A stretch of 64,000 nucleotides of DNA, from the NCBI GenBank assembly GCA_041664225.1, contig JBAYLE010000001.1, positions 132,939-196,938 of the forward strand. Reading direction: 5' to 3'. The notes beneath the pieces were generated by a model. That model had not been told where the DNA came from. It saw only the letters and a program-made list of their open reading frames with translations, and did not search any database. The translations under genes and the position numbers were made by a program. Below, one piece after another: positions 1-64,000 of the stretch; within the stretch, counting starts at the first letter, position 1; each line of letters begins with the position of its first letter. This DNA comes from Parcubacteria group bacterium. GTDB lineage: Bacteria > Patescibacteriota > Minisyncoccia > Moranbacterales > UBA2206.

Positions 1-177
1 TGAAGGAATTGTCTGCGGAAGAAGTAAATGTGTTAGCCAAACTTCCTTCGAAAGAGGAATTGCTGGCAAAATTGGTAGGAACATTGAATGCGCCAGTTTC
101 CGGATTCGTCAATGTTATGGCTGGAAATTTGAGAGGATTGGTCAATGTTCTCAAGGCAGTTGTGGATGCTAAATAAG
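1..177 (+). CDS. rplJ: 50S ribosomal protein L10, C-terminal fragment (5' end outside window)
   Basis: Frame 3 reads ...[57 protein letters not shown]. It sits directly upstream of rplL, the canonical L10-L7/L12 arrangement. Confidence 0.6.
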
Positions 178-214
178 CTTAATTAGTAATTTTTTAATAA
201 ATTAATCAAAAAAT

Positions 215-622
215 ATGACAGAAGAAAAAAAGGAAGTTGTAGTTCCGGAAAAATTCCAGAAGCTTGTTTCTGAAATTGAGAAAATGAGCGTTTTGGAACT
301 TTCTGAGCTAGTGAAAGTTCTGGAAGAAAAATTCGGCGTAAGCGCGGCCGCTCCGATGATGATGGGAGCAATGCCAGCTGCTGCCGGCGAAGCTGCTGCT
401 GTTGAGGAAAAGAGCGAGTTTGATGTTGAAGTTGTCAATTGTGGCGCTTCTAAGATCAATGTTATCAAGGTGGTGCGTGAAGTGACCGGACTGGGACTCA
501 AAGATGCCAAAGATTTGGTTGATGCCGCTCCAAAGGTAATCAAGGAAAAAGTTTCCAAGGCTGACGCTGAAGCGATGAAAAAGAAATTGGAAGAAGCTGG
601 CGCAACTGTGACTTTGAAATAA
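215..622 (+). CDS. rplL: 50S ribosomal protein L7/L12
   Basis: 135 aa with an Ala-rich hinge ([19 protein letters not shown]) and the C-terminal domain [24 protein letters not shown]...EAGATV typical of L7/L12. Confidence 0.95.
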
Positions 623-642
623 TATTCCAGATACTTAGAAAA

Positions 643-668
643 CTCTGCTCAAAGCAGAGTTTTCTTTT
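643..668 (+). terminator. Rho-independent terminator after rplL
   Basis: Hairpin ctctgct-caa-agcagag followed by tttTcttttt, 20 nt after the rplL stop. Confidence 0.6.
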
Positions 669-879
669 TATTTCTCTCTTACTTTTTCTTTCCGCAAGAA
701 AAAGTAACAAAAAGAACTCTCAGCCGGACAAAATTTCCAAACAAATTCTGCGCTCGCAAGCTAAAAGTTCACGGCTGCTTCCGCCAGGGACGGAATCAAG
801 GAACTTTTCAAACGCTCGCTCTCTTGAATTTTGGAGAAATTTTGTAGGCTGAATAATTTTTTTATTGGCAATAATAATA

Positions 880-1458
880 TCAACTATCCTTTCTTCTTAA
901 AATTACAGCTATTATGAATAGACCGCTTATCAAAATGGGAAACCAGATTTGGGCCAGCCAGGGCGAAGGAATGAGAAAAAGGATATCTTGATCGGCGAGA
1001 GATGATGGCCAGCGGATAGTCAGCCAGAGAAAGACATAGTAGAAAATATCCCAAAAAGCAAAAACCCACAGAAAAATCGCAATACGTTCACGTAAAGCAG
1101 ACGCTACAATGATGGCAATGGCTACCAGCATGACCACTGTGGCTGCTTCTCGGTAAAGTTCAATGGAAAAAAGGAGGGCTGGGATCCGGTCTATAAGTTC
1201 GGGTTTTTGGTAAAAACTCTGAAAATTTACTGAGTCGAGAAGCATTCCATTTTTGAGAGTTAAAAAACCGGTAGCACTGCGCAAATAAACAACCACGGCT
1301 GCTTCCACGAAACCAAAAGCAATCCCAAAAACGCCTGTGACAAAAAGCATCTTCCAGGAGATGCTCAATCCATTTTTCCACGTAAAATAAGCAATAAAAG
1401 GGGATAGTATAAATAAATTTACCCACCAAGGGCTGGCCAAAAGAGAGAAGTTTTCCAT
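880..1458 (-). CDS. hypothetical integral membrane protein
   Basis: 192 aa with several hydrophobic helices; co-directional with and immediately downstream of the PLD/cardiolipin synthase gene. Confidence 0.55.
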   Translation of the reverse strand: MENFSLLASPWWVNLFILSPFIAYFTWKNGLSISWKMLFVTGVFGIAFGFVEAAVVVYLRSATGFLTLKNGMLLDSVNFQSFYQKPELIDRIPALLFSIELYREAATVVMLVAIAIIVASALRERIAIFLWVFAFWDIFYYVFLWLTIRWPSSLADQDILFLIPSPWLAQIWFPILISGLFIIAVILRRKDS

Positions 1459-1518
1459 ATTTTTATTACAAGCCGTAAAGACTTTTCTTTTTCATGAAAA
1501 TCTATTGTTAACGGATAC

Positions 1519-2607
1519 TTATAAAATTGGACGGAACAGTTTTATCACAGCCAATATCAGATAATCGATAGCTTTCATTTTATATTTTTGCGGGCGAAAC
1601 AGCTCTGCTTCGCTTTTCCACTCGTCAACCGTTTTTCGCAGTTCTGTGATAAGGTCATTTTCTTCAAAAAATATGCCAGCCTCGGCATTTAAGTTGAAAG
1701 ACAGGTAGTCGATATTCTGAGAACCGACCAGGCCGATTTCTTCATCAATGAGCATGATTTTGGCGTGGTTCATAACGGGCGTCAGGAAAAAATTGATGCC
1801 GGTGGGTGAAAGGTTGTACATATAGCGATGGTTGATTCTGTCCACGAAAGGCAAGTCGGTTTTTTTGGGAATAATAATTTCCACTTTGATATTTTTTTTC
1901 ACTGCATTATCCAGTAGGGCAATCAGCCAGCGCGGGGGAGCGAAGTAGGGAGTGACGATACAAATGCTTTTTTTGGCTTGATAAATTTTTTGGCGGTATT
2001 GGTCTTTGAGGGAGTGGATATTTCGAAAGGGCGAGTATTCAACAAGCCAAAAGCGGAATTTAGCGGAAAATAATTTTTCTCGGTATTTTAATATTCTCTT
2101 ATCTTTTCCGCCAGCCATGGCATAGGTGTAGGCGAAAGATTTGATAATTCTTTTGACAACTCGCCCATGAAGGCGCAGCTGCAAATCTTTCCATTGGGAA
2201 AAACTTTTACCGATATTTACCCCTCCTAAAAAGGCCAGCCTCTCATCAACAATCAAAATCTTACGATGGATATGGCGCAACCAATGGCTAAAAAAAATGA
2301 ATTCCACCCCCGCTTCGTGCAGGGCTTTGACGGATTCTTTTTTAAGATCGGAACTGCCAAAAGCGTCGGCGACAATGATAATCTGAACGCCTTCTCGAGC
2401 TTTTTGTTTAAGCTTGCCGATAAAATCATGGCTTCCAGACGTGTCATCCAGAAAAATATACATCTCGATGTAGATGGATTTTTTAGCCTGGTCAATGGCC
2501 TCCAACATCGCGTCCCAGGCCTTCCAAGAAGTTTTATAAAGTCTATATTTCATTGTTTCAAGTATACAATACAATTTTTGTTTTAGCATGTTTCTTGAAA
2601 AATACAA
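1519..2607 (-). CDS. cls: phospholipase D family protein / cardiolipin synthase-like (two HKD motifs)
   Basis: Two HxKxxxxD motifs (HRKILIVDERLAFLGGVNIG and HAKIMLIDEEIGLVGSQNID). The track start is a TTG; the true start may be an internal Met. Confidence 0.8.
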   Translation of the reverse strand: MYFSRNMLKQKLYCILETMKYRLYKTSWKAWDAMLEAIDQAKKSIYIEMYIFLDDTSGSHDFIGKLKQKAREGVQIIIVADAFGSSDLKKESVKALHEAGVEFIFFSHWLRHIHRKILIVDERLAFLGGVNIGKSFSQWKDLQLRLHGRVVKRIIKSFAYTYAMAGGKDKRILKYREKLFSAKFRFWLVEYSPFRNIHSLKDQYRQKIYQAKKSICIVTPYFAPPRWLIALLDNAVKKNIKVEIIIPKKTDLPFVDRINHRYMYNLSPTGINFFLTPVMNHAKIMLIDEEIGLVGSQNIDYLSFNLNAEAGIFFEENDLITELRKTVDEWKSEAELFRPQKYKMKAIDYLILAVIKLFRPIL

Positions 2608-2645
2608 AGAGACACCGTGGTGGTGCCTTTAAAATTCTGCACAAA

Positions 2646-2785
2646 GTTGGGGAGGAGGGATTTTCGCCTTGTCCGCCACGGCGGACTCGTTGTCCTGGGC
2701 AGCGCCAAATGCTCGTTCGCGTTTGTCGGCGTTCGACCGCGCCGCGGCGGCTGGTCTCACTGCTGCCCATTCGAATCCCTCTCAT
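2646..2785. other. GC-rich (~65-70% GC) structured element bounded by inverted copies of the tRNA-Gln 3' end; candidate ncRNA or integration remnant
   Basis: 2646-2662 (GTTGGGGAGGAGGGATT) is identical to 2832-2848, the tRNA-Gln 3' end. 2770-2783 (TTCGAATCCCTCTC) repeats the tRNA T-loop and 3' stem in inverted orientation. The two ends can form a ~9-bp closing helix around internal GC-rich hairpins (GUCCGCC-ACG-GCGGAC; GGGCAGC...GCUGCCC). Confidence 0.3.
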
Positions 2786-2817
2786 AAGAAAAATAAAAAA
2801 GCACTCTTGCGAGCACT
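2786..2817 (-). terminator. Rho-independent terminator downstream of tRNA-Gln (minus strand)
   Basis: Minus-strand hairpin AGUGCUC-GCAA-GAGUGCU (7 bp including G-U pairs, GNRA loop) followed by UUUUUUAUUUUUU. The plus-strand version is much weaker. Confidence 0.5.
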
Positions 2818-2832
2818 TTTTTTATTTTCCTG

Positions 2833-2904
2833 TTGGGGAGGAGGGATTCGAACCCCCGCATGCTAGGACCAAAACCTAGTGCCTTACCGCTTGGCTACTC
2901 CCCA
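2833..2904 (-). tRNA. tRNA-Gln (anticodon TTG)
   Basis: Manual cloverleaf: acceptor UGGGGAG/CUCCCCA, anticodon stem CUAGG/CCUAG with loop UUUUGGU (anticodon UUG), T-arm GGGGG-UUCGAAU-CCCUC, discriminator A. CCA is not encoded. Confidence 0.9.
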
Positions 2905-2909
2905 AAGTA

Positions 2910-4598
2910 TTATTCTTTCACGACCTTGCCACCCATAATTTCCATGGCTGAAGCAAGGAGGGAATTTTGTTCTCCTGGTTTTTCTTCCTTTTTCACTTCT
3001 GTTTTGATGCCAGCTTCTTTATTGGTGACAGTTTTGAGTGTTATTTTCGACCCAAGAATTTTACCAAAAACATCTTCAACCGTCAATCGATTAGCTGGGT
3101 CGTTAAGTTTTTGTTTGTAAAAATCATATGGTGTGGCTAGGGTTATGACATTATTTTCAGCGGAAACAACCTGGCAGCCAAAAAGTAGGGCTTGCAAAGA
3201 ATGGTTAAGTGGCTTAACGGCTTCCAAAATTTTATTCCAATTGCTCTGAACATCATAAGTCAAAATTTGCTTATGATTTTTGTCTGTCGTTTTATTTTCT
3301 GGCTGCTCCATTGTTTCTTGTTTGGCCGAGTCTTTTGAATCTTGGTCATTGTTCGCCGCGGCGGATTGAATTTGTTTAGGATTTAGCCCCGAGTACTCGG
3401 GATCGGATTTAGGATTTTGTATGTTGATATCATTATTTGCAACGCTTTTATTGGATTGTTGCATGTTATATGCTTCATGTTTCATGATAGGAAAGGTATG
3501 CGTTGCTTTGATAATGGCAATTTCCAATGGCAGTTGCGGCAGCATAGATGAAGAAATTTTTCTTTGCGCGTCCATAAAAAGATTAATAGCGATGATTATT
3601 TTTTGTAGCTCGGTCTTTTTTGATTGTTCAATCATTTTTTCAATCTGCTCACTGGTAATTTCATACGCGAAAGAAGACCTGAGTTCCGGGCTGATCTTGA
3701 GGAGCATCAGTTGGCGCAGATAATTGACGAGGGATTTATTGAACACCTCCAGATCATAGCCATCATTCAAAAGATTATTTATTTTTTGAATAGCACCGGT
3801 CGAATCTTGATTGACAATCATCTCAGCAATTTCAAAGGCTTGTGTGCGGTCGGTGGTGCCCAAAATTTCCTCAACTTCTTTGATGGTGATGTTTTTATCT
3901 TCCAGGGCAATAACTTGTCCGAGCAAGGACTCCGCGTCGCGCATTCCGCCTTCGGCACTGAGCGCAATCATTTCCAATGAAGCCACATCAATTTTAATTT
4001 TTTCGTTTTTAGTGATGAGGATCAGTTTTTCGATAATATTTTGTATAGGCAGGCGTGCGAAATCAAAGCGCTGGCAGCGACTCAGGATGGTTTCCGGAAC
4101 TTTGTGGATTTCAGTGGTGGCTAGGATAAAAATAACGTGAGAAGGCGGTTCTTCCAAGGTTTTTAGAAGTGCGTTAAAGGCTCCGGCCGAAAGCATATGT
4201 ACTTCATCGATGATATAGACTTTGTATTTCAACGATGTCGGCGGCATGGCGATTGTCTCGCGCAATTCGCGTATATTGTCCACGCCAGTGTTGGAAGCGG
4301 CGTCGATCTCGATTATGTCTAAGGACCTGCCATCATTTATCATTTTGCAGACTGGGCAAGTTTCACAAGTGATTGCGTCTTTGGTATGCTCGCAGTTTAC
4401 GGTTTTGGCAAAAATCCGGGCGATGGAAGTTTTACCGGTTCCGCGCGGTCCTGTGAAAAGATAGGCTTGACCGACACGATTATTTTTTATGGCATTGGTA
4501 AGTGTTTGAACAATATGGCGCTGTCCAATTATTTCGGAGAAATTTCGGGGGCGATATTTACGGTAAAGGGTTGTTGATTCCATAGTCTTAGATTTCAA
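2910..4598 (-). CDS. dnaX: DNA polymerase III subunit gamma/tau
   Basis: N-terminus LYRKYRPRNFSEIIGQ, Walker A GPRGTGKTS, zinc module CETCPVC, and the SRC motif (ILSRCQRF). Confidence 0.95.
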   Translation of the reverse strand: MKSKTMESTTLYRKYRPRNFSEIIGQRHIVQTLTNAIKNNRVGQAYLFTGPRGTGKTSIARIFAKTVNCEHTKDAITCETCPVCKMINDGRSLDIIEIDAASNTGVDNIRELRETIAMPPTSLKYKVYIIDEVHMLSAGAFNALLKTLEEPPSHVIFILATTEIHKVPETILSRCQRFDFARLPIQNIIEKLILITKNEKIKIDVASLEMIALSAEGGMRDAESLLGQVIALEDKNITIKEVEEILGTTDRTQAFEIAEMIVNQDSTGAIQKINNLLNDGYDLEVFNKSLVNYLRQLMLLKISPELRSSFAYEITSEQIEKMIEQSKKTELQKIIIAINLFMDAQRKISSSMLPQLPLEIAIIKATHTFPIMKHEAYNMQQSNKSVANNDINIQNPKSDPEYSGLNPKQIQSAAANNDQDSKDSAKQETMEQPENKTTDKNHKQILTYDVQSNWNKILEAVKPLNHSLQALLFGCQVVSAENNVITLATPYDFYKQKLNDPANRLTVEDVFGKILGSKITLKTVTNKEAGIKTEVKKEEKPGEQNSLLASAMEIMGGKVVKE

Positions 4599-4667
4599 AT
4601 AATTAAGAGCACCCTTTGGGTACCCCTAATAAGTTGTATTTCTTCACTCATTGTAGCATACAAAAAA

Positions 4668-4689
4668 CCGCTCGAGAAGAGTGGTTTTT
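4668..4689 (-). terminator. probable terminator downstream of the GtrA-like gene (A-run/T-run flanked, near bidirectional)
   Basis: Hairpin ccgctc-gagaa-gagtgg flanked by aaaaaa and ttttt, ~20 nt beyond the stop of the 4706..5359 gene. Confidence 0.4.
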
Positions 4690-4705
4690 GCTACGTAAAA
4701 GCTGG

Positions 4706-5359
4706 TTATTTTTTGAAAACTATAAACTTATAGCCCAGGAAATTCCAAGCTAGTCCGATTATGCTGCCGGCCATGGCTCCTATTAGTGCCCATTGGTCTA
4801 TCCCTAATCCTCCGAACGGATGGATTGCACGGAATACATAAGAGGCCACAATAACATTGATAAGGAATCCAATAATACTAACCACGAAAAATTGTAGAAA
4901 CTCGGTGCTGGCTTTTTTTTCTGAATCAGCTGAAAATGTCCAATATTTGTTCCAATAATAACTGTTGACATTGGCAAGTATGAATGAAACGCTTTTATAG
5001 AATGAATAGGCTGTAAGGCCAACGAAGACGACGACAGAAGATTCAATCTGAAAGAGCGCTCTAAAAATAAAGATCAATAAAGCTAGAATTCCCAGATCAA
5101 CCAGCGTATTAAGCACTCCAATGATTGCAAACTTAGCTATTTGCCAGATAACTGCAATTTTTTTAGAGATATAATAAGCAATTACCAGCCCGAAGGGTGT
5201 AGCGATAATAAAAAAAGGCACAGTTATAAGGGCAAAACGATCAAAAAGTTCAGGCTTGGCTGCTTTCAAAACAGGCAGAAACAAGAGTCCGATTAAGAGG
5301 CCGGCGAGCACGCTGAGGGCGTAATCCTTTTTTGTGACTACGGTTGCATTTGCCTCCAT
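4706..5359 (-). CDS. GtrA family membrane protein (polysaccharide synthesis/translocation associated)
   Basis: The C-terminal half (GVLNTLVDLGILALL...NSYYWNKYWTF...) resembles the GtrA-like fold; multiple TM helices. Confidence 0.5.
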   Translation of the reverse strand: MEANATVVTKKDYALSVLAGLLIGLLFLPVLKAAKPELFDRFALITVPFFIIATPFGLVIAYYISKKIAVIWQIAKFAIIGVLNTLVDLGILALLIFIFRALFQIESSVVVFVGLTAYSFYKSVSFILANVNSYYWNKYWTFSADSEKKASTEFLQFFVVSIIGFLINVIVASYVFRAIHPFGGLGIDQWALIGAMAGSIIGLAWNFLGYKFIVFKK

Positions 5360-5365
5360 ATTTCT

Positions 5366-6133
5366 TTATAGATCAGTTTTATTAAGTTCTTTTTTTAACT
5401 CTTCCAAATCAGGCGCCCATTCGTCAAAAATGGAAGTATCCGGTTTGCTGGTTATGGAGTGGGCGATATTTTCTGTGTCATCGCGCAAACCTTTGTCGTG
5501 GGATAGGTTTTGGCGGAAGGTGTCATTTTCTCTAGCTTTTTGAATGACATTCTCAATAGAACCCCAATCAGAATCAATATCGCGCGGGGTCACTAGCGTT
5601 ACTTCATCTCCTGGCTCTACTTTGAAGTAGGTGATTGATGCCAATAAAACCCGATAGGGCTTGCCATCAGCAATAATAAAATAGTTTCCATCGGTATCCT
5701 GATTAACTATTCCAAGCAGCCTTCTTCTTTCAACCGGTCCGATTTGCTTGTAAATGAAAGAACCTTCTGACGTAATCGTCAGTTTCAACATATCTCCTTC
5801 GATAAGCTTTGATTTAGAAGCGTAATTAGCGGGAACAGGATATTGCTTTCCATCGTTCCCAATCATGATTTGTCCGTCAAAAGTTCCTTCAATGATTTTC
5901 CCATCCTCTCCATCTTCCATCGTTTTTCTTTTCCTTCCGACTTTTTTCTTTCCTTCCAATTGAAGAAGCATGGCTTTCGCGCCTTGGATGGTTTTCTCAG
6001 CGCTTTGGATCATTTCACGCAAAGCCTGAATTTTTTCAGGACTATTTTCGTTTTTTTCTTCGGTCATTTTTGTTTTTTGAATTTGTTTTTGTTTGCTCCC
6101 CATACGGGGAAACTCAACATCTAAATTATACAA
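5366..6133 (-). CDS. hypothetical protein
   Basis: 255 aa, charged N-terminus and a beta-rich middle region, no recognisable motif. Several in-frame Met starts, so the start is uncertain. Confidence 0.45.
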   Translation of the reverse strand: MYNLDVEFPRMGSKQKQIQKTKMTEEKNENSPEKIQALREMIQSAEKTIQGAKAMLLQLEGKKKVGRKRKTMEDGEDGKIIEGTFDGQIMIGNDGKQYPVPANYASKSKLIEGDMLKLTITSEGSFIYKQIGPVERRRLLGIVNQDTDGNYFIIADGKPYRVLLASITYFKVEPGDEVTLVTPRDIDSDWGSIENVIQKARENDTFRQNLSHDKGLRDDTENIAHSITSKPDTSIFDEWAPDLEELKKELNKTDL

Positions 6134-6293
6134 TAGAAACCAAGAACTTGCAAAGCTGTGGATAAGTCTCTTGGCAAGCTTTAATTTGCAATATCAAAAG
6201 GCATTTTCATCTGGGTTTTCTTGTTTTATTTGTATTATGCTATAAAGTAAAAAGACAGTCTGCTGGTTAAAATATGCAGACTGAAGAAAAAGC

Positions 6294-6818
6294 ATGACAG
6301 AAATATTATTGACCACTTTGATCATCATGGTTGTCCTCGCGATTACAATTCCTACACTGTATGGTTTTATGATTGGAGCGCCGATTCTTTTTTCGCCGAA
6401 AAAAGTTATCAAAGAAGTTTCAAGGGTTGTCGAATTCAGGAGGGGAGAAAATTTTTATGATTTGGGCATGGGCAGCGGCAGGTCTCTGATTGCTGCCGAT
6501 AAATTAAATCTGAATGTTACAGGTTTCGAATTGTCTCCTGTTATATATTGGCTTGCAAAATGCAATTTGTTTTTTAGAGGAGTAAAAAAAGCTAATCTAT
6601 GTCTGCGTAATTTTTACAGTCAGGATTTGTCTCAAGCGGATATAGTTTTTTGTTTTTTGACTCCGAAGGCGATGGAAAGATTAAGACCGAAATTTGAAAA
6701 GGAATTGAAGATCGGAACTCGTGTAATTTCTTATGCTTTCAGAATAAATGGTTGGGAGGAATATCAGATTCTGGATTCCGTTCCCCCTGGCAAAATATAT
6801 ATTTATGTGATGGAATAA
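6294..6818 (+). CDS. class I SAM-dependent methyltransferase with N-terminal TM helix
   Basis: Motif I DLGMGSGRSLIAA (GxGxG) after an N-terminal hydrophobic helix; 174 aa. Confidence 0.55.
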   Translation: MTEILLTTLIIMVVLAITIPTLYGFMIGAPILFSPKKVIKEVSRVVEFRRGENFYDLGMGSGRSLIAADKLNLNVTGFELSPVIYWLAKCNLFFRGVKKANLCLRNFYSQDLSQADIVFCFLTPKAMERLRPKFEKELKIGTRVISYAFRINGWEEYQILDSVPPGKIYIYVME

Positions 6819-6824
6819 TTATAT

Positions 6825-6895
6825 CGGGCTGTAGTATACCGGTAGTACGCGTCCATGGGGTGGATGTAGACCGGGTTCGATTCCCGGCAGCCCGA
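6825..6895 (+). tRNA. tRNA-Pro (anticodon GGG)
   Basis: Acceptor CGGGCUG/CAGCCCG, anticodon stem CGUCC/GGAUG with loop AUGGGGU (anticodon GGG), T-arm CCGGG-UUCGAUU-CCCGG. Confidence 0.85.
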
Positions 6896-6908
6896 CAAAG
6901 GTAATTTT

Positions 6909-6981
6909 GCGCTTGTAGCTCAGTGGATAGAGCGTCTGGTTCCGGTCCAGAAGGCCGCAGGTCCGATTCCTGCCAAGCGCA
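6909..6981 (+). tRNA. tRNA-Arg (anticodon CCG)
   Basis: Acceptor GCGCUUG/CAAGCGC, anticodon stem UCUGG/CCAGA with loop UUCCGGU (anticodon CCG), T-arm GCAGG-UCCGAUU-CCUGC. Confidence 0.9.
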
Positions 6982-6994
6982 CTAAAAAAAACAA

Positions 6995-7065
6995 GGGCCT
7001 ATAGTATAGTGGTAGAACGGTACATTCGCATTGTACAGGCGGCGGTTCGATTCCGCCTAGGTCCA
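6995..7065 (+). tRNA. tRNA-Ala (anticodon CGC)
   Basis: Acceptor GGGCCUA/UAGGUCC with the G3:U70 alanine identity pair, anticodon loop UUCGCAU (anticodon CGC), T-arm GGCGG-UUCGAUU-CCGCC. Confidence 0.9.
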
Positions 7066-7090
7066 CAAAATAAATAAAATTTTAAATTTT

Positions 7091-8452
7091 ATGAATAAAA
7101 ATACTACAGAAGCCATTAAAAAAACTTCAAAAATAATTGATGCCTGGCTTCCGCTCAAAATCAAATATGACAACACTCCGGGTTTGTCCGTGGGTATAAC
7201 TTACAAGGGCAAGCTCGTTTATAAGCGAGGTTTCGGCTATGCCGATCAAGAAGCAAAAATTTCTGCAACTTCGAAGACATGTTATCGCATCGCCTCTATT
7301 TCAAAGACATTTACTTCGATTTCCATTTTTCAGCTTGCTGAGAAAAGCAAACTTAGGCTTGACGATAAGGTGGTAAAATACCTTCCATGGTTTAAAGTCG
7401 AGCGTAATAATAAAAATACGGACGGCATAACGATCCGTCAGCTCTTATCCCATACGGCTGGAGTTTTTAGAGACGGCAATTCGCCGCATTGGGAAAATGA
7501 CAAATTCCCAGATCTGGAAAAAATGAAAAAATCAATAGTCGAGGAAATGTTAGTATTTAAAAATCCAGCTAAATTCAAATATTCAAATTTTGGCTTTGCG
7601 ATTTTAGGTAAAGTTATCGAAGCTGCCAGCGGTATGCCGTATGAGCAATATATGCGGGTGAATATATTGGACAAATTAGGAATGAAAAACACAGCTTCTG
7701 ATTTTGATGTAAAATTTGAAAAAAAATTAGCGAAAGGTTATTCCCGTGATGTTCCGGGTGAGAGAAAAAAAATATTTAAAAACACTAGAACCAATGCCTA
7801 TGCTTCTGCCGCGGGTGTTCTTTCCAATGTTGAAGATCTGGCTAAATATATCTCAGCCTGGTCTTCTCATAAAAACGGGTTAGTAAGCGGGAGATCAAAA
7901 AAAGAAATGACGAGAGAATATAGCAGAGCAAGGGGCAAGGACGAATTTTATGGTTTTGGATTTTATGTCAATAGGATAAAGAAAAGAAAAATTGCGGGGC
8001 ATGGCGGGGGATTTCCTGGTTTTGTCACAAAAATAGGACTGGACGTAAAAAATGATATCGGGGTAATTGTTCTTGCAAATACGAATGACAGCGCCGCAGG
8101 TCTCATACATACTGGAATTTTTGAATCTATATATAAATTTCTAGATAGTAAAAATTACTTGACTGGAAGTGAATTGAAAAATGCAAAAAAATATGAAGGT
8201 GTTTATCGTTCGAGGTGGGACGATGCAGTTGTTGTCGGTACGGGTAAAGCCTTAACCGTTTTTGATTCAAAAACTAGTTCTCCTCTTGAAGAAGAAACAT
8301 ATCTTGTTCCAGCTGGTAAAGATAAATTCATCATTAAAACAAAATTTAATTTTGACGCGCCGGGCGAGTTCGCCAGGTTCATGACAAAAAGAGGCGGTAA
8401 AAAAGCCTCGATTTTAGTGTGGGGTTCCACGCCGCATAAAAGGATAAAATAA
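7091..8452 (+). CDS. serine hydrolase, beta-lactamase/D-Ala carboxypeptidase (class C-like) family
   Basis: SxxK (ASISKTF) and YxN (YSNFGF) motifs, plus a C-terminal beta-rich domain. Confidence 0.8.
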   Translation: MNKNTTEAIKKTSKIIDAWLPLKIKYDNTPGLSVGITYKGKLVYKRGFGYADQEAKISATSKTCYRIASISKTFTSISIFQLAEKSKLRLDDKVVKYLPWFKVERNNKNTDGITIRQLLSHTAGVFRDGNSPHWENDKFPDLEKMKKSIVEEMLVFKNPAKFKYSNFGFAILGKVIEAASGMPYEQYMRVNILDKLGMKNTASDFDVKFEKKLAKGYSRDVPGERKKIFKNTRTNAYASAAGVLSNVEDLAKYISAWSSHKNGLVSGRSKKEMTREYSRARGKDEFYGFGFYVNRIKKRKIAGHGGGFPGFVTKIGLDVKNDIGVIVLANTNDSAAGLIHTGIFESIYKFLDSKNYLTGSELKNAKKYEGVYRSRWDDAVVVGTGKALTVFDSKTSSPLEEETYLVPAGKDKFIIKTKFNFDAPGEFARFMTKRGGKKASILVWGSTPHKRIK

Positions 8453-8552
8453 AATTTGACTAATGGTCTAAATCTGCTAAATTACATTCCAGTCAGCATG
8501 CAATGCCATGTAAACAAAAAATAAAACTTGTTCTTGAGGAGGTGAAGAAAAG

Positions 8553-8798
8553 GTGGTTGAAACGATTGAAGAGAAGGTGAAAGAAATCATCGCAAAACAA
8601 CTCGGCGTTAATGCGTCCGATGTTGTGCCTGAAGCATCATTCGTTGAAGCTCTTGGCGCTGATTCACTGGACACAGTGGAACTCGTCATGGCGTTTGAAG
8701 AAGAATTCGGGATTGAGATTCCGGATGAAGACGCAGAGAAAATAGTTACAGTGGGGGGTGCTATCGCGTATATAGCCGATAAAAAGAAACAACAATAA
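8553..8798 (+). CDS. acpP: acyl carrier protein
   Basis: [26 protein letters not shown] phosphopantetheine-attachment motif. GTG start preceded by an AGGAGG RBS. Confidence 0.9.
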
Positions 8799-8903
8799 TA
8801 GCGCCTGAATTTTTTGTAGCCGTTAGTGACAATTTTTCAAAAAACACTACACGGCTCTTTTTTTGCCAAAAAGAGAATAAGCTGTGGATAAGTAGAAAGG
8901 ATA

Positions 8904-8928
8904 ATGGCTTAAGCAAGCCATTTTTTTT
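8904..8928 (+). terminator. Rho-independent terminator downstream of acpP
   Basis: Hairpin atggctt-aagc-aagccat followed by tttttttt. Confidence 0.6.
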
Positions 8929-8953
8929 GTTTTCAAAAAGCTTGAGGTTTGTG

Positions 8954-8982
8954 TTGACCGATGTATTGCGGTGGAGTAGAAT
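8954..8982 (+). promoter_or_regulatory. sigma-70-type promoter upstream of mraZ (Pmra candidate)
   Basis: TTGACC - 17 nt - TAGAAT, about 70 nt upstream of mraZ. Confidence 0.5.
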
Positions 8983-8990
8983 AGAGACAA

Positions 8991-9016
8991 GTGATAAAAA
9001 AGTGGGGGAAAGTGGT
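8991..9016 (+). promoter_or_regulatory. putative MraZ operator (three GTG-N direct repeats at a 10-11 bp period)
   Basis: GTGAT..GTGGG..GTGGT at a ~10-11 bp period between the promoter and the mraZ start codon. MraZ proteins are known to bind GTGGG-like direct repeats at a 10-bp period. Confidence 0.3.
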
Positions 9017-9051
9017 AAATTAAAAATAAAACACTTCCCGCCTTTGGTTTT

Positions 9052-9486
9052 ATGCTCATCGGAGAATACCAACATTCTATTGATCCAAAAAAAAGATTGG
9101 CGGTACCAAGTAAATTTAGAAATGAGCTTAAGAACAAAGTTGTAGTGACGCGCGGTCTGGATAAATGTTTATTTGTTTATCCAATGAAAGTGTGGGAAGA
9201 GTTGGCTGGAAAATTGGGTACGCTTCCGGTGGGAGAAGCAGCGACGCGCAGTTTTATTCGTTTGATGCTGGCGGGCGCGACTGATGTTGAAGTTGACAAA
9301 CAAGGAAGAATTTTAATCCCAGATTATCTCAAAATTTATGCCGGGCTTAACAAAAATGTAATTGTGGCCGGAGTGTATAATCGTTTAGAAATTTGGGATG
9401 AAAAAAGGTGGGCGGTTTATAAAAAGAATGCTGAAAAAAATACGGATGAAATCGCGGAGCAACTTGGAAAATTGGGGGTATACTAA
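9052..9486 (+). CDS. mraZ: transcriptional regulator MraZ
   Basis: 144 aa with two SpoVT/AbrB-like halves (SIDPKKRLAVPSKFR ... VDKQGRILIPDYL). Confidence 0.9.
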   Translation: MLIGEYQHSIDPKKRLAVPSKFRNELKNKVVVTRGLDKCLFVYPMKVWEELAGKLGTLPVGEAATRSFIRLMLAGATDVEVDKQGRILIPDYLKIYAGLNKNVIVAGVYNRLEIWDEKRWAVYKKNAEKNTDEIAEQLGKLGVY

Positions 9487-9506
9487 AAATTTAAATTTGC
9501 AGACGA

Positions 9507-10451
9507 ATGATTACTCATAAGCCGGTTTTACTTTTAGAAAGCATAGCGGGACTTAATTTAAGAAAAGGAGCAACTATTGTGGACGCCACTCTGGGGGGAG
9601 GCGGACACAGTCGGGAAATTTTAAAAATAATTGGAAGAGGGGGCAGACTGATCGCGATTGATCAAGATAGGGCGGCGATAGAAAATTTCAATCCCGAGTA
9701 CTCGGGACAATTGCCGTCAGAAGTTGGTAACGTAGTTTTAGTTAAAGACAATTTTTCGAAACTAGAAAATATTTTGGGGGGCCAGGGAATAAAATCGGTG
9801 GATGGGATTTTAGCTGACCTCGGATATTCCTCGGCGCAACTGGAAGATGAAAGTTATGGAATGAGTTTTTTGAAAGACGCTGAACTTGATATGCGATTAG
9901 ACAAAGAAAATGCATTGACGGCTAAAAAAATCATCAATGAATATAGCCAAGCGGATTTGGAAAGAATAATCAGGGACTATGGGGAAGAGAAATTTGCAAA
10001 AAACATTGCCAAAAAAATAATTGAACGAAGAAAATCAGTTTCGATAGAAAAGACAATTGAATTAGCTGAGATTATCAATCAAGCAATTCCGGAAAGATAC
10101 AGGCATCAGAAAATTCATCCGGCTACACGAACATTTCAGGCGCTCCGTATCGAAGTGAACAAGGAATTGGAAAATCTCGAGAAATTTATTCCGGTGGCGA
10201 TCAATGTTTTGAGTCCGGGAGGCAGGTTAGCCATAATCTCATTTCATTCATTAGAGGACAGAATTGTTAAAAATATATTCAGGGAGAATGCTAGGGGATG
10301 CATTTGCCCGCCAGACTTTCCAAGTTGCCTTTGCGGGCATCAGGCGAAAGTAAAAATAATAACAAGAAAACCGATTGTTCCGGGCGCAGAAGAAATCGCA
10401 GAGAATCCAAGAGCAAGGAGCGCCAAGCTCCGGATCTGCGAAAAAATATAA
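9507..10451 (+). CDS. rsmH: 16S rRNA (cytosine1402-N4)-methyltransferase
   Basis: HKPVLL, DATLGGGGHS and DLGYSS motifs. Confidence 0.95.
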   Translation: MITHKPVLLLESIAGLNLRKGATIVDATLGGGGHSREILKIIGRGGRLIAIDQDRAAIENFNPEYSGQLPSEVGNVVLVKDNFSKLENILGGQGIKSVDGILADLGYSSAQLEDESYGMSFLKDAELDMRLDKENALTAKKIINEYSQADLERIIRDYGEEKFAKNIAKKIIERRKSVSIEKTIELAEIINQAIPERYRHQKIHPATRTFQALRIEVNKELENLEKFIPVAINVLSPGGRLAIISFHSLEDRIVKNIFRENARGCICPPDFPSCLCGHQAKVKIITRKPIVPGAEEIAENPRARSAKLRICEKI

Positions 10452-10570
10452 ACGCTTTGCGCTTGGAATTGCTTCACTCGCCCCAAATGAAAGTAAACTT
10501 TCGCTTGTGGGCTCGCTAGCAATTATAAAAACAAACAAACAAATTAATTTTCAGGGGGAACTGAAAATAA

Positions 10571-10969
10571 ATGTCAGTAGTTTTAGCCAGAAATTGGGGA
10601 AACAGCATTGCTGTTAAACGTAGAGCCGCGGCAGAAGGCAAGGTTTTTGTGTTGAAAAAATCAACGAGGCTTGCTGTTATGGATGGGCAGACCAGCCTCA
10701 ATGCGATTATTTTCGTGATGATCGGGTGCGTAATTTTTGCCGGAGCTGTTTATCTGTATCAGGTAAATAATATTACGATCAAGGGTTATGAGATCAAGGA
10801 AGTTGAAAATAAAATTAAAGATCTAGAGAAGGAAAGTCAAAAGCTCAAAATCAGGGAAGTGGAATCCAGGTCGATGTACAATATTGAAAAAGCCACGGAA
10901 GATCTTAATCTGGTAAATTCCGCTAACGTTTCTTACGTTGAAATGAAGGGCCCGATGGCCATGAAATAG
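10571..10969 (+). CDS. FtsL-like cell division protein (small bitopic coiled-coil membrane protein)
   Basis: Sits between rsmH and ftsI; one TM helix followed by coiled coil. The start is probably an internal Met. Confidence 0.4.
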   Translation: MSVVLARNWGNSIAVKRRAAAEGKVFVLKKSTRLAVMDGQTSLNAIIFVMIGCVIFAGAVYLYQVNNITIKGYEIKEVENKIKDLEKESQKLKIREVESRSMYNIEKATEDLNLVNSANVSYVEMKGPMAMK

Positions 10970-11064
10970 CAGGCTTTAATTTTCGGATGCTTTAATTTAT
11001 CAGAAGGAGGTTCGGTTTCCCTCAGCCTTTGCAGACTGTAAGGCCCGAACCTTTATGAATTTAA

Positions 11065-12996
11065 ATGGCGAACTTGACCAAAAACAGAAACTATAAAATA
11101 GGGAGCAGGTGCGCGATGAAAAAAGACGGCGTTGAAGTTTGCAACAATCGCCGGATATCGGTGTTGCTATTTTTTATTTTAATAATAATAGTGGCTGTTA
11201 TTTTCAAATTATATTCTTTGCAAGTACTTTCTTATGATTCATACAAGGCCTTGGCGGATGGCCAGCACACCTTATTTCAGGAATTGGTGCCTAAGCGCGG
11301 AGAAATATTTTTGAAAGATAAAGACAATTTATATCCAGTGGCCGTGAATCGCGAGACTAAGATGGCTTACGCTGTGCCCAAAGAAATCGAAAATATTCCG
11401 GAAACGGCGCGCTCGGTGGCTGCTGCCTTGCAAGTTGACCAAAGTGAGATGATGGCTAGATTCAGTAAATCGGAAGATATGTATGAAGTCATAAAGCACA
11501 AGCTGGGTGATGAAGAGATTGAAAAGATAAACAATTTAAAATTGAAGGGAATCCATTTAGCGGATGAAAGCTACCGATATTATCCTTCCGGGGAATTGGC
11601 AGCGAACGTTCTGGGTTTTGTAGGCTGGAAAGATAATGATTTCGGCGGCAGATATGGGGCAGAAGCATATTTTGATTCGCGGTTGAAGGGGGAAGAGGGG
11701 GAGATAACGCAAAGCCGAGATGCCTCCGGCGGCGGTGTGTTGATAAGGGGCAAAAATTTAGTGCAAGCCAGGGATGGCGATAATGTCATACTCACGATTG
11801 ATCATAGCGTGCAATACGAAACAGAAAAGCTCTTGAAAGCCGCAATTGAAAAAAACAATGCGGATAGCGGCTCTATAATTGTTATGGAACCTCAGACCGG
11901 GCGTATCCTAGCGATGGCCAATTATCCCACATTTGATCCAAATAATTACACCCAGGTAGAAGACATCTCGGTTTACAGGAACACGGCGATAAGCGACGCA
12001 TATGAGAGCGGCAGTGTTTTCAAGGCGATAACTATGGCGGCTGGGCTGGATAACGGATCTGTCAACCCGGACGCGACTTACAAAGATACCGGAGTCGTTA
12101 AAGAGGCAGGATACACAATCCAAAATTCTGACAGAAAAGCCAACGGTATCCAGACAATGACCCAAGTTTTAGAAAAATCACTGAATACGGGGGTTATTCA
12201 CGTGGAGAAATTGGTGGGCAATAAAAATTTTGCAGACTATGTGAAACGCTTCGGTTTTGGAGAATCAACCGACGTTGATCTTGTAGGGGAAGCGAGTGGT
12301 AATTTAAACAATTTAAAAAATTTAAAAAGCAATATTCAATTCTTCACTTCCGCCTTTGGCCAGGGCATCACTGTTACGCCAATTCAGCTGGCGACTGCCT
12401 ATAGCGCCATAGCCAATGGAGGAGTTTTGATGAAACCGCAAATAGTTGATAGAATAGTGAATCCCAATGGAAGCGAAGAGAATTTTCAGCCACAGGAAGT
12501 CAGACGGGTTATCTCTGAAAAATCAGCAACTTTATTAGTACAAATGCTCCGAAGTGTGGTGACTATTGGACATGGGAAAAGGGCGGATGTGCCTGGATAT
12601 CTGGTGGCTGGGAAAACTGGAACCGCCCAGGTGGCTAGTTCTGAGGTTCGGGGCTATGTGGAAGGCATAAACATCGGATCGTTTGCCGGGTTTGCGCCAA
12701 TGAACAATCCGCGCTTTACTATTTTAGTCAGAGTCAATAATCCAAAAAGCGTTGATTGGGCAGAATCAAGCGCGGCGCCGGCTTGCGGGGAACTTATGAA
12801 ATTTTTATTGGATTATTACAATATAGAACCAACAGAACAATATACGCAGGCGGATTTGGATAAATTCAATATGACGCATAATCTAAGTGATTATTTTATC
12901 AAGAATCCGGACGATGATGAAAATCTGACTGTGAACGCGATAACCAATCCGACTTCTGCCAAAGCCGAAGATCCTAAGAAAAAAAAGAAGAAATAA
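11065..12996 (+). CDS. ftsI: penicillin-binding protein 2/3 (peptidoglycan D,D-transpeptidase FtsI)
   Basis: N-terminal TM, SxxK (SVFK) and KTG (KTGTAQ) motifs. An alternative start at 11116 (MKKDG...) is possible. Confidence 0.9.
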   Translation: MANLTKNRNYKIGSRCAMKKDGVEVCNNRRISVLLFFILIIIVAVIFKLYSLQVLSYDSYKALADGQHTLFQELVPKRGEIFLKDKDNLYPVAVNRETKMAYAVPKEIENIPETARSVAAALQVDQSEMMARFSKSEDMYEVIKHKLGDEEIEKINNLKLKGIHLADESYRYYPSGELAANVLGFVGWKDNDFGGRYGAEAYFDSRLKGEEGEITQSRDASGGGVLIRGKNLVQARDGDNVILTIDHSVQYETEKLLKAAIEKNNADSGSIIVMEPQTGRILAMANYPTFDPNNYTQVEDISVYRNTAISDAYESGSVFKAITMAAGLDNGSVNPDATYKDTGVVKEAGYTIQNSDRKANGIQTMTQVLEKSLNTGVIHVEKLVGNKNFADYVKRFGFGESTDVDLVGEASGNLNNLKNLKSNIQFFTSAFGQGITVTPIQLATAYSAIANGGVLMKPQIVDRIVNPNGSEENFQPQEVRRVISEKSATLLVQMLRSVVTIGHGKRADVPGYLVAGKTGTAQVASSEVRGYVEGINIGSFAGFAPMNNPRFTILVRVNNPKSVDWAESSAAPACGELMKFLLDYYNIEPTEQYTQADLDKFNMTHNLSDYFIKNPDDDENLTVNAITNPTSAKAEDPKKKKKK

Positions 12997-12999
12997 ATT

Positions 13000-14301
13000 A
13001 TGTCAAAATTGAAGTTGTTGCAAAAAATGCTACGAATCATGGCAATCTTGGTGTTAAAAAAGTATGATCCCAAGATTGTCAGCGTGACCGGTTCGGTCGG
13101 AAAAACTTCCACCAAGGAGGCTATTTTTACAGTGCTAGCCAGCCAGTTCAGGGTCAGGAGAAATGAAAAAAATTATAACAATGAGATTGGGATTCCGTTG
13201 ACCATCATCGGCGCCAGCAGCGGGCAGAGCTCATTTCTCGGATGGCTGGGAGTTTTTTTGAAATGGATCGGGGTTATGATTTCACCCTTGGAATATCCGG
13301 AAATATTAATCTTGGAAATGGGCGCAGACCGTCCCGGCGATATCGAATATTTGACCGGCTTTATCAAATCGGATGTCGGTATCATAACGGATGTGTCTCC
13401 CAGCCATATTGAATTTTTTAAAAGCTTAGAAGAAATCAGCAAAGAAAAAGGGACGTTAGTCAAAAAGTTGGATGAAAAAAGTTTAGCAGTCATCAATATA
13501 GATAATTCTAACGTCGCCAAACTTAAAGAACAAATAAGGGCCAATCTATTAACAATCGGTTTTTTGGAGGAAGCTGAAATGCGCGCGACTGATCCGGCTT
13601 TTGTATACGCGGATGAAAATAATCATGATATCAAGGGCCTGAGTTTTAAGCTTAATTATAAAGGCACGACCATACCGGTGCGTTTGAATAATGTTTTAGC
13701 CAAGCATCAGATTTACCCGGCTCTGGCCGCCGCCGCTACGGGTATTTGGTTCCAGCTCAATCTGGTGGAAATCGCAGCGGCGCTGGAAAATTTTGCGTCG
13801 CCATGCGGACGACTGAATCTGATTTCGGGGATAAAAAATTCTTTGATTATTGACGATACGTATAATTCTTCGCCCACTTCCGCAATTGCCGCCTTGGATG
13901 TTCTGAAAGAAATAAAGGACAAAAGAAAAATTGTGGTTATGGGAGACATGTTGGAATTGGGCGCGGAAACTGAAAGGGGACACAGAAATATCGCGAAAAA
14001 ATTTCTGGAAGTTAAGGGTAATATTTTCTTGGGGGTCGGGCAGAGGATGCAGTTTGCGATTGAAGAAATTTCCAAACATAATTTTCCCAAAGACAATATA
14101 TTTTCATTTTGTAATCCGATGGAAGCCGGTAAAAAATTACAGGAAATCGTCCAGCCTGAAGATCTGATTCTAATCAAAGGTTCACAAGGCATGCGTATGG
14201 AAAAAGTGGTGGAAGAAGTCATGGCTCAGCCGCAGAAAGCCGACGAACTGCTGTGCCGGCAGAATGAGGAATGGAGAAATATTCCATTCAAGGAGGTATA
14301 A
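13000..14301 (+). CDS. murF: UDP-N-acetylmuramoyl-tripeptide--D-alanyl-D-alanine ligase
   Basis: P-loop GSVGKTSTKE, NYNNEIGIP and IDDTYNSSP motifs. Confidence 0.85.
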   Translation: MSKLKLLQKMLRIMAILVLKKYDPKIVSVTGSVGKTSTKEAIFTVLASQFRVRRNEKNYNNEIGIPLTIIGASSGQSSFLGWLGVFLKWIGVMISPLEYPEILILEMGADRPGDIEYLTGFIKSDVGIITDVSPSHIEFFKSLEEISKEKGTLVKKLDEKSLAVINIDNSNVAKLKEQIRANLLTIGFLEEAEMRATDPAFVYADENNHDIKGLSFKLNYKGTTIPVRLNNVLAKHQIYPALAAAATGIWFQLNLVEIAAALENFASPCGRLNLISGIKNSLIIDDTYNSSPTSAIAALDVLKEIKDKRKIVVMGDMLELGAETERGHRNIAKKFLEVKGNIFLGVGQRMQFAIEEISKHNFPKDNIFSFCNPMEAGKKLQEIVQPEDLILIKGSQGMRMEKVVEEVMAQPQKADELLCRQNEEWRNIPFKEV

Positions 14302-14324
14302 TATTTTCTTGTTTTGTTTTTATG

Positions 14325-14345
14325 CCCGCGCTTTGCGGGTTTTTG
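14325..14345 (+). terminator. Rho-independent terminator after murF
   Basis: cccgc-gcttt-gcggg hairpin followed by tttttg. Confidence 0.5.
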
Positions 14346-14389
14346 ATATTTCAGCTAAAATAAGCCTATGTAATTTATAAGTTTTTGTT

Positions 14390-15457
14390 ATGGGAAAGTT
14401 GGTTGAGCTCGAAGATTTCAAGAAGAAAATTGATATTGAAATTGAGAAGTATTTAAATCGGATTATTCATGAAACAAAAAAGCGTGATGCCTTAATGGCG
14501 GAAGCGGTTAAATATGTAAAGAAAATGACATTGGCTGGAGGCAAAAGGCTCCGCCCAACTCTTATGTATTATGGTTATCTTGCAGCCAATGGCAAAGAAA
14601 AAGAGAAAATGATCAAAGCCGCGGTGAGTATCGAGCTCATTCATATGTTTTTACTGATTCATGATGACATTATGGATCAGGATGATAAGCGACATGGCCT
14701 AGATACCTTGCATATTAAATATAAAAAATTAGGCAAGAGAATTTTCAAAAATAGGGGCCTAGATCATTTTGGCAATTCGATGGCCATCATTATTGGCGAT
14801 ATGGTAGGAGCATTGGGCAATCAGATAATTTTTGAATCGCAGTTCAAGGCGGAACTGGTTATACGGGCGCTTGCTAAGCTACAATCTATTGTTTCGATGA
14901 CGGTCATTGGTCAGTCGCAAGATTTGTACATTGAATACAGAGGTCGGGCCAGTGAGAAAGAAATTCTGTCTATGTATGAAAACAAAACTGCCAAATATAC
15001 AGTGGAGGGTCCATTACATCTGGGCGCGATTTTGGGCGGAGCTCCGGAAGCGGTAACTGCTGGCCTGAGCCGTTATGCTATTCCGCTCGGTATTGCCTTT
15101 CAGATCCAGGATGATATCCTGGGAGTTTTTGGGCATGAAGAAAAATTGGGGAAAAAAATTGGAGCGGATATTATTGAAGGCAAGCAAACGCTGCTAGTGG
15201 CCAGAGCCAAAAACAAGGCTAACGCCAAACAACAAAAAATTTTAAATGAACTTTTGGGCAAGAAAAATTTAACCGGAAATGATATAAAAGATTTTCAAGA
15301 TGTCTTGAAAGAAACCGGCTCGCTCGATTATGCGAAAAATTTATCCTACGAGCTTGTTCTAAGGGCCAAGCGCGAACTTCAAAAAATTAAAATAAATCCA
15401 GAAGCTAAAAATTTTTTGAATGACATTGCCGACTATATGATTGAAAGGGAACTATAG
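14390..15457 (+). CDS. polyprenyl diphosphate synthase (FPP/GGPP synthase family)
   Basis: First and second Asp-rich motifs LIHDDIMDQDD and FQIQDDILG. Confidence 0.85.
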   Translation: MGKLVELEDFKKKIDIEIEKYLNRIIHETKKRDALMAEAVKYVKKMTLAGGKRLRPTLMYYGYLAANGKEKEKMIKAAVSIELIHMFLLIHDDIMDQDDKRHGLDTLHIKYKKLGKRIFKNRGLDHFGNSMAIIIGDMVGALGNQIIFESQFKAELVIRALAKLQSIVSMTVIGQSQDLYIEYRGRASEKEILSMYENKTAKYTVEGPLHLGAILGGAPEAVTAGLSRYAIPLGIAFQIQDDILGVFGHEEKLGKKIGADIIEGKQTLLVARAKNKANAKQQKILNELLGKKNLTGNDIKDFQDVLKETGSLDYAKNLSYELVLRAKRELQKIKINPEAKNFLNDIADYMIEREL

Positions 15458-15482
15458 GCAGTTTGTAGTTTTTAGATTAATT

Positions 15483-16538
15483 ATGATTAAGAGGAGAAAA
15501 ACCAAGAAAATTAAAGTCGGAGACATTTTTATCGGCGGGGATAACCCGATTGCTGTGCAATCCATGTGCAATACCGATACGCGCGATGTCAAAAAAACCG
15601 TGGTGCAGATCAAACAGTTGGAAAAAGCCGGCTGTGAAATTGTGCGGCTGGCTATTCCGGACATGGTTGCGGCTAAGGCCATAGGAAAAATAAAAAAACA
15701 AATAAAAATTCCTTTGGTCGCTGACATTCATTTTTCAGCTGATTTAGCACTGGAGGTAATGCGGCAGGGAATTGATAAGTTACGAATAAATCCGGGCAAT
15801 ATCGGTTCAATCGATAAGATAAAAATGGTTGTCTGGGAAGCAAAAAAAAGGAAAATTCCAATCCGCATCGGTATCAATAGCGGTTCGCTCGGAAAAGAAA
15901 TTTTGAAAAAATACAGGGGCAAAGTGACGGCGGAAGGCATGGTGGAGTCAGCGATGCGGCACATCAAGATTCTGGAAAAATTAAAATTTTACGATATCGC
16001 GGTTTCGCTTAAGGCTTCAGATATCGAACGGACAGTCGAAGCTTATAAATTATTATCCAAAAAAACAAAATATCCGCTGCATATCGGCATCACCGAAGCC
16101 GGAACTATTTTTCGCGGTACGATCGTGTCGTCAATCGGCCTGGGCCATCTTTTATACAATGGTATTGGGGATACGATCCGGGTTTCCTTGACGGCAGATC
16201 CAGTGGAAGAAGTGCGGGTGGCTTGGGAAATTTTGAAATCGCTTGGCTTGCGGAAAAGAGGGGTTACGGTGACAAGTTGCCCGACTTGCGGCCGAACTGA
16301 AATTGATCTGATAAGCTTAGCTAAACAGGTGGAAGCAGAAATGGCTAATTTTAACAAAGATATACATGTGGCCGTGATGGGTTGTGTGGTAAATGGACCA
16401 GGTGAAGCTCGAGAAGCTAATCTGGCTATCATTGGGGGAAAAAAAGCCGGATTAATCATGAAGAATGGCGAAATACTAAAGAAGGTCGATGAAAATAAAT
16501 TACTAGCGGAATTTTTGAAAGAAGTGAAAAAATATTAG
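15483..16538 (+). CDS. ispG: 4-hydroxy-3-methylbut-2-enyl diphosphate synthase (flavodoxin)
   Basis: IGGDNPIAVQSMCNTDT, a TIM-barrel region and a C-terminal 4Fe-4S CPTCGR motif. The start is chosen at MIKRRK to avoid overlap with the upstream gene. Confidence 0.9.
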   Translation: MIKRRKTKKIKVGDIFIGGDNPIAVQSMCNTDTRDVKKTVVQIKQLEKAGCEIVRLAIPDMVAAKAIGKIKKQIKIPLVADIHFSADLALEVMRQGIDKLRINPGNIGSIDKIKMVVWEAKKRKIPIRIGINSGSLGKEILKKYRGKVTAEGMVESAMRHIKILEKLKFYDIAVSLKASDIERTVEAYKLLSKKTKYPLHIGITEAGTIFRGTIVSSIGLGHLLYNGIGDTIRVSLTADPVEEVRVAWEILKSLGLRKRGVTVTSCPTCGRTEIDLISLAKQVEAEMANFNKDIHVAVMGCVVNGPGEAREANLAIIGGKKAGLIMKNGEILKKVDENKLLAEFLKEVKKY

Positions 16539-16589
16539 TAATTTGGAGTCAATTTTGTAGTTGCTTTTTTATCGTTTTCAAGTTAAAAT

Positions 16590-17309
16590 TTGTTTATGTC
16601 AAATCAAATCACAAGTATTCCTAAACATGTTGCCATAATTCCTGACGGCAATCGGCGTTGGGCAAAAAATAATGGATTGAAGCCTTGGGAGGGCCATGAA
16701 GAGGGCGCCAAAAACACAGAAAAATTGGTCAGATTTGCTCTGGAAAATGGAATCGATTGCATTACGTTCTGGGGTTCCTCGCTGGATAATCTAACTAAAA
16801 GGCCCCTGAGAGAAAGGCAGGCGCTTTTGGATATTTATTCGCGATATTTCGAAAAATTGATAGGGGGTAAGGAAATACACGAGCAGGAAGCGCGGATAAA
16901 TATTATTGGCCGGTGGGAAGAACAACTTCCGGAATCATTAAAAAAAATTTTAAAAGAGGGCATAGAAAAGACCAAAAATTATAAAAAGAAAATTTTGAAT
17001 TTCATGCTGGCTTATGATGGCGACGATGAAATGATTCGGGCCATCCAAAATATCATAGATAATTGCGAAAAGGGAATGGAGATAACCGCGGAAGTCGTCA
17101 AGGAAAATCTGATGACCAAGGATATCCCCGCAGTGGATTATTTGATCAGGACTGGCGGAGAACCGCATTTAAGCGCCGGATTTATGATGTGGGACACGGC
17201 AGACGCCCAGTTGTATTTTTCTGAGAAGATGTATCCCGATTTCGGAACTTCGGAATTTCAAGAAGCATTGGAAGAATACGCGAGGAGACAAAGAAGGTTC
17301 GGAGTATAA
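16590..17309 (+). CDS. uppS: isoprenyl transferase (undecaprenyl diphosphate synthase)
   Basis: HVAIIPDGNRRWA and FWGSSLDN motifs. Confidence 0.9.
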   Translation: MFMSNQITSIPKHVAIIPDGNRRWAKNNGLKPWEGHEEGAKNTEKLVRFALENGIDCITFWGSSLDNLTKRPLRERQALLDIYSRYFEKLIGGKEIHEQEARINIIGRWEEQLPESLKKILKEGIEKTKNYKKKILNFMLAYDGDDEMIRAIQNIIDNCEKGMEITAEVVKENLMTKDIPAVDYLIRTGGEPHLSAGFMMWDTADAQLYFSEKMYPDFGTSEFQEALEEYARRQRRFGV

Positions 17310-17334
17310 ATCGTAAAATAAATTTTGTAATATT

Positions 17335-18447
17335 ATGAAAAAATACCTGCTTTTGACACTGCTGGTTCTAATTTTTCCAGCTTTAGTTTTTGCTCAGACG
17401 GAAAAGAAGAAGGCCATTTATTTTTATAGCAATACCTGCCCGCATTGCCTGCGCGTTGAAAAATATTTTGAAGACAATGGAATTTTTGAAAAATATGACA
17501 TTAAAAAAATCGAAACAAGTTCTGCGAAAGAGTTCGATTATCTCAATGAGTTTTTTGATGCTTTCGGCATAGTCGCGGACAAACGGGGATATCCAGTTGT
17601 TTTTTTTGATGACAAAATAATTATCGGAGACCAGCCGATCATTGATAGTTTTGTCAGTGAAATTGAAACGGTTGCTGCCGCAGACTTTCCAGATCCGGTT
17701 TCTTTAAAAAAAAGTTTTTCGGAGCAGAATAACAATGATGTCAATAGCGCGATAAAGGAGGACAAAGAAACATCAGTGGCCATCCCCGTTCTTTTGGGAG
17801 CAGCGCTTGTTGATGCAATAAACCCGTGTGCTTTTGCGGTTCTTATTTTGCTTGTTGCTACAATTATCGCATCTCAAAGCAGAAAAAAAGCCCTGTTGGC
17901 CGGACTTCTTTTTTCTTTTTCAGTTTTTATCTCCTATTTTTTAATGGGGCTTGGTCTTTACAGCGCTATTGGGGCGTTTAATCTGCCTAAAATAATTTCA
18001 ATTATCGTAGGAATCGTCGCGATTATTTTGGGGCTGGCCAATTTGAAAGATTTTTTCTGGTACGGAAAAGGTTTTGTTATGGAGGTTCCCTTTAGCTGGA
18101 GGCCGAGACTCCAGTCTTTGATAAAAGGAGTGACTAGCCCGATTGGAGCTTTTGGAACAGGATTTTTGGTAAGCCTATTTTTGCTTCCTTGCACAAGCGG
18201 ACCGTATCTGGTTATTTTAGGACTTATGGCGAAAAAGACGGAAATGGCGAAAGCCGTTTCCCTTCTGCTCTTATACAACATTATCTTTATCATGCCCATG
18301 ATTATCATAACCCTCGCTATGTATTTGGGGGTAAGGGCGAAGAAGCTGGAGGAATTTCGCCAAAAAAATATCAAAGTTTTGCATTTAATCGCTGGCGCAG
18401 TGATGCTTTTTATTGGGGTGTATCTTCTGTATGAATGGCTTAAATAA
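17335..18447 (+). CDS. thioredoxin-like (CPHC) domain fused to a DsbD/CcdA-type transmembrane thiol-disulfide transporter
   Basis: Signal peptide, then a Trx-fold with CPHC, then a polytopic domain with conserved Cys in NPCAF and LPCTSGP. Confidence 0.7.
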   Translation: MKKYLLLTLLVLIFPALVFAQTEKKKAIYFYSNTCPHCLRVEKYFEDNGIFEKYDIKKIETSSAKEFDYLNEFFDAFGIVADKRGYPVVFFDDKIIIGDQPIIDSFVSEIETVAAADFPDPVSLKKSFSEQNNNDVNSAIKEDKETSVAIPVLLGAALVDAINPCAFAVLILLVATIIASQSRKKALLAGLLFSFSVFISYFLMGLGLYSAIGAFNLPKIISIIVGIVAIILGLANLKDFFWYGKGFVMEVPFSWRPRLQSLIKGVTSPIGAFGTGFLVSLFLLPCTSGPYLVILGLMAKKTEMAKAVSLLLLYNIIFIMPMIIITLAMYLGVRAKKLEEFRQKNIKVLHLIAGAVMLFIGVYLLYEWLK

Positions 18448-18477
18448 TTAACTAGTAATTAATTTTTATATAAAGTT

Positions 18478-18792
18478 ATGGAAATAATATTTACCGATCA
18501 AAATTTTGATCAAGAAGTTATTAAAAGCGATAAGCCGGTGCTGGTGGATTTTTGGGCGCCATGGTGCGGACCTTGCCAGATGATGGGGCCGATTATCGAG
18601 GAATTATCCAAAGATATGGAAGGTAAAGCGAAAGTCGGTAAGCTTAATGTCGATGAACATTCTGAAACGGCGCAAAAATTCGGTATAATGTCCATTCCGG
18701 CACTTAAAATCTTTAAAGATGGACGGGTTGTTAAAGAATTTGTAGGGGTACAAAATAAGGATGTTTTGAAAGAAGCACTGGAAAAAGCTTAA
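18478..18792 (+). CDS. trxA: thioredoxin
   Basis: WAPWCGPCQ active site; 104 aa. Confidence 0.92.
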   Translation: MEIIFTDQNFDQEVIKSDKPVLVDFWAPWCGPCQMMGPIIEELSKDMEGKAKVGKLNVDEHSETAQKFGIMSIPALKIFKDGRVVKEFVGVQNKDVLKEALEKA

Positions 18793-18808
18793 TTATTTTT
18801 TATATACT

Positions 18809-19726
18809 ATGGAAAAGATATATGATTTGCTCATAATCGGTGCCGGTCCGGCTGGTTTGGGAGCGTCTATTTATGCATCGCGCTATAAATTGGATCACGT
18901 TGTGCTGGGTGATGAAATCGGGGGACAAGTAGTGGAGGCTTCAGAAATTGAAAATTGGGCAGGAGAAGTTTCGATTCCCGGAAAAACGCTGATGGAAAAA
19001 TTCCAGCATCACGCGCATCATTTGGGGGCTAAAATTATTCAATCTGATGTCTCATCCGTTTCTAAAACCGATGCAGGATTTGAAGTAGTGGCGGGAAATG
19101 AAAAATATTTGGCCAAAACTATTATTCTAGCTTTAGGCATGAAAGCGCGCAAAATGAATGTGCCGGGCGAAGATAAGTTTGTGGGTAAAGGCGTATCGTA
19201 CTGCGCGACTTGCGATGCGATGTTTTTTCGCGGGAAAGACGTGGTGGTAGTCGGCGGGGGAGACGCGGCGGCGACGGCGGCGATTCATCTCAGTGAATTC
19301 GCGAGGAAAGTTTCTCTTCTTTATCGTGATGCCTCCAATTGGGAACCTTCTTGGGAAGAGCAACTGGACAAATTAAATGTAGAAAAAATTTCTTGCACGA
19401 ATATCAAAGAAATAAAAGGAGATCAGAAAGTGACGGGGATTGTTTATGAAATTGCCGATGGAGAAAAAGAACTTTCTGTTCAAGGAGTATTTATTGAAGT
19501 TGGTACAACGCCGGGCGTGGCGGTGGCACAAAGTTTAGGCGTGGCTCTGGATGAACAAAGTTATATTATTGTTGACCAGACGCAAGCGACAAACATTGAA
19601 AATGTTTACGCGGCGGGCGACGTCACCACCGGCTCCAACAAATTCCGCCAAATTATTACCGCTGTGGCCGAAGGGGCGGTGGCGGCCGGAAGTTTGTATC
19701 GGAAGTTAAAACTTACGAAAAAATAA
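18809..19726 (+). CDS. trxB: thioredoxin-disulfide reductase
   Basis: FAD site GAGPAG, redox CATCD, NADPH site GGGDAA. Confidence 0.92.
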   Translation: MEKIYDLLIIGAGPAGLGASIYASRYKLDHVVLGDEIGGQVVEASEIENWAGEVSIPGKTLMEKFQHHAHHLGAKIIQSDVSSVSKTDAGFEVVAGNEKYLAKTIILALGMKARKMNVPGEDKFVGKGVSYCATCDAMFFRGKDVVVVGGGDAAATAAIHLSEFARKVSLLYRDASNWEPSWEEQLDKLNVEKISCTNIKEIKGDQKVTGIVYEIADGEKELSVQGVFIEVGTTPGVAVAQSLGVALDEQSYIIVDQTQATNIENVYAAGDVTTGSNKFRQIITAVAEGAVAAGSLYRKLKLTKK

Positions 19727-19727
19727 T

Positions 19728-19947
19728 ATTTCCACTTTCTTTTGGCAGCAAAAGAAAGTGGAGAAAAAAAACTGCCGGCACAGGCTCGTGCTGGCTGAAT
19801 TTCTAATCTGGCTCGCTAAAATTTATACGCTCGCGGCGAGCTATGATAAATTTCTTAACGTTCGCCAGCTTGAAATTCAGAAATGCACTTCGCAATGTGC
19901 GGGAATCTGGTTTGATTACCAAGAAGTAGAATATTTCGCATGCTCGA
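19728..19947. repeat. copy A of a ~220-bp structured repeat family (two copies in window)
   Basis: ~90% identical to 52300-52519. Contains a perfect 12-bp hairpin ccactttctttt-ggcagc-aaaagaaagtgg, then gccggcac-aggctc-gtgctggc, then the long-range pair ctgaatttc...gaaattcag and further hairpins. Confidence 0.6.
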
Positions 19948-20036
19948 TTTATTTATAAAGTTAGTTTTTTTGAAAAATAAAAAGACCACCAAACGCTGAT
20001 TATACGAGCGAGTGGTGGCGGATACTGGATTCGCAG

Positions 20037-20219
20037 CTATTTTTTGAGATAATTGATTGCTGCTGTGAGAGAGATAAGTCCGCAAAGAACTGCTAATCCT
20101 CCACAAACGGAGTTCATCGCAAAGCCGGAAAATATTGCTGTTAAGACAAAGCCAATGATGATTCCTTTTGCTTCGTTTTCGATTACCATCCCAACATCTG
20201 TCGGTCTTTTGTATGGCAT
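20037..20219 (-). CDS. hypothetical small membrane protein (60 aa)
   Basis: ATG preceded by AGGAGA; MPYKRPTDVG... followed by two hydrophobic segments. Confidence 0.35.
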   Translation of the reverse strand: MPYKRPTDVGMVIENEAKGIIIGFVLTAIFSGFAMNSVCGGLAVLCGLISLTAAINYLKK

Positions 20220-20374
20220 ATTATTCTCCTTGTAAGGAAATTTTTGCATAGAATAACGCTGTACTCCATGATCTGTTATTATACTCCAAAACAACCCAAA
20301 AGTCAATAACTGGTGTGTAATAGATAAATTTTGCTTTAAATAAGCTTAAAAATAGCACAAAAGAAAAAAAGATT

Positions 20375-21505
20375 ATGAATTCGATAGAATTATCCAAAAA
20401 ATTAGGAGGGAAAATTGAAGTTAGAAGTAAGCAGAAACTGACTAAGCAGAATCTGCCGGTTTTGTATACGCCGGGGGTGGCGGATGTTTCCATGGCCATC
20501 GCGAAAAATAAAAAATTGGCTTTTGAGTATACAATTAAAAAAAATACGGTGGCGGTGATTTCGGATGGCAGCGCGGTTTTGGGTTTGGGCAACATCGGGC
20601 CGGAAGCGGCTTTGCCGGTAATGGAGGGAAAGTGTTTACTATTCAAAGAACTGGCAGGCGTGGATGCATTTCCGATTGTGCTTGCGACGCAGGACACGGA
20701 AGAAATAATCAAAATTATAAAAGCCATCGCGCCGACATTTGGCGGAATAAATTTGGAAGATATTTCAGCGCCGAGATGTTTTGAAATTGAGGAGAGATTA
20801 AAAAAAGAATTGGACATCCCGGTTTTTCATGATGACCAGCATGGGACGGCGATTGTGGTCTTGGCGGGGCTTATTAATGCTTTGAAAGTTGTCAAGAAAG
20901 ATATTAAAAAAATAAAAATAGTGATTTCCGGCGCTGGCGCGGCGGGCATCGCGATTACTAAACTTTTGATAAAATACGGCGCCAAAAATATTATTTTAGT
21001 CGATAGCCAGGGGATAATCCACAAAGAGCGAAAAATCGGCATGAATATGGCGAAGGTGGAAATTGCGCATCTTACCAATCACAAAGGACAAGGCGGCACG
21101 CTTCGCGACGCTTTGGCTGGAGCAGATGTTTTTATCGGCGTTTCGGCGCCGAATATTTTGACCAAAGACGATGTGCGGAAAATGAATAAAAAGCCCATTG
21201 TTTTCACTATGAGTAATCCAGTTCCGGAAATCAGCCCCGAAGAAGCCAAGAAGGGCGGAGCTTTTATTGTTGCTACTGGCAGTTCAAAATATCCCAACCA
21301 AATCAATAATGTCCTGGTGTTTCCGGGAATTTTTCGCGGGGCGCTGGACACACGAACGAAAAGGATAACCGACGAGCACAAATTAAAGGCGGCCAAGGCT
21401 ATTGCCGCTCTGGTCAAAACGCCAACTTGTGATAAGATAATACCAGAAGCATTAAATAAACAAGTGGCAAAAAAAGTTGCCAGTGTGTTTAAAAAACAAA
21501 TATGA
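20375..21505 (+). CDS. NAD(P)-dependent malic enzyme
   Basis: PVLYTPGVADV, malic-enzyme N-domain motifs and the NAD site GAGAAG. Confidence 0.85.
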   Translation: MNSIELSKKLGGKIEVRSKQKLTKQNLPVLYTPGVADVSMAIAKNKKLAFEYTIKKNTVAVISDGSAVLGLGNIGPEAALPVMEGKCLLFKELAGVDAFPIVLATQDTEEIIKIIKAIAPTFGGINLEDISAPRCFEIEERLKKELDIPVFHDDQHGTAIVVLAGLINALKVVKKDIKKIKIVISGAGAAGIAITKLLIKYGAKNIILVDSQGIIHKERKIGMNMAKVEIAHLTNHKGQGGTLRDALAGADVFIGVSAPNILTKDDVRKMNKKPIVFTMSNPVPEISPEEAKKGGAFIVATGSSKYPNQINNVLVFPGIFRGALDTRTKRITDEHKLKAAKAIAALVKTPTCDKIIPEALNKQVAKKVASVFKKQI

Positions 21506-21942
21506 AAATTTATAAACAAAACATAGAAATAAAAAGCACCAGTCAGATGGAGTTTGTTGATATCACTAATCAGGTTGATGAAGTGGTTTCCAGCTCTGGC
21601 ATCAGAGAAGGCCAGACTCTGGTTTACTCCCCTCACACTTCGGCCAGCATTGTCGTGAATCACAATGAGCCGATGCTGATCCAGGATTTTATGCGGATTT
21701 TGTACAGACTGGTGCCGGTGAGCGACCGTTATTCCCACGACTTATTTGAAATCGGACGGTCAAAAACATCTGACGGACGGAGCAATGGCCACTCGCACTG
21801 CAAAGCGATGCTTTTGGGAGTGAGCGAAACAGTGCCAGTTGAAAAGGGCAAACTGTTGCTAACAGAGAAGCAAAATATCTTCATGGTAGAAATGGATGGA
21901 GCTCGAACCAGGAATATTATCGTTCAAGTTATTGGATTATGA
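21502..21942 (+). CDS. YjbQ/UPF0047 family secondary thiamine-phosphate synthase-like protein
   Basis: YSHD...NGHSH motifs characteristic of YjbQ. Confidence 0.7.
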   Translation: MKIYKQNIEIKSTSQMEFVDITNQVDEVVSSSGIREGQTLVYSPHTSASIVVNHNEPMLIQDFMRILYRLVPVSDRYSHDLFEIGRSKTSDGRSNGHSHCKAMLLGVSETVPVEKGKLLLTEKQNIFMVEMDGARTRNIIVQVIGL

Positions 21943-22556
21943 GCAAATTAGTCAATGATCTGATACAAAAAGGTTATCTCAAAAGCGATTCGATTATCGA
22001 CGCATTTTCCGAAATCAGCCGGATGGAATTTGTCCCGAAGGAATTAGAGTTGGAAGCCGAGGAGGATATCGCTTTGCCAATTGGGTATGGGCAGACTATA
22101 TCACAACCGTTGGTGGTGGCCTTTATGTTTGAACTTCTGGAGCCGCAAAAAGGACAAAAAATATTGGATATTGGCAGTGGATCAGGTTGGACAACTTCGC
22201 TATTGGCTTATGTAGTGGGGACAGAAGGCAATGTAATCGGCATTGAGAGAATAAAAGAACTTAAGGATTTTGGAGAAAAAAACGCGGACAAATTTGGCTT
22301 TGTTAAGAAAGGCATTGCGGAATTTGTTGGCGGCGATGGTAGTTTGGGCTTTCCTGAAAAAGCGCCCTATGATCGAATTTTAGTGTCAGCAGTTTCATAT
22401 GAAGTGCCGGAAGTCTTGAAAAATCAATTAAAAGTAGGCGGAAAATTAGTCATGCCGATTCGCAACAGCATAATTTACCTTGAAAAGAAAGGAGAAAATG
22501 ATTTTTACAAGGAAGAATTTCCCGGCTTTTATTTTGTGCCATTGGTCATAAATTAA
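21939..22556 (+). CDS. pcm: protein-L-isoaspartate O-methyltransferase
   Basis: GQTISQP and DIGSGSGW motifs. Confidence 0.85.
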   Translation: MSKLVNDLIQKGYLKSDSIIDAFSEISRMEFVPKELELEAEEDIALPIGYGQTISQPLVVAFMFELLEPQKGQKILDIGSGSGWTTSLLAYVVGTEGNVIGIERIKELKDFGEKNADKFGFVKKGIAEFVGGDGSLGFPEKAPYDRILVSAVSYEVPEVLKNQLKVGGKLVMPIRNSIIYLEKKGENDFYKEEFPGFYFVPLVIN

Positions 22557-22575
22557 ATATATTTTTTTTAAATAA

Positions 22576-23583
22576 ATGTTAAGAAGAATGATAATTGCAG
22601 CAGCGGTGGTGGTTGCCTTGATCGGCAGTCTTTTTTATTTTAATCACCAGGTTGGTTTTTCGCACGGAAGTTATACGCAGAATAAGATTTTTAAAATTGT
22701 TAAGGGTGATGGCAATACTACAGTCGGAAAAAATTTGGAAAAAGACGGATTAATTTCTAATGATTGGTATTTTTATTATTATGTCCGCTCACACGGCCTT
22801 TTAAGCAAGCTTTATCCGGGTGAATATCTTTTGAGTGGCAATATGACTATTCCGGAAATTGCGGCTATCATTACTAACCCCCAAAAAGTTTATGAGCGAG
22901 TTACTTTCATCGAGGGCTGGACCGCCAAACAATTTGCGGAAGAATTGAGCAGCTATGGTTTTGGCGGCGATGCTTTCTTGGCTTTGGTTAAAAATCCGCC
23001 GGCTGAAATTGTTTCTCAATTTAAGGTTTTTTCCGACAAACCGAAAGACGCGGCACTTGAAGGTTATCTTTTCCCTGACACTTATTATTTTTCCAAAGAA
23101 GCGACTCCAGAGGGAATTCTCAAAAAAATTCTTCAGAATACAGACACACAGTTGAGCACAGATATTTCTAGCATCGCCAAAGCACAAAATAAATCGCTTT
23201 TTCAGATTTTGATTATGGCCAGTATCATTGAAAAGGAAGTGAAGACTGATGCGGACCGAGTGCTAGTCTCTGGAATTTTTTGGAACCGAATCAAGATTGG
23301 GCAAGCTTTGCAGAGCGACGCGACTCTGACCTATATTTTAGGTGACAAAGACGCGGCTCACAGTGGAGCGCAGTTGGCGACTGATTCTCCGTATAATTCC
23401 TACCAAAACAAGGGTCTGCCGCCCGGGCCGATTTCCAATCCGGGGTTGGCTTCGATCATCGCGGCCATCCATCCGCAAGACTCGGCCTATAATTATTTTT
23501 TAAGCGACCTAAAAACTGGTCAAACAATTTTTTCCAAAACATACGACGAACATCTGGTGAACAAAGCGAAATATGGATTATGA
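22576..23583 (+). CDS. mltG: endolytic murein transglycosylase MltG (YceG family)
   Basis: N-terminal TM, then LFPDTYYF, SIIEKE and LQSDATLTY motifs. Confidence 0.9.
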   Translation: MLRRMIIAAAVVVALIGSLFYFNHQVGFSHGSYTQNKIFKIVKGDGNTTVGKNLEKDGLISNDWYFYYYVRSHGLLSKLYPGEYLLSGNMTIPEIAAIITNPQKVYERVTFIEGWTAKQFAEELSSYGFGGDAFLALVKNPPAEIVSQFKVFSDKPKDAALEGYLFPDTYYFSKEATPEGILKKILQNTDTQLSTDISSIAKAQNKSLFQILIMASIIEKEVKTDADRVLVSGIFWNRIKIGQALQSDATLTYILGDKDAAHSGAQLATDSPYNSYQNKGLPPGPISNPGLASIIAAIHPQDSAYNYFLSDLKTGQTIFSKTYDEHLVNKAKYGL

Positions 23584-24518
23584 AAAAACTAAATGGGGTA
23601 ATCAGTGCTCAGCAATTTGACCGAGAAACACTCGAGGCGGTTTTTTTGATTGCTGATGAAATGAAAAAAAATCCTGATCCGGAACTGCTCAAAGGTAAAA
23701 TCATGGGCAGTCTTTTTTATGAACCCAGCACGCGTACTCGCTGGAGTTTTGAGATTGCCATGCTGAAGCTGGGAGGCCTGTGTATCAGCACGGAAAGTGC
23801 GGGAATTTTTTCTTCGGCTGCCAAGGGAGAAAGTTTGGAAGATACGATCCGCGTTCTTAGCGGATATCCGATTGATTTGTTGACGCTTCGCTACAACAAA
23901 AAAGGCGGAGCGGAGCGAGCCGAAAAATTTTCTCGCGTGCCCGTGATCAATGCCGGCGATGGCAATGGGCAGCATCCGACGCAGGCGCTTCTCGATCTCT
24001 ATACGATTCGACAAAAATATCCAAAGATCAGCGGACTAAAAATCGCCATGATGGGCGATTTAGCCAATGGGAGAACGGTAAGGTCGCTGTGCTATTTTTT
24101 GGCGAAACATTTTCCGGACAATGAAATTTATTTTATTTCGCCCGAGGCAGTCAAAATGCAAGATGATATCAAGGAATATTTGGACAAGCACGGCGCGAAG
24201 TGGCAAGAGCTTTTTGAAATTACACCGGAGATTATTGCGAAAATGAATGTTATTTATCAGACGCGCATTCAAAAAGAAAGATTTCAAGAAAATATCAGTC
24301 TTTTTGAGGAAGTTTCCAAGGCGAGTGAAATGTTTATGATTGGCGAGGATTTTGTCGAACAAATGGACAAGGATGGGATAATTCTCCATCCGCTTCCGCG
24401 TATCAATGAAATCGCTTATGCTGTGGACAAAGATCCGCGCGCTTGTTATTTTCAGCAAGCCTGGAACGGAGTTTATGTCCGCATGGCCCTACTTAAGATG
24501 ATTTTGATCGGATATTAA
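23580..24518 (+). CDS. pyrB: aspartate carbamoyltransferase catalytic subunit
   Basis: STRTR, HPTQALLD and HPLP motifs. It lies in a pyrimidine-gene neighbourhood, convergent with pyrK-pyrD and pyrC. Confidence 0.8.
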   Translation: MKKLNGVISAQQFDRETLEAVFLIADEMKKNPDPELLKGKIMGSLFYEPSTRTRWSFEIAMLKLGGLCISTESAGIFSSAAKGESLEDTIRVLSGYPIDLLTLRYNKKGGAERAEKFSRVPVINAGDGNGQHPTQALLDLYTIRQKYPKISGLKIAMMGDLANGRTVRSLCYFLAKHFPDNEIYFISPEAVKMQDDIKEYLDKHGAKWQELFEITPEIIAKMNVIYQTRIQKERFQENISLFEEVSKASEMFMIGEDFVEQMDKDGIILHPLPRINEIAYAVDKDPRACYFQQAWNGVYVRMALLKMILIGY

Positions 24519-24536
24519 CTTTTGGAAAAAAATTCA

Positions 24537-24562
24537 GGGCTTGCGTCGCGGCGCAAGCCCTG
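24537..24562. terminator. bidirectional terminator between convergent pyrB and pyrK-pyrD
   Basis: 10-bp GC hairpin agggcttgcg-tcgcgg-cgcaagccct with U-rich runs on both strands. Confidence 0.6.
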
Positions 24563-24588
24563 TGTGTTTCTAGTTTCTGTAGAAATAG

Positions 24589-26379
24589 CTAATAAAGAAC
24601 AACTTTTCCAACCAGGTCCTTGATGTTTGAGACTTTGTGATATTTTACAAAGTCTTTGAGTCCCTGGCAGATTTCTCTGAAGATCTTCGGATTCTTGAAA
24701 GAACCAGTTCCGCACTGGACAGCGCTGGCTCCAGCCAGAATATAATTCATGGCGCTTCGGGCATCGGTTATTCCTCCAATTCCGATGATTGGCAGTCCCA
24801 GTTCGGCTTGGGCGACCTCAAAGACCTTGAGAACATTAATCGGCAATATTGCTGGGCCGGAAAGACCTCCAGTATTGCCACCGAGGCATGGCCGCAGAGT
24901 ATACGGGTCGATTAACATCCCTGGGTAGGTATTAGCGATTGATAGCGCGTCTGCCCCTCCGTTTAATGCTCCAAGCGCAATAGCTGCTATATCCTGAGCT
25001 TTGGGTGAAAGTTTGACAATAAGATATAGTCCCGGCGCGCTGTCTCGTACTTCGCGAACAACTTCACGTGTTGATTTGGTATTTAGAGAAAAAATCTTTC
25101 CTCCTTCTTTGTTGTTTGGGCATGAGATATTGACCTCGATGAATTTGAAGCCGGCTTTTTCAAGGGCCGCTGCCAGATCTACGAACTCCTTTACGGAATT
25201 GCCGCTGATGTTGAGTATGACTTTTCGGCCAGTTTTTTGGATCATGTCAATAATCATAGGGGCAATTGACAGGAACTCCTCGAGCCCCATGTTTTTGAGT
25301 CCGATGGAGTTGAGCATGCCTGAGGGAGTTTCGCATATTCTTGGACCCTTGTTTCCTTGGCGTCTAAGTGTTGTCAGTCCTTTAAATACATGAGCGCCGA
25401 TTCCGTATTCATCAGTAGGCCCGTTGTTGATACTGTCGAGCACATAGCATCCGGAGGCTGTCATTATAGGGAAATCGAGTTCTAAATTAAGCGACTGGCC
25501 CCAGAGTTCTGTTTTGAGCGGGTCTATTTTTTTTGCTCCGATCCTCTCTTCTGATGATTCAATTGTTATTTTGGGCGGTATGAGTGCTTTCCAGTCTATT
25601 TCGGAAGCATTGAAGAATGGTCCTTCGGTGCACACGCTCTTATAAATCTTATTGCCAGCCTCGTCTTTCTGTGTGGTCGGAATATCGCATCCCATGCAGC
25701 TTCCAATTCCGCAGGCCATCATCTCTTCGAGAGAAACATAACACTGATTTTTGTATTCTTCACAAATCTCGGCGACTTTCTTGAGCATTGGCCTTGGACC
25801 GCAGGCGATTACCACAGACTGACCAGCATCTTCTTTGAGTGCATCTTCCAATAGATGTGTCACCAGATTTCTTTCACAGAGAGCATCTTCACAGATAGTC
25901 TGAGTGGAACAGGTTTTGGCGTTAAAACGCCATTTGCAAAATAACTGGCCTTCGTCTTTGCCTCCGAAAAGCGCAAGTGTTTTTATGACCATTTCGTCAA
26001 GTTTTTTGGCGATGGGCATTAGGGCTGCGATACCAGTTACTCCGCCGACAAGAATAACCCTTTTCCATGATTTTTCCGCGGCAAATGGTTTGCCTAGCGG
26101 TCCGATGAGCTTGATCTTATCTCCCTCTCTCAGTTCCGATAACTTTTTAGTATTTTCACCAACAACCTTAATATAAAAAGTTATTTCATTGTCTTTGCAA
26201 TCAGCCGCAGTAAATGGTCGGGGCATTTGTGAGGATGATTCGGGGATGATCTTGTAAAACTGACCAGCTTTCGGTTTTTGCTTTTCGGCCCAAATTACCA
26301 ATTCGTAAATTCTCGAGCCAATCTGAGTTTCTCTATTTGATATTACTTCTGTAGTAAAAAACTTTCTTTTTTTCTTCAT
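24589..26379 (-). CDS. pyrK-pyrD: fused dihydroorotate dehydrogenase electron-transfer subunit (PyrK) and catalytic subunit (PyrD, class 1B)
   Basis: N-terminal FAD/NAD domain with the 2Fe-2S motif CGIGSCMGC. The C-terminal DHODH TIM barrel has GLKNMG, NISCPN and IGIGGI motifs. The start is set at MKKKRKFF (26379), which is preceded by an AGGAGG RBS. Confidence 0.85.
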   Translation of the reverse strand: MKKKRKFFTTEVISNRETQIGSRIYELVIWAEKQKPKAGQFYKIIPESSSQMPRPFTAADCKDNEITFYIKVVGENTKKLSELREGDKIKLIGPLGKPFAAEKSWKRVILVGGVTGIAALMPIAKKLDEMVIKTLALFGGKDEGQLFCKWRFNAKTCSTQTICEDALCERNLVTHLLEDALKEDAGQSVVIACGPRPMLKKVAEICEEYKNQCYVSLEEMMACGIGSCMGCDIPTTQKDEAGNKIYKSVCTEGPFFNASEIDWKALIPPKITIESSEERIGAKKIDPLKTELWGQSLNLELDFPIMTASGCYVLDSINNGPTDEYGIGAHVFKGLTTLRRQGNKGPRICETPSGMLNSIGLKNMGLEEFLSIAPMIIDMIQKTGRKVILNISGNSVKEFVDLAAALEKAGFKFIEVNISCPNNKEGGKIFSLNTKSTREVVREVRDSAPGLYLIVKLSPKAQDIAAIALGALNGGADALSIANTYPGMLIDPYTLRPCLGGNTGGLSGPAILPINVLKVFEVAQAELGLPIIGIGGITDARSAMNYILAGASAVQCGTGSFKNPKIFREICQGLKDFVKYHKVSNIKDLVGKVVLY

Positions 26380-26390
26380 TTTGCCTCCTA

Positions 26391-27476
26391 TCAGTTTTTT
26401 GGGAACAACAATTTTGATCCGTTCCATGGGTTTAAAACTATTTCATTGTTATATTGGATGTCATCGACCCGTTCTTCAAGCTCGTATTCAACTAACTCAT
26501 TCGAAACGGGAATCTCAAGAAATCTGCTGGCGTTGAATGATAAGAGATTTGCAACCTGTTCATCAGAAAGACCGAGTTGGTGGGCGAGGGTGCAGATGAC
26601 AGCGACCATTTCCTGATTAGAGGGTAAGCCCCCGAGCATTTGAAGTAGCTTTTCTTCCTTTGTGTGGTTAGCGTTGTCAGAACTGATAATAATCAGAGGA
26701 TTATCCAGGGCCAGAAGGCTGATCAAAAACAGACGATGTTTGGATGGGCGCAGATTATTGAAGCACTTGTAGAAAACCGGATCAATGTTTGGGTTCCAGT
26801 TTGTCCGGTCGGCATCGAACCAAAGATAATGTGGACATAGCTCCAAAACTATTTGCATGCCTTGTCTTTGGGCTTCCAAGATAATCATGGCGCTCTCAAT
26901 GCAAGAGACATGGCAGATAATGATTTTCACGCCTGGAACTTTGCGTGCCAGAGAGATTATTTTTCTCACATATGACACTTCGGCTTCAATGGGGTTGCCC
27001 TTGAGGCGTGCGATAATGTATGGGTCATCGCAGTGGCAGGCTATCGCCTTGTTTACTGCTCTGGCCATATACATGGCTCCGAGGATCGTATGATCATACA
27101 TTACGCCAATTGTTCCCGTGGTTACAGATGTTCCGTCGTCTTTCTTGGGGTAGACTTTGCCGCCGAGAATCCAAGGTATTTCAAGAGCTTTTTGAAATTC
27201 ACCCGGGTTGTAATCTGTCAGACCGAACCACAGGTACTGTGGCGGTAAATCAAATTCAATCTGCGCGTCAGTTTGTAGCCCGTGATATTCCGTACAGGCA
27301 GGAACGGAAGTAAGCGGTTCGATAGTATTAGGCATGGCGGCCGAAATTGAAATCAGCCCGCGCTTGGCTTCCAGCATCGTTTGTCGAACAGTTGTTTTGC
27401 TTCTCTGTTTGAGGTCACGTTTGTGACAGTGAAGGTCGATAAGATCTTTTGGAAAACGTCTTTTAATTTTTTTCAT
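26391..27476 (-). CDS. pyrC: dihydroorotase (amidohydrolase family)
   Basis: DLHCH metal-binding motif and an amidohydrolase fold. It is adjacent to and co-directional with pyrK-pyrD. Confidence 0.75.
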   Translation of the reverse strand: MKKIKRRFPKDLIDLHCHKRDLKQRSKTTVRQTMLEAKRGLISISAAMPNTIEPLTSVPACTEYHGLQTDAQIEFDLPPQYLWFGLTDYNPGEFQKALEIPWILGGKVYPKKDDGTSVTTGTIGVMYDHTILGAMYMARAVNKAIACHCDDPYIIARLKGNPIEAEVSYVRKIISLARKVPGVKIIICHVSCIESAMIILEAQRQGMQIVLELCPHYLWFDADRTNWNPNIDPVFYKCFNNLRPSKHRLFLISLLALDNPLIIISSDNANHTKEEKLLQMLGGLPSNQEMVAVICTLAHQLGLSDEQVANLLSFNASRFLEIPVSNELVEYELEERVDDIQYNNEIVLNPWNGSKLLFPKN

Positions 27477-27593
27477 CCAGAATCTCCTTTTCTTTCTGAT
27501 ATTCTATAAAAACCTCATCGAGGTTTTATTTTTAAAAGAATCTTCAAAACTGTCTTAACTTTTTCTAGCACACTAATTTAAAAGCGCCAACCC

Positions 27594-27623
27594 TTGACAA
27601 AAACCAATGATATGTGCTAATCT
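27594..27623 (+). promoter_or_regulatory. candidate sigma-70 promoter for the 27643 gene
   Basis: TTGACA - 18 nt - TGcTAATCT (extended -10-like). Confidence 0.3.
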
Positions 27624-27642
27624 AATTTGACATAAATTTAAA

Positions 27643-28728
27643 TTGTTTAACGTTTTTAAAAATATGGAAAATACGCCAAAAACAAGCCAAAATCAGGAAG
27701 GGAAGACCAGTTTTTTTGACTTGGCTAATAATTTGTTGTCTGCTGAATCCGGAAGAGCGCAAGAAATCGTCAGGATGCGATTTGGTCTGGCGCAGGTTGA
27801 ACCGCAAACACTGGAAAAAATTGGCCGAGAAAATAAAATTACGCGCGAAAGGGTGCGGCAGATAATTGGCGATGTGCTTAAGCGCCTGAAGCAAAAAAAG
27901 AACGAAGCTGATTTTAAAGTAGCCGAAGATAAGATTGTTTTTACAATCGGGAACAATAATGGTATAATGGAAGAAAGTAAACTGATAGAAAAATTAAGCA
28001 GTGGCGAATATAAAGAAGCCAATGCAGTTGCTCTTTTTGGGGCGTTATCAGAGAAGATCGTTATTTTTGAAAAAAAAGGCGAGATAAGAAAATCCTGGGC
28101 TGTTTCAAAGGATGTTTTGGGTAAGGTTCAAGATGTCGAAAGTATAGCTAAGGAGATATTTGGAAAAGAAAAGAAATTACTGACTGATGACGAAATTGTT
28201 GAAAAAATCGGCCAGCGTCTGGCAGAAAAGAAAGCGGCCTTTTCCAGAGAGCAAATTTTGAATTATTTGGCTGTTTTGGCAGATGTCCAAAAAAATAAGT
28301 TTGGCAAATGGGGGATAGCTGGTTGGAAGGAGATTAATCCGAAAGGAACCCGTGAAAGAATATATTTGATTCTTAAAGAAAAACGAGAACCACTGCACTT
28401 TACTGAAATTGCAAAACTTATTGATCAATACGGTCTTAGCAAAAGAAAAGCCCATCCCCAGACCGTGCATAATGAATTGATCAAGGACGAACGATTTATT
28501 TTGGTGGGCCGAGGCATTTATGCTCTAAAAGAGTGGGGTTACAAGCGAGGGACTATTCAAGAAGTGTTGCGTGACATCCTAGATAAGAGCCAAAAATCAT
28601 TGACCAAGGAAGAGATTTTAACGGAGGTCATGAAACTTAGAAAAGTGAAGAAAGCAACAGTCATGATCAACTTGAATAATTCAAAAATTTTTGAAAAAGC
28701 CAATAATGCCTATACGATAAAGAAGTAA
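27643..28728 (+). CDS. putative transcription factor: sigma-70 region-4-like HTH (N-terminal) plus HARE-HTH/RNAP-delta-like winged helix (C-terminal)
   Basis: The N-terminus (RMRFGLAQVEPQTLEKIGRENKITRERVRQI) matches the sigma70 region 4 pattern. The C-terminus (PLHFTEIAKLID...DERFILVGRGIYALKEWGY) matches the HARE-HTH pattern. Confidence 0.5.
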   Translation: MFNVFKNMENTPKTSQNQEGKTSFFDLANNLLSAESGRAQEIVRMRFGLAQVEPQTLEKIGRENKITRERVRQIIGDVLKRLKQKKNEADFKVAEDKIVFTIGNNNGIMEESKLIEKLSSGEYKEANAVALFGALSEKIVIFEKKGEIRKSWAVSKDVLGKVQDVESIAKEIFGKEKKLLTDDEIVEKIGQRLAEKKAAFSREQILNYLAVLADVQKNKFGKWGIAGWKEINPKGTRERIYLILKEKREPLHFTEIAKLIDQYGLSKRKAHPQTVHNELIKDERFILVGRGIYALKEWGYKRGTIQEVLRDILDKSQKSLTKEEILTEVMKLRKVKKATVMINLNNSKIFEKANNAYTIKK

Positions 28729-28790
28729 TACTTTCCGGAGGTAACTGAAAACACAAATAAAATTCAAACTTTGCAACGTCAAAGACAAAC

Positions 28791-30062
28791 ATGAACAATA
28801 TTTTAGACGTATTTAGCCAATTTATACCAATCTTTCAAGCGCTGTCTCAATTCTGGTGGATTATTTTACCAGTGCTTTTGTATTTTATGTTTGAACAGCT
28901 TTGGATGGATTTTGTTATAGAATTTTCCAAAGATGCCTTTTTTGCCAAGCTGCAATGGACATATTTGGAAATTATCCCGCCCAAAGATATCGAGAAGGGC
29001 CCAAAGGGATTTGAGTCTTTGTATCAGGGCATTGCCGGTGTCGTGGTTACAATCGTTCCTCTGGATAAGTACTTAAATGGAACCCTCATGGACAGGTTCA
29101 GTTTTGAGATTGTGGGCGAAGAGGGCGTGATGCATTTTTATGTGCGCACCCAAAAGAAATTTAGAAATTTGATCGAAGCACAGCTTTACGCTCAATTCCC
29201 AGGCACGGAAATTGTTGAGGTTGAAGATTACACTCAAAAATTCCCCAAAACCGTTCCCAACAAGGACTGGGATTTGTGGGGGGCGGATATTATGTTTGCG
29301 GAGCCAGACGAACTTCCGATAAAAACCTATGACAAATTTGAAGAGGATATCACCGGCACTATGATTGACCCATTGGCGGCGATGGCGGAAGTCATTGGCA
29401 CTCTGGGCCCAGGACAGCATATCTGGTTGCAATACGTACTTGACCCTCAGCCTGAACTATGGAAGAAAGATGAAGCCCATAGAAAAATAATTGATCAGCT
29501 GGCGAAAAAAACGGAAAAGAAGGAAATGAATTTTTTTGACCACCTGATTGATGTTTTTTCGAATTTATTTAAGGCACTTTCCGGTCCGGTGGAATTCGCG
29601 TCGGCGGAAAAAAATGAAGACCAGCCACTGGAATTCAAATTGACGCCTGGAGAAAAGGAAGCATTAAAAGCGACAGAAGAGAATTTTATGCACAATTTTT
29701 TTCGAGTCAAGATGCGGCTTATAATTTTGGGTCGGCGGGAGGTTTTTGACAAGACCTTTATCACCGCTTTTTTTGGAACAATAAAACAATTCAGTGATTT
29801 GAATCTGAACAGTTTTAAGCCGGAAGATGCCAGCAAAACTTATGCTTATTATTGGATGCACAAAGAACGGTTGGTTTACCGGCAGAGAAAGATTTACCGC
29901 CGCTATCGCGACCGCGATATGACAGGCAAAACTATTTACATGTCTTCTAAGGAACTGGCGACTGTTTGGCATTTCCCGAATATGGAAGTTCAGGCGCCAT
30001 CGCTTACGCAGGTGCAAGCTAAGCGCGGTTCTGCTCCGGCTAATTTGCCCGTCGGGGAATAA
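28791..30062 (+). CDS. hypothetical membrane protein (2 N-terminal TM helices plus ~350-aa soluble domain)
   Basis: Hydrophobic N-terminus; immediately upstream of, and probably translationally coupled to, the TrwB/VirD4-like ATPase. Confidence 0.5.
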   Translation: MNNILDVFSQFIPIFQALSQFWWIILPVLLYFMFEQLWMDFVIEFSKDAFFAKLQWTYLEIIPPKDIEKGPKGFESLYQGIAGVVVTIVPLDKYLNGTLMDRFSFEIVGEEGVMHFYVRTQKKFRNLIEAQLYAQFPGTEIVEVEDYTQKFPKTVPNKDWDLWGADIMFAEPDELPIKTYDKFEEDITGTMIDPLAAMAEVIGTLGPGQHIWLQYVLDPQPELWKKDEAHRKIIDQLAKKTEKKEMNFFDHLIDVFSNLFKALSGPVEFASAEKNEDQPLEFKLTPGEKEALKATEENFMHNFFRVKMRLIILGRREVFDKTFITAFFGTIKQFSDLNLNSFKPEDASKTYAYYWMHKERLVYRQRKIYRRYRDRDMTGKTIYMSSKELATVWHFPNMEVQAPSLTQVQAKRGSAPANLPVGE

Positions 30063-30071
30063 ATAAAATCC

Positions 30072-32078
30072 ATGGCTGAAATTAATTTTTTTGCAAAAAC
30101 AAACTTTCGAAACCAAGAGCGCATTTTTGGCATTAAGCGTGATGACCGGCGGCGGCACATGTATGTGATCGGGAAGACTGGCATGGGTAAATCCAATATG
30201 CTAGAAAATATGGCTATCCAGGATATCCGCAATGGCGAGGGTGTTTGTGTTGTCGACCCGCATGGCGAATTCGCGGAAAAGATGCTCAGGGCCATACCTT
30301 CAAATCGAATCAATGACGTTATTTATTTCAATCCGTCAGACTCGGAATTTCCTATCGCTTTCAATATTTTGGAAGCAGTAGATGAGGACAAGAAAAATCT
30401 TATTGCCTCCGGCATGATGGGCGTTTTCAAAAAGATATGGCCGGACGTCTGGAGCGCGCGGATGGAATATATTTTAAATAATACTATTTTAGCACTGCTT
30501 GATTATCCCGGTTCGACGATGCTGGGAGTGAATCGTATGATGGCTGACAAGGACTATCGCAAGCGGGTGTATCCGAAAATCAAGGATCCGGTGGTTAAGT
30601 CTTTCTGGCTCAATGAATTTGACAAGTGGGATGATAAATTCCGCAAGGAAGCCGTGGCGGCCATCCAAAACAAAGTTGGACAATTTTTGTCATCCTCTGT
30701 TATCCGCCATATCGTCGGCCAGCCGAAATCAGCTATTGATATGCGCGACATCATGGATAATCAGAAAATCTTGATTATCAATTTATCAAAAGGCCGTATC
30801 GGGGAAGATTCAATGCGGCTTTTGGGTGGCATGATTGTTACCAAAATCCAGCTGGCAGCCATGGGCCGCGTAGAGATACCTGAAGAAGAAAGAAAGGATT
30901 TTTACCTGTATGTTGATGAATTCCAGAATTTTGCTACGGAATCGTTCGCCAATATTTTGTCAGAAGCCAGAAAGTACAAATTAAATTTGATTTTAGCCCA
31001 TCAATATATCAACCAGTTGATTTTTGACAGCAACACGACAGTGCGCGACGCGGTTTTTGGAAATGTGGGTACTATTATTTCCTTCCGGGTCGGTGCGGAA
31101 GATGCCGAGCATTTGGAAAAAGAATTTGATCCAGTTTTTTTGATGAATGATATTGTTAATCTTTCCAAGTATAATATTTATTTGAAATTGATGATTGATG
31201 GGGTGGCGGGCGATGCTTTTTCGGCCGCCTCTTTGCCGCCGTTGGATTTGTCGGATACGAAGGAAAGCGAAGAAAAGGTTATCCGCATTTCGCGCGAACG
31301 TTATGGAAAAAATCGTGCAGAAGTGGAAGATCGTATTGCCCGCTGGAGCGGTATGATAATGGAGGACACGGATGACGTGATAATTCATAAAGTAGAACCC
31401 GTTCGCAATGTTGTACCGAATATTGTAGTTGTGCCAAAAACTAAAAAAATTGTGGGCGATTCTGATTTGATCAATACTGTGCCGCCAGTCATCAAAGTTG
31501 TTCCGAAAAATCCCAAACCGGTGAGCGATGCCATTGTGGTTGAACCGGTTAAGCGGGCTGCGGTAGTCCAAAACGAAGTTGTGGATACTGCGAAAGATTC
31601 AATTATTATCACAGAAAAATCCAACATTGAACAAAAAGAAAAAAAAGAATTATATGAAACACTTTGCGATACTTGCGAACAAAAGATTTATGTTCCATTC
31701 AAGCCTGATCCAAATCGGCCGGCTTTTTGCAAGGAATGTCTGAAAGATTATCAGCGAGCGCTGGCGAAAGCGCGCAACCCGCAAGTCGCGAATGACCAAC
31801 AACAGCCGGTGAATAATCGACCTGCCCGCAATGTTGCGCATAGCGCTACGGGCGGACAACAACTAATAGTGGTAAAGAAACCCGAGACAGTTAAGTCAAG
31901 CGCAAGAGAAGAAGTGCGCAAGGTGTATGTTCCTCAAGATAAGCCCATGAGTTTGTCGCAAATGTCACACATTGCGCCGAAAAAATTTAAAGCGGTCAGA
32001 CAAAAGCCGCAGGTCAATCTGAATGATGTCAGGGATTTGATCAATAAGACGAAAAAAGATGATAGCAAACAAAATTAG
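30072..32078 (+). CDS. TrwB/TraD/VirD4-like P-loop NTPase (type IV coupling protein-like AAA domain) with C-terminal zinc ribbon
   Basis: Walker A VIGKTGMGKS, then VCVVDPHGE (the DPKGD-like motif of coupling proteins) and Walker B FYLYVDEFQNF. The C-terminus carries CDTCEQK...CKEC. The protein has no TM domain of its own. Confidence 0.6.
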   Translation: MAEINFFAKTNFRNQERIFGIKRDDRRRHMYVIGKTGMGKSNMLENMAIQDIRNGEGVCVVDPHGEFAEKMLRAIPSNRINDVIYFNPSDSEFPIAFNILEAVDEDKKNLIASGMMGVFKKIWPDVWSARMEYILNNTILALLDYPGSTMLGVNRMMADKDYRKRVYPKIKDPVVKSFWLNEFDKWDDKFRKEAVAAIQNKVGQFLSSSVIRHIVGQPKSAIDMRDIMDNQKILIINLSKGRIGEDSMRLLGGMIVTKIQLAAMGRVEIPEEERKDFYLYVDEFQNFATESFANILSEARKYKLNLILAHQYINQLIFDSNTTVRDAVFGNVGTIISFRVGAEDAEHLEKEFDPVFLMNDIVNLSKYNIYLKLMIDGVAGDAFSAASLPPLDLSDTKESEEKVIRISRERYGKNRAEVEDRIARWSGMIMEDTDDVIIHKVEPVRNVVPNIVVVPKTKKIVGDSDLINTVPPVIKVVPKNPKPVSDAIVVEPVKRAAVVQNEVVDTAKDSIIITEKSNIEQKEKKELYETLCDTCEQKIYVPFKPDPNRPAFCKECLKDYQRALAKARNPQVANDQQQPVNNRPARNVAHSATGGQQLIVVKKPETVKSSAREEVRKVYVPQDKPMSLSQMSHIAPKKFKAVRQKPQVNLNDVRDLINKTKKDDSKQN

Positions 32079-32250
32079 ATACGATAGTAAAATTCCCACC
32101 CATGTAGGTTTTATCTTCTTGCTGGTTTTTGGTTTGATTGTGGCTTTTATTACAATCAGGATGGGAGATAAAATAATTCAAGGCGCGCCTAATTCAAAAG
32201 CGCTTAGCGAAAATAGGCAATTGCAGCAGATGATTGAAAATACGAAATAA
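32059..32250 (+). CDS. hypothetical small membrane protein (63 aa)
   Basis: Overlaps the end of the ATPase gene; one TM helix; followed by a terminator. Confidence 0.35.
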   Translation: MIANKIRYDSKIPTHVGFIFLLVFGLIVAFITIRMGDKIIQGAPNSKALSENRQLQQMIENTK

Positions 32251-32260
32251 GAACACAAAA

Positions 32261-32290
32261 ACAGCCGGAATTTGGATGGCTGTTTTTTTG
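32261..32290 (+). terminator. Rho-independent terminator closing the 27.6-32.3 kb cassette
   Basis: acagcc...ggctgt hairpin followed by ttttttt. Confidence 0.55.
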
Positions 32291-32325
32291 TTTACTTTAT
32301 GAGATTTTTATAATAATATTTACTT

Positions 32326-33423
32326 ATGGTTAAAAACAACAAAAAACGGGTGATTGTTGGGATGTCGAGCGGGGTAGATTCGTCGGTGGCGGCGGCGCTA
32401 CTCAAAAAACAAGGCTATGATGTCGTGGGCGTCTTTATGCATTTTTGGAAAGAGCCGACGCAGGACAGTTTGATTGAAAATAAATGCTGTTCTTTGGAAT
32501 CGTTTGAAGACGCGCGCAAAGTCTGCCAGATTTTAGGTATTCCGCTTTACACTGCCAACGCGGAGAAAGAATTCAAAAAAGAAGTGGTGGACTATTTTTT
32601 GTCTGAATACGCGGCCGGCCGGACACCCAATCCGTGTGTCGCTTGTAATGAACACATAAAATTCAACGTGCTTTTTAAAAAAATGCTAGAAATGAAAGGG
32701 GATTTTGTTGCTTCTGGACATTATGCTATCAAGAAGCAAGAAACAAAAAACAAGCAGCAAATAGTATACAAATTATTTCAAGGCAAGGATGAAGAAAAAG
32801 ATCAGTCTTATTTTTTATACAACTTCAATCAAAAACAACTGGCGAGAATTTTATTTCCAGTGGGCGGTTATAAAAAAGCACAAATCCGGGCAATGGCCAA
32901 GAAGATGAAATTGCCGGTTTTTAATAAAGATGATTCACAGGGGCTTTGCTTTACTCCGGAAAAATATCCGGAAAACTTTTTACGTCGAAATTTAAAACTC
33001 AAAAAGGGCAAAACACTGAATACTGCCGGAAAGATTGTGGGGACTCACGAAGGTTTGCCACTCTATACTATCGGCCAAAGGCGAGGCATCAACATCGGCG
33101 GAGACGGGCCGTATTATGTCGTGGATAAAGATATAAAAAAGGACATTCTGATTGTCACTAATGATGAAAAAGATCCGGCGCTTTTTCGCAAAGATATGGA
33201 GGTAAAAAAGGTGAATTGGATTATTTCAGAGCCAAAATTACCGGTTAAAGTATGGGTCAAAAACCGCTATCGTCATCCGGCCGTTTCTGCTATAATAAAG
33301 CCAAGGAAAGGCGAAATTTACCCAGTTGAATTCGCTGAACCGCAACGGGCAATCTCGCCGGGCCAATCGGCAGTGTTTTATAATTCCAAAGGAGAATTAT
33401 TGGGCGGGGGCAGGATAGTTTAG
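32326..33423 (+). CDS. mnmA: tRNA-specific 2-thiouridylase
   Basis: PP-loop VGMSSGVDSS and CVACNEH motifs. Confidence 0.9.
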   Translation: MVKNNKKRVIVGMSSGVDSSVAAALLKKQGYDVVGVFMHFWKEPTQDSLIENKCCSLESFEDARKVCQILGIPLYTANAEKEFKKEVVDYFLSEYAAGRTPNPCVACNEHIKFNVLFKKMLEMKGDFVASGHYAIKKQETKNKQQIVYKLFQGKDEEKDQSYFLYNFNQKQLARILFPVGGYKKAQIRAMAKKMKLPVFNKDDSQGLCFTPEKYPENFLRRNLKLKKGKTLNTAGKIVGTHEGLPLYTIGQRRGINIGGDGPYYVVDKDIKKDILIVTNDEKDPALFRKDMEVKKVNWIISEPKLPVKVWVKNRYRHPAVSAIIKPRKGEIYPVEFAEPQRAISPGQSAVFYNSKGELLGGGRIV

Positions 33424-33454
33424 GAATATTTAAATAATTTTTTAATTAATTCTC

Positions 33455-33940
33455 TTGGAAATAAATTTGGAGGTTTATGCAAGAGAAAAGAAAAAAAGCA
33501 TGAAATCACGAGAAAATTATCAACTATCGCCAGAAGAAATAGAAAAAGCAGAGGATAATATGTCGGAAACGGAAAAAAGGTTATCTGAAATTAGAAATGT
33601 AAGTGTGGAAAATTTTAAAAGAAATACCGGTAAAAGTGGCATGTTGAACCTGCTGAATAAAGAGATGCCACGAATTGGAGATTTTAATGTGATAATGAGT
33701 AAATGGAAAATAGCGGGAGAAATTGAGGGTCATCAGATAGAATTAGTAGCTGATGCTGATCATGAAGATAATGACAGATTTTATAATTATAGAGGTCTAA
33801 TAGATGGAAAAGAATTAACAATGGAGGACGCCCAAATGCTTTGGGAGAAATATCATGCTTTCGCAGAAAAACTGAATCTGGAAGAAGAAGAGCTAAAAAA
33901 GCGTGCCCGGACAGAGAATGCGCTAAAAGACGTCCTTTAA
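33455..33940 (+). CDS. hypothetical protein (N-terminus paralogous to the next gene)
   Basis: ENYQLSPEEIEKAEDNMSETEKRLSEIRN aligns to ENYQPTLGEVEDAKENMTEKEKKSSEVRE of the downstream ORF. Confidence 0.45.
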   Translation: MEINLEVYAREKKKSMKSRENYQLSPEEIEKAEDNMSETEKRLSEIRNVSVENFKRNTGKSGMLNLLNKEMPRIGDFNVIMSKWKIAGEIEGHQIELVADADHEDNDRFYNYRGLIDGKELTMEDAQMLWEKYHAFAEKLNLEEEELKKRARTENALKDVL

Positions 33941-33965
33941 GGGTTATATTTGGGGAAGTAAAATT

Positions 33966-35108
33966 ATGGAATCACCAGAAAATTATCAGCCAACTCTCGG
34001 GGAAGTAGAAGATGCGAAAGAAAATATGACAGAGAAAGAAAAGAAAAGCTCGGAAGTCAGGGAGCAAAATTGGGAGCAGCAACAGCCACCGTGGGAAGAT
34101 TTTGGTGATAATGTTGATGAAAAAGGCTATAGAAAACCGCCAAAACCAGAAGATGAGAAAAAGATGAGGCAGAGAATCGTTGAATTAGGAGAGCTTTTTA
34201 AGGACGCTGATTTTAAATGGCATCTCGATGGTGCTATCAATATTTCATTAATGAAAGGCGAGTTTATCGGTGTCCATAAAGATGTTGATATTTCCGTTGA
34301 AAAGGCGGAGCTTTCAAAGCTAGACGATCATTTGGGGCAAAGGGGTTACGGACTATTTATTTCTTATCTTCCGAAAGGATCTGAAAATAAAATTTTGCGC
34401 AGAGTCGGAGCGGAAAATTTCGAAGTAACGACCGACGAAGCATTACAAATTGCGGCAATTGATGAAAATGGAAAATTAAAACAAGATAGGGAATTGAATT
34501 TTATCGACGTGCATATTATCAAGCGGAATGAAGATGGGGTTCAGCTAAGCAAGCACGGTAATGGCGTAGGATTGCCGCAAAGATGGTCCGAATCCCAGAC
34601 AACGGAATTTAAATCTGAAAAAATCAACTTGGCTCATCCCGCAGAAATTGCCTATTTCAAGTTGTGGCAGGAAAGAAATTACGATCTGACTGATTTACAT
34701 AAATTAGCGGAAAGCGGCAAATTAACCAATGAAGACATCAGTGAGGTTGAAAATATTATTGAAAAGGAATTTATTGAAAACAAAAAAAGAGGAAAGCATG
34801 GGATGGAAGATGTGGCTATTGAAATTACAGCGAATATGTCTGCGGATGAAATTTTAAATATTTTTTCCAAAAATCCAATTTTCAAGAGTGGTGTTGAAAA
34901 TTGGAGAGAAGTATTCAGTGAATTTACTGAAAAAATTGCGGAAAGTAAAGATAAATCTGCTGAGTTTATGTTTAATTTAGGTTTAAAATTTTTTAACGAG
35001 GAGGGCAGAAATAATATAATTCGGCAAAAGATTAAAATAGTCAGGCAGTGGATAAGGGAAGCGGAAAATTTGCAAGAAGTTCGTGACAAATTAAAAAATA
35101 ATTTATAA
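33966..35108 (+). CDS. hypothetical protein with Lnu(A)/ANT(2'')-like minimal nucleotidyltransferase core
   Basis: KWHLDGAINISLMKGEFIGVHKDVDISV matches the W-LDGG-x-G-x-H-x-D-I-D pattern of lincosamide / aminoglycoside-2'' nucleotidyltransferases. Long N- and C-terminal extensions. Confidence 0.45.
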   Translation: MESPENYQPTLGEVEDAKENMTEKEKKSSEVREQNWEQQQPPWEDFGDNVDEKGYRKPPKPEDEKKMRQRIVELGELFKDADFKWHLDGAINISLMKGEFIGVHKDVDISVEKAELSKLDDHLGQRGYGLFISYLPKGSENKILRRVGAENFEVTTDEALQIAAIDENGKLKQDRELNFIDVHIIKRNEDGVQLSKHGNGVGLPQRWSESQTTEFKSEKINLAHPAEIAYFKLWQERNYDLTDLHKLAESGKLTNEDISEVENIIEKEFIENKKRGKHGMEDVAIEITANMSADEILNIFSKNPIFKSGVENWREVFSEFTEKIAESKDKSAEFMFNLGLKFFNEEGRNNIIRQKIKIVRQWIREAENLQEVRDKLKNNL

Positions 35109-35119
35109 TTTTCCAATTT

Positions 35120-35419
35120 ATGCAAAATTTTTCAAATGATGATGCTAGCCAAGATGATGATGGAAAAGCAACTGCGCAGGACAAGGCCAGGCGAAAAAGC
35201 GAAATTCAGCGGGAAACAATTATGATTGAATCTGACTATCGAAAACTGGCTAATGAAAAAGCCAGTCTGGATATGGAAATCCGGCAGCTTAAAAAAGATG
35301 AGGCGCACATTAAGATTAACTTGCAAGAAAAACAGGCGAGGTTGGGCAAGGTTGAGTTCGAACTCTTACAACTGGATACGAATCTGAAAAGCCTAAAAAA
35401 GAAATTAAACTTGTTATAA
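35120..35419 (+). CDS. hypothetical coiled-coil protein
   Basis: 99 aa, heptad-rich. Confidence 0.4.
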   Translation: MQNFSNDDASQDDDGKATAQDKARRKSEIQRETIMIESDYRKLANEKASLDMEIRQLKKDEAHIKINLQEKQARLGKVEFELLQLDTNLKSLKKKLNLL

Positions 35420-35465
35420 TTTCGATTCCAAATAAATGGTTTTATAATTATTAAATTTTTAAAAT

Positions 35466-35738
35466 ATGTCACAATCAAAAATTGAAGACATTTTGGAAGA
35501 AGTTGTGAGGGGCAATGAAAAAGTGGAAAAATTGAGCGGTCGTTTTCACGCGGTTGAAAGTGAAATTGATAATATGGCCGGGAAGCCGGAAGCGGATTTA
35601 GATAAAATTTTACGTCGAGCCAAAGAACTTATTTACAGAGTCTTTGATGGTTATCATAGCAGTTTTTTGGACAGCAAGTGGTCTGGAATAGAAGATAAAA
35701 TAGAAAAAAACCTGAAAGATTTGAAAAATAATTTATGA
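35466..35738 (+). CDS. hypothetical protein
   Basis: 90 aa; its stop overlaps the alaS start (ATGA). Confidence 0.4.
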   Translation: MSQSKIEDILEEVVRGNEKVEKLSGRFHAVESEIDNMAGKPEADLDKILRRAKELIYRVFDGYHSSFLDSKWSGIEDKIEKNLKDLKNNL

Positions 35739-37648
35739 TCGCGCAGGAACTTCGTGAAAAATATTTGAAATTCTTTGAGTCGAAGGGACACACGATTATT
35801 CCTTCGGCTTCTTTGATTCCAGAAGGTACTGATCCTTCCGCCTTATTTATTACTGCGGGTATGCATCCTTTAGTGCCATATTTGATGGGAGAAAGCCATC
35901 CTGGGGGTGAGCGATTAGTCAGCGTTCAAAAGTGCATCCGGACAGATGATATTGAAGAGGTGGGGGATTCAACGCACAATACTTTTTTTGAGATGTTGGG
36001 CAACTGGTCATTGGGAGATTATTTTAAAAAAGAATCGATAGAATGGAGTTGGGAATTTTTAACTTCAAAAAAAGGATTAGGATTAAATCCAAAGAAAATA
36101 GCCGTTTCTGTTTTTGCCGGTGATGAGGACGCACCCAAAGATGAAGACGCAGCGAAAATTTGGCTTGAGGTTTCCAAATCGGAGCTTGAGGGCAGAATTG
36201 ATTATTTGCCAAAAGCAAAGAATTGGTGGGGTCCGGCTGGAATCACAGGACCATGCGGTCCGGACACAGAAATATTTTATTGGGTTGGCGATGGTCAAGT
36301 TCCGGAAAAAATTAATCAGGGAGATTTAGCTGAACATCCGCACTGGGTTGAGATTTGGAATAATGTTTTCATGCAATACAATAAAACTGCTGAAGGAAAA
36401 TATGAACCTTTAAAACAAAAAAATGTGGATACAGGAATGGGGCTGGAAAGGACTCTGGCGATAATCAATGGCGGGGATGATATTTATCAAACAGATTTAT
36501 TCCGACCGATTATTGAAAAAATTGAAAAAATATCCGGCCGTAAATATGAAAAAAAATTGAAAGAATTTAGAATTATTGCGGATCATCTTAAGGCGTCAGT
36601 TTTTGCAATTAATGACGGCGCAAGTCCATCCAATAAATTGGCGGGATATATTGTTCGGCGGTTGATCCGACGGGCGATTGTAAAAGCGCATCAGTTAGGC
36701 ATCAATGAAAATTTTTCTACCAAAATTGCGGAAAAAGTTTTTGGCATATACGACGGAGTCTATGAATTCAATAAGGAAAATATAATTCAGGAATTAGAGA
36801 AAGAAGAAAATAAATTCAAGAATATTTTAACTGATAAAAAAATTGCAAAAATTAAAAATGAGGAACTTGAAGAAAGATATAAAATATTATTTAAAGCGAA
36901 TGCGCTTATGTCTGGGATGACAAAAGAAAAAGCGGATAAATTATTAACAGAGAAGATTTTAACAGAAAGTACTCCAATTACTGCCTCGGCTTTTAAATTA
37001 GAATCTTCCTATGGATACCCTCATGATTTGTTTTTTAATGAATTATTTAATAAGCTTGATTTAGGCGAGGAGGAAAAAAAATGTTCGGGTAAAATATTAG
37101 AAGATAAATATCTAAACGAGGACTTTAAAAAACACCAAGAACTTTCACGTACCGCGTCATCAGGAATGTTTAAGGGCGGGCTGGCGGACGCGGGGGAAAT
37201 GACGGCGAAACTGCATACGGCCACCCACTTGCTTTTAGCGGCTTTACGGGAGGTTTTGGGATCCCATGTTTTTCAAAAAGGGTCAAATATTACGGCCGAA
37301 AGACTGCGCCTAGATTTCGCCCACAATGTGAAAATGACACCGGAAGAGCTTGAGAAAGCCCAAAATATGGTCAATGATATGATCCGCGAGGACGTGCTGA
37401 TCGCTTGCGATGAGATGAGTGTGGACGAAGCTAAAAAAGCCGGCGCGGTAGGAGTTTTTGAGGCAAAATACGGCGACAAAGTGAAAGTTTATACAATAGG
37501 CCCTTCGACAAGCTCAGGGTCGGCTTTCAGCCGGGAAATTTGCGGCGGCCCGCACGCCAAATCCACCGGCGAGCTTGGGCATTTTAAAATTATGAAAGAA
37601 GAAGCCTCTTCCGCTGGTGTGCGGAGAATCAAGGCGGTGTTAGAATAA
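35735..37648 (+). CDS. alaS: alanine--tRNA ligase (short form lacking C-terminal C-Ala/DHHA1 region)
   Basis: KCIRT-DIEEVGD, HNTFFEMLGNWSLGDYFK and the editing-domain HxxxH motif (HTATHLLLAAL); only 637 aa. Confidence 0.9.
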   Translation: MIAQELREKYLKFFESKGHTIIPSASLIPEGTDPSALFITAGMHPLVPYLMGESHPGGERLVSVQKCIRTDDIEEVGDSTHNTFFEMLGNWSLGDYFKKESIEWSWEFLTSKKGLGLNPKKIAVSVFAGDEDAPKDEDAAKIWLEVSKSELEGRIDYLPKAKNWWGPAGITGPCGPDTEIFYWVGDGQVPEKINQGDLAEHPHWVEIWNNVFMQYNKTAEGKYEPLKQKNVDTGMGLERTLAIINGGDDIYQTDLFRPIIEKIEKISGRKYEKKLKEFRIIADHLKASVFAINDGASPSNKLAGYIVRRLIRRAIVKAHQLGINENFSTKIAEKVFGIYDGVYEFNKENIIQELEKEENKFKNILTDKKIAKIKNEELEERYKILFKANALMSGMTKEKADKLLTEKILTESTPITASAFKLESSYGYPHDLFFNELFNKLDLGEEEKKCSGKILEDKYLNEDFKKHQELSRTASSGMFKGGLADAGEMTAKLHTATHLLLAALREVLGSHVFQKGSNITAERLRLDFAHNVKMTPEELEKAQNMVNDMIREDVLIACDEMSVDEAKKAGAVGVFEAKYGDKVKVYTIGPSTSSGSAFSREICGGPHAKSTGELGHFKIMKEEASSAGVRRIKAVLE

Positions 37649-37665
37649 AGCAATACAATTTTAGG

Positions 37666-37694
37666 TTGTTATATTTCTCAATTTATTCTATAAT
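37666..37694 (+). promoter_or_regulatory. sigma-70 promoter upstream of the ftsA-like gene
   Basis: TTGTTA - 17 nt - TATAAT. Confidence 0.45.
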
Positions 37695-37789
37695 AAAGGC
37701 ATAAAACAAAAAAACGCGCCTGATGGCGCTAGAAATTTTAAATGGGAATTTTTTCCAAAATTTTAGGTTCGGGGGGATCAGGAGATTAC

Positions 37790-39007
37790 ATGCTTTCATT
37801 AGATATCGGAACGGAAGTTGTTAAGGCCTTGGTTTTTAAGATTGATAAAAGTTCCGGCAGCGGGGTGGTCAAGGGTGTGGGCAAGGTCAGGCAGAATATG
37901 GGTAACATGCAAAGTGGAGCCGTTTCTGATATTGCCGGTGTAATTGAAAGTTCCCGACAGGCAATTGAACTAGCGAGGACGATGGCAGGAATAAAAAAGG
38001 TGGAGAAAACTATCATTGGTATTGCCGGTGAATTGGTGAAGGGCACTACGACAACGGTGCATTATGAAAGAATTCGGCCGGAAGTCAGGATTGATCTGCC
38101 AGAACTAAAAAATATTATCCAAAAGGTCCAATGGAAAGCGTTTGACCGCATTCGGCAGCAATTGGCCTGGGAAACTGGGCATAGTGAAATCGAAGTCAAA
38201 CTTATCAATGCTGCCATAATTGATGTTCGGATAGACGGTTACCGAGTCACAAATCCGGTCGGTTTTCAAGGCCGAGACGTTTCTATCGCAGTTTTCAATG
38301 CCTACGCACCAATGATTCATTTGGGCGCGCTACAGACAATCGCAGATGAATTAAAATTGGAGCTTATCAGCATCGCGGCCGAGCCCTACGCGGTTGCGCG
38401 TTCTATGGGCATCGAAGATGTTTTGGATTTTAATGCTGTTTTCATCGATATCGGCGGCGGAACGACAGATATCGCCGTAGTCAGGAATGGCGGGTTGGAA
38501 GGCACAAAAATGTTTGCTTTGGGCGGTCGCGCTTTTACGAAAAGATTGGCGCAAGAATTAGGTGTCGCGTTTGAAGAAGCTGAGATATTAAAAATTAAAT
38601 ATGCCGAAGGCAAATTAGGCAAGGATGTCAGCCTGAAAATTGAAAGCATTCTGGAGGATGATTGCGAGGTTTGGCTGTCGGGAGTGGAACTGTCACTATC
38701 CGAATTTGCCGACTCAGATCTTCTGCCGAATAAATTTTTCTTATGCGGAGGCGGCTCTGGGTTGCCTGGTATAAAAAATGCCTTGCTCTCGACAAAATGG
38801 ACCAAAAATTTGCCTCTAGCGAAAACCCCACAGGTTAGCTTCTTGCAACCCAGGGACGTTGTGAATATAATTGATGAAACAGGCGCGCTTAAAGATCCTC
38901 AGGACGTAACTCCGATGGGGCTTGCCAATTTGGCACTGGATATTTTCGGCGAAGAGAAAGTCATGGCTGGAATTTTAAGGAGGGCGGTAAAAATGATTCA
39001 AAAATAA
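37790..39007 (+). CDS. ftsA: FtsA-like actin-family ATPase
   Basis: LSLDIGTEVVKALVF, FIDIGGGTTDIAVV and FLCGGGSGLPG motifs, with a C-terminal amphipathic helix (GILRRAVKMIQK). The start is set at MLSLDIG, preceded by AGGAGA. Confidence 0.7.
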   Translation: MLSLDIGTEVVKALVFKIDKSSGSGVVKGVGKVRQNMGNMQSGAVSDIAGVIESSRQAIELARTMAGIKKVEKTIIGIAGELVKGTTTTVHYERIRPEVRIDLPELKNIIQKVQWKAFDRIRQQLAWETGHSEIEVKLINAAIIDVRIDGYRVTNPVGFQGRDVSIAVFNAYAPMIHLGALQTIADELKLELISIAAEPYAVARSMGIEDVLDFNAVFIDIGGGTTDIAVVRNGGLEGTKMFALGGRAFTKRLAQELGVAFEEAEILKIKYAEGKLGKDVSLKIESILEDDCEVWLSGVELSLSEFADSDLLPNKFFLCGGGSGLPGIKNALLSTKWTKNLPLAKTPQVSFLQPRDVVNIIDETGALKDPQDVTPMGLANLALDIFGEEKVMAGILRRAVKMIQK

Positions 39008-39008
39008 T

Positions 39009-41000
39009 ATGCACCAAACATTTTACATCGATATTGACGAAGAGATAACCTCGATAGTTGATCGTCTGCGCAAGGCTAAGGCGCGGGAGGTTATCATTGT
39101 CGTTCCTAAGCGAGCCCTGCTCATTCAAAGTATCGTGAATCTAAAGCTGCTGAAGAAAGAAGCGGATAATTTCAAAAAGAAGTTGATAATCGTAACTCAG
39201 GACAAGCTTGGCAAACTGCTGGTAGAAAAAACCGGCATTGATGTTCAGCAGAAATTAGATGAGATCGAGGGGGAGGAAATGATTTCACCGAGTACCGACA
39301 ACATGGGCAATGGCATCAATGTTGAAATAGATGACTCTCTGGATGAGCCGAGAATTAAAGCTAAAAATAGGCTGGAAACGATGGGATCATCTGAATATTT
39401 TGAAGAAGTGCCGAAAAAAATGAATTCCAGAATTGCTGTGGGCTCGGAACATGCTGAAGAGTATTTTGAAAAACCGGCAAAATCTGAAGAAAAGATTGTG
39501 AATAGGGAGTTGGTAACCGAAATAAGCGCGGATATAAAAAAGAGTAACAGAAAGAAAAAATCCGCAACCTTTGATATTGTAAAAAATGTTGACATACAAC
39601 AGGCCGGCGTTTCTGATTTTTCCACAGTAGGGGAAACAATAGATAATTTTAGTGCCGCGGATCTTAAAAGAACGAATGAAACAATTGTCAGAAAGAGAGG
39701 AATTCCCCATGAGTCTGAAAATTCAGAGTTGAAAAACAGCGGTAAGTTAGGAAACTTTTTTCAAAAAGAAAAAACTGTGAAAAGCAGATCGCAAGAAGTC
39801 AGAATGGATTATGGAAATTTCAATTTGTCTGGAAAATTCTGGAGATACTTTGCTATTTTTGGTTCAGTCGTGGCGTTGATTATCATATTTTCCGCGGCGT
39901 ATCTGTATTTGCCCAAGGCGGATATAAAAATTTTTGCTAAAACTAAGTCTCACTCAATAGACGCCCAGGTAAAAGGGGCTGTTAATCAAACGACAATTGA
40001 TTTTGATAATCAAATGATTCCGGTAAAAATCATTTTGGCTGAAGATCAAAAAACAGAAAATTATCCAGTGACCGGGAATAAATCAGCTGCAAATCAAAAG
40101 GCTCGCGGAATAATTACGATTTATAATGAATTCAGCAGCAGCCCTCAACCTTTAGTAGCAACGACTAGATTCCAAACCTCGGATGGCAAAATATTCAGAT
40201 TAATTAAGGCTGTCACAGTTCCAGGAGTCGCCAATATTGGTGGTGAGACAAAGCCTGGAGCTATCGAGGCGGATGTCGTTGCAGATGAGGCTGGTGATAC
40301 ATACAATATTGATCCTGCTAGTTTTACCATCCCAGGTTTTAAAGACAGTGGAAATGATAAATTTACAAAGATTTATGCCAAATCATTCAAAGCAATGACT
40401 GGGGGAGGTAAGAGCGGAGGCGTAGCCAAGGCGATTGTGGCCAGCGATATAATTAGCGCGAAAAATAAGGCGCTAATGGACCTCACCCAATCATTGAAGC
40501 AAAAATTAAAAAATTCTGCCGATGAAGGAGCAGTAATTTTGGATGACGCTTTTAATATAGGAGACGCTACTTATGCGGTATCTAATTCAGAGGGCGAAAT
40601 AGTTGATAATTTCAGCGTGACAGTTAAAGCGAAGGCCAGTGCGCTGGTATTTGATGAAAAAGATCTGCGAAATATTATTGGTAAAGATATAGCGAAAACC
40701 GGTTCTGGTAGCGATCGAATAGATGAAAATTCATTGTCTTTGCAATTTGGCAAATCAGATGCTGATTTTACAAATAGCACAATTTTAATTCGCGTAAATG
40801 CGTCAGGAAAAATCAATCCAAATATCGATCTGGAAAATTTGAAAAAAGGAATACTGGGTAAAAGCGAGGATGATTTCAAGGCTTATCTGAAGACTTATCC
40901 CGCGGTGGAAAAAGCAGAAATAAATTACTGGCCAGCCTTTTTGACTGGCAAAATACCGGCCTATGAAAGCCGAGTAAGTATCGAGCTTGACAATAATTAA
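39009..41000 (+). CDS. hypothetical large membrane-anchored protein (663 aa), partner of the FtsA-like gene
   Basis: Soluble N-domain, a single TM (YFAIFGSVVALIIIFSAAYLYL), then a ~370-aa extracytoplasmic beta-rich region. Its start overlaps the ftsA stop. Confidence 0.5.
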   Translation: MHQTFYIDIDEEITSIVDRLRKAKAREVIIVVPKRALLIQSIVNLKLLKKEADNFKKKLIIVTQDKLGKLLVEKTGIDVQQKLDEIEGEEMISPSTDNMGNGINVEIDDSLDEPRIKAKNRLETMGSSEYFEEVPKKMNSRIAVGSEHAEEYFEKPAKSEEKIVNRELVTEISADIKKSNRKKKSATFDIVKNVDIQQAGVSDFSTVGETIDNFSAADLKRTNETIVRKRGIPHESENSELKNSGKLGNFFQKEKTVKSRSQEVRMDYGNFNLSGKFWRYFAIFGSVVALIIIFSAAYLYLPKADIKIFAKTKSHSIDAQVKGAVNQTTIDFDNQMIPVKIILAEDQKTENYPVTGNKSAANQKARGIITIYNEFSSSPQPLVATTRFQTSDGKIFRLIKAVTVPGVANIGGETKPGAIEADVVADEAGDTYNIDPASFTIPGFKDSGNDKFTKIYAKSFKAMTGGGKSGGVAKAIVASDIISAKNKALMDLTQSLKQKLKNSADEGAVILDDAFNIGDATYAVSNSEGEIVDNFSVTVKAKASALVFDEKDLRNIIGKDIAKTGSGSDRIDENSLSLQFGKSDADFTNSTILIRVNASGKINPNIDLENLKKGILGKSEDDFKAYLKTYPAVEKAEINYWPAFLTGKIPAYESRVSIELDNN

Positions 41001-41160
41001 ATAACTGCTAAAATAGTTAAAGACATTACAAAAAGGAATATTTTAGCTTAAATAGAGGGAAATCTCGAGCTTCAAGAACTAGGATTGATTTATACTTCTG
41101 AGGTCGATTCCTCAGAAAATCTCCGTCTATTTTTTTGTTTGCTAAATAATTTAATAATGC

Positions 41161-41382
41161 ATGTCCAATAATAAAGAGTTAGTTAAATTAGAAGGAGTAG
41201 TCGAAGAAACGCTGCCAAGCACGACTTTTAAAGTGCGCTTGGATAACGGGCATATAATCTTGGCTCATATATCCGGCAGGATGCGAGTTAACTATATCCG
41301 GCTTCTTCCGGGGGATCGAGTTTTGGTTGAAATGAGCCCCTATGATCTAACTAAAGGACGAATAACTCAACGATTAAAATAA
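41161..41382 (+). CDS. infA: translation initiation factor IF-1
   Basis: 73 aa with the S1-like fold signature [30 protein letters not shown]. Confidence 0.92.
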
Positions 41383-41495
41383 TGAAAGTCAGAGCATCCG
41401 TCAAAAAAATTTGTGATAAATGCAAGCTTGTTAAGAGAAAAGGCAAGCTTTTTGTTGTTTGTTCCAATCCGAAGCACAAACAAAGACAGGGCTAA
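41382..41495 (+). CDS. rpmJ: 50S ribosomal protein L36 (not in ORF track, 37 aa)
   Basis: [37 protein letters not shown]; its ATG overlaps the infA stop (TAATG). Confidence 0.85.
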
Positions 41496-41514
41496 CACAT
41501 AACGCAAACATTTT

Positions 41515-41901
41515 ATGTTAAGAATCGCCGGGGTAAATGTCCCAGATGAAAAACGAGTAGAAATTTCTTTAACCTATGTTTATGGCATAGGACCTGCAAC
41601 TGCGGGAAAAATTTTGGACGAACTGGAAATATCCAGAGACAAAAGAACTAAGGACCTATCGGATACCGAACAGAATAAAATTCGCGAGTATGTTGAGAAG
41701 AAAATCCGAGTTGAAGGAGAGCTTAAACATGAAATCAGATCAAATGTAAAACGCCTGAAAGAAATCAGTGCTTATCGGGGTATCCGCCATCAGAGAGGGC
41801 TTCCAGTCAGGGGGCAAAGAACCAAGACAAACAATCGGACGATTCGTGGCAATGTAAGAAAGACTATGGGCAGCGGAAGAGTGAAGACGGAAAAGACTTA
41901 A
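41515..41901 (+). CDS. rpsM: 30S ribosomal protein S13
   Basis: [26 protein letters not shown]... Confidence 0.95.
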
Positions 41902-41942
41902 AAGACGCTCGGATACATTTTTATTTTTTAAACTAATATTGC

Positions 41943-42413
41943 ATGGCTGAAGAAAATGTAAAAACTGAAGAGATAAAAAATGAAACAGAGGTGAAATCTG
42001 AGGCTTCTGAGTTGGAAAAAGGAGCTGTCGAGGAAGCAAAGAAAAAAGTCAAAAAAATAAAGAAACAAATTCTAAAAGGCAGAGCGGTTGTTAAATGCAC
42101 CTATAATAATACGATCGTCAGTATCGCGGACATCAATGGAAACATCCTGGGTTGGGCATCTTCGGGGCTTTTAGGTTTTAAGGGAGCAAAAAAAGCCACT
42201 CCTTATGCCGCAACACAAGTGGTTGGAAATGTGAGCGAAAAAGTCAGGAAGTACGGCCTGAGAGAGCTGGAAGTTTTTGTCAAAGGTGTCGGGTCCGGAC
42301 GGGAGGCCTCAATTCGAGCATTGGCTAATAATGGTTTTGAATTACTGATGATCAAGGATGAAACGCCGATCCCGCATAACGGCTGCCGGCCGAAAAAACC
42401 AAGACGAGTGTAG
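41943..42413 (+). CDS. rpsK: 30S ribosomal protein S11
   Basis: ...TPYAATQVVGNVSEK...GVGSGREASIRAL... Confidence 0.95.
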   Translation: MAEENVKTEEIKNETEVKSEASELEKGAVEEAKKKVKKIKKQILKGRAVVKCTYNNTIVSIADINGNILGWASSGLLGFKGAKKATPYAATQVVGNVSEKVRKYGLRELEVFVKGVGSGREASIRALANNGFELLMIKDETPIPHNGCRPKKPRRV

Positions 42414-42535
42414 CACTCGGATACATTTTTATTTTTTGCGGGGAGCCCCACCGACAATTCTGTAAATCGCTCAAGGAAGAGACCCCTATGCAAAAAACAA
42501 AAAGTATCCTCGCTTAAATAATTTCATAAAGAAAC

Positions 42536-43171
42536 ATGGCAAGAGATATAAATGCAAAATGCAGAAAGTGTAGAAGGGCTGGGGAAAAGCTTTTTCTTAA
42601 GGGTGATCGCTGTTTTACTCCAAAATGCGGCGTGGTTAGACGCGCGTACGCTCCGGGGGCTCATGGTAAGAAGATGACAAAAGGCAACAAGAGCGAATAT
42701 GGGATGCAACTTGCCGTTAAACAGAGAATTAAGCGGATCTATGGAGTGTTAGAGAAACAATTTAGGAAGCACTTTGACGAGGTTAGAAACAAGCCGGGCG
42801 TGGTCGGAGATCTTCTCTTGGCGAGATTGGAACGCAGACTGGACAATGTCGTGTATCGTATCGGTCTTGCGGCTTCGAGGGCTCAGGCCAGACAATTAGT
42901 CAACCACGGTCTCATCAGCCTAAACGGCAGAAAAATGAGTATTCCTTCTGCTGAAGTAAAAATTGGCGATTTAATCTCAATAAATTCGTACAAGAAAAAC
43001 AAGAATTATTTTAAAAATTTGGAACAGATAATCAAAAACAAAAAGGATTTTCCAAGTTGGATCAGTTTTGACGCGGAAAAAATCGAAGGGAAAATTATAA
43101 ACAATCCCACAAAAAATGATGTGGAGATCAACGTTGATGCCCAAGTGGTTGTTGAATATTATTCTCGTTAA
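42536..43171 (+). CDS. rpsD: 30S ribosomal protein S4
   Basis: N-terminal CRKCRRAGEKLFLKGDRC zinc-like motif and an S4 domain. Confidence 0.95.
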   Translation: MARDINAKCRKCRRAGEKLFLKGDRCFTPKCGVVRRAYAPGAHGKKMTKGNKSEYGMQLAVKQRIKRIYGVLEKQFRKHFDEVRNKPGVVGDLLLARLERRLDNVVYRIGLAASRAQARQLVNHGLISLNGRKMSIPSAEVKIGDLISINSYKKNKNYFKNLEQIIKNKKDFPSWISFDAEKIEGKIINNPTKNDVEINVDAQVVVEYYSR

Positions 43172-43249
43172 ACATCTTTAATTTTAATAATTAATAAATG
43201 TCTTTTGCGCAAGCCTGCCTGACGGCAGGCGAGCAAAACAATTAAAAAA

Positions 43250-44230
43250 ATGCAATCAATAACACTTCCTCATAAGCCAAAATTCATCAGTGTTGACGGA
43301 AAAACCGGTAAATTCGAAATCGAAGGATGCTATCCAGGCTATGGGACAACTTTGGGAAATGCATTAAGAAGAGTGCTTTTATCCTCGCTTTCTGGCTCCG
43401 CCATAACTGCGGTTAAGATTACGGGGGTGACCCATGAATTTTCAACCATTCCGAACGTCCTTGAAGATGTAATTCAAATTATTTTGAATTTGAAGCAGGT
43501 GAGATTCAAATCCTTCAAAGAAGAAACTGTGAAAGTTTCTTTAAAAGTAAAAGGCGAAAAAGTCGTTACCGCTAGTATGATTGAATGTTCGGCGGACGTA
43601 GAAGTTATAAACAAGGAGGCACATATTGCGACGATTACTAATCCAAAGGGTGAATTGGAAATTGAATTCGAAATAAATAATGGAATCGGTTATGTTCCGG
43701 TTGAACAACAGGAAAAGAACGGAAAAGAAATCGGCGTTATCGCCGTTGATGCGATTTATACTCCCATCAGAAGAGTGAATTATACTGTGGATAACATGCG
43801 CGTAGGCAAACGAACCGATTTTGAAAAAATTACTTTCGACATTGTTACTGATGGCAGTGTTACTCCACAAGAAGCTTTTTCTAAAGCCGTCCAAATATTA
43901 GTTGATCAATTTTCCGCTATGGGCGATCTTGAGAAGATGAAATCGGAAAAGGAAGGAGAGAAAGAAGAAAAAGTGGAGAAAGAAGTCAAAAAGGAGGCGG
44001 TGACGGCAGTGGAAAAGGAAGATCCTAAAAAAATCGAAGTCACGCAGCTCAAGAGCCTTTCTACTAGAACTCTGAATGTCTTGGAAAAGAACAAGGTGGC
44101 TACGGTAGGAGAAATTGTCAAACTGACCGAATTGCAGTTGGGCAAATTGGAAGGTATGGGTGCCAAGGGCGTAAAGGAAATCAAAAAGGCAATCGGAGAT
44201 TTCGGATTAAATTTGAAAGCAGAAAAATAA
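43250..44230 (+). CDS. rpoA: DNA-directed RNA polymerase subunit alpha
   Basis: N-terminal dimerisation domain; C-terminal alphaCTD (LSTRTLNVLEKNKVATVGEIV). Confidence 0.95.
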   Translation: MQSITLPHKPKFISVDGKTGKFEIEGCYPGYGTTLGNALRRVLLSSLSGSAITAVKITGVTHEFSTIPNVLEDVIQIILNLKQVRFKSFKEETVKVSLKVKGEKVVTASMIECSADVEVINKEAHIATITNPKGELEIEFEINNGIGYVPVEQQEKNGKEIGVIAVDAIYTPIRRVNYTVDNMRVGKRTDFEKITFDIVTDGSVTPQEAFSKAVQILVDQFSAMGDLEKMKSEKEGEKEEKVEKEVKKEAVTAVEKEDPKKIEVTQLKSLSTRTLNVLEKNKVATVGEIVKLTELQLGKLEGMGAKGVKEIKKAIGDFGLNLKAEK

Positions 44231-44257
44231 AATATTCGAGAAATTTAAACTAATGTT

Positions 44258-44632
44258 ATGCAACACTTAAGAAAAGGAAGAAAATTTGGACGGGTGAAAA
44301 ACCAAAGAGAGGCGATGTTAAAAACTCTCTTAGGCAGTTTAATAATGGAAGAAAAAATTGAAACTTCTGAAGCCAAGGCCAAAGAAATCAAGGGGATGAT
44401 CGACAAGATTGTAAATAAGGCCAAGCAGACCCAGATTGATTCGCCAGCTGGCGGAAAAAAACTTGCGGCCATTCGTGATTTGGGCAACAGGATACCAGCA
44501 GCTGCGGTGAAAAAGATGACGGGAGAATTTTTAAGCAAGTTTTCCGGGCGCACTAGCGGGTACACCCGAATCATCAAATTGAGTCCAAGACAGAGCGATA
44601 GCGCGCGAATCGCGATAATTGAATTCGTGTAG
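44258..44632 (+). CDS. rplQ: 50S ribosomal protein L17
   Basis: MQHLRKGRKFGRVKNQREAMLKTL... Confidence 0.9.
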   Translation: MQHLRKGRKFGRVKNQREAMLKTLLGSLIMEEKIETSEAKAKEIKGMIDKIVNKAKQTQIDSPAGGKKLAAIRDLGNRIPAAAVKKMTGEFLSKFSGRTSGYTRIIKLSPRQSDSARIAIIEFV

Positions 44633-44660
44633 CGCCTCGCTAAAATTATTATATAAAATT

Positions 44661-45062
44661 ATGAATAAGAAGTCAGTTCAAAGAAAATACCACCTATTTG
44701 ACGCAGAAGGCAAAACGCTGGGCAGGTTAGCGACCCAAATAGCAGTAGTTCTCCGCGGTAAAAATAAAATTGATTTTACCCCGCATATTGATGCCGGTGA
44801 TTTCGCTGTAGTTATCAATACTGATAGGATAACAGTTACGGGGAATAAAATGGAAGGAAAAATTTATCATCACTTCAGCGGTTATCCTGGCGGCATTTCC
44901 TCGATCAACCTGAAAGACCAGCTAAAAAAAGACTCACGGAAAGTGATTGAAGCGGCTGTCACCGGGATGCTTTGCAAAAACAAATTGCGAGACAAGATGC
45001 TGAAGAGATTGCTGACTTATAAAAACGCCGAACATAAGCACAAAATTGATATAACACACTAA
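44661..45062 (+). CDS. rplM: 50S ribosomal protein L13
   Basis: MNKKSVQRKYHLFDAEGKTLGRLAT...; start set at the second Met of the track ORF. Confidence 0.9.
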   Translation: MNKKSVQRKYHLFDAEGKTLGRLATQIAVVLRGKNKIDFTPHIDAGDFAVVINTDRITVTGNKMEGKIYHHFSGYPGGISSINLKDQLKKDSRKVIEAAVTGMLCKNKLRDKMLKRLLTYKNAEHKHKIDITH

Positions 45063-45070
45063 ATATTATT

Positions 45071-45526
45071 ATGGCTGTTAAAAAAGTTAAAGAAGAAACA
45101 ATAAAAAAAGAAGAAACCAAATTGCCGGACGGCGAGTATTTTTATGCGGTTGGGAAAAGAAAGACTTCCATAGCGCAGGTTAGAATTTATCTTGCTTCAA
45201 AGGCGCCACAAGGCGTTGTGGTGAACGGCAGAAATCTCGATAAATATTTTACTCTGGAAAGACTGCAAGCCACGGTTAGCGCTCCATTGGTAGCAGTTGG
45301 CCAGGAGGGCAAGACCGATGTAATCGTAAAGGTGGTTGGCGGTGGAATTACTGGGCAAGCAGAAGCAGCCAGACTTGGAATCGCCAGAGCCTTGGTCAAA
45401 TTTGACAATACTTATAAAAAGACTCTGCGCGATCTCGGATTTATGACTAGAGACTCTCGAATAGTTGAACGTAAGAAGCCAGGCTTGAAAAAGGCCAGGC
45501 GGGCTCCGCAGTGGGCAAAACGATAG
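45071..45526 (+). CDS. rpsI: 30S ribosomal protein S9
   Basis: ...GGGITGQAEAARLGIARAL...KKPGLKKARRAPQWAKR. Confidence 0.95.
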   Translation: MAVKKVKEETIKKEETKLPDGEYFYAVGKRKTSIAQVRIYLASKAPQGVVVNGRNLDKYFTLERLQATVSAPLVAVGQEGKTDVIVKVVGGGITGQAEAARLGIARALVKFDNTYKKTLRDLGFMTRDSRIVERKKPGLKKARRAPQWAKR

Positions 45527-45559
45527 TAACTGTCTATATAATATTCTCGGATATAATCA

Positions 45560-45587
45560 AAAAACACCTCTTGAGGTGTTTTTTTAC
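45560..45587. terminator. bidirectional terminator between rpsI and the convergent PEGA-domain gene
   Basis: aaaaaa-acacct-cttg-aggtgt-ttttttt. Confidence 0.65.
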
Positions 45588-45624
45588 AACCTTTTTTGCC
45601 GTTAAAAGAAGATTGGAAGAGCTT

Positions 45625-47220
45625 TTATTGCTGGGCTGGCGGCGGGAAAAGTCCCAGAAAACCGCCTGGCTCCGGAAAGGTGATGGAATAGATGTCGGAG
45701 GCGTTTTTTTCTGAGTCAGTGAAAAATAGGCGTTCCAGATAATTGTTATAAACTATTGAGGGTGATGCCGTATTGGTCTTTAGAAGATCCATGGAAACCC
45801 TGTGATCGCGCGCGTCTAACTCGATAATTTTTGTGTATTGACCGGTGTTGAAAATAACATGCTCATAATCCTTGAACCATTGCACGTTTCTTATTTGATC
45901 TGAATAACGAGTAATGTCCTGAACTTCATTTTCAAATCTTTCCGGTTGGACGCTCCACTGGCGTAGGAAATAAGTGGAGATTCCATTGTCAGTCCAGAAA
46001 AGCAGTTTTTTTCCATCATTGGAAAACTGCATGCCGGAAACGTTGCTGCCAAGTTTCCTAAAATAAGTGTTCAGATCTCCGCGATTAAAAATATAGAGAT
46101 TTTTATTGGTATTTAGAAACGCGATGCGCATGTCGTCAAAAACAATTAGCTTGTTGTTGGGCGAGCTCAACTCTTCTGGAAAATTATTAGTAATTTGCGT
46201 GAGGCCGGACTTGCCGTCTAAATTGGTTCGAAAAACTAGCTCAGTCGGCATCTGGGTGTAATAAATGCCGGTTTTAGATATGTCAAAGCTCGAAACATTG
46301 TCAGCAATCCTTGTTGGGTCAGTCTGGTCGTTAATATTGGCTCTATAGAGCGAATATTCGCTTAAAAAGAAGAGATAATTTTTATCCCGCGGATCCCAAC
46401 GTACATTTTTCAGGTCGTTTTTGTTTACGATATCGTTGAGATTAAGAATATTCTTGTTGTCAGGATTGCCGATAAAATAAGCGTTTTCAGTTTTTGTTTC
46501 CGTTGCTGGGGCACTATCTTTTGCTGTTGTAATTTTTTCAGACGCTACTTTTTCTGGTGTGGCGGCAAGTGTTCTTTTCAGTGGAATTGAAATGTAGTCA
46601 CCATTGGGCGACCACTCTATATTTTCCTCACGGGAATCATCCGTAAATTGCCAGCCTGGAAAAGAAAAGGCGCTAGAAATAGTCTTGTCATTGATGCTGA
46701 TAATCTTGATCGTCGAACCTGAATCATCTGATTTTACAAACGCTATAAAGTCGTTTTTGGGAGAAATAAAAAATTTATCAATTCCGCCGGTGGCATAAGG
46801 CGTATGACTATAGTTATTTTTGACCAAAAGTATGTTCCAAAATTCGGTGGATATGCCGCTGTGGACTTCGGTGTTTTTGCGCCAGGTCTGAAAGCCGTCG
46901 GCGGAAACAGTCAAATCATAACTTTTAGGAAGCAACCCTGTGATATTATTGGAACTGTTGATCCTGTCTGTCTGTTTTGAGGGCTCAGGTTCTCCATCGA
47001 TATACACATTAAAGTTTTGCGGATTAGTTTTCAGTGTGATGGTTCCGCTATGCACAAAAACGCCGTGCTGAAAATCAAAACGGTATCCCCATGCGTTCAT
47101 AACGATAATGGGCGCTACTACTAAGAATATCGCCACTAAACTCCAAAAAAATATCTTTCTCTTAAGCTTTTCCATGAGTTTTCTGGTAATTATAAACCAA
47201 TGCGAACATACGAATATCAA
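45625..47220 (-). CDS. membrane-anchored PEGA-domain protein with beta-propeller-like (TolB/WD40-like) repeats
   Basis: N-terminal TM, a PEGA-like segment (TLKTNPQNFNVYIDGEP...DLTVSADGFQTWRK), then a long beta-rich repeat region. Confidence 0.5.
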   Translation of the reverse strand: MIFVCSHWFIITRKLMEKLKRKIFFWSLVAIFLVVAPIIVMNAWGYRFDFQHGVFVHSGTITLKTNPQNFNVYIDGEPEPSKQTDRINSSNNITGLLPKSYDLTVSADGFQTWRKNTEVHSGISTEFWNILLVKNNYSHTPYATGGIDKFFISPKNDFIAFVKSDDSGSTIKIISINDKTISSAFSFPGWQFTDDSREENIEWSPNGDYISIPLKRTLAATPEKVASEKITTAKDSAPATETKTENAYFIGNPDNKNILNLNDIVNKNDLKNVRWDPRDKNYLFFLSEYSLYRANINDQTDPTRIADNVSSFDISKTGIYYTQMPTELVFRTNLDGKSGLTQITNNFPEELSSPNNKLIVFDDMRIAFLNTNKNLYIFNRGDLNTYFRKLGSNVSGMQFSNDGKKLLFWTDNGISTYFLRQWSVQPERFENEVQDITRYSDQIRNVQWFKDYEHVIFNTGQYTKIIELDARDHRVSMDLLKTNTASPSIVYNNYLERLFFTDSEKNASDIYSITFPEPGGFLGLFPPPAQQ

Positions 47221-47276
47221 TTTGTATTCTAGCTTTTTTGGGGCTTTTTGTCCAGTCCAAAATGCACAGTCTAAAT

Positions 47277-47305
47277 GTTGACATTCAGATGATAATGAGA
47301 TATAC
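47277..47305 (+). promoter_or_regulatory. sigma-70 promoter for rplU
   Basis: TTGACA - 17 nt - TATACT, about 30 nt upstream of rplU (coordinates +/-1). Confidence 0.5.
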
Positions 47306-47334
47306 TATTTTATGTAACTATTAGATGATTTATT

Positions 47335-47643
47335 ATGTTGGCGATTATCAAAACTGGCGGAAAACAGTATAAAGTAAAAGAAGGGGACAAAATTAGAGTA
47401 GAAAAAATTGAGGGTGAGGAGGGAAGCAAAATCACCTTTGATGAAGTGTTGTTTTTGGGTGATGAAAAAGAAGTCAAGGTCGGAACTCCAGTGGTTAAGG
47501 GCGCCAAAGTTGAAGGCAAAATCTTGAAAACCTCAAAACAAAAGAAAGTGACCGGTATTAAGTATAAGGCCAAAAAAAGATATAAGGTCAAATTTGGTCA
47601 CAGGCAGACGATGACAGAAGTGGAGATTACCAAGATCGCGTAA
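47335..47643 (+). CDS. rplU: 50S ribosomal protein L21
   Basis: MLAIIKTGGKQYKVKEGDKIRVEKI... Confidence 0.95.
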   Translation: MLAIIKTGGKQYKVKEGDKIRVEKIEGEEGSKITFDEVLFLGDEKEVKVGTPVVKGAKVEGKILKTSKQKKVTGIKYKAKKRYKVKFGHRQTMTEVEITKIA

Positions 47644-47666
47644 TATTTAGAAAAAAGAATTATTTG

Positions 47667-47692
47667 AAAAGCACCCAGGAGGTGCTTTTTTT
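47667..47692 (+). terminator. Rho-independent terminator after rplU
   Basis: gcacc-cagga-ggtgc followed by ttttttt. Confidence 0.65.
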
Positions 47693-47694
47693 GG

Positions 47695-47726
47695 ATAAAA
47701 AAGCCGGAGGTTGGATGTCCCTCCGG
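47695..47726 (-). terminator. Rho-independent terminator for the 47740..48045 gene (minus strand)
   Basis: ccggagg...cctccgg hairpin followed on the minus strand by cttttttatcc. Confidence 0.5.
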
Positions 47727-47739
47727 ACTTGTGACTGTC

Positions 47740-48045
47740 TTATATCCCGATACTGTCTAGGATATATTTTTTTGTGAAGATGGAATCTTTAGGGAGCGCT
47801 TTCCCTTTTCTCCCTGTTGGCATGGGATCCAGGCCAGTCACACCTCTTTTTAAAGCTCTGGCTAACTGTGGCTGGCTATCCTGTACTGGTCCGAAAAGAT
47901 CATCATAAAGTCTTTCTGCAGCATTATGCACCTCTTCATATTCCCCGAATCCTATATGATCCGGATTACCGTCCCATGGGTGTATCCTCCTTAAGCAGTC
48001 TTCCGCGGTGGGTTCTTTCACTTTCTTTTTCTTAGTATCTGCCAT
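47740..48045 (-). CDS. hypothetical protein (101 aa)
   Basis: MADTKKKKVKEPTAEDCLRRIHPWDGNPDHIGFGEYEE...; it has its own terminator. Confidence 0.4.
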   Translation of the reverse strand: MADTKKKKVKEPTAEDCLRRIHPWDGNPDHIGFGEYEEVHNAAERLYDDLFGPVQDSQPQLARALKRGVTGLDPMPTGRKGKALPKDSIFTKKYILDSIGI

Positions 48046-48145
48046 TTTTGGCCCTCCCTCAAGAATTTATTATGGACAAGGCAAAATATTCTAAAAATTA
48101 AAACACTCAACCTTGATCAGAATTGTATTTTTAATGAACTGTCTA

Positions 48146-48739
48146 TTATACCAGTTCTCGGCGATTTGTCAAGGCCGCGGAAAGGGTGGCTTCGTCAGCG
48201 TATTCGATGTCGCCGCCGGTGGCCAAGCCCTTGGCTAGGCGGGATATTTTGATTGGTACGTTTAAATCTTTGATTTGTCGCTTTAAATAGAGCGCAGTCG
48301 CGTCGCCTTCAGTGGTCGGATTGGTAGCTAGAATTATTTCTTCGGTTTTTTCCTTTTGTATTCTATCCATCAGTTCAGAAATTTTCAAATTCTGACTGTC
48401 GGTTCCGGAAAAAATTACTCCGCCCAGCACATGGTATAGTCCTTTGTAAACCCCGGTCTTTTCGATCGAGATTATATCCAGGGGCTCTTCGACGACGCAG
48501 ATAGTTTTTTGGTCGCGATTTGAATTTTTGCAGATTTCGCAAAGACCGTCTTCAGAAATATTAAAACATCTCCGGCAGCTTTTGAGATTTTTCAGTTCCT
48601 CCAGGTTTTTGGCAAATTCTTCTAGCTTGCCATTGTCTTGTTTGAATAAAAACAAAACCAACCGTTCGGCCATCTTGGGGCCGACGGAAGGGAGGGATGA
48701 AAAGTTTTCTATCAGTTTTTTGAAAGATTTTGGGTACAT
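48146..48739 (-). CDS. recR: recombination protein RecR
   Basis: HhH LPSVGPKMAERL, the C4 zinc finger CRRCFNISEDGLCEIC and a Toprim domain. Confidence 0.9.
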   Translation of the reverse strand: MYPKSFKKLIENFSSLPSVGPKMAERLVLFLFKQDNGKLEEFAKNLEELKNLKSCRRCFNISEDGLCEICKNSNRDQKTICVVEEPLDIISIEKTGVYKGLYHVLGGVIFSGTDSQNLKISELMDRIQKEKTEEIILATNPTTEGDATALYLKRQIKDLNVPIKISRLAKGLATGGDIEYADEATLSAALTNRRELV

Positions 48740-48742
48740 AGT

Positions 48743-50104
48743 TTAATCGGTGTGCGCTCGCTCGAGCGATTTGAAAGTGGTTGAGTTCTCATTGAAGTAT
48801 ACCGAAATTTTACCAACCGGTCCATTTCTGTGTTTGGCGATAATAATGTCTACGATATTTTTGTTTGGAGTATCGGGTTTTTCGCGGTCTTCACGATAGA
48901 GGAACATCACGATGTCTGCATCTTGTTCGATTGATCCTGATTCGCGCAGATCGGAAAGTTTTGGAATTTGCGGGCTCCTGGATTCAACGGCGCGGGACAA
49001 CTGGGAAAGGGCGATAATCGGAATATTTAACTCGCGCGCCAGCTGTTTCAACGACCGGGAAATTTCGGAAATTTCGTTGACGCGATTGTCGCCACTACCA
49101 CCGCGTCCCTCCATAAGTTGTAGATAATCGACAATAATCAATCCGACATTGTGTTCGGCTTGCAGGCGCCGCGCCATGGTGCGCATTTCCATAACATTAG
49201 CACTGCCGGCGTCATCGATGAAAATCGGAGCTTCTGAAAGGACTCCCATCGCGTCGCCGATCCTTTGAAAATCATCATCGCCGTCGCCTGATTTGAGTCT
49301 CCCGGTGCGCAAGCGCCACAAGTCCACGCCGGATTCGGCTGCGAGCATCCTGTCGATCAACTGGTCGGAGGACATTTCCAACGAGAATATGCCTACCGGA
49401 ATTTTTTGTTGAGTGGCAATTTGACGGGCGAGGTCCAAGGCCAGCGTGGTTTTACCGATGGAAGGGCGCGCCGCCAGAATTACTAAATCCGATTTTTGAA
49501 AACCGGCCAGAATATTATCCAGATCGGGAAAGCCGGTCGGAATGCCGCGCAATTTATGGTCGCCCTTATGCAGTTCATCGATACGGTTAAAAGCAGCTTC
49601 CAAAATTGATTTTATCGGTACAAAATCCTGCTTGATATATTTTTGTGAAACTCCAAACAATCGCTGTTCAGCTTTATCCAGGATTTTTTCCACATCTTCC
49701 GATTCATTGTAGCCAAGCTCTACGATCTCGCTGGCGGCTTCGATCAATTTACGCAGTGTTGATTTTTTCTGGACTACCTTGGCGTAATGGACGATGTTGG
49801 AAGAAGAAGGAATGGTGTTGACCAAGGAAGTCAAATAGCTTGATCCGCCGATTTTTTCCAATTGTTTTTTTTCTTCCAATCGGTTGGAAAGTGAAAGAAC
49901 GTCGATCGGTTCGCGCTGTTCGTACAATTCCACCATCGCTTCGTAGATCATATTATGGTCGTCTTTGTAAAAATCGCCGATGCGGATCAAATTCGCGATT
50001 TTGATAATGGCGTCTTTGTCCAACATCAAAGCGCCCAGGACGGATCGTTCAGCGTCGATGTTTTGCGGCGGGACTTTTATATTGTCGACTTCGCTTTTGG
50101 CCAT
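48743..50104 (-). CDS. dnaB: replicative DNA helicase
   Basis: GIPTGFPDLD and Walker A ARPSIGKTT, in a RecA-like DnaB C-domain. Confidence 0.92.
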   Translation of the reverse strand: MAKSEVDNIKVPPQNIDAERSVLGALMLDKDAIIKIANLIRIGDFYKDDHNMIYEAMVELYEQREPIDVLSLSNRLEEKKQLEKIGGSSYLTSLVNTIPSSSNIVHYAKVVQKKSTLRKLIEAASEIVELGYNESEDVEKILDKAEQRLFGVSQKYIKQDFVPIKSILEAAFNRIDELHKGDHKLRGIPTGFPDLDNILAGFQKSDLVILAARPSIGKTTLALDLARQIATQQKIPVGIFSLEMSSDQLIDRMLAAESGVDLWRLRTGRLKSGDGDDDFQRIGDAMGVLSEAPIFIDDAGSANVMEMRTMARRLQAEHNVGLIIVDYLQLMEGRGGSGDNRVNEISEISRSLKQLARELNIPIIALSQLSRAVESRSPQIPKLSDLRESGSIEQDADIVMFLYREDREKPDTPNKNIVDIIIAKHRNGPVGKISVYFNENSTTFKSLERAHTD

Positions 50105-50184
50105 ATTAGTTTATTAATTATATCAGCTTCAAAATCAAAATCAACATGGAGTAAGACCCAATTTATGCAGGGCTTGTGAACATA

Positions 50185-50213
50185 TTGACATAAAACTTTA
50201 AATATGCTATTAT
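50185..50213 (+). promoter_or_regulatory. consensus-like sigma-70 promoter (TTGACA-17-TATTAT) with a ~130-nt structured leader
   Basis: Perfect -35 TTGACA, 17-nt spacer, -10 TATTAT. Several small hairpins lie between the -10 and the ATG at 50348. Confidence 0.6.
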
Positions 50214-50347
50214 CAGCCGTTGCATATGCGCCCTTAGGCGTGTAGCAAAACCCATTAGAACAAGGGGGTAAAACTTGTTTAGGATGCCTGCTTCGCAGCT
50301 TCCGCAGTTCTTAAGATCTGGCGTCGCCAGAGAAGGAGGAATTAATT

Positions 50348-51148
50348 ATGTTGCCAAAGGATTATTTATTGGAAGTAAAAGGAAAAAATCAAGTTACTCT
50401 GGAGGCAAGAAGTACGGCTCTAATTGCTCTTATTGCCATTACTCCCAATGTAAGGTCAAGCGTTCCAGCTGACAGAACAGGAAATGGTTTTGTGTATGTG
50501 CCCTCAATAAGTTTTTTTGTGGAAGAGGGAAAAAGAGGACTGATCGCTCTTCGAGCGAATCCGGACAAAGGCAGTTCCATAGACATGATTGTTTCTATTG
50601 AAAACGATTGGGCGGAAACGAGCGTGGACATCGGTCACCACTGGAAACCATCGTTAGATAGGATTGGGCAAGCAGCAAATTCAGGAATTGTGGTAAATAT
50701 TGATGGTATTTTCTATACGTCAGATATTTATTACACAAAGAAAGATAAAAGGATTGTCAATAACGCAAACCTTCTTCTGACTTATCTTAACAAGGAAGTT
50801 CCTGCACAAGCCATCATTGATGTGGCCTGTGACGAAGTCCGCGAATCCGATGCTCTTACCGAAGCGGCGGAGCTGCGGAAGAAAGTCGAAAAATCGGAAA
50901 AGCGGATTCAGAAATTAAACAAGTCACAAGAGGAACTGTGGAGTGAATTATTAAAGAGAGGAGAATTAGTTTCAACTACAGAAAAGGGCCTTAAGGAAGC
51001 TCTTGAAAAGATCGAGAAACTTCGGGCAAGCAGGCTCAAGTTCGATGAGATCATCAATGGGTTACTCGATCCGCATAAAAACAAGCCATGGTGGACAAAG
51101 AGGCTTGGAGAAATCGGAGATATCAGAGAAAAAGAATTTCTTATTTAG
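50348..51148 (+). CDS. hypothetical protein (266 aa; N-terminal beta-rich domain, C-terminal coiled coil)
   Basis: No recognisable family. Strong promoter and RBS GAAGGAGG. Confidence 0.5.
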   Translation: MLPKDYLLEVKGKNQVTLEARSTALIALIAITPNVRSSVPADRTGNGFVYVPSISFFVEEGKRGLIALRANPDKGSSIDMIVSIENDWAETSVDIGHHWKPSLDRIGQAANSGIVVNIDGIFYTSDIYYTKKDKRIVNNANLLLTYLNKEVPAQAIIDVACDEVRESDALTEAAELRKKVEKSEKRIQKLNKSQEELWSELLKRGELVSTTEKGLKEALEKIEKLRASRLKFDEIINGLLDPHKNKPWWTKRLGEIGDIREKEFLI

Positions 51149-51227
51149 CGAAATTTATAGCAGGTTCGCAGCCGCGAACCTGCTCTCCCCCAAAGAAAGG
51201 AGGAATTCAATGAAAATTCCCAAATAA

Positions 51228-51268
51228 GACCCTTTGCGCGTAATGCGGAAGGGTCCTTTTATTTTTTT
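51228..51268 (+). terminator. Rho-independent terminator (plus strand)
   Basis: gaccctt...aagggtc hairpin followed by cttttattttttt. Confidence 0.45.
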
Positions 51269-51285
51269 AAATATAAACATACATG

Positions 51286-51327
51286 GGCACAAAACAAAAT
51301 ACTACCATTCAAGGTTGAATGGTAGTA
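51286..51327 (-). terminator. Rho-independent terminator for dus (minus strand)
   Basis: 12-bp hairpin actaccattcaa-ggt-ttgaatggtagt followed on the minus strand by attttgttttg. Confidence 0.5.
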
Positions 51328-51342
51328 TACGAGAATACGAAG

Positions 51343-52293
51343 TTAGTAATTTTTTAGAATACTTTTTATTTCAGCAACGCTTTTGGCTTGGACCAGCTGG
51401 CGGCGGAGGTCGGAAGCGCCGGGGAAGCCTTTGATGCCCCAGGCCAGATGCTTTCTGATTTCAAACATTCCTAAATATTTCTTGTCTTTCCAAATCAATT
51501 CAGCATGTTTGATGAGTACTTTTTTAATTTTTTTAAAATCATACTCGGTATATTTTCCAGATTTTATAAGTTCTTTAATTTGCGCAAATATATATGGTCT
51601 ACCCCAAGCTCCGCGGGCGATGCCGAGGCCGTCGAGCAGGGGATACTCCTTTAATATTTTTACTGCTTCTTCTGGCGTGTTGATTCCACCATTAGCCAGA
51701 ACAATTTTATCCGGAATAATCTTTTTTATTTTTTCTACTATTTTAAAATCAACTTCGCCGTGGAAACTGCCTTCATAAGTTCGGCCATGCACCATCACGG
51801 CGGAAAAGAGGAGATCTTTGACATCTTCAATAAAATCAAGAGCAGTGTGTTTTTTAATGCCGGCACGGATTTTGAGGGAAACTGGCAGATCGGTATTTTC
51901 GCAAACGGCCATGATAATTTTTCTGGCCAATTCTTTTTGTGGCATCAGGGCGCAGCCGGAACCGTGGCCAAAAACCTTTTTGTCTGGACAGCCGAAATTT
52001 ATATCGATGCCGTCCGGTTTTATTTTTTGAGTTATGATTTGTGTGGCTTTGGCGAAATGAGCTGGCTCTTTGCCGAAAAGCTGAATGACGTAGGGCCGTT
52101 CTATTTTTTTAAATCTCACTAACCTCAAGGTTTTTTGCGGCTTGAAAAAAAGCGCTGAGACGCTGGCCATTTCGCTGTAAACAACATCTGCTCCATGTTC
52201 TTTGCAGATCTGCCGGAAAGCGCTGTCGGTGATGCCGGCCATGGGTGCCAGAGCTAAAATCGGTCTGGGTAATTTTTTCCAAAAGTTTTTCAT
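51343..52293 (-). CDS. dus: tRNA-dihydrouridine synthase
   Basis: ALAPMAGITD, DINFGCP and the catalytic Cys region. The start is set at MKNFWKK (52293); the longer track ORF runs into the repeat element. Confidence 0.85.
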   Translation of the reverse strand: MKNFWKKLPRPILALAPMAGITDSAFRQICKEHGADVVYSEMASVSALFFKPQKTLRLVRFKKIERPYVIQLFGKEPAHFAKATQIITQKIKPDGIDINFGCPDKKVFGHGSGCALMPQKELARKIIMAVCENTDLPVSLKIRAGIKKHTALDFIEDVKDLLFSAVMVHGRTYEGSFHGEVDFKIVEKIKKIIPDKIVLANGGINTPEEAVKILKEYPLLDGLGIARGAWGRPYIFAQIKELIKSGKYTEYDFKKIKKVLIKHAELIWKDKKYLGMFEIRKHLAWGIKGFPGASDLRRQLVQAKSVAEIKSILKNY

Positions 52294-52299
52294 GTTTTT

Positions 52300-52519
52300 G
52301 TTTCCACTTTCTTTTGGCAGCAAAAGAAAGTGGAGAAAGAAAACTGCCGGCACAGGCTCGTGCTGGCTGAATTTATAATCTGGCTCGCTAAAATTTATAC
52401 GCTCGCGGCGAGCTATGATAAATTTCTTAACGCTCGCCAGCTTGAAATTCAGAAACGCACTTCGCTATGTGCGGAGATATTTTATTATTGAAAAAAGACG
52501 CATATTTCACATGCTCGAG
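52300..52519. repeat. copy B of the ~220-bp structured repeat family
   Basis: ~90% identical to 19728-19947 in the same orientation. It starts ~7 nt upstream of the dus start codon on the opposite strand. Confidence 0.6.
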
Positions 52520-52546
52520 TAATTTTTTGAAATTTGATATTCAAGG

Positions 52547-52714
52547 TTACTCCGATATTTTGATGTCTCCCTCCGGGGTTTCTTCAACTTTGTATCCTAA
52601 CGCTTCTATTTCTTTTTCCAGGTCTTTTACCTTGTCTTCAGGAGTTTTTTCTCCGTCAGCCGGCGGGTTATTGTCATCGCAAGCGCAATGTCCGCATCCG
52701 CATGAATGTCCCAT
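52547..52714 (-). CDS. possible small Cys-rich protein (55 aa, not in ORF track)
   Basis: MGHSCGCGHCACDDNNPPADGEKTPEDKVKDLEKEIEALGYKVEETPEGDIKISE. It sits ~20 nt downstream of cysS on the same strand. Confidence 0.3.
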   Translation of the reverse strand: MGHSCGCGHCACDDNNPPADGEKTPEDKVKDLEKEIEALGYKVEETPEGDIKISE

Positions 52715-52733
52715 ATTTTTATTTCTTCCCGCC

Positions 52734-54158
52734 TTAGCGGGCAGGTTTGATTAAATAATTATTATCCTTCAAGTCCTCGATAGTGTATCCCAGTTCGGCG
52801 ATTTTGTCACGCAAATCATCGGAAGCCTTGAAATCTTTTTGAACGCGTGCCGTCTTTCTTTCCTCAGCCAAAGCCTTTATATTTTCTGGAATCGCAGATG
52901 TCTCGGGCAATATTAACCCGAAAACTTTATTTATTTTTTTCCAGAGCGCAAGGATATTTTTTACTTCTGCCACGTCCAGCTTATTCTCTGCCAAAAACTT
53001 ATTGGTTTCTGTGATTAATTCGTACAAAACACTTAAGGCCAATGGCGTGTTAAGATCATCGTCCATTGCTTTTTCAAAGCTCTCTTGATATTTTTTGATA
53101 TCGATTTTTTCTACTTCCGCAGCAACTTTTATTGTCTTGAGACTATTAACAAAATCCGAAATACGTATAAGATTAGATTGAGCTTGTTCCATTATTTCCC
53201 AAGTAAAATTCATCTGACTTCGGTAATGCGAAGATAAGACAGCTAGACGCAGAATTGTCGGAGCATATCCTTTTTCTTTTATATTTTCCAAGGTATAAAA
53301 ATTGCCTTTGGATTTTGCCATTTTTTCGCCGTCGACCAAAAGATGCCGACAGTGAATCCAGTAATTTACAAATTTTTTTCCAGTGGCGCATTCAGTTTGA
53401 GCGATTTCTGCTTCATGATGGGGAAAAATATTATCCTCTCCACCGGTGTGAATATCAATCGTATCGCCCAGATATTCAGTACTCATGGCGCTACATTCTA
53501 TGTGCCAGCCGGGATAACCCAAAGACCAGGGAGATTCCCACTTGAGAAGGTGCTTTTCAGGAGCTTTGAGCCAAAGCGCGAAATCCCAGGGGTTCTTTTT
53601 ATCTGGATGCTCTTCGAGACGCGCGCCAACTTTTAAATTTTCCAAAGTATTGCCGGAAAGTTTGCCGTAATCAGGAAAAGACGTAACATCAAAAAAAACA
53701 TTACCATTTTTTTCATAAGCGCAGCCTTTTTGAATCAGCGTACTGATTATTTTTATCATTTGCGGGATGTGAGCAGTGGCGCGCGGAAAAAAATGCGCCG
53801 GTAGGATATTCATTTCATCTTCTGTGCTATGGAAGTATTCCTCGTAAAATTTTGCGATTTCCGCCGGTGTCTTTTTTTCGGTCAGGGATTTTTTGAGAAA
53901 TTTATCTTCGCCAGAATCCCCCTGGCCAATAGTATCTTCAGTCAAGTGTCCAACATCAGTAATGTTTTTTATCATGCGCACTTCATATCCAAGATATTCC
54001 AAGTAACGTCGAGCGGTGTCAGACATCAGATAGGAGCGGATATTTCCAATATGAATGAAATCATAAACTGTCGGCCCACAAACATACATCCCGACCTTGC
54101 CGGGATTGATCGGTTTAAATTCTTCTTTGGATTTGGTTAAGGTGTTATAAATCTTCAT
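52734..54158 (-). CDS. cysS: cysteine--tRNA ligase
   Basis: HIGN (HIGH-class) and KMAKSKGN (KMSKS) motifs; Zn-binding Cys residues. Confidence 0.95.
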   Translation of the reverse strand: MKIYNTLTKSKEEFKPINPGKVGMYVCGPTVYDFIHIGNIRSYLMSDTARRYLEYLGYEVRMIKNITDVGHLTEDTIGQGDSGEDKFLKKSLTEKKTPAEIAKFYEEYFHSTEDEMNILPAHFFPRATAHIPQMIKIISTLIQKGCAYEKNGNVFFDVTSFPDYGKLSGNTLENLKVGARLEEHPDKKNPWDFALWLKAPEKHLLKWESPWSLGYPGWHIECSAMSTEYLGDTIDIHTGGEDNIFPHHEAEIAQTECATGKKFVNYWIHCRHLLVDGEKMAKSKGNFYTLENIKEKGYAPTILRLAVLSSHYRSQMNFTWEIMEQAQSNLIRISDFVNSLKTIKVAAEVEKIDIKKYQESFEKAMDDDLNTPLALSVLYELITETNKFLAENKLDVAEVKNILALWKKINKVFGLILPETSAIPENIKALAEERKTARVQKDFKASDDLRDKIAELGYTIEDLKDNNYLIKPAR

Positions 54159-54520
54159 GAATTAATTTTTTTCTGGATAAATATGCCAAAAAACAGGCCC
54201 ATGATAAATCCTATAAAAGTTACATAAAGTAATCCAAATCCCCACATGTCCCCGATAAATTCATTATTTTTCAAATCAATATATAGCCAAAACGAGTTAA
54301 TACTCAGCCCAATCAAGGCGAAAAGAGACATGCACTCTATTATTATAAACACAGGATTGTTGTTTTTTCTCCTACTAATTAAATATAAATAGAAAAATAA
54401 AAACAGAGGCATTATCACTGTGTATCCTCTGAATGAATCAATTAAAAAAAAGTCGATGTAAAAACCCAAAGAAAAAGTTATAATTATTGTAAATTTAAAT
54501 CTCATTATAACATCCAGCAT
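54155..54520 (-). CDS. hypothetical small membrane protein
   Basis: 121 aa, 3-4 hydrophobic helices. Its stop overlaps the cysS start. Confidence 0.4.
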   Translation of the reverse strand: MLDVIMRFKFTIIITFSLGFYIDFFLIDSFRGYTVIMPLFLFFYLYLISRRKNNNPVFIIIECMSLFALIGLSINSFWLYIDLKNNEFIGDMWGFGLLYVTFIGFIMGLFFGIFIQKKINS

Positions 54521-54524
54521 AGAT

Positions 54525-55433
54525 TTAGAGCCATTTTTTTATTTTAAACAGAGCCATCGTAAGTAGGGCGATTAAAAGCATGATTAAAGCATGAATCCAA
54601 AATCCATGTGGATTTCTGCCAAAAGGAATGTCGGCGCTCATGGCCAGAATATTAGAATATACGGTAATGGGGAGGAAAATCGCGGAAAAAATCGTCAAAA
54701 CTTTCATGGTGAGGTTCAGTTTATTGGAAAGCAAGGAATTATTGGTTTCCTCCAAAGACTCCACGGTTTCCTTGGAACTTTCCAGCCCGTTCCAGACGCG
54801 GATATTGGTGCCGATCAAATCTTGAAAATATGGACGCAAAGTGTGATCGATGAAACGAAACTCTCTTTGCGCCAATGATTCAATGACGGAGCGCTGCGGC
54901 TTGAGGGTGCGACGAAAATTGAGGATATCCCGTTTGACGACGGAAATTTCAAATACCATTTCCTTTTCATGTCCGGCGAAAATTTCTTGTTCAACATAAT
55001 CCAATTTTTGGGAGATATGGTCCAGTTTAGGAAAACAAGATTCCAAAAGCATCTCAATTATGCTGTGCAGCAAGGCGGCTGGCGAATGAGCCATTTTTTC
55101 TTCGCATAGATTTTTGTCGTCTTGTAAATTATTGAAAAATTCGGTCAGTTGCCAAATTTCTTTGTCGTGAGATGTTATCAAAGCGTCCTTAGTAATTACA
55201 ATATCCAGCTCGCCAGGGTAGGTTGTGCGCAAAGTCGTGTCAAATAAAGGAATATGGATAGCTAGATAAAGGCAAGTGTCATATTCAACTGCCTTAGGAC
55301 GCAATGTTGGGGTGGATAATTCTTCCACGACAATCGGATGCAAAGAATATTCTTTTTGTAGCTCGATGACTGCGTCAGCATCAGGCTCGGCAAAATCTAT
55401 CCATTTAAATTTGCTTGATTTGATTTCTTGCAT
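54525..55433 (-). CDS. CorA-family divalent cation transporter homolog with variant signature (AMS in place of GMN)
   Basis: CorA-like cytoplasmic domain and two C-terminal TM helices (LTIFSAIFLPITVYSNILAMSAD...). The canonical YGMNF motif is replaced by LAMSAD. Confidence 0.7.
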   Translation of the reverse strand: MQEIKSSKFKWIDFAEPDADAVIELQKEYSLHPIVVEELSTPTLRPKAVEYDTCLYLAIHIPLFDTTLRTTYPGELDIVITKDALITSHDKEIWQLTEFFNNLQDDKNLCEEKMAHSPAALLHSIIEMLLESCFPKLDHISQKLDYVEQEIFAGHEKEMVFEISVVKRDILNFRRTLKPQRSVIESLAQREFRFIDHTLRPYFQDLIGTNIRVWNGLESSKETVESLEETNNSLLSNKLNLTMKVLTIFSAIFLPITVYSNILAMSADIPFGRNPHGFWIHALIMLLIALLTMALFKIKKWL

Positions 55434-55521
55434 AAGTTTATTTTATGAATTGACGTATTCTAATTGTACCAACAAAAGCTGAATTTGACAAAAAAAACGC
55501 GGCGCTGTTAAGATAAGACAT

Positions 55522-55764
55522 ATGGCGAAGCAAATCGTTTTATTTTTAATAAGGATTTATCAAAAGACGCTTTCTATTGACCATGGCCCTTTGCGCAAAT
55601 ATGTGCTCACCGGAACTTGCCGTTATTATCCGACTTGTAGCGAATATACCCGCCAAGCCGTTGAGCGCTTTGGAGTTTTCAAGGGTATTTGGCTTGGCTC
55701 AAGAAGAGTGCTTCGTTGCCATCCTTGGCACGAGGGCGGAGTTGACCCAGTTCCGGAAAAATAA
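55522..55764 (+). CDS. yidD: membrane protein insertion efficiency factor YidD
   Basis: CRYYPTCSEY motif; 80 aa. Confidence 0.85.
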   Translation: MAKQIVLFLIRIYQKTLSIDHGPLRKYVLTGTCRYYPTCSEYTRQAVERFGVFKGIWLGSRRVLRCHPWHEGGVDPVPEK

Positions 55765-55834
55765 TAAAAGACAGCATAAAACATGCTGAATATTTTCTAA
55801 ATTTGTTTTTTTACAAAAGAAAGGAGGTGAAGCA

Positions 55835-56038
55835 ATGAGTAGAGGATCAGGGCTTGGTTTGGGTTCGGATAGTCTTATTGAAGAAATAAAAAGATTCAGC
55901 GTGCTTCCTACCAGCGTTTGCTCGGGAGGAGATCTCTCGGTTGTGAATCCCGTTGTCGTGGCGAAAAAGAAAAAACGAAAAGAAACCGTACTAACAGTCG
56001 GGAAATGCCCGATGTTTGATGGGCGTTCGTCTGACTGA
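55835..56038 (+). CDS. hypothetical small protein (67 aa)
   Basis: Near-perfect SD AAAGGAGGTG 5 nt before the ATG; Gly/Ser-rich N-terminus; followed by a long-range hairpin at 56046-56098. Confidence 0.4.
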   Translation: MSRGSGLGLGSDSLIEEIKRFSVLPTSVCSGGDLSVVNPVVVAKKKKRKETVLTVGKCPMFDGRSSD

Positions 56039-56169
56039 ACGGTGAAAGGGATTGCTTTGTATATCGCAGCACTGATGTGCGCGAGACAGAGCAATCCCTT
56101 TAATTTTGGCTAAATTTAAGGGCATTGGTGAAATAGTTGACAGGATGATTTGTAGTAGTAAAATAGCAA

Positions 56170-56196
56170 TTAGCACTCGGACTTGACGAGTGCTAA
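56170..56196. promoter_or_regulatory. CIRCE operator (HrcA binding site)
   Basis: TTAGCACTC-N9-GAGTGCTAA, a perfect match to the CIRCE consensus, overlapping the hrcA promoter. Confidence 0.85.
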
Positions 56197-56210
56197 TGGG
56201 GTGCTATAAT
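56183..56210 (+). promoter_or_regulatory. sigma-70 promoter of the hrcA-grpE-dnaK operon
   Basis: -35 TTGACG lies inside the CIRCE spacer; 16-nt spacer; extended -10 TGcTATAAT. Confidence 0.6.
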
Positions 56211-56216
56211 ACAAAT

Positions 56217-56954
56217 ATGAATACTCGGCAACAAAAAATTCTTTCCGCTGTGATTGAAGATTATACAAATACAGCCATCCCGGTAGGCTCGAATGTTTTG
56301 GTGGAAAAATATAATTTCAAGATCAGCCCGGCTACGATCAGAAACGATATGGTCCAACTGGAAAAAGAGGGCTATCTGCATCAGCCGCATATCAGCGCGG
56401 GCAGGATTCCGACGGACAAAGGCTATAAATATTTCGTGGAAGAAATGATGGGCGACACCGAACTAACTTTAGCCGAACAGAAAAAATTGCAAGCGGAACT
56501 TTTAAAAATGAAAGCCCAGCACAATCGCTTGTCGCGTACCACTGCCAAACTGCTTTCGTCTTTTACCGGCAACCTGGCTATCAGTGGTCTTGAAAAAGAT
56601 TTTTCCGAATTTGGCATCCGCGAACTTTTGGAACAGCCGGAATTCAAAGAAATCGACGCATTTTGCAAAGTGGCGGAAGCGCTGGATTATATCGATGAAA
56701 ATATCGACACGCTTCTCAAGGGCGTGAAGCCGGGGGAAACCAGAATTTTCATCGGCAAGGAAAACCCGATTAAAGAAATTTCCAACTGCTCGATGGTCAT
56801 CTCTCCCTACCGGACCAAAAAGGGCGAAAAAGGCGTCTTGGCCATCATCGGGCCAAAGCGCATGCAATATGCCAAGAACAAATCATTGATCAACTACATG
56901 AAGAAGCTTTTGGGCGCGTCGTCTGTGGTAATATTAATAATCAGTCATTTATAA
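56217..56954 (+). CDS. hrcA: heat-inducible transcription repressor HrcA (short form)
   Basis: N-terminal winged HTH (ISPATIRNDMVQLEKEGYLHQPHISAGRIPTDKGYKYF). The start is set at MNTRQQK because the longer track ORF overlaps CIRCE and the -10. Confidence 0.85.
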   Translation: MNTRQQKILSAVIEDYTNTAIPVGSNVLVEKYNFKISPATIRNDMVQLEKEGYLHQPHISAGRIPTDKGYKYFVEEMMGDTELTLAEQKKLQAELLKMKAQHNRLSRTTAKLLSSFTGNLAISGLEKDFSEFGIRELLEQPEFKEIDAFCKVAEALDYIDENIDTLLKGVKPGETRIFIGKENPIKEISNCSMVISPYRTKKGEKGVLAIIGPKRMQYAKNKSLINYMKKLLGASSVVILIISHL

Positions 56955-56973
56955 TTGGATATTTAAAAATAAT

Positions 56974-57543
56974 ATGACCAAGAAAAAAGAAAAAGAAGAA
57001 GACATCATCGAACAAAAGGATATCGAAAAAGAGGCTGCAGAAGAGGTCGGCCGGGTTGAAAGCGAGGAAGAAATTGAAAAAATCGATAAAAAGGTTCACG
57101 AGGAACTCATAAAAACAGCCGATAAGTATCTGGACAATTGGAAACGCTGTCAAGCGAATTTCGAAAATTACAAAAAACGCCAAGTGAAAGATTCGATGGA
57201 TTTGATCCGCTATTCTAACGAAAATTTAATTATGCAAATTATTCCGGTGCTGGACAATTTCAATGCTTCGCTTGCGCATGTGCCGGAAGACAAAAAAGAC
57301 AATGCCTGGGTTACGGGCATAACCTACATCAAAAAACAATTGGAAGATATTTTGAAAAATAACGGAGTGGATGAGGTTGAAGTTAAAGCCGGCGATAAAT
57401 TTAATCCGGAAATTCACGAAGCTATCAAACAAGAATCAGAAAAAGACGGACAGGAATTTAAAAATAAAATTATGAAAGTTGCGCAAAATGGCTATAAAAT
57501 TAATGGCAAGGTAATCCGGCCGGCGCGGGTAGTAGTCGAGTAG
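56974..57543 (+). CDS. grpE: nucleotide exchange factor GrpE
   Basis: Coiled-coil N-terminus and a GrpE C-domain (ENYKKRQVKD...ILKNNGVDEVEVKAGDKFNPEIHEA). Confidence 0.9.
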   Translation: MTKKKEKEEDIIEQKDIEKEAAEEVGRVESEEEIEKIDKKVHEELIKTADKYLDNWKRCQANFENYKKRQVKDSMDLIRYSNENLIMQIIPVLDNFNASLAHVPEDKKDNAWVTGITYIKKQLEDILKNNGVDEVEVKAGDKFNPEIHEAIKQESEKDGQEFKNKIMKVAQNGYKINGKVIRPARVVVE

Positions 57544-57550
57544 TTATTTG

Positions 57551-57579
57551 AAAAATAAAAACCCCAGACATTTCTGGGG
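57551..57579 (-). terminator. Rho-independent terminator for the antisense small gene (minus strand)
   Basis: ccccag-acattt-ctgggg hairpin followed on the minus strand by tttttatttttc. Confidence 0.5.
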
Positions 57580-57641
57580 TATCGGGCGCGATAAATTTCT
57601 AAGTCTTATGTGAAAGAATATTAATTGTATTCGCGCTTGAG

Positions 57642-57887
57642 TTACATGATTTTGTGATTGGAGAGATGGTACTCGTGGTGCATGGGTATGTCGATTTTGT
57701 AAGTTGCGGCGAGCGAAGGCACTTTTTTGAGCTTGCGCTTCGCAACTTTCAGTAATCTTTCGAGTTCACCGATTATACCCCGCAGAAGCTTAATTGCGCT
57801 TCTGCTTAGTTTACTGGTTTTCTCCTCGATGTATTCGGAAATCTTTTTGATCAACTTTTTTACGTCGTCTGGTCTTAAACTCTTCAT
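57642..57887 (-). CDS. hypothetical small helical protein (82 aa) encoded antisense within the grpE-dnaK intergenic gap
   Basis: MKSLRPDDVKKLIKKISEYIEEK... It has its own TTGACA-17-TGcTAATGT promoter (57944-57972, minus), a GGAGAG SD 7 nt before the ATG, and a terminator. Confidence 0.5.
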   Translation of the reverse strand: MKSLRPDDVKKLIKKISEYIEEKTSKLSRSAIKLLRGIIGELERLLKVAKRKLKKVPSLAATYKIDIPMHHEYHLSNHKIM

Positions 57888-57943
57888 GCAGAGTCTCTCC
57901 TTCTTATTTTTTTGACTTGTTTGTAAGAACGCCCGATAGAAAA

Positions 57944-57972
57944 ACATTAGCACAAACAGGCCAATATGTCAA
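57944..57972 (-). promoter_or_regulatory. sigma-70 promoter for the antisense small gene
   Basis: On the minus strand: TTGACA - 17 nt - TGcTAATGT. Confidence 0.45.
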
Positions 57973-58087
57973 GTTATTCTTTCAGCCACTTATCCACATA
58001 GGTGATTGAAATAAATAATTTATAAATTAATTAAGTTTCTAGTCGAATAGTCTGTGAACTGTTGACTGTGAACTAAAAACCAATCAT

Positions 58088-60016
58088 ATGGCAAAAATAC
58101 TCGGAATCGATCTGGGCACGACCAATTCGGCGATGTCAGTCGTCGAGGCGGGCAGTCCGATCATCGTTGAAAACAAAGAAGGCAACCGGACCACGCCTTC
58201 GATGGTGGCGATCACCAAAACCGGTGAAAGACTAGTCGGACTTTTGGCGAAGCGCCAAGCAGTTACTAATCCGACCAACACTCTGTCTTCGATCAAGCGT
58301 TTGATTGGAAGGCATTTTGAAGATGCGGAAGTGCAAAGAGATTTGAAATTGCTACCGTATAAAATTATCAAAGCTAATGGCGGAGTGAAAGTGGAAATGG
58401 GCGGCAAAGAATATACCCCGCAAGAAGTTTCGGCCATGATTCTTTCCAAACTCAAAGCAGATGCGGAAGAAAAATTAGGCGAAAAAATTACCGAAGCCGT
58501 GATCACAGTGCCGGCCTATTTTGACGACTCGCAAAGAAAGGCGACCAAAGAGGCAGGAGAAATCGCAGGTTTCAATGTGCGCCGCATCATCAACGAACCG
58601 ACAGCGGCGGCGCTGGCCTATGGTTTCAATAAAAAGAAAGATGAAAAAATTGCCGTTTACGATTTGGGCGGCGGGACTTTTGATATTTCCATTTTGGAAG
58701 TTTCCGAAGACACGGTGGAAGTGAAATCGACCAACGGCGACACGCACTTGGGCGGTGATGATTTTGATCAAGTTATTATTCGTTGGATCATTGATGAATA
58801 TAAAAAACAAGAAGGTGTCGATTTGTCCAAAGACCCATTGGCTCTGCAAAGAATCAAAGAATCAGCCGAAAAAGCCAAGATTGAACTTTCAACCGCGATG
58901 GAAAGCGAAATCAATCAGCCATTTATCACCGCGGATTCTTCTGGCCCAAAACATTTGGTGATGAAAATTACGCGCGCCAAGCTCGATGAATTGGTAGGTG
59001 AATTGGTCAAGAAAACGTTGGAGCCGACCAAGAAAGCTCTGGAGGATGCAAAACTAACGGTAAAAGATATTAACGAAGTTATTTTGGTGGGCGGGATGAC
59101 CCGTATGCCGTTGGTCATCAAAGTCGTCGAAGATTTTTTTGGCAAGAAACCAAACATCACAGTGAACCCGGATGAAGTGGTAGCGATTGGCGCGGCCATC
59201 CAAGGTGGCGTGCTCCAAGGCGATGTGCGCGATGTACTTTTGCTGGATGTTACTCCGCTAACTTTGGGCATTGAAACGATGGGCAGTATTCGAACACCGA
59301 TTATTGACCGCAATACGACGGTGCCGGTTTCCAAGGCGCAGACTTTCTCCACCGCGGCTGACAATCAACCGTCCGTTGAAATTCATGTTCTGCAAGGCGA
59401 GCGGGAAATGGCGGCTGACAACAAAACCCTCGGACGATTTATTCTGGATGGCATTCCACCATCTCCGAGAGGCATTCCGCAAATCGAAGTAACATTTGAC
59501 ATTGATGCTAATGGTATTCTTTCCGTCAAAGCCAAAGACAAAGCGACGGGCAAGGAACAATCGATCCGCATTGAAGCTTCGACCGGACTTTCTAAAGATG
59601 AAGTGGAGCGCATGAAAAAAGATGCGGAAGTGCACGCGGAGGAAGACAAAAAAAGAAAAGAATTGATCGAGGCGAGAAACTTGGCTGACAATCTGGTCTA
59701 CACGACGGAAAAGGCCATGCGCGACGCCGGCGACAAAATTACGGCTGACGAAAAGAAGCCGGTCGAGGAAGCGATTACTGAACTCAACAAAGTCAAAAAT
59801 AGCGACAATCTGGAAGATATCAAATCCAAGACCGAAGCTCTGTCCCAAGCAGCCCAAAAGATAGGCGAAAAGCTCTATAAGGCCGCCCAAGACGCTTCTA
59901 CTGCCCAAGGGGCAAATCAAGGCCCAGAAGGCACGCCAAGCGCCGAAAACCCGCCGAAAGAGGGCGATCAGCCAAAAGAGGCCGATACAGAAAAACCGGA
60001 GGATAAAAAAGAATAA
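58088..60016 (+). CDS. dnaK: molecular chaperone DnaK (Hsp70)
   Basis: [18 protein letters not shown] and [11 protein letters not shown] motifs; 642 aa. Confidence 0.97.
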
Positions 60017-60024
60017 CTTCAAAA

Positions 60025-60053
60025 AGAGCGGGGGATTTTCTCCCGCTCTTTTG
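60025..60053 (+). terminator. Rho-independent terminator after dnaK
   Basis: agagcggg-ggattttct-cccgctct followed by tttt. Confidence 0.7.
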
Positions 60054-60060
60054 CAAATTT

Positions 60061-60840
60061 ATGGAAATATTTTTAGCATCATTGGCAATATTTTCTGGGT
60101 GGATAATTTTCCGTTTGAATATGATTTCTGAACGGGGGAAAATTATTAATTCGCTGGAAGCAATTTTAAATGTTACAAAAGAATGGTTTGCATCTTCTTA
60201 TCCAAAAGATATTGATAAGAGTGAATGGTTTGATCCACAGAGGTATGTTTTTAAGGTTGATTTTTCGATACTCCCAAATATAATTAACAGTAATCTAGTA
60301 AGTCGCGAACTAACTGTTCAGCTTACATATTTTATACAATTAATAACAAGATTCAATCAGAGTATTAACCAATTTAGCGATTATGTATTTTCTGATATAG
60401 ATTTATACAGAAAGGCAAAGGATTTTTATGATGGAAAGGACTTTGAAAATAAAAAATTTGTAGATTGTTACAATGAGTTAGATAAACTTAAAAATGAAAT
60501 AATCACAAACAAAGAGGTCTCAGGCGAACGGATTTTAATAATGGAAGAAAAGAAGAAGTTGCTATTCTATATGAATAACTGCTATTTTTTTAAAAAAAGT
60601 ATACACACGGCAACTATTGGGGAAATGGGTCATTATGGAGATGATAAATTTCCGCATCTAAACAAGTGCTTTCATAATATAATCACTTTAGTGATATGTG
60701 AGAAAAAAAATAACAAAGGTTTTTTTAATGACGATTTTCGATACATGATTGGCGATTTAATATTTTTGTTAATTCCAGCGATAATTATTTTAGTTTTAAT
60801 ATTTGATTTTGCATGTCAAAGTAAGGTTTGTTTATTGTAA
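60061..60840 (+). CDS. hypothetical membrane protein (AT-rich gene)
   Basis: N- and C-terminal TM helices; noticeably lower GC than the surrounding genes. Confidence 0.45.
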   Translation: MEIFLASLAIFSGWIIFRLNMISERGKIINSLEAILNVTKEWFASSYPKDIDKSEWFDPQRYVFKVDFSILPNIINSNLVSRELTVQLTYFIQLITRFNQSINQFSDYVFSDIDLYRKAKDFYDGKDFENKKFVDCYNELDKLKNEIITNKEVSGERILIMEEKKKLLFYMNNCYFFKKSIHTATIGEMGHYGDDKFPHLNKCFHNIITLVICEKKNNKGFFNDDFRYMIGDLIFLLIPAIIILVLIFDFACQSKVCLL

Positions 60841-60877
60841 CACTTGCTTTTACGCAAAAAAGTGGTAGGTTTATTTT

Positions 60878-61348
60878 ATGAACCAACAAAACCAAATTTT
60901 TTCAGGAGTTGCTGTTATTATAGAAAATAAGAAAGGAGAGTTGCTATTGCATCTAAGGGATGAGAATGCTCCATATATGAAAAATCAATGGTGCTTGTTG
61001 GGTGGACGGATTGACAATAAATCCCAGGAGACACCAGAGCATGCTGCTGCGAGGGAGATTAATGAAGAAATTGGCATTGTTGTTAATCCAAAATCGTTGA
61101 AATTATTCAAAGAAATTATCTTGAAAGATGGGGCTTCTAAGTCTTATATTTTTCATACCATACTTAATCTAAGTAGTGATGAAATTAAATTAGGAGAAGG
61201 AAAGGAATTTAGGTTTTTTCCAAAAAGAGAATTGTTGGACATGCTAAAAAAATTGGAATATACAAATTCATTTCTCGAAGTTCTAACTGAATTTGTAAAA
61301 TTAAAACAATTAAATTTATCATCATCTACATCACGCATAAAAATCTAA
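60878..61348 (+). CDS. NUDIX hydrolase
   Basis: Nudix box GGRIDNKSQETPEHAAAREINEEIGI (GX5EX7REUXEEXGU). Confidence 0.8.
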   Translation: MNQQNQIFSGVAVIIENKKGELLLHLRDENAPYMKNQWCLLGGRIDNKSQETPEHAAAREINEEIGIVVNPKSLKLFKEIILKDGASKSYIFHTILNLSSDEIKLGEGKEFRFFPKRELLDMLKKLEYTNSFLEVLTEFVKLKQLNLSSSTSRIKI

Positions 61349-61369
61349 AAGAAGCCAAAAAAACAGATT

Positions 61370-61389
61370 GGCTTTCAGGCTTGACTTTT
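61370..61389 (+). promoter_or_regulatory. copy 1 of a repeated 20-mer GGCTTTCAGGCTTGACTTTT (contains a -35-like CTTGAC)
   Basis: Exact 20-mer also at 62340-62359. Both copies lie upstream of small genes that have strong SDs. Confidence 0.35.
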
Positions 61390-61477
61390 ATCAAAAAAGG
61401 CCTAACAATAAAGTCTCTGGCCATAGATATTTTTTTACAATAATGTCTCAAAAATACCGTGAAAGGGAGGGGCAGTT

Positions 61478-61942
61478 ATGAAGAAGACAGCGTTAACTCA
61501 GGAAGAATACGAGTTTCTTCTTCTGATGTCAGCAAAACCGAGAACAGAAGAGGGAAAAGGTCTAATGAGTGCAGCTTTGAAAGAGTACTTTGAGAAAATC
61601 AACTGGGACAGTTTGGCAAGAACGCCGATGGTCGAAGATGATGACCAAAGAAGGCAAGCTGAAGAGTTTGTAGGTCCCTGTGATTTCTCGGATGGGGCAG
61701 AAAAAGTAACTCTCATGATTGACGATTCGGCAAACTGTACGGAGGCAGTTGAGCTTTTAAAGGAATGTGGTGTTCCTTTCGAAATCTCACCCTCTTCCTC
61801 GGAAAACTTGCCATGCGCCAGGTATAAAGACGAATTATACTGTGGCTTGCCGGATATCCGATTGCTTCTCGAGGGGCTTGGTTTTGGGGATAAGGCAAGG
61901 GCGCGTTGGGATCGCATGAATGCCGAAGCACTTGCAACATAA
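61478..61942 (+). CDS. hypothetical protein (154 aa)
   Basis: SD AGGGAGG; acidic with several Cys; no family recognised. Confidence 0.5.
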   Translation: MKKTALTQEEYEFLLLMSAKPRTEEGKGLMSAALKEYFEKINWDSLARTPMVEDDDQRRQAEEFVGPCDFSDGAEKVTLMIDDSANCTEAVELLKECGVPFEISPSSSENLPCARYKDELYCGLPDIRLLLEGLGFGDKARARWDRMNAEALAT

Positions 61943-61975
61943 ATCAGGAAGTCTAAGAGGGACATAAAAAAGGAG

Positions 61976-62254
61976 GTGCATATGCCCTTTAATTTAAAAG
62001 AGAAAGCTCGAGGCTTAGAAGGTGTGGTGGATGAATTTCTTATAGCGGTAAGGCCCCAAGACGAAAATAGCGCCAGGGTTATAAGAGATATTATCGCCAC
62101 ATACTGTGCTCCCCATAGTACAACGAGATATGAGAAAGCGCTTCTGAAAAGTATCGTAACCCTATCCCCTAAATCAAGAAATCTTCTTAAGCTGCTCGTT
62201 GAGCGCGGGATGAACGAAATTAAGGAGGAGATGACTCAGGATAAAGTCATCTAA
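61976..62254 (+). CDS. hypothetical protein (92 aa)
   Basis: SD AAGGAGGTG; followed by the terminator gagggg-N10-cccctc-T-run (62276-62304). Confidence 0.45.
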   Translation: MHMPFNLKEKARGLEGVVDEFLIAVRPQDENSARVIRDIIATYCAPHSTTRYEKALLKSIVTLSPKSRNLLKLLVERGMNEIKEEMTQDKVI

Positions 62255-62339
62255 AAAGACCAGTTGTTATACGACGAGGGGCTGAAACAAACCCCTCTTT
62301 ATTTATGCTAAAAATCCTATTAACCTTTTTATAATAATC

Positions 62340-62359
62340 GGCTTTCAGGCTTGACTTTT
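62340..62359 (+). promoter_or_regulatory. copy 2 of the repeated 20-mer GGCTTTCAGGCTTGACTTTT; TTGACT-17-TAATCT promoter-like
   Basis: Identical 20-mer. Here TTGACT is followed after 17 nt by TAATCT, and a local palindrome GGCTTGA-CTTT-TCAAGCC is present. Confidence 0.35.
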
Positions 62360-62425
62360 CAAGCCTTTTATGATAATCTGATTTGAATTCGAAATCATTC
62401 GAATATCAAATCTTCGGAGGTGGAT

Positions 62426-62746
62426 ATGTCTGCTTCAAAAATTAAATCAATCGAAGCTGTTGGAATTGATCTGTTGGCCCTGAAAACTGCAACTGGTTTC
62501 TGTAAGGAAATCACACTCAGGATCGGAAACAAAGGCGAGGCGGTGGCTTCGGATTTAATCCATGCCATCTGGAAAGAAAAAATGGATGCCGTGAATGTTG
62601 GCATTCTCCTCAGGCTTTTAGGCGCTGGATATTCGCACAAGCTCGTAGAGAAGACCAAAAAATTCGTGGAAAAAAATGGCGCCTATATGATGCCCGAGCA
62701 ACTTGAGATTGCGAAGAGGCTATGCACAGGAGCCTATATCATCTGA
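62426..62746 (+). CDS. hypothetical protein (106 aa)
   Basis: Start set at the ATG 5 nt after SD GGAGGTGG (the track ORF begins at the preceding in-frame GTG). Followed by the terminator ggggttgg-N8-ccaacccc-ttttttt (62763-62794). Confidence 0.45.
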   Translation: MSASKIKSIEAVGIDLLALKTATGFCKEITLRIGNKGEAVASDLIHAIWKEKMDAVNVGILLRLLGAGYSHKLVEKTKKFVEKNGAYMMPEQLEIAKRLCTGAYII

Positions 62747-62810
62747 ATGTTGAGAGAAAAACGGGGTTGGAAATTGATCCAACCCCATTTTTTTATGCTA
62801 AAATAGATCT

Positions 62811-63302
62811 ATGAGTATAAAAGCTGTTATTGGCGATTATAAAATTTTTTTAGAAAAAATTTTTAGCAACTTGAAAAGTGCCGGTTTTGAGATTGGCGAA
62901 TTTAAAGAGCTGGATCATATCGGATATCGGGTTGAGAATCTGGAAAGATATTATGAATTAAAAAAGTCGCTGGCGGAATTTTGTGAAAAAATTTCCGACA
63001 AAGAATTTGCCGGGCGACCAGTTTTGGTTTGTAAATTAAAAGAGCCTTTAAATTACGGTGAATTTAAAATCGAAGGTATCGAAGTCTTGGCGCCGAAGGA
63101 AGATAATAAATTCGAAGAAGGACTGGAGCATGCGGAATTTGTCACAAAAACTACTCTTCCTGAATTTCTAGAGAAACATAAAAACATAACATTCAATTTG
63201 GTTGCGTATGACAGAAAAGAAAATCCGGAACTTGTTTTAGAATTTGAAAATTGTGCGGTAAAATTTCACGAACAAAGTTTATTGAGAGTAAGGGGAATGT
63301 AA
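62811..63302 (+). CDS. hypothetical protein, possibly VOC (glyoxalase/bleomycin-resistance) fold
   Basis: Weak resemblance in LDHIGYRVENLERYYEL. The extended -10 TGcTAAAAT ends ~5 nt before the ATG, suggesting a leaderless mRNA. Confidence 0.35.
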   Translation: MSIKAVIGDYKIFLEKIFSNLKSAGFEIGEFKELDHIGYRVENLERYYELKKSLAEFCEKISDKEFAGRPVLVCKLKEPLNYGEFKIEGIEVLAPKEDNKFEEGLEHAEFVTKTTLPEFLEKHKNITFNLVAYDRKENPELVLEFENCAVKFHEQSLLRVRGM

Positions 63303-63322
63303 GTAATTTTTGGAAATTAATA

Positions 63323-63350
63323 AAAGGCGGGAGTTCTTCCCGCCTTTTCT
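63323..63350. terminator. bidirectional terminator between the convergent VOC-like and GNAT genes
   Basis: aaaa-ggcggga-gttct-tcccgcc-tttt. Confidence 0.6.
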
Positions 63351-63361
63351 GCGATCTCGTT

Positions 63362-63793
63362 TCACAGTTCGAAACGATATGCGTTTGTGTCTCTCTTTTT
63401 CGCGCCCATCGAGAGATAGAGCTTGTTGGCCCTCACTCTTTTGGGATTACTTGTAAGCTCGACGTGGCTCATTTTCAATTCTTTTGCTCTCTTGAGAGCA
63501 AGTTTTATGAGTTTCGTCGCGATGCCTCTGCCCCAGTAATTCTTGTCAACAACGATATCTTCGAGCGTTCCGAAAAATCCGGTTGGCTTCCAGATTTTGG
63601 TAAGTGTTGCCATGCCGATGTTTTTTGTTGTGTTGGCATCGATGGCGATAAAAAGAACACAGTTTTCCATAACTGTCGCCAACTCCAGATGAGAAATTTG
63701 TTTGGCTTTTGGCGAAAGCTGTGAGAGCAGCTTGTTTACGTCGAGGCAAGATGTTTCAGCTGGCACATTTTCAAAAAATTTGATCCCCTTCAT
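63362..63793 (-). CDS. GNAT family N-acetyltransferase
   Basis: Motif A VVDKNYWGRGIATKLIKLALKRAKE; RBS AGGAGGTG. Confidence 0.8.
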   Translation of the reverse strand: MKGIKFFENVPAETSCLDVNKLLSQLSPKAKQISHLELATVMENCVLFIAIDANTTKNIGMATLTKIWKPTGFFGTLEDIVVDKNYWGRGIATKLIKLALKRAKELKMSHVELTSNPKRVRANKLYLSMGAKKRDTNAYRFEL

Positions 63794-63932
63794 TACATCA
63801 CCTCCTTTCGTAATGGGATAAATTATCGTAATATATTTTTAAGAATAAGTCAAGCATTTATTTTTTTAAATTGATTTTTTTGAGTATTCTTACTAGAATA
63901 AAGTTATTGCAACATATTAAAGAAAAAACAAT

Positions 63933-64000
63933 ATGATACAACTATTTGAAAACGATCTTGAGGAAAAAGATCTGGAGAATATAAATAAATTATTGTACCA
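63933..64000 (+). CDS. hypothetical protein, 5' fragment (continues beyond window)
   Basis: ATG at 63933 reads MIQLFENDLEEKDLENINKLLY... with no stop before the window end. Confidence 0.25.
   Translation, partial: MIQLFENDLEEKDLENINKLLY

Follow-up and report, generated by a model that had tools for sequence, protein, structure and literature searches.

With moderate confidence, we propose that the four genes flagged at positions 33455-35738 of the window (the whole stretch of 64,000 nucleotides that was analysed), all of them on the plus strand, are two unrelated units, an ORF3-ORF4-alaS block and a cargo made of ORF1 and ORF2. ORF2 is a minimal nucleotidyltransferase of the PF10706 type (Lnu(A)/ANT(2'')) that carries additional parts at both ends, and it is most likely a stand-alone accessory enzyme. 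ORF1 belongs to a separate small-protein family, having in common with ORF2 only an ancient helical module of 37 residues at the N-terminus, and the 2 genes would be accessory cargo that occupies a variable slot, with mnmA on one side and ORF3-ORF4-alaS on the other. The features of the region are the following.

33500..33940, plus strand: ORF1, 146 aa, from the ORF list with the start placed according to the homologs P0061/P0069 and a DNA repeat
TTG 33455 or TTG 33467, plus strand: alternative starts of ORF1 used by gene callers
33503..33613, plus strand: N-module of ORF1, residues 2-38, with a predicted helix at 11-19 and then a second helix
33966..35108, plus strand: ORF2, 380 aa, three-part PF10706-type nucleotidyltransferase
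33969..34079, plus strand: N-module of ORF2 (residues 2-38), a homolog of the ORF1 module
After the N-module of ORF2: family-specific linker, residues 38-68, with the motif Q-x-x-P-P-W-E-D-F
34170..34715, plus strand: nucleotidyltransferase core of ORF2, residues 69-250, equivalent to full-length LnuA in alignments and Foldseek
34281-34289, plus strand: invariant H104-K105-D106-x-D108 of ORF2
34506-34514, plus strand: invariant D181-x-H183 of ORF2
34716..35105, plus strand: all-helical C-terminal domain of ORF2, residues 251-380, from AF2 secondary structure
35120..35419, plus strand: ORF3, 99 aa, coiled-coil protein, upstream of alaS in close relatives too
35466..35738, plus strand: ORF4, 90 aa, helical protein whose stop overlaps the alaS start

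The Pfam model PF10706 (Aminoglyc_resit) matched ORF2 with 33.6 bits (E 5.3e-8), above its gathering cut-off of 21, and all 27 aligned relatives matched it at E <= 0.1 (best E 3.5e-9). LnuA (4fo1) was recovered at E 7e-4 with the single sequence and at 1.8e-6 with the family profile. The AF2 model of ORF2 had a pLDDT of 91.8, and Foldseek showed that its core resembles MenT1, LnuA, TM1012 and ANT(2''), with target-normalised TM of about 0.5-0.66 over matches that span only about 200 columns. The values were E 1.2e-4 and target-normalised TM 0.66 for LnuA 4fo1, and E 5e-3 and TM 0.62 on the known enzyme's length for ANT(2'') 4xje; the best match was MenT1 (Rv0078A; 8an5_B, E 6.2e-5, target-normalised TM 0.61, core only), which shares the polymerase-beta-type metal site and does not discriminate from LnuA. 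These results agree with the earlier note, which had read ORF2 as an Lnu/ANT(2'')-type enzyme with extensions at both ends. The nucleotidyltransferase signature on which it relied is real, as PF10706 and LnuA confirm, but the motif reads W-H-L-D-G-A and not W-LDGG. Moreover, the C-terminal extension, put at about 200 aa, is actually of about 130 aa (residues 251-380), considering that the LnuA-equivalent region reaches approximately residue 250.

ORF2 is thus a long protein, 380 aa compared with the compact 160-180 aa or so of known PF10706 enzymes, and its extras, about 68 N-terminal and 130 C-terminal residues, are conserved across a family (59 clusters of homologs, about 370-380 aa in length) spread across Patescibacteria. 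The family is acidic (median pI 5.3), and ORF2 lacks both a signal peptide and a membrane segment. We did not detect relatives of the C-terminal domain (251-380) outside the family. Our literature searches retrieved no paper on the family, only general resistome surveys and MenT papers.

The alignment of 27 relatives of ORF2 revealed the invariant residues D88, G89, A90, N92, S94, H104, K105, D106, D108 and S110, as well as D181, H183, K232, R237, Y239, D240 and D243; the catalytic Asp and His, whose conservation the earlier note wanted checked, are therefore kept in the orthologs. The polymerase-beta-type motifs (h-G-[GSA], D-x-D and a third carboxylate) correspond to G89-A90, D106, D108 and D181, and the catalytic motifs align with H-R-D-I-D-I and L-D-I-H of LnuA. 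Probably, judging from these residues, ORF2 is an active, uncharacterised nucleotide-attaching enzyme. By analogy with the PF10706 family, D106 and D108 would hold two Mg2+ ions on the NTP, K232 and R237 would bind phosphate and D181 would take the proton from an acceptor hydroxyl, which would then attack the alpha-phosphate, giving NMP-O-acceptor and pyrophosphate. We infer that the acceptor would be a non-nucleic-acid molecule, i.e., a small molecule or a glycan, since the family is acidic, lacks a conserved antitoxin-like partner and has several relatives encoded in glycan-synthesis operons. An RNA acceptor is nonetheless conceivable, as the best Foldseek match, MenT1, is a tRNA-modifying toxin.

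The similarity between the N-termini of ORF1 and ORF2, first noticed as a shared motif, is real and above chance. BLASTP found 17 identical residues out of 32 (E 3e-7), and comparison of the 2 family profiles with hhalign aligned 37 columns only, residues 2-38, with a probability of 97.4% and E 1e-11. In addition, an HMM built from ORF1-type proteins alone matched the N-termini of the enzyme family with E down to 3e-12. The module, whose motif is E-x-Y-x-P-[ST]-x-E-E-[IVM]-x-K-A-E-x-x-M-[ST]-x-x-[QE]-[KR]-x-x-S-E-x-R, is also visible in the DNA as an 83-nt direct repeat (33494-33576 and 33960-34042, 71% identical). Because the similarity to ORF2 in both protein and DNA begins at ATG 33500, as do the N-termini of P0061/P0069, this codon is most likely, on sequence grounds, the true start of ORF1, giving 146 aa, in place of the TTG 33455 assumed before.

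The shared segment had been taken as a paralogous module. We rejected the idea that it arose locally, by a recent duplication or by gene conversion, considering that the N-module of P0069, an ORF1 relative from another genome, is as close to that of ORF2 (18/32) as the module of ORF1 itself is (17/32), and that the modules of ORF1 and ORF2 each match their own family consensus. Sequence comparison instead indicates that the module is old and common to 2 widespread families and to at least one or two further architectures. It heads at least 3 unrelated downstream domains, namely the nucleotidyltransferase, the ORF1-type domain and a Response_reg domain (P0122), and in P0107 it precedes a further, unassigned domain. 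Searching the window and 585 kb of related loci with the module HMM returned the expected proteins only.

ORF1 itself belongs to a family of remote relatives of 130-200 aa (57 matches in an exhaustive profile search), which combine the N-module with a four-stranded sheet and a long helix at the C-terminus; the AF2 model of ORF1 had a pLDDT of 90.5. It matched nothing in Pfam, PDB or BFVD, the best Foldseek E being 0.13 in PDB and 0.02 in BFVD. Relatives of ORF1 occur elsewhere without the enzyme gene, and the adjacency of ORF1 and ORF2 would be peculiar to this genome: among about 40 loci holding a module gene, 2 adjacent ones were found in the window only.

The genomic context of ORF2-type genes also varies. 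Their neighbours were heterogeneous and unrelated among 32 species-representative loci plus others, and relatives of ORF1, ORF3 or ORF4 were absent within 8 kb of the enzyme at about 33 other loci. The earlier note had grouped the four genes as a nucleotidyltransferase plus small partners. In related genomes they are scattered and unlinked, and a four-gene operon or system was rejected by synteny, since about 33 enzyme loci have no such partners, ORF1 relatives lie elsewhere and ORF3-ORF4-alaS is kept without ORF1 and ORF2. In line with the same note, no described system corresponds to these genes: PADLOC, PHROGs and NCBIfam gave nothing above threshold, with no match of ORF2 at E <= 1 to the PADLOC models, which include CBASS and other nucleotidyltransferase-containing defence systems, and only chance-level ones (E about 0.03) for ORF1 and ORF3. 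A phage origin was rejected, as PHROG matches were zero and both the enzyme and the N-module are absent from the viral contigs of IMG/VR.

On the other side of the slot, the translational coupling suggested for ORF4 and alaS has its counterpart in an ATGA overlap of stop and start at 35735-35738. Purifying selection acts on ORF3 and ORF4 (dN/dS 0.04 and 0.06-0.15, respectively), which are real, selected small helical proteins. ORF4 has six non-self homologs with 68-80% identity and lies directly before alaS in all 3 lineages whose context was examined (the window, L042 and L047). In L042, a close relative with an mnmA 84% identical, a CaCA antiporter gene and a 165-aa gene replace ORF1 and ORF2; in L047, still other genes occupy the slot, and both retain ORF3 and ORF4 upstream of alaS. 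We read ORF3-ORF4-alaS as a small block that is conserved in this genus-level lineage. The term lineage-specific, applied earlier to all four genes, holds for ORF3 and ORF4, but neither for ORF2, found across Patescibacteria, nor for ORF1, with more than 50 remote relatives. The C-terminus of ORF2 had no significant BLASTP match to ORF3 or ORF4, and the ending L-K-N-N-L common to ORF2 and ORF4 was taken as chance. Searches with Rfam and ARAGORN found no RNA elements in the region. ORF1 and ORF2 have a low GC3 (0.29 and 0.34, compared with 0.42 +/- 0.04 for the other genes of the window), which would fit accessory cargo, although it could reflect low expression as an alternative to recent acquisition.

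We also considered other functions for ORF2. A LicD/FKRP-like phospho-alcohol transferase, using a CDP-activated donor to modify a cell-envelope glycan with no NMP transfer, would share the nucleotidyltransferase-fold catalytic domain and the DxD motif, and Foldseek did match the catalytic domain of FKRP (E 5e-4), although more weakly than LnuA or MenT1. Some relatives point in the same direction: a GT2 glycosyltransferase gene lies 26 bp upstream of the enzyme in the closest homologs, Wzx-Wzy-methyltransferase genes are directly upstream in L006/L007, Wzx and Wzy occur within 8 kb in 4 loci, including L010, L022 and L034, and in 4 loci the enzyme gene overlaps with a methyltransferase gene or directly adjoins one. 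These links are nevertheless a minority (about 6 of 35 loci), neighbours being unrelated at most loci, and the window contains no glycan genes near ORF2. Considering also that no member matched the LicD Pfam model, which contrasts with 27/27 for PF10706, and that an envelope enzyme fits poorly with the missing signal peptide and membrane segment, we regard this function as unlikely. Very unlikely, in our view, is the inactivation of antibiotics by adenylylation of a lincosamide or aminoglycoside, as by Lnu(A) or ANT(2'')-Ia, even though these are the closest sequence relatives of ORF2, its acidity would be expected for binding a cationic drug and AR-like genes are reportedly common in CPR genomes (PMC8651080). 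ORF2 shares with Lnu(A)/LinA and ANT(2'')-Ia the h-D-G-[GA] and H-[KR]-D-[IV]-D-I motifs, the third Asp in [FL]-[IL]-D-[IV]-H and Y-D-L-T in the helical half. It differs from them in the 37-residue N-module, the conserved Q-PPWEDF linker and the 130-residue helical C-domain, so that about 200 additional residues are packed around the core, and in the family-specific invariant N92, S94, S110, K232 and R237. Identity to LnuA, about 18%, does not reach beyond the catalytic core, the C-terminal half, which binds the substrate, shows marginal similarity only (second-domain E 17-42), and scores against NCBIfam NF000153, NF000236 and NF000478 (27.8, 23.2 and 21.9 bits) are far below the Lnu cut-offs of 340, 300 and 350. 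A toxin-antitoxin or defence role is poorly supported. That ORF1 and ORF2 are a MenAT/AbiE-type toxin-antitoxin or abortive-infection pair, with ORF2 extending tRNA 3' ends and ORF1 neutralising it, appears highly improbable. Its basis would be the top Foldseek match to MenT1, alone and in complex with MenA1 (E 6e-5), the position of ORF1, a gene for a small acidic protein 25 nt upstream of ORF2 on the same strand, and the location of this low-GC3 pair in a variable slot. On the contrary, MenT/AbiEii toxins have a DUF1814 domain with C-terminal motifs III and IV (PMC10435456), and no member matched DUF1814 or AbiEii; PF08843 was unmatched by ORF2 at E <= 10 and by the 27 relatives at E <= 0.1. 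ORF2 differs from these toxins also in its extra domains and in being acidic and not basic, a pI atypical of tRNA binders. No recurrent small gene was found beside it at about 33 distinct loci, where its translation is often coupled to that of housekeeping or biosynthetic genes; in addition, ORF1-type genes are found alone elsewhere, PADLOC did not match ORF2 and the enzyme is missing from viral contigs.

Another explanation concerns the N-module, which might be an undescribed, Patescibacteria-specific docking or targeting tag recruiting unrelated proteins to one partner or site; ORF1 and ORF2 would be 2 of its clients, binding, for example, the same partner or pairing via the module. We hold this only tentatively and consider it rather doubtful. 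In almost every carrier the module stands right at the N-terminus. It precedes unrelated domains and is separable, as the distant enzyme clades P0057-P0059 and P0054 lack it and keep the remainder of the protein. The presence of 2 carriers side by side in the window would be unlikely by chance if module genes are few per genome, which makes it conceivable that ORF1 and ORF2 are functionally linked. Against a tag, no candidate partner gene is conserved near any carrier, the module has no similarity to known targeting signals, and AF2 places it within the fold of each protein (pLDDT 77-95, pTM 0.75-0.86), so that a structural cap would be equally compatible. Short conserved terminal helical segments on unrelated proteins are known as encapsulation peptides of microcompartments and cargo-loading peptides of encapsulins. 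The likeness of the N-module to them is a resemblance only, considering that it has 37 residues in two helices, is highly charged and is modelled within the fold, and that it is not linked to genes for a shell, for secretion or for a partner.

In conclusion, we favour the interpretation of ORF2 as an accessory nucleotidyltransferase encoded next to, and not as part of, a conserved block. At present, the result is a useful annotation without surprise, and only moderately interesting, as the four genes do not make up a single conserved system. Patescibacteria have tiny genomes that encode largely proteins of no known function. From the analysis emerge a conserved family of three-part nucleotidyltransferases with a predicted intact active site, a small-protein family without known fold, and the N-module that links the two families to each other and to other proteins, all of which provide testable handles on such proteins. 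If several proteins used the module for docking or targeting, this would point to an unrecognised organising principle in Patescibacteria cells, and if drugs or surface glycans were modified by the enzyme, this would bear on the survival of these symbionts beside their hosts.

The window is part of a metagenome-assembled genome of the Parcubacteria/Patescibacteria, where WCX17_00940 is 100% identical to ORF2. Around the genes treated here it holds housekeeping genes (malic enzyme, PCMT, YceG, carbamoyltransferase, DHODH, rpsD, rpoA). The four genes considered here lie between mnmA and alaS:

32326-33423, + strand: mnmA, 365 aa
33455/33500-33940, + strand: ORF1, 161/146 aa (two start options)
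33966-35108, + strand: ORF2, 380 aa
35120-35419, + strand: ORF3, 99 aa
35466-35738, + strand: ORF4, 90 aa
35735-37648, + strand: alaS, 637 aa

The ORF4 stop overlaps the alaS start as ATGA, and a search of the ORF1-ORF4 region for RNA families and tRNAs found none.

As the earlier note had proposed, ORF2 is predicted to be a nucleotidyltransferase, and its active site is intact. It scores above the cut-off of the Pfam family PF10706 (Aminoglyc_resit; 33.6 bits vs 21), a family matched by 27/27 members of the ORF2 alignment, while DUF1814 (the MenT/AbiEii toxin domain) and LicD are matched by 0/27. The catalytic Asp and His residues are invariant in these 27 members, the full invariant set being D88, G89, A90, N92, S94, H104, K105, D106, D108, S110, D181, H183, K232, R237, Y239, D240 and D243. 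LnuA is matched at E 7e-4 with the single sequence and 1.8e-6 with the family profile, and in the alignment its D-I-D motif pairs with D106/D108 and its L-D-I-H with D181/H183. The NCBIfam Lnu models gave 22-28 bits, far under their cut-offs of 300-350. Homologs form 59 clusters, nearly all of 360-390 aa, and those bearing an organism name belong to Uhrbacteria, Falkowbacteria or unclassified bins of Parcubacteria/Patescibacteria.

The AF2 model of ORF2 is confident (pLDDT 91.8, pTM 0.86). In it, residues 11-34 form a helical hairpin at the N-terminus, which a conserved linker joins to an alpha/beta core (~residues 69-250); a helical C-domain of 130 residues completes the protein. Foldseek alignments against the PDB cover the core only (~200 columns), with matches to MenT1 (E 6e-5), LnuA (E 1e-4), FKRP (E 5e-4), TM1012 (E 6e-4) and ANT(2'')-Ia (E 5e-3). 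The enzyme is uncharacterised and, within a known fold family, represents a variant with a new architecture.

The four genes had been taken for one cluster, and comparison with other genomes contradicts this. Species-representative genomes were scanned and yielded 32 loci carrying an ORF2-type enzyme; within 8 kb of the enzyme, 0/32 had any gene related to ORF1, ORF3 or ORF4, and neighbour clustering found no recurrent partner gene. The neighbours, identified by eye, are as varied as yebC/ruvC, peroxiredoxin, DNA polymerase I and genes for ribosomal proteins. The sole recurring themes, each in a minority of loci, were a SAM methyltransferase immediately 5' of the enzyme gene (4 loci), Wzx and Wzy both within 8 kb (4 loci; directly 5' in locus L006) and a GT2 glycosyltransferase 26 bp upstream of the two closest homologs. 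Moreover, in the close relative L042 (mnmA 84% identical) a CaCA antiporter and a 165-aa gene replace ORF1 and ORF2 between mnmA and ORF3, and still other genes fill this interval in locus L047. Both loci keep ORF3 and ORF4 5' of alaS; in L042 a PNPOx-like gene is inserted and a gap of 178 nt precedes alaS. The conserved block is ORF3-ORF4-alaS. Purifying selection acts on ORF3 and ORF4 (dN/dS 0.04-0.15), and ORF4 has six non-self homologs only (68-80% identity). As ORF1 and ORF2 are replaced in relatives and have an unusually low GC3 (0.29 and 0.34, vs 0.42 +/- 0.04 for other genes), they resemble accessory cargo carried in a slot of variable content.

Other features were observed around these genes. 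Just 5' of mnmA lies a coupling ATPase of the VirD4/TrwB type (30072-32078), whose C-terminus carries a treble-clef zinc finger; in the same stretch (28791-32250) it follows a 423-aa protein whose sole match is PHROG 5156 (unknown function, E 5.6e-14), and its 3' end is overlapped by a 63-aa ORF, apparently hydrophobic by sequence. The alanyl-tRNA synthetase, with tRNA-synt_2c and tRNA_SAD domains in 637 aa only, is shorter than the usual bacterial enzyme. A TTTATAATT box stands 10-17 nt 5' of the ATG in both the ORF3 and ORF4 spacers (35102-35135, 35441-35474), which have no obvious Shine-Dalgarno sequence; these transcripts may be near-leaderless. The window also carries a tRNA-Pro, tRNA-Arg, tRNA-Ala cluster (6825-7066) and an opposite-strand tRNA-Gln (2832-2904).

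Among the enzyme loci of other genomes, L015 (7207-9525) has the gene between yebC-like and ruvC-like genes (by eye, from N-terminal sequences) with gaps of -4 and +4 nt, and is another insertion into a housekeeping operon. CYTH-like (triphosphate tunnel) proteins, recognised by eye, adjoin the enzyme gene in L024 (3097-3657), L025 (9113-9694) and L036 (7313-7861), the first two clustering together and the third outside. In L003, three GC-rich copies of a ~194-nt element (3092-3285, 3915-4108, 5448-5659; 88-99% identical) lie just 5' of the nucleotidyltransferase homolog. The element is also found in L001, L002 and L014 (Falkowbacteria), is absent in the window and has no Rfam match; one copy has a folding energy of -98.7 kcal/mol (z-score -9.1 vs shuffles). 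A structured RNA and a miniature mobile element are both possible readings.

By homology with PF10706 enzymes, D106 and D108 of ORF2 would carry two Mg2+ ions for NTP binding, D181 would act as general base, and an NMP would be transferred onto a hydroxyl group of the acceptor. A small molecule or a glycan seems to us a likelier acceptor than RNA, because the family is acidic (median pI 5.3), is without an antitoxin-like partner and is sometimes embedded in glycan operons. Given the MenT1 fold match, RNA is a less favoured but possible acceptor. ORF2 is possibly a true Lnu/ANT(2'') drug-resistance enzyme, a role whose support is limited to the catalytic core. A toxin-antitoxin or defence role is poorly supported, considering that neither PADLOC nor PHROGs gave a match and that the family was not found in viral contigs.

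The N-terminal motif that the earlier note had seen in both ORF1 and ORF2 is real: 17/32 residues are identical (BLASTP E 3e-7), and an 83-nt direct repeat in the DNA, 71% identical, starts just 5' of each ATG. ORF1 relatives begin with M-x-S-F-E-[KN]-Y, aligned with ATG 33500, which is therefore the likely ORF1 start and would place the N-module at the extreme N-terminus of both proteins. By word-indexed search the sole non-self relative of ORF1 was P0061 (47% identical), whose gene adjoins a murE-like gene and a 446-aa protein, not the enzyme. An exhaustive HMM search built from these two sequences gave 57 proteins at E <= 1e-3, most of 130-200 aa with the N-module present; one named member comes from Moranbacteria. 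Their C-domain has the motifs G-x-I-[ND]-G-H-x-[IV] and G-[ST]-[IV]-D-G-x-x-L-[ST]-x-[ED]-[ED]-A-x-x-L-[WY]-x-K-Y, often followed by a tail such as L-K-D-I-L. In the AF2 model of ORF1 (pLDDT 90.5, pTM 0.75), two helices and four strands are accompanied by a long helix at the C-terminus. Both the ORF1 family and the N-module appear undescribed, since Pfam matched 0/47 family members, neither PDB nor BFVD gave a significant match to the model, and we found no paper on them.

In profile-profile comparison, the ORF1 and enzyme families align over the N-module alone (37 columns, probability 97.4%, E 1e-11). A local duplication was rejected: the N-module of P0069, from another genome, is at least as similar to that of ORF2 as ORF1's own is. 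Sequence comparison indicates instead that the N-module is old and common to separate families, because its carriers elsewhere are unlinked (no two adjoin each other in the other loci examined), the ORF1-type genes P0078 and P0061 stand in unrelated contexts, and other architectures exist. In P0122 it heads a receiver-like domain (27.9 bits to Response_reg, narrowly missing the 30.2 cut-off) and in P0107 another, unassigned one, while distant clades within the 27-member enzyme alignment lack it or have something else in its place.

We also noticed a ~60-residue helical segment, different from the N-module and followed by unrelated domains, shared at BLASTP E 4e-9 by a GT2 glycosyltransferase (L051 2-1459, 5' of the closest enzyme homolog) and a 446-aa protein (L008 4837-6177, 3' of the ORF1 homolog). 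We read it as a second instance of module sharing among lineage-specific proteins.

The findings on ORF1-ORF4 make no long-standing question testable and hold nothing very surprising to a specialist; the role of the N-module is the one thread worth following.

Follow-up and report, generated by a model that had tools for sequence, protein, structure and literature searches.

The structured repeat that lies beside dus in the window (the whole 64,000-nt stretch of Parcubacteria group DNA analysed here) is best explained, with moderate confidence, as one member of a lineage-specific family of dispersed hairpin repeats that resemble REPINs and MITEs and are passively co-transcribed with their neighbours. 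The family is new and well defined, in a phylum without described elements of such kind, and it is not a new kind of system. Every member joins a hairpin of 12-14 bp (P1) to a conserved A-rich linker and an irregular rod of ~130-150 nt; the core is 175-200 nt long, and copy number is low, at about one per 20 kb sampled.

Architecture and base pairing of the repeat

The window contains a 189-nt direct repeat at 19729-19917 (copy A) and 52301-52489 (copy B) with 94% identity overall and 97.1% identity over the conserved core (Table 1). We define the top strand of the repeat as the strand that reads P1 first. Exact 26-30-mers of the repeat occur only at A and B, against a chance expectation of 0 for such sharing, and a pattern search of the window found no third close copy. 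Family-wide conservation stops at ...GTGCGG (52474), and within the tail that follows in copy B the block at 52502-52518 (ATATTTCACATGCTCGA) is clearly common to A and B only, with a weak resemblance in the related locus L001. Copy B beats shuffled controls in folding on both strands (z -5.3 and -5.0).

Table 1. Repeat copies, their parts and the genes next to copy B, in window coordinates
Feature	Position	Strand	Remarks
Copy A, type 1	19729..19902	+	repeat starts 2 nt, and P1 stem 4 nt, past the trxB stop codon (19724-19726)
Copy B conserved core, type 1	52301..52474	+	covariance-model match 52299-52484, 219.7 bits
P1 of copy B	52303..52334	+	perfect 14-bp hairpin, loop GCAG; 5' arm polypyrimidine, 3' arm polypurine
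Linker of copy B, GAAAGAAAACTG	52335..52346	+	A-rich, single-stranded; U-rich on the minus strand
Rod of copy B	52347..52474	+	~128-nt imperfect palindrome; closing stem CCGCACA/TGTGCGG
Variable tail of copy B	52475..52518	+	52475-52501 poorly conserved
Copy C, divergent type 2	674..862	+	covariance model 45.9 bits, E 5.5e-10; nhmmer 1e-29
dus, tRNA-dihydrouridine synthase	51343..52293	-	316 aa from ATG 52293; PF01207
Small Cys/His-rich protein gene	52547..52714	-	55 aa, MGHSCGCGHCACDD...; precedes the element on the dus strand

An earlier, sequence-only reading had described the changes between A and B as compensatory-looking and the helices as intact. The three differences that it quoted all exist (52339, 52375 and 52466), and two more core positions, 52433 and 52456, had been missed. 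Placed on the consensus structure of the family, three of these differences are unpaired; the change at 52375 replaces a terminal C-G pair by A.G, and the T/C difference at 52433 falls within a helix, where it exchanges G.U and G-C. The term compensatory is unfit for the A/B comparison because no pair is altered on both sides. The share of unpaired differences is also not significant (binomial P ~0.2, given 58 unpaired and 112 paired columns), and in eight close copies the suggested tabulation of stems versus loops gave 33 of 112 paired and 18 of 58 unpaired columns as variable (Fisher p = 0.86). Structural constraint therefore cannot be argued from the A/B pair alone. The two copies were also considered as the template and variable repeats of a DGR, a reading we rejected as their differences are not adenine-specific and lie outside genes.

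The larger family carries the structural argument. In a model-guided alignment of 14 sequences, fitted to the structure of the model, pairing takes in 94.2% of cells, and both sides differ at 33 of the 56 pairs; when the partners were slid by 1-3 columns as a control, pairing was 36-48% and the double-change pairs numbered 3-12. Nine of 13 P1 pairs are altered on both sides across the family, and divergent copies swap whole helices for different complementary sequences: the type 1 closing stem has its type 2 counterpart in CAGCC/GGCTG with ACAAAATTTC/GAAATTTTGT, and GCGAGC/GCTCGC becomes GCTGGC/GCCAGC in L036 and L058.

Conservation is concentrated in P1 and the linker, in the two strands of the internal loop (GCUAAAA and UUAACGC) and in the apical module, and the outer rod is free to vary. 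The linker is kept in all types as A(G/C)AAA(G/A)AAACU, and copy C, L034, L036 and L058 have one and the same apical module, CGGCUGCUUCCG...CGGAAUCAAGGAAC; in copy B the rod is capped by the hairpin GCTCG-CGG-CGAGC (52401-52413). Type 1 sequences have an alternative fold, in which two local GCAC/GTGC hairpins take the place of the rod, and the inability of type 2 sequences to form these two hairpins favours the long-range rod. Type 2 copies bear a T-run past the rod and the A-rich linker before it. A pseudoknot between the P1 loop (GGCAG) and a downstream CTGCC was rejected: type 1 can form it, and neither L011 nor types 2 and 3 conserve it.

The pairing is almost exclusively of the Watson-Crick kind. 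Among 721 cells of the fixed structure, 674 are Watson-Crick, 5 are G.U on the top strand, 10 are A.C (that is, G.U on the bottom strand) and 32 are other combinations; structured RNAs typically tolerate many more wobble pairs. The two wobble counts (5 versus 10) are too few for either strand to be assigned. Minimum-energy folds contain 12 versus 25 wobbles, and the minus strand folds with an energy equal to or more stable than that of the top strand. Thus, of the earlier proposal of a structure-constrained RNA, the structural part stands at the level of the family, and the RNA part is at odds with the near absence of wobble pairs and the occurrence of the element in both orientations. The constraint is real and looks DNA-like or strand-neutral. 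Template switching in quasi-palindromes, or gene conversion between copies, can also yield apparently compensatory change, and a purely mutational origin of these double substitutions is worth keeping in mind.

Distribution, orientation and turnover of the copies

Copies were recruited by exact-pattern scans of genome and metagenome collections (one scan per collection), by a search with the spurious translation of the repeat and from contigs around orthologous genes. The window itself holds a third, divergent copy (C), placed after rplL and its terminator (637-665), with P1 at 679-707, a closing stem CAGCC...GGCTGA that extends to 852 and a T-run at 857-866; nhmmer found none in the window beyond A, B and C. 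A fourth copy of the source genome (L058, 9638-9825) shares both contig and strand with the three in the window. About ten more loci come from related Parcubacteria/Moranbacteria contigs, several of them from metagenome Ga0209048 and others from other samples. Close type 1 copies are present in L001, L002 (two copies), L011, L014/L017, L015, L020 and L032, and the covariance model added the divergent copies C, L013, a second copy in L020, L034, L036, L057, a deleted copy in L033, and L058. The translated repeat matched six spurious ORFs in a set of 5.8 billion proteins, and the exact-pattern scan of the genome collection returned a single match, L001, labelled Bdellovibrionales, probably through misbinning of a Parcubacteria-like contig. 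Judged by homologues of Dus and ComEC, the organism of the window belongs among Candidatus Moranbacteria / Parcubacteria. Four assemblies end inside the element (L002b, L015, L031 and L059), as expected of a repeat.

No true copy was found in four pattern scans of IMG/VR and in BLAST searches against plasmids and phages. Rfam 15 gave no family at gathering threshold across the whole window, and permissive scans of B, C and L034 gave only sub-threshold matches to look-alike hairpins, the best being Phe_leader at 28 bits against a threshold of 55 and over the P1 hairpin only. A search of the literature returned no description of a comparable repeat family in the Candidate Phyla Radiation, and genomes as tiny and streamlined as those of this group are generally regarded as poor in interspersed repeats.

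The genes that adjoin the copies are unrelated to one another (trxB, dus, rplL, comEC, rbfA, nfo, csoR, uvr and genes for membrane proteins), and the orientation of the copies relative to them is mixed. The top strand is co-directional with co-directional neighbours in L001, L017 and L057; copies B, L002a, L032, L034 and L036 are antisense between co-directional genes; and A, C and L011 lie between convergent genes. GC skew is positive throughout the window, including the stretches whose genes point the opposite way. In the source contig the top strand of each of the four copies coincides with the G-rich strand, and with the elements masked this is also so for L034, L036, both copies of L002, L020a, L001, L014, L015, L011 and L013, copies antisense to local genes included; the exceptions are L020b and L057/L033. 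The agreement comprises ~10 of 12 locus-lineages, a naive binomial of ~0.02 that is subject to short contigs, non-independent loci and the use of skew as a proxy, and it lends weak support to the view that orientation follows GC skew and not local transcription. Together, the pairing limited to Watson-Crick pairs, the mixed orientation relative to genes and the apparent tracking of GC skew argue that the constraint acts on DNA, or on the two strands alike.

Sequence identity sorts by genome and not by locus, with 97.1% between A and B, 98.2% between L020a and L002a, and 94.7% between A and L020a, its orthologue, which also sits after trxB. Type 1 copies are 92-98% identical (~9 copies, with divergent types coexisting), compared with 71-80% for the flanking genes, the range seen between the window and L020. 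Composite copies also occur. L013 is a mosaic of a type 2 outer rod and a type 1 core and also bears a solo P1, L017 is nested, with a complete type 1 element lying between an old P1 and an old 3' end, and L020 holds two copies tail to tail. In L058 the P1 overlaps the 3' end of comEC, so that P1 and linker encode the last ~20 residues of ComEC and its stop codon; a comEC split by insertion was considered and rejected, all Moranbacteria ComEC homologues being ~480-520 aa long.

The usual marks of a transposon were sought at the ends of the element. Terminal inverted repeats are lacking, as the 5' end at P1 does not recur in inverted form at the 3' end (GTGCGG or GGCTGA), and the flanks of 13 copies contain no consistent direct repeat that would represent a target-site duplication, sporadic low-complexity T-rich flank matches being seen in C and L020b. 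No conserved target motif precedes the left end, where the flanks are merely AT-rich. Neither the window nor ~130 kb of annotated sequence at related loci yielded a transposase, a RAYT or any other HUH enzyme. Reading frames are not conserved across the copies. A promoter scan detected no sigma-70-like promoter in or before the element, a terminator scan made weak 3' hairpin calls only, and ordinary short terminators adjoin copies A and C.

The dus locus and rival readings of the element

At dus, 7 nt separate the ATG (52293) from the first base of similarity, 52301, and the base of the P1 stem is 9 nt from that ATG, which agrees with the earlier placement of the repeat about 7 nt upstream and of the complement of its first hairpin in the initiation region. 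Gene callers lengthen dus to a GTG at 52353 within the repeat (P0007, 336 aa); its true start is the ATG at 52293, since orthologues begin MKNFW. On the dus strand the order is cysS, the small gene (its Cys/His-rich product matches no Pfam family), a weak hairpin with U6, the rod complement, the U-rich linker, P1, nine A-rich bases and the AUG, and the gene order cysS, small gene, dus is syntenic in relatives. An mRNA that reaches dus from upstream would thus pass through the rod complement and the U-rich linker before the P1 hairpin, which on dus-sense (minus-strand) RNA ends 9 nt before the AUG with a dG of -17.8 kcal/mol. The weak bulged hairpin (minus strand, 52497-52516) and the U6 that follows it (52491-52496) are a possible terminator of the upstream small gene, for which the terminator scan made no call. 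Only 2 of 47 window genes have a Shine-Dalgarno-like motif, and a Shine-Dalgarno supplied by P1 is therefore a moot proposal. This near absence suggests that initiation probably relies on an unstructured A/U-rich leader, in which case the P1 hairpin could dampen initiation or cap a processed 5' end.

The sequence-only reading had further proposed that the element affects dus expression or provides its promoter, and a cis-acting leader or promoter element for dus is, in our assessment, very unlikely. Its geometric basis is sound: the P1 complement lies 9-11 nt before the dus AUG in three genomes (the window, L034 and L036). The weak hairpin with U6 separates the small gene from the element on the dus strand, and a working terminator at this place would leave dus dependent on a promoter within the element; copy B alone, through the change at 52375, reads TATAAA and not TAGAAA on the minus strand. 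However, the promoter scan found no sigma-70-like candidate there, and the same element adjoins at least eight unrelated genes, in both orientations, the P1 geometry of the dus site recurring at rbfA in L032. The orthologous loci also fail to show the element as a fixed companion of dus. Among seven dus loci, the element is antisense to the gene at three, in the sense orientation at two and missing from two. Three different sequence types occupy the antisense sites (types 1, 2 and 3 in the window, L034 and L036, respectively), a sense AT-rich type is found upstream of dus in L057 and an internally deleted sense copy in L033, and in both of the latter it is the end of the rod, and not P1, that faces the dus AUG; the Dus proteins of these two loci differ, by eye, at only a handful of residues. 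The dus genes of L035 and L038/39 have no element. Its presence beside unrelated genes and its absence or reversal at some dus loci argue that the element is not a dus-specific regulator, and the loci without it or with a reversed copy indicate that dus does not require it. Any effect on dus would then be a side effect of insertion and not the purpose of the element.

A broader RNA role is a domesticated "punctuation" module, in which the transcript of either strand would shape mRNA ends; this we regard as a minority possibility of some weight, and one that overlaps our preferred explanation, as origin and function can both hold. Predicted from sequence, the rod and its A/U tracts would form a bidirectional terminator or an RNase III target, the linker an endonuclease site, and P1 a protective hairpin at an mRNA end, capping the 3' end where it follows a stop codon and the 5' end where it precedes a start codon. 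The main argument is that the P1 side hugs gene ends more tightly than the rod side does (10-135 nt): P1 lies a few to ~11 nt from a stop codon in A, L001, L011, L017, L020a and L057 and 9-28 nt from a start codon in B, L034, L036, L032, L020b and L002a, and in L058 it reaches into the end of comEC. A function on two strands would also demand pairing by Watson-Crick pairs only, the type 2 rod is flanked by its T-run and A-rich linker, local structure should matter for initiation where so few genes have a Shine-Dalgarno motif, and the structure is kept at orthologous dus sites across genomes whose Dus proteins are only ~75% identical. On the other hand, copies A and C already have ordinary short terminators beside them, the element is absent from the same site in some relatives, orientation appears to track GC skew rather than local transcription, and a 130-nt rod far exceeds the needs of a terminator. 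A multi-copy set of independently transcribed, lineage-specific small RNA genes, with an apical domain that acts in trans or binds protein, is unlikely. Strong covariation, conserved unpaired motifs and apical module, a repeat better conserved than the adjoining coding DNA, and U-rich stretches past the rod in several copies are all as such genes would have them, and the lack of an Rfam match would make them new; yet the upstream flanks are unrelated coding DNA with no conserved promoter before P1 or within the element, G.U pairs are nearly absent, the minus-strand fold is equally or more stable, P1 is within the comEC coding region in L058, types are swapped at orthologous loci, and some copies are deleted or nested. 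A protein-coding role is largely refuted and scarcely credible. NCBI annotates the ORF of copy A as a zf-TFIIB domain protein, and this ORF (P0006, 66 aa) does match PF13453 over LEIQKCTSQCAGIWFDYQEVEYFA (25.6 bits, cutoff 22, E 7.9e-6), but the match spans only positions 14-36 of 41 and the N-terminal CxxC is absent; ORFs of other copies match nothing, indels break the frame in copy B, L001 and L002a, copy C has no ORF of at least 50 aa, and the region is under base-pairing constraint.

Relation to known repeats and significance

Under the preferred explanation of a dispersed hairpin repeat, the family would behave like REPINs, MITEs or IS200/IS605-derived elements. Its DNA would form hairpins whenever it is single-stranded, as on the template of the lagging strand, and a putative trans-acting enzyme, gene conversion or both would spread or homogenise the copies within each genome. 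The copies would persist at the few sites between genes where a very compact genome tolerates them. We infer that mobility proceeds through single-stranded DNA, the mobilising agent being hypothetical, and transcripts of the element would be a by-product of read-through from neighbouring genes. The conserved pattern of P1, linker, internal loop and apical module would also suit a functional RNA or a protein-binding hairpin, and the complementarity kept by old copies in deletion-prone, tiny genomes hints at selection for a host function. A more novel form of this idea, which we consider improbable, is a hairpin module oriented by the replication strand and read by the host or an enzyme, either as a new class of single-stranded DNA mobile element of the Candidate Phyla Radiation, moved by a novel protein, or as a structured nucleic acid under selection that would define mRNA ends or act at replication forks in genomes where Shine-Dalgarno sequences do not lead initiation; judged from the sequence pattern, P1, linker and the invariant apical motif may then be displayed on a freely covarying stem.

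The closest likeness is to REPINs (PMC3116915; 10.1101/2021.07.10.451892; PMC6006769). The Moranbacteria element is likewise a short, non-coding, intergenic repeat in which two inverted arms form a long hairpin (the rod, 128-150 nt), each type 1 arm contains a small palindrome of its own (GCAC...GTGC), copies persist at orthologous sites, and a genome-level "master" appears to be better conserved than the surrounding genes. REPIN master sequences stay identical across strains and even species (10.1101/2021.07.10.451892), and both the IS200/IS605 and the REP systems work on the lagging-strand template (PMC6006769). A REPIN-like, replication-linked mechanism on single-stranded DNA would explain both the restriction to Watson-Crick pairs and the strand bias. 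In contrast to REPINs, the element is asymmetric, with P1 and linker outside the palindrome, and its arms are ~60 nt long and AT-rich rather than 20-40-nt GC-rich palindromes; as a whole it is about twice the length of a typical REPIN. Copy number is low, and ~200 kb of related sequence contains no RAYT. REP palindromes bear a GTAG or CGTC tag (tag definitions, PMC3733652), whereas the element has neither at the expected position, GTAG occurring only in type 2 3' ends (TTTTGTAGGCTGA).

Comparable partial likenesses hold for other classes. Like MITEs, the element is small (<~500 bp), non-coding and dispersed, with four copies on the source contig and ~10 other loci; unlike them, it has no terminal inverted repeats or target-site duplication, and it conserves its interior and P1 and varies its outer stem, the reverse of a typical MITE. 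With IS200/IS605 PATEs it shares the lack of inverted terminal repeats and target duplication, a left-end hairpin and strict DNA-type complementarity, and it may share an orientation bias relative to replication, but P1 and the 3' hairpin (CGCAC-N8-GTGCG) are unrelated, there is no conserved 4-5-nt target 5' of the element, and TnpA/TnpB were not seen. The small structured repeats Correia/NEMIS, ERIC, BOX, RUP and the Rickettsia palindromic elements are similarly dispersed, non-autonomous and stem-loop-forming, lie beside genes in either orientation, are co-transcribed and sometimes overlap coding ends, and have no sequence similarity to the Moranbacteria element; the modular mosaic composition seen here is known in BOX and BIME elements (PMC2229807, PMC3184786). 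Structured cis-regulatory and small RNAs in Rfam resemble it in their covarying helices, conserved loops and length of ~180 nt and differ from it in that it has no fixed orientation or gene association and almost no G.U pairs. Since membership of each named family fails, we file the element as a new family among the known small, hairpin-forming, non-autonomous repeats.

The family is a clean example of a DNA/RNA hairpin upheld over the long term through dozens of double substitutions, and it illustrates that compensatory change by itself is no proof of an RNA gene. The repeat accounts for assembly breaks and for at least two questionable annotations, namely the N-terminal extension of dus to a GTG within the repeat and the "zf-TFIIB" protein, which is the repeat itself, and it can donate coding sequence, as in L058, where the end of ComEC, stop codon included, falls in P1 and the linker. 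Should complete genomes uphold the strand bias, they would favour single-stranded DNA transposition or a REPIN-like symbiosis in this phylum, in which, to our knowledge, neither is known.

Composite arrangements and distribution of the element

The element occurs not only as single intact copies but also in nested, tandem and partial arrangements at related loci (L013, L017 and L020; see table), which may arise either because newer copies favour landing in or beside existing ones or because copies recombine. The sole match to the element in an exact-pattern scan of the genome collection was L001 (CAZUWD010000054.1), a contig 4.7 kb long from a MAG that carries the label Bdellovibrionales; there the element lies between a csoR-like gene and a gene for a heavy-metal-associated domain. 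Judging by the distribution of the element family, this contig may be misbinned.

Coordinates of features in the window and at related loci
Feature	Location	Strand	Remark
83-nt direct repeat	window 33494-33576 and 33960-34042	+	71% identity
Short repeat	window 22327-22366 and 22961-23000
ORF P0006, 66 aa	window 19758-19958	+	NCBI annotation 'zf-TFIIB domain-containing protein'; spans copy A
55-aa protein	window 52547-52714	-	Cys/His-rich N-terminus (MGHSCGCGHCACDD); C-terminal half conserved
TrwB/VirD4-like coupling ATPase, 668 aa	window 30072-32078	+	treble-clef zinc finger
Tail-to-tail element copies	L020 4442-4806
Element copy with additional solo P1	L013 211-433		solo P1 close upstream of the copy
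Nested element arrangement	L017 478-735		one copy lying between an older copy's P1 and 3' end
ComEC 3' end in element	L058 9638-9702		P1 hairpin and linker; source genome, outside window
ComEC 3' end in element	L017 478-521		P1 hairpin and linker

Gene content and composition of the window

No transposase or recombinase is present within the 64,000-nt window, and the coupling ATPase is its only gene with a link to DNA transfer. The 83-nt direct repeat is located at the starts of two neighbouring ORFs (33455-33940 and 33966-35108) and probably represents their paralogous N-termini. Upstream of dus, the tRNA-dihydrouridine synthase gene, the gene for the 55-aa protein is flanked by cysS and dus in several relatives as well, and L033 and L034 encode longer forms of it that are His/Cys-rich; the window's protein matches no Pfam family and may bind metal.

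A Shine-Dalgarno-like motif lies within 20 nt of the start in only 2 of the 47 long ORFs across the whole window, and gene leaders are A/T-rich; the lineage seems to start translation mostly without Shine-Dalgarno pairing. GC skew is positive throughout positions 1-64000 (0.04-0.22), persisting at 45-56 kb where minus-strand genes predominate, and the whole window probably lies inside one replichore with the plus strand as leading-strand sequence.

Repeats and coding sequence

The PF13453 match in P0006 (25.6 bits, Pfam) covers the 3' end of the element and the tail (…CTSQCAGIWFDYQEVEY), while ORFs of the other element copies, which are frame-shifted, gave no PF13453 match. Despite its strangely high score, the 'zf-TFIIB' ORF is probably a spurious gene call.

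Many Moranbacteria Dus proteins (P0010, P0011, P0014, P0019, P0022, P0027, P0034, P0035, P0042, P0049, P0054 and P0061) carry in-frame insertions at a single site, after ...IFAQIK.L and before YDFKK, aligning near window ~51520-51560 (minus strand). No such insertion occurs in the dus of the window itself. With their recurring peptide motifs ('QNPSLLSKERCREATER', 'ACHPELDSGSNK..RFRVKPGMT' and 'GHRMSN...'), the insertions look like translated palindromic repeats placed into coding sequence, a likeness to the Rickettsia palindromic elements.

In ComEC, the stop codon and ~20 C-terminal residues (LLSLFAKKVTKKLSSRLIN, then stop) are encoded by the P1 hairpin and linker of the element, the pyrimidine arm of P1 being translated as Leu/Phe and the purine arm as Lys/Arg. 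The P1-encoded residues resemble a membrane-helix terminus with a basic tail after it.
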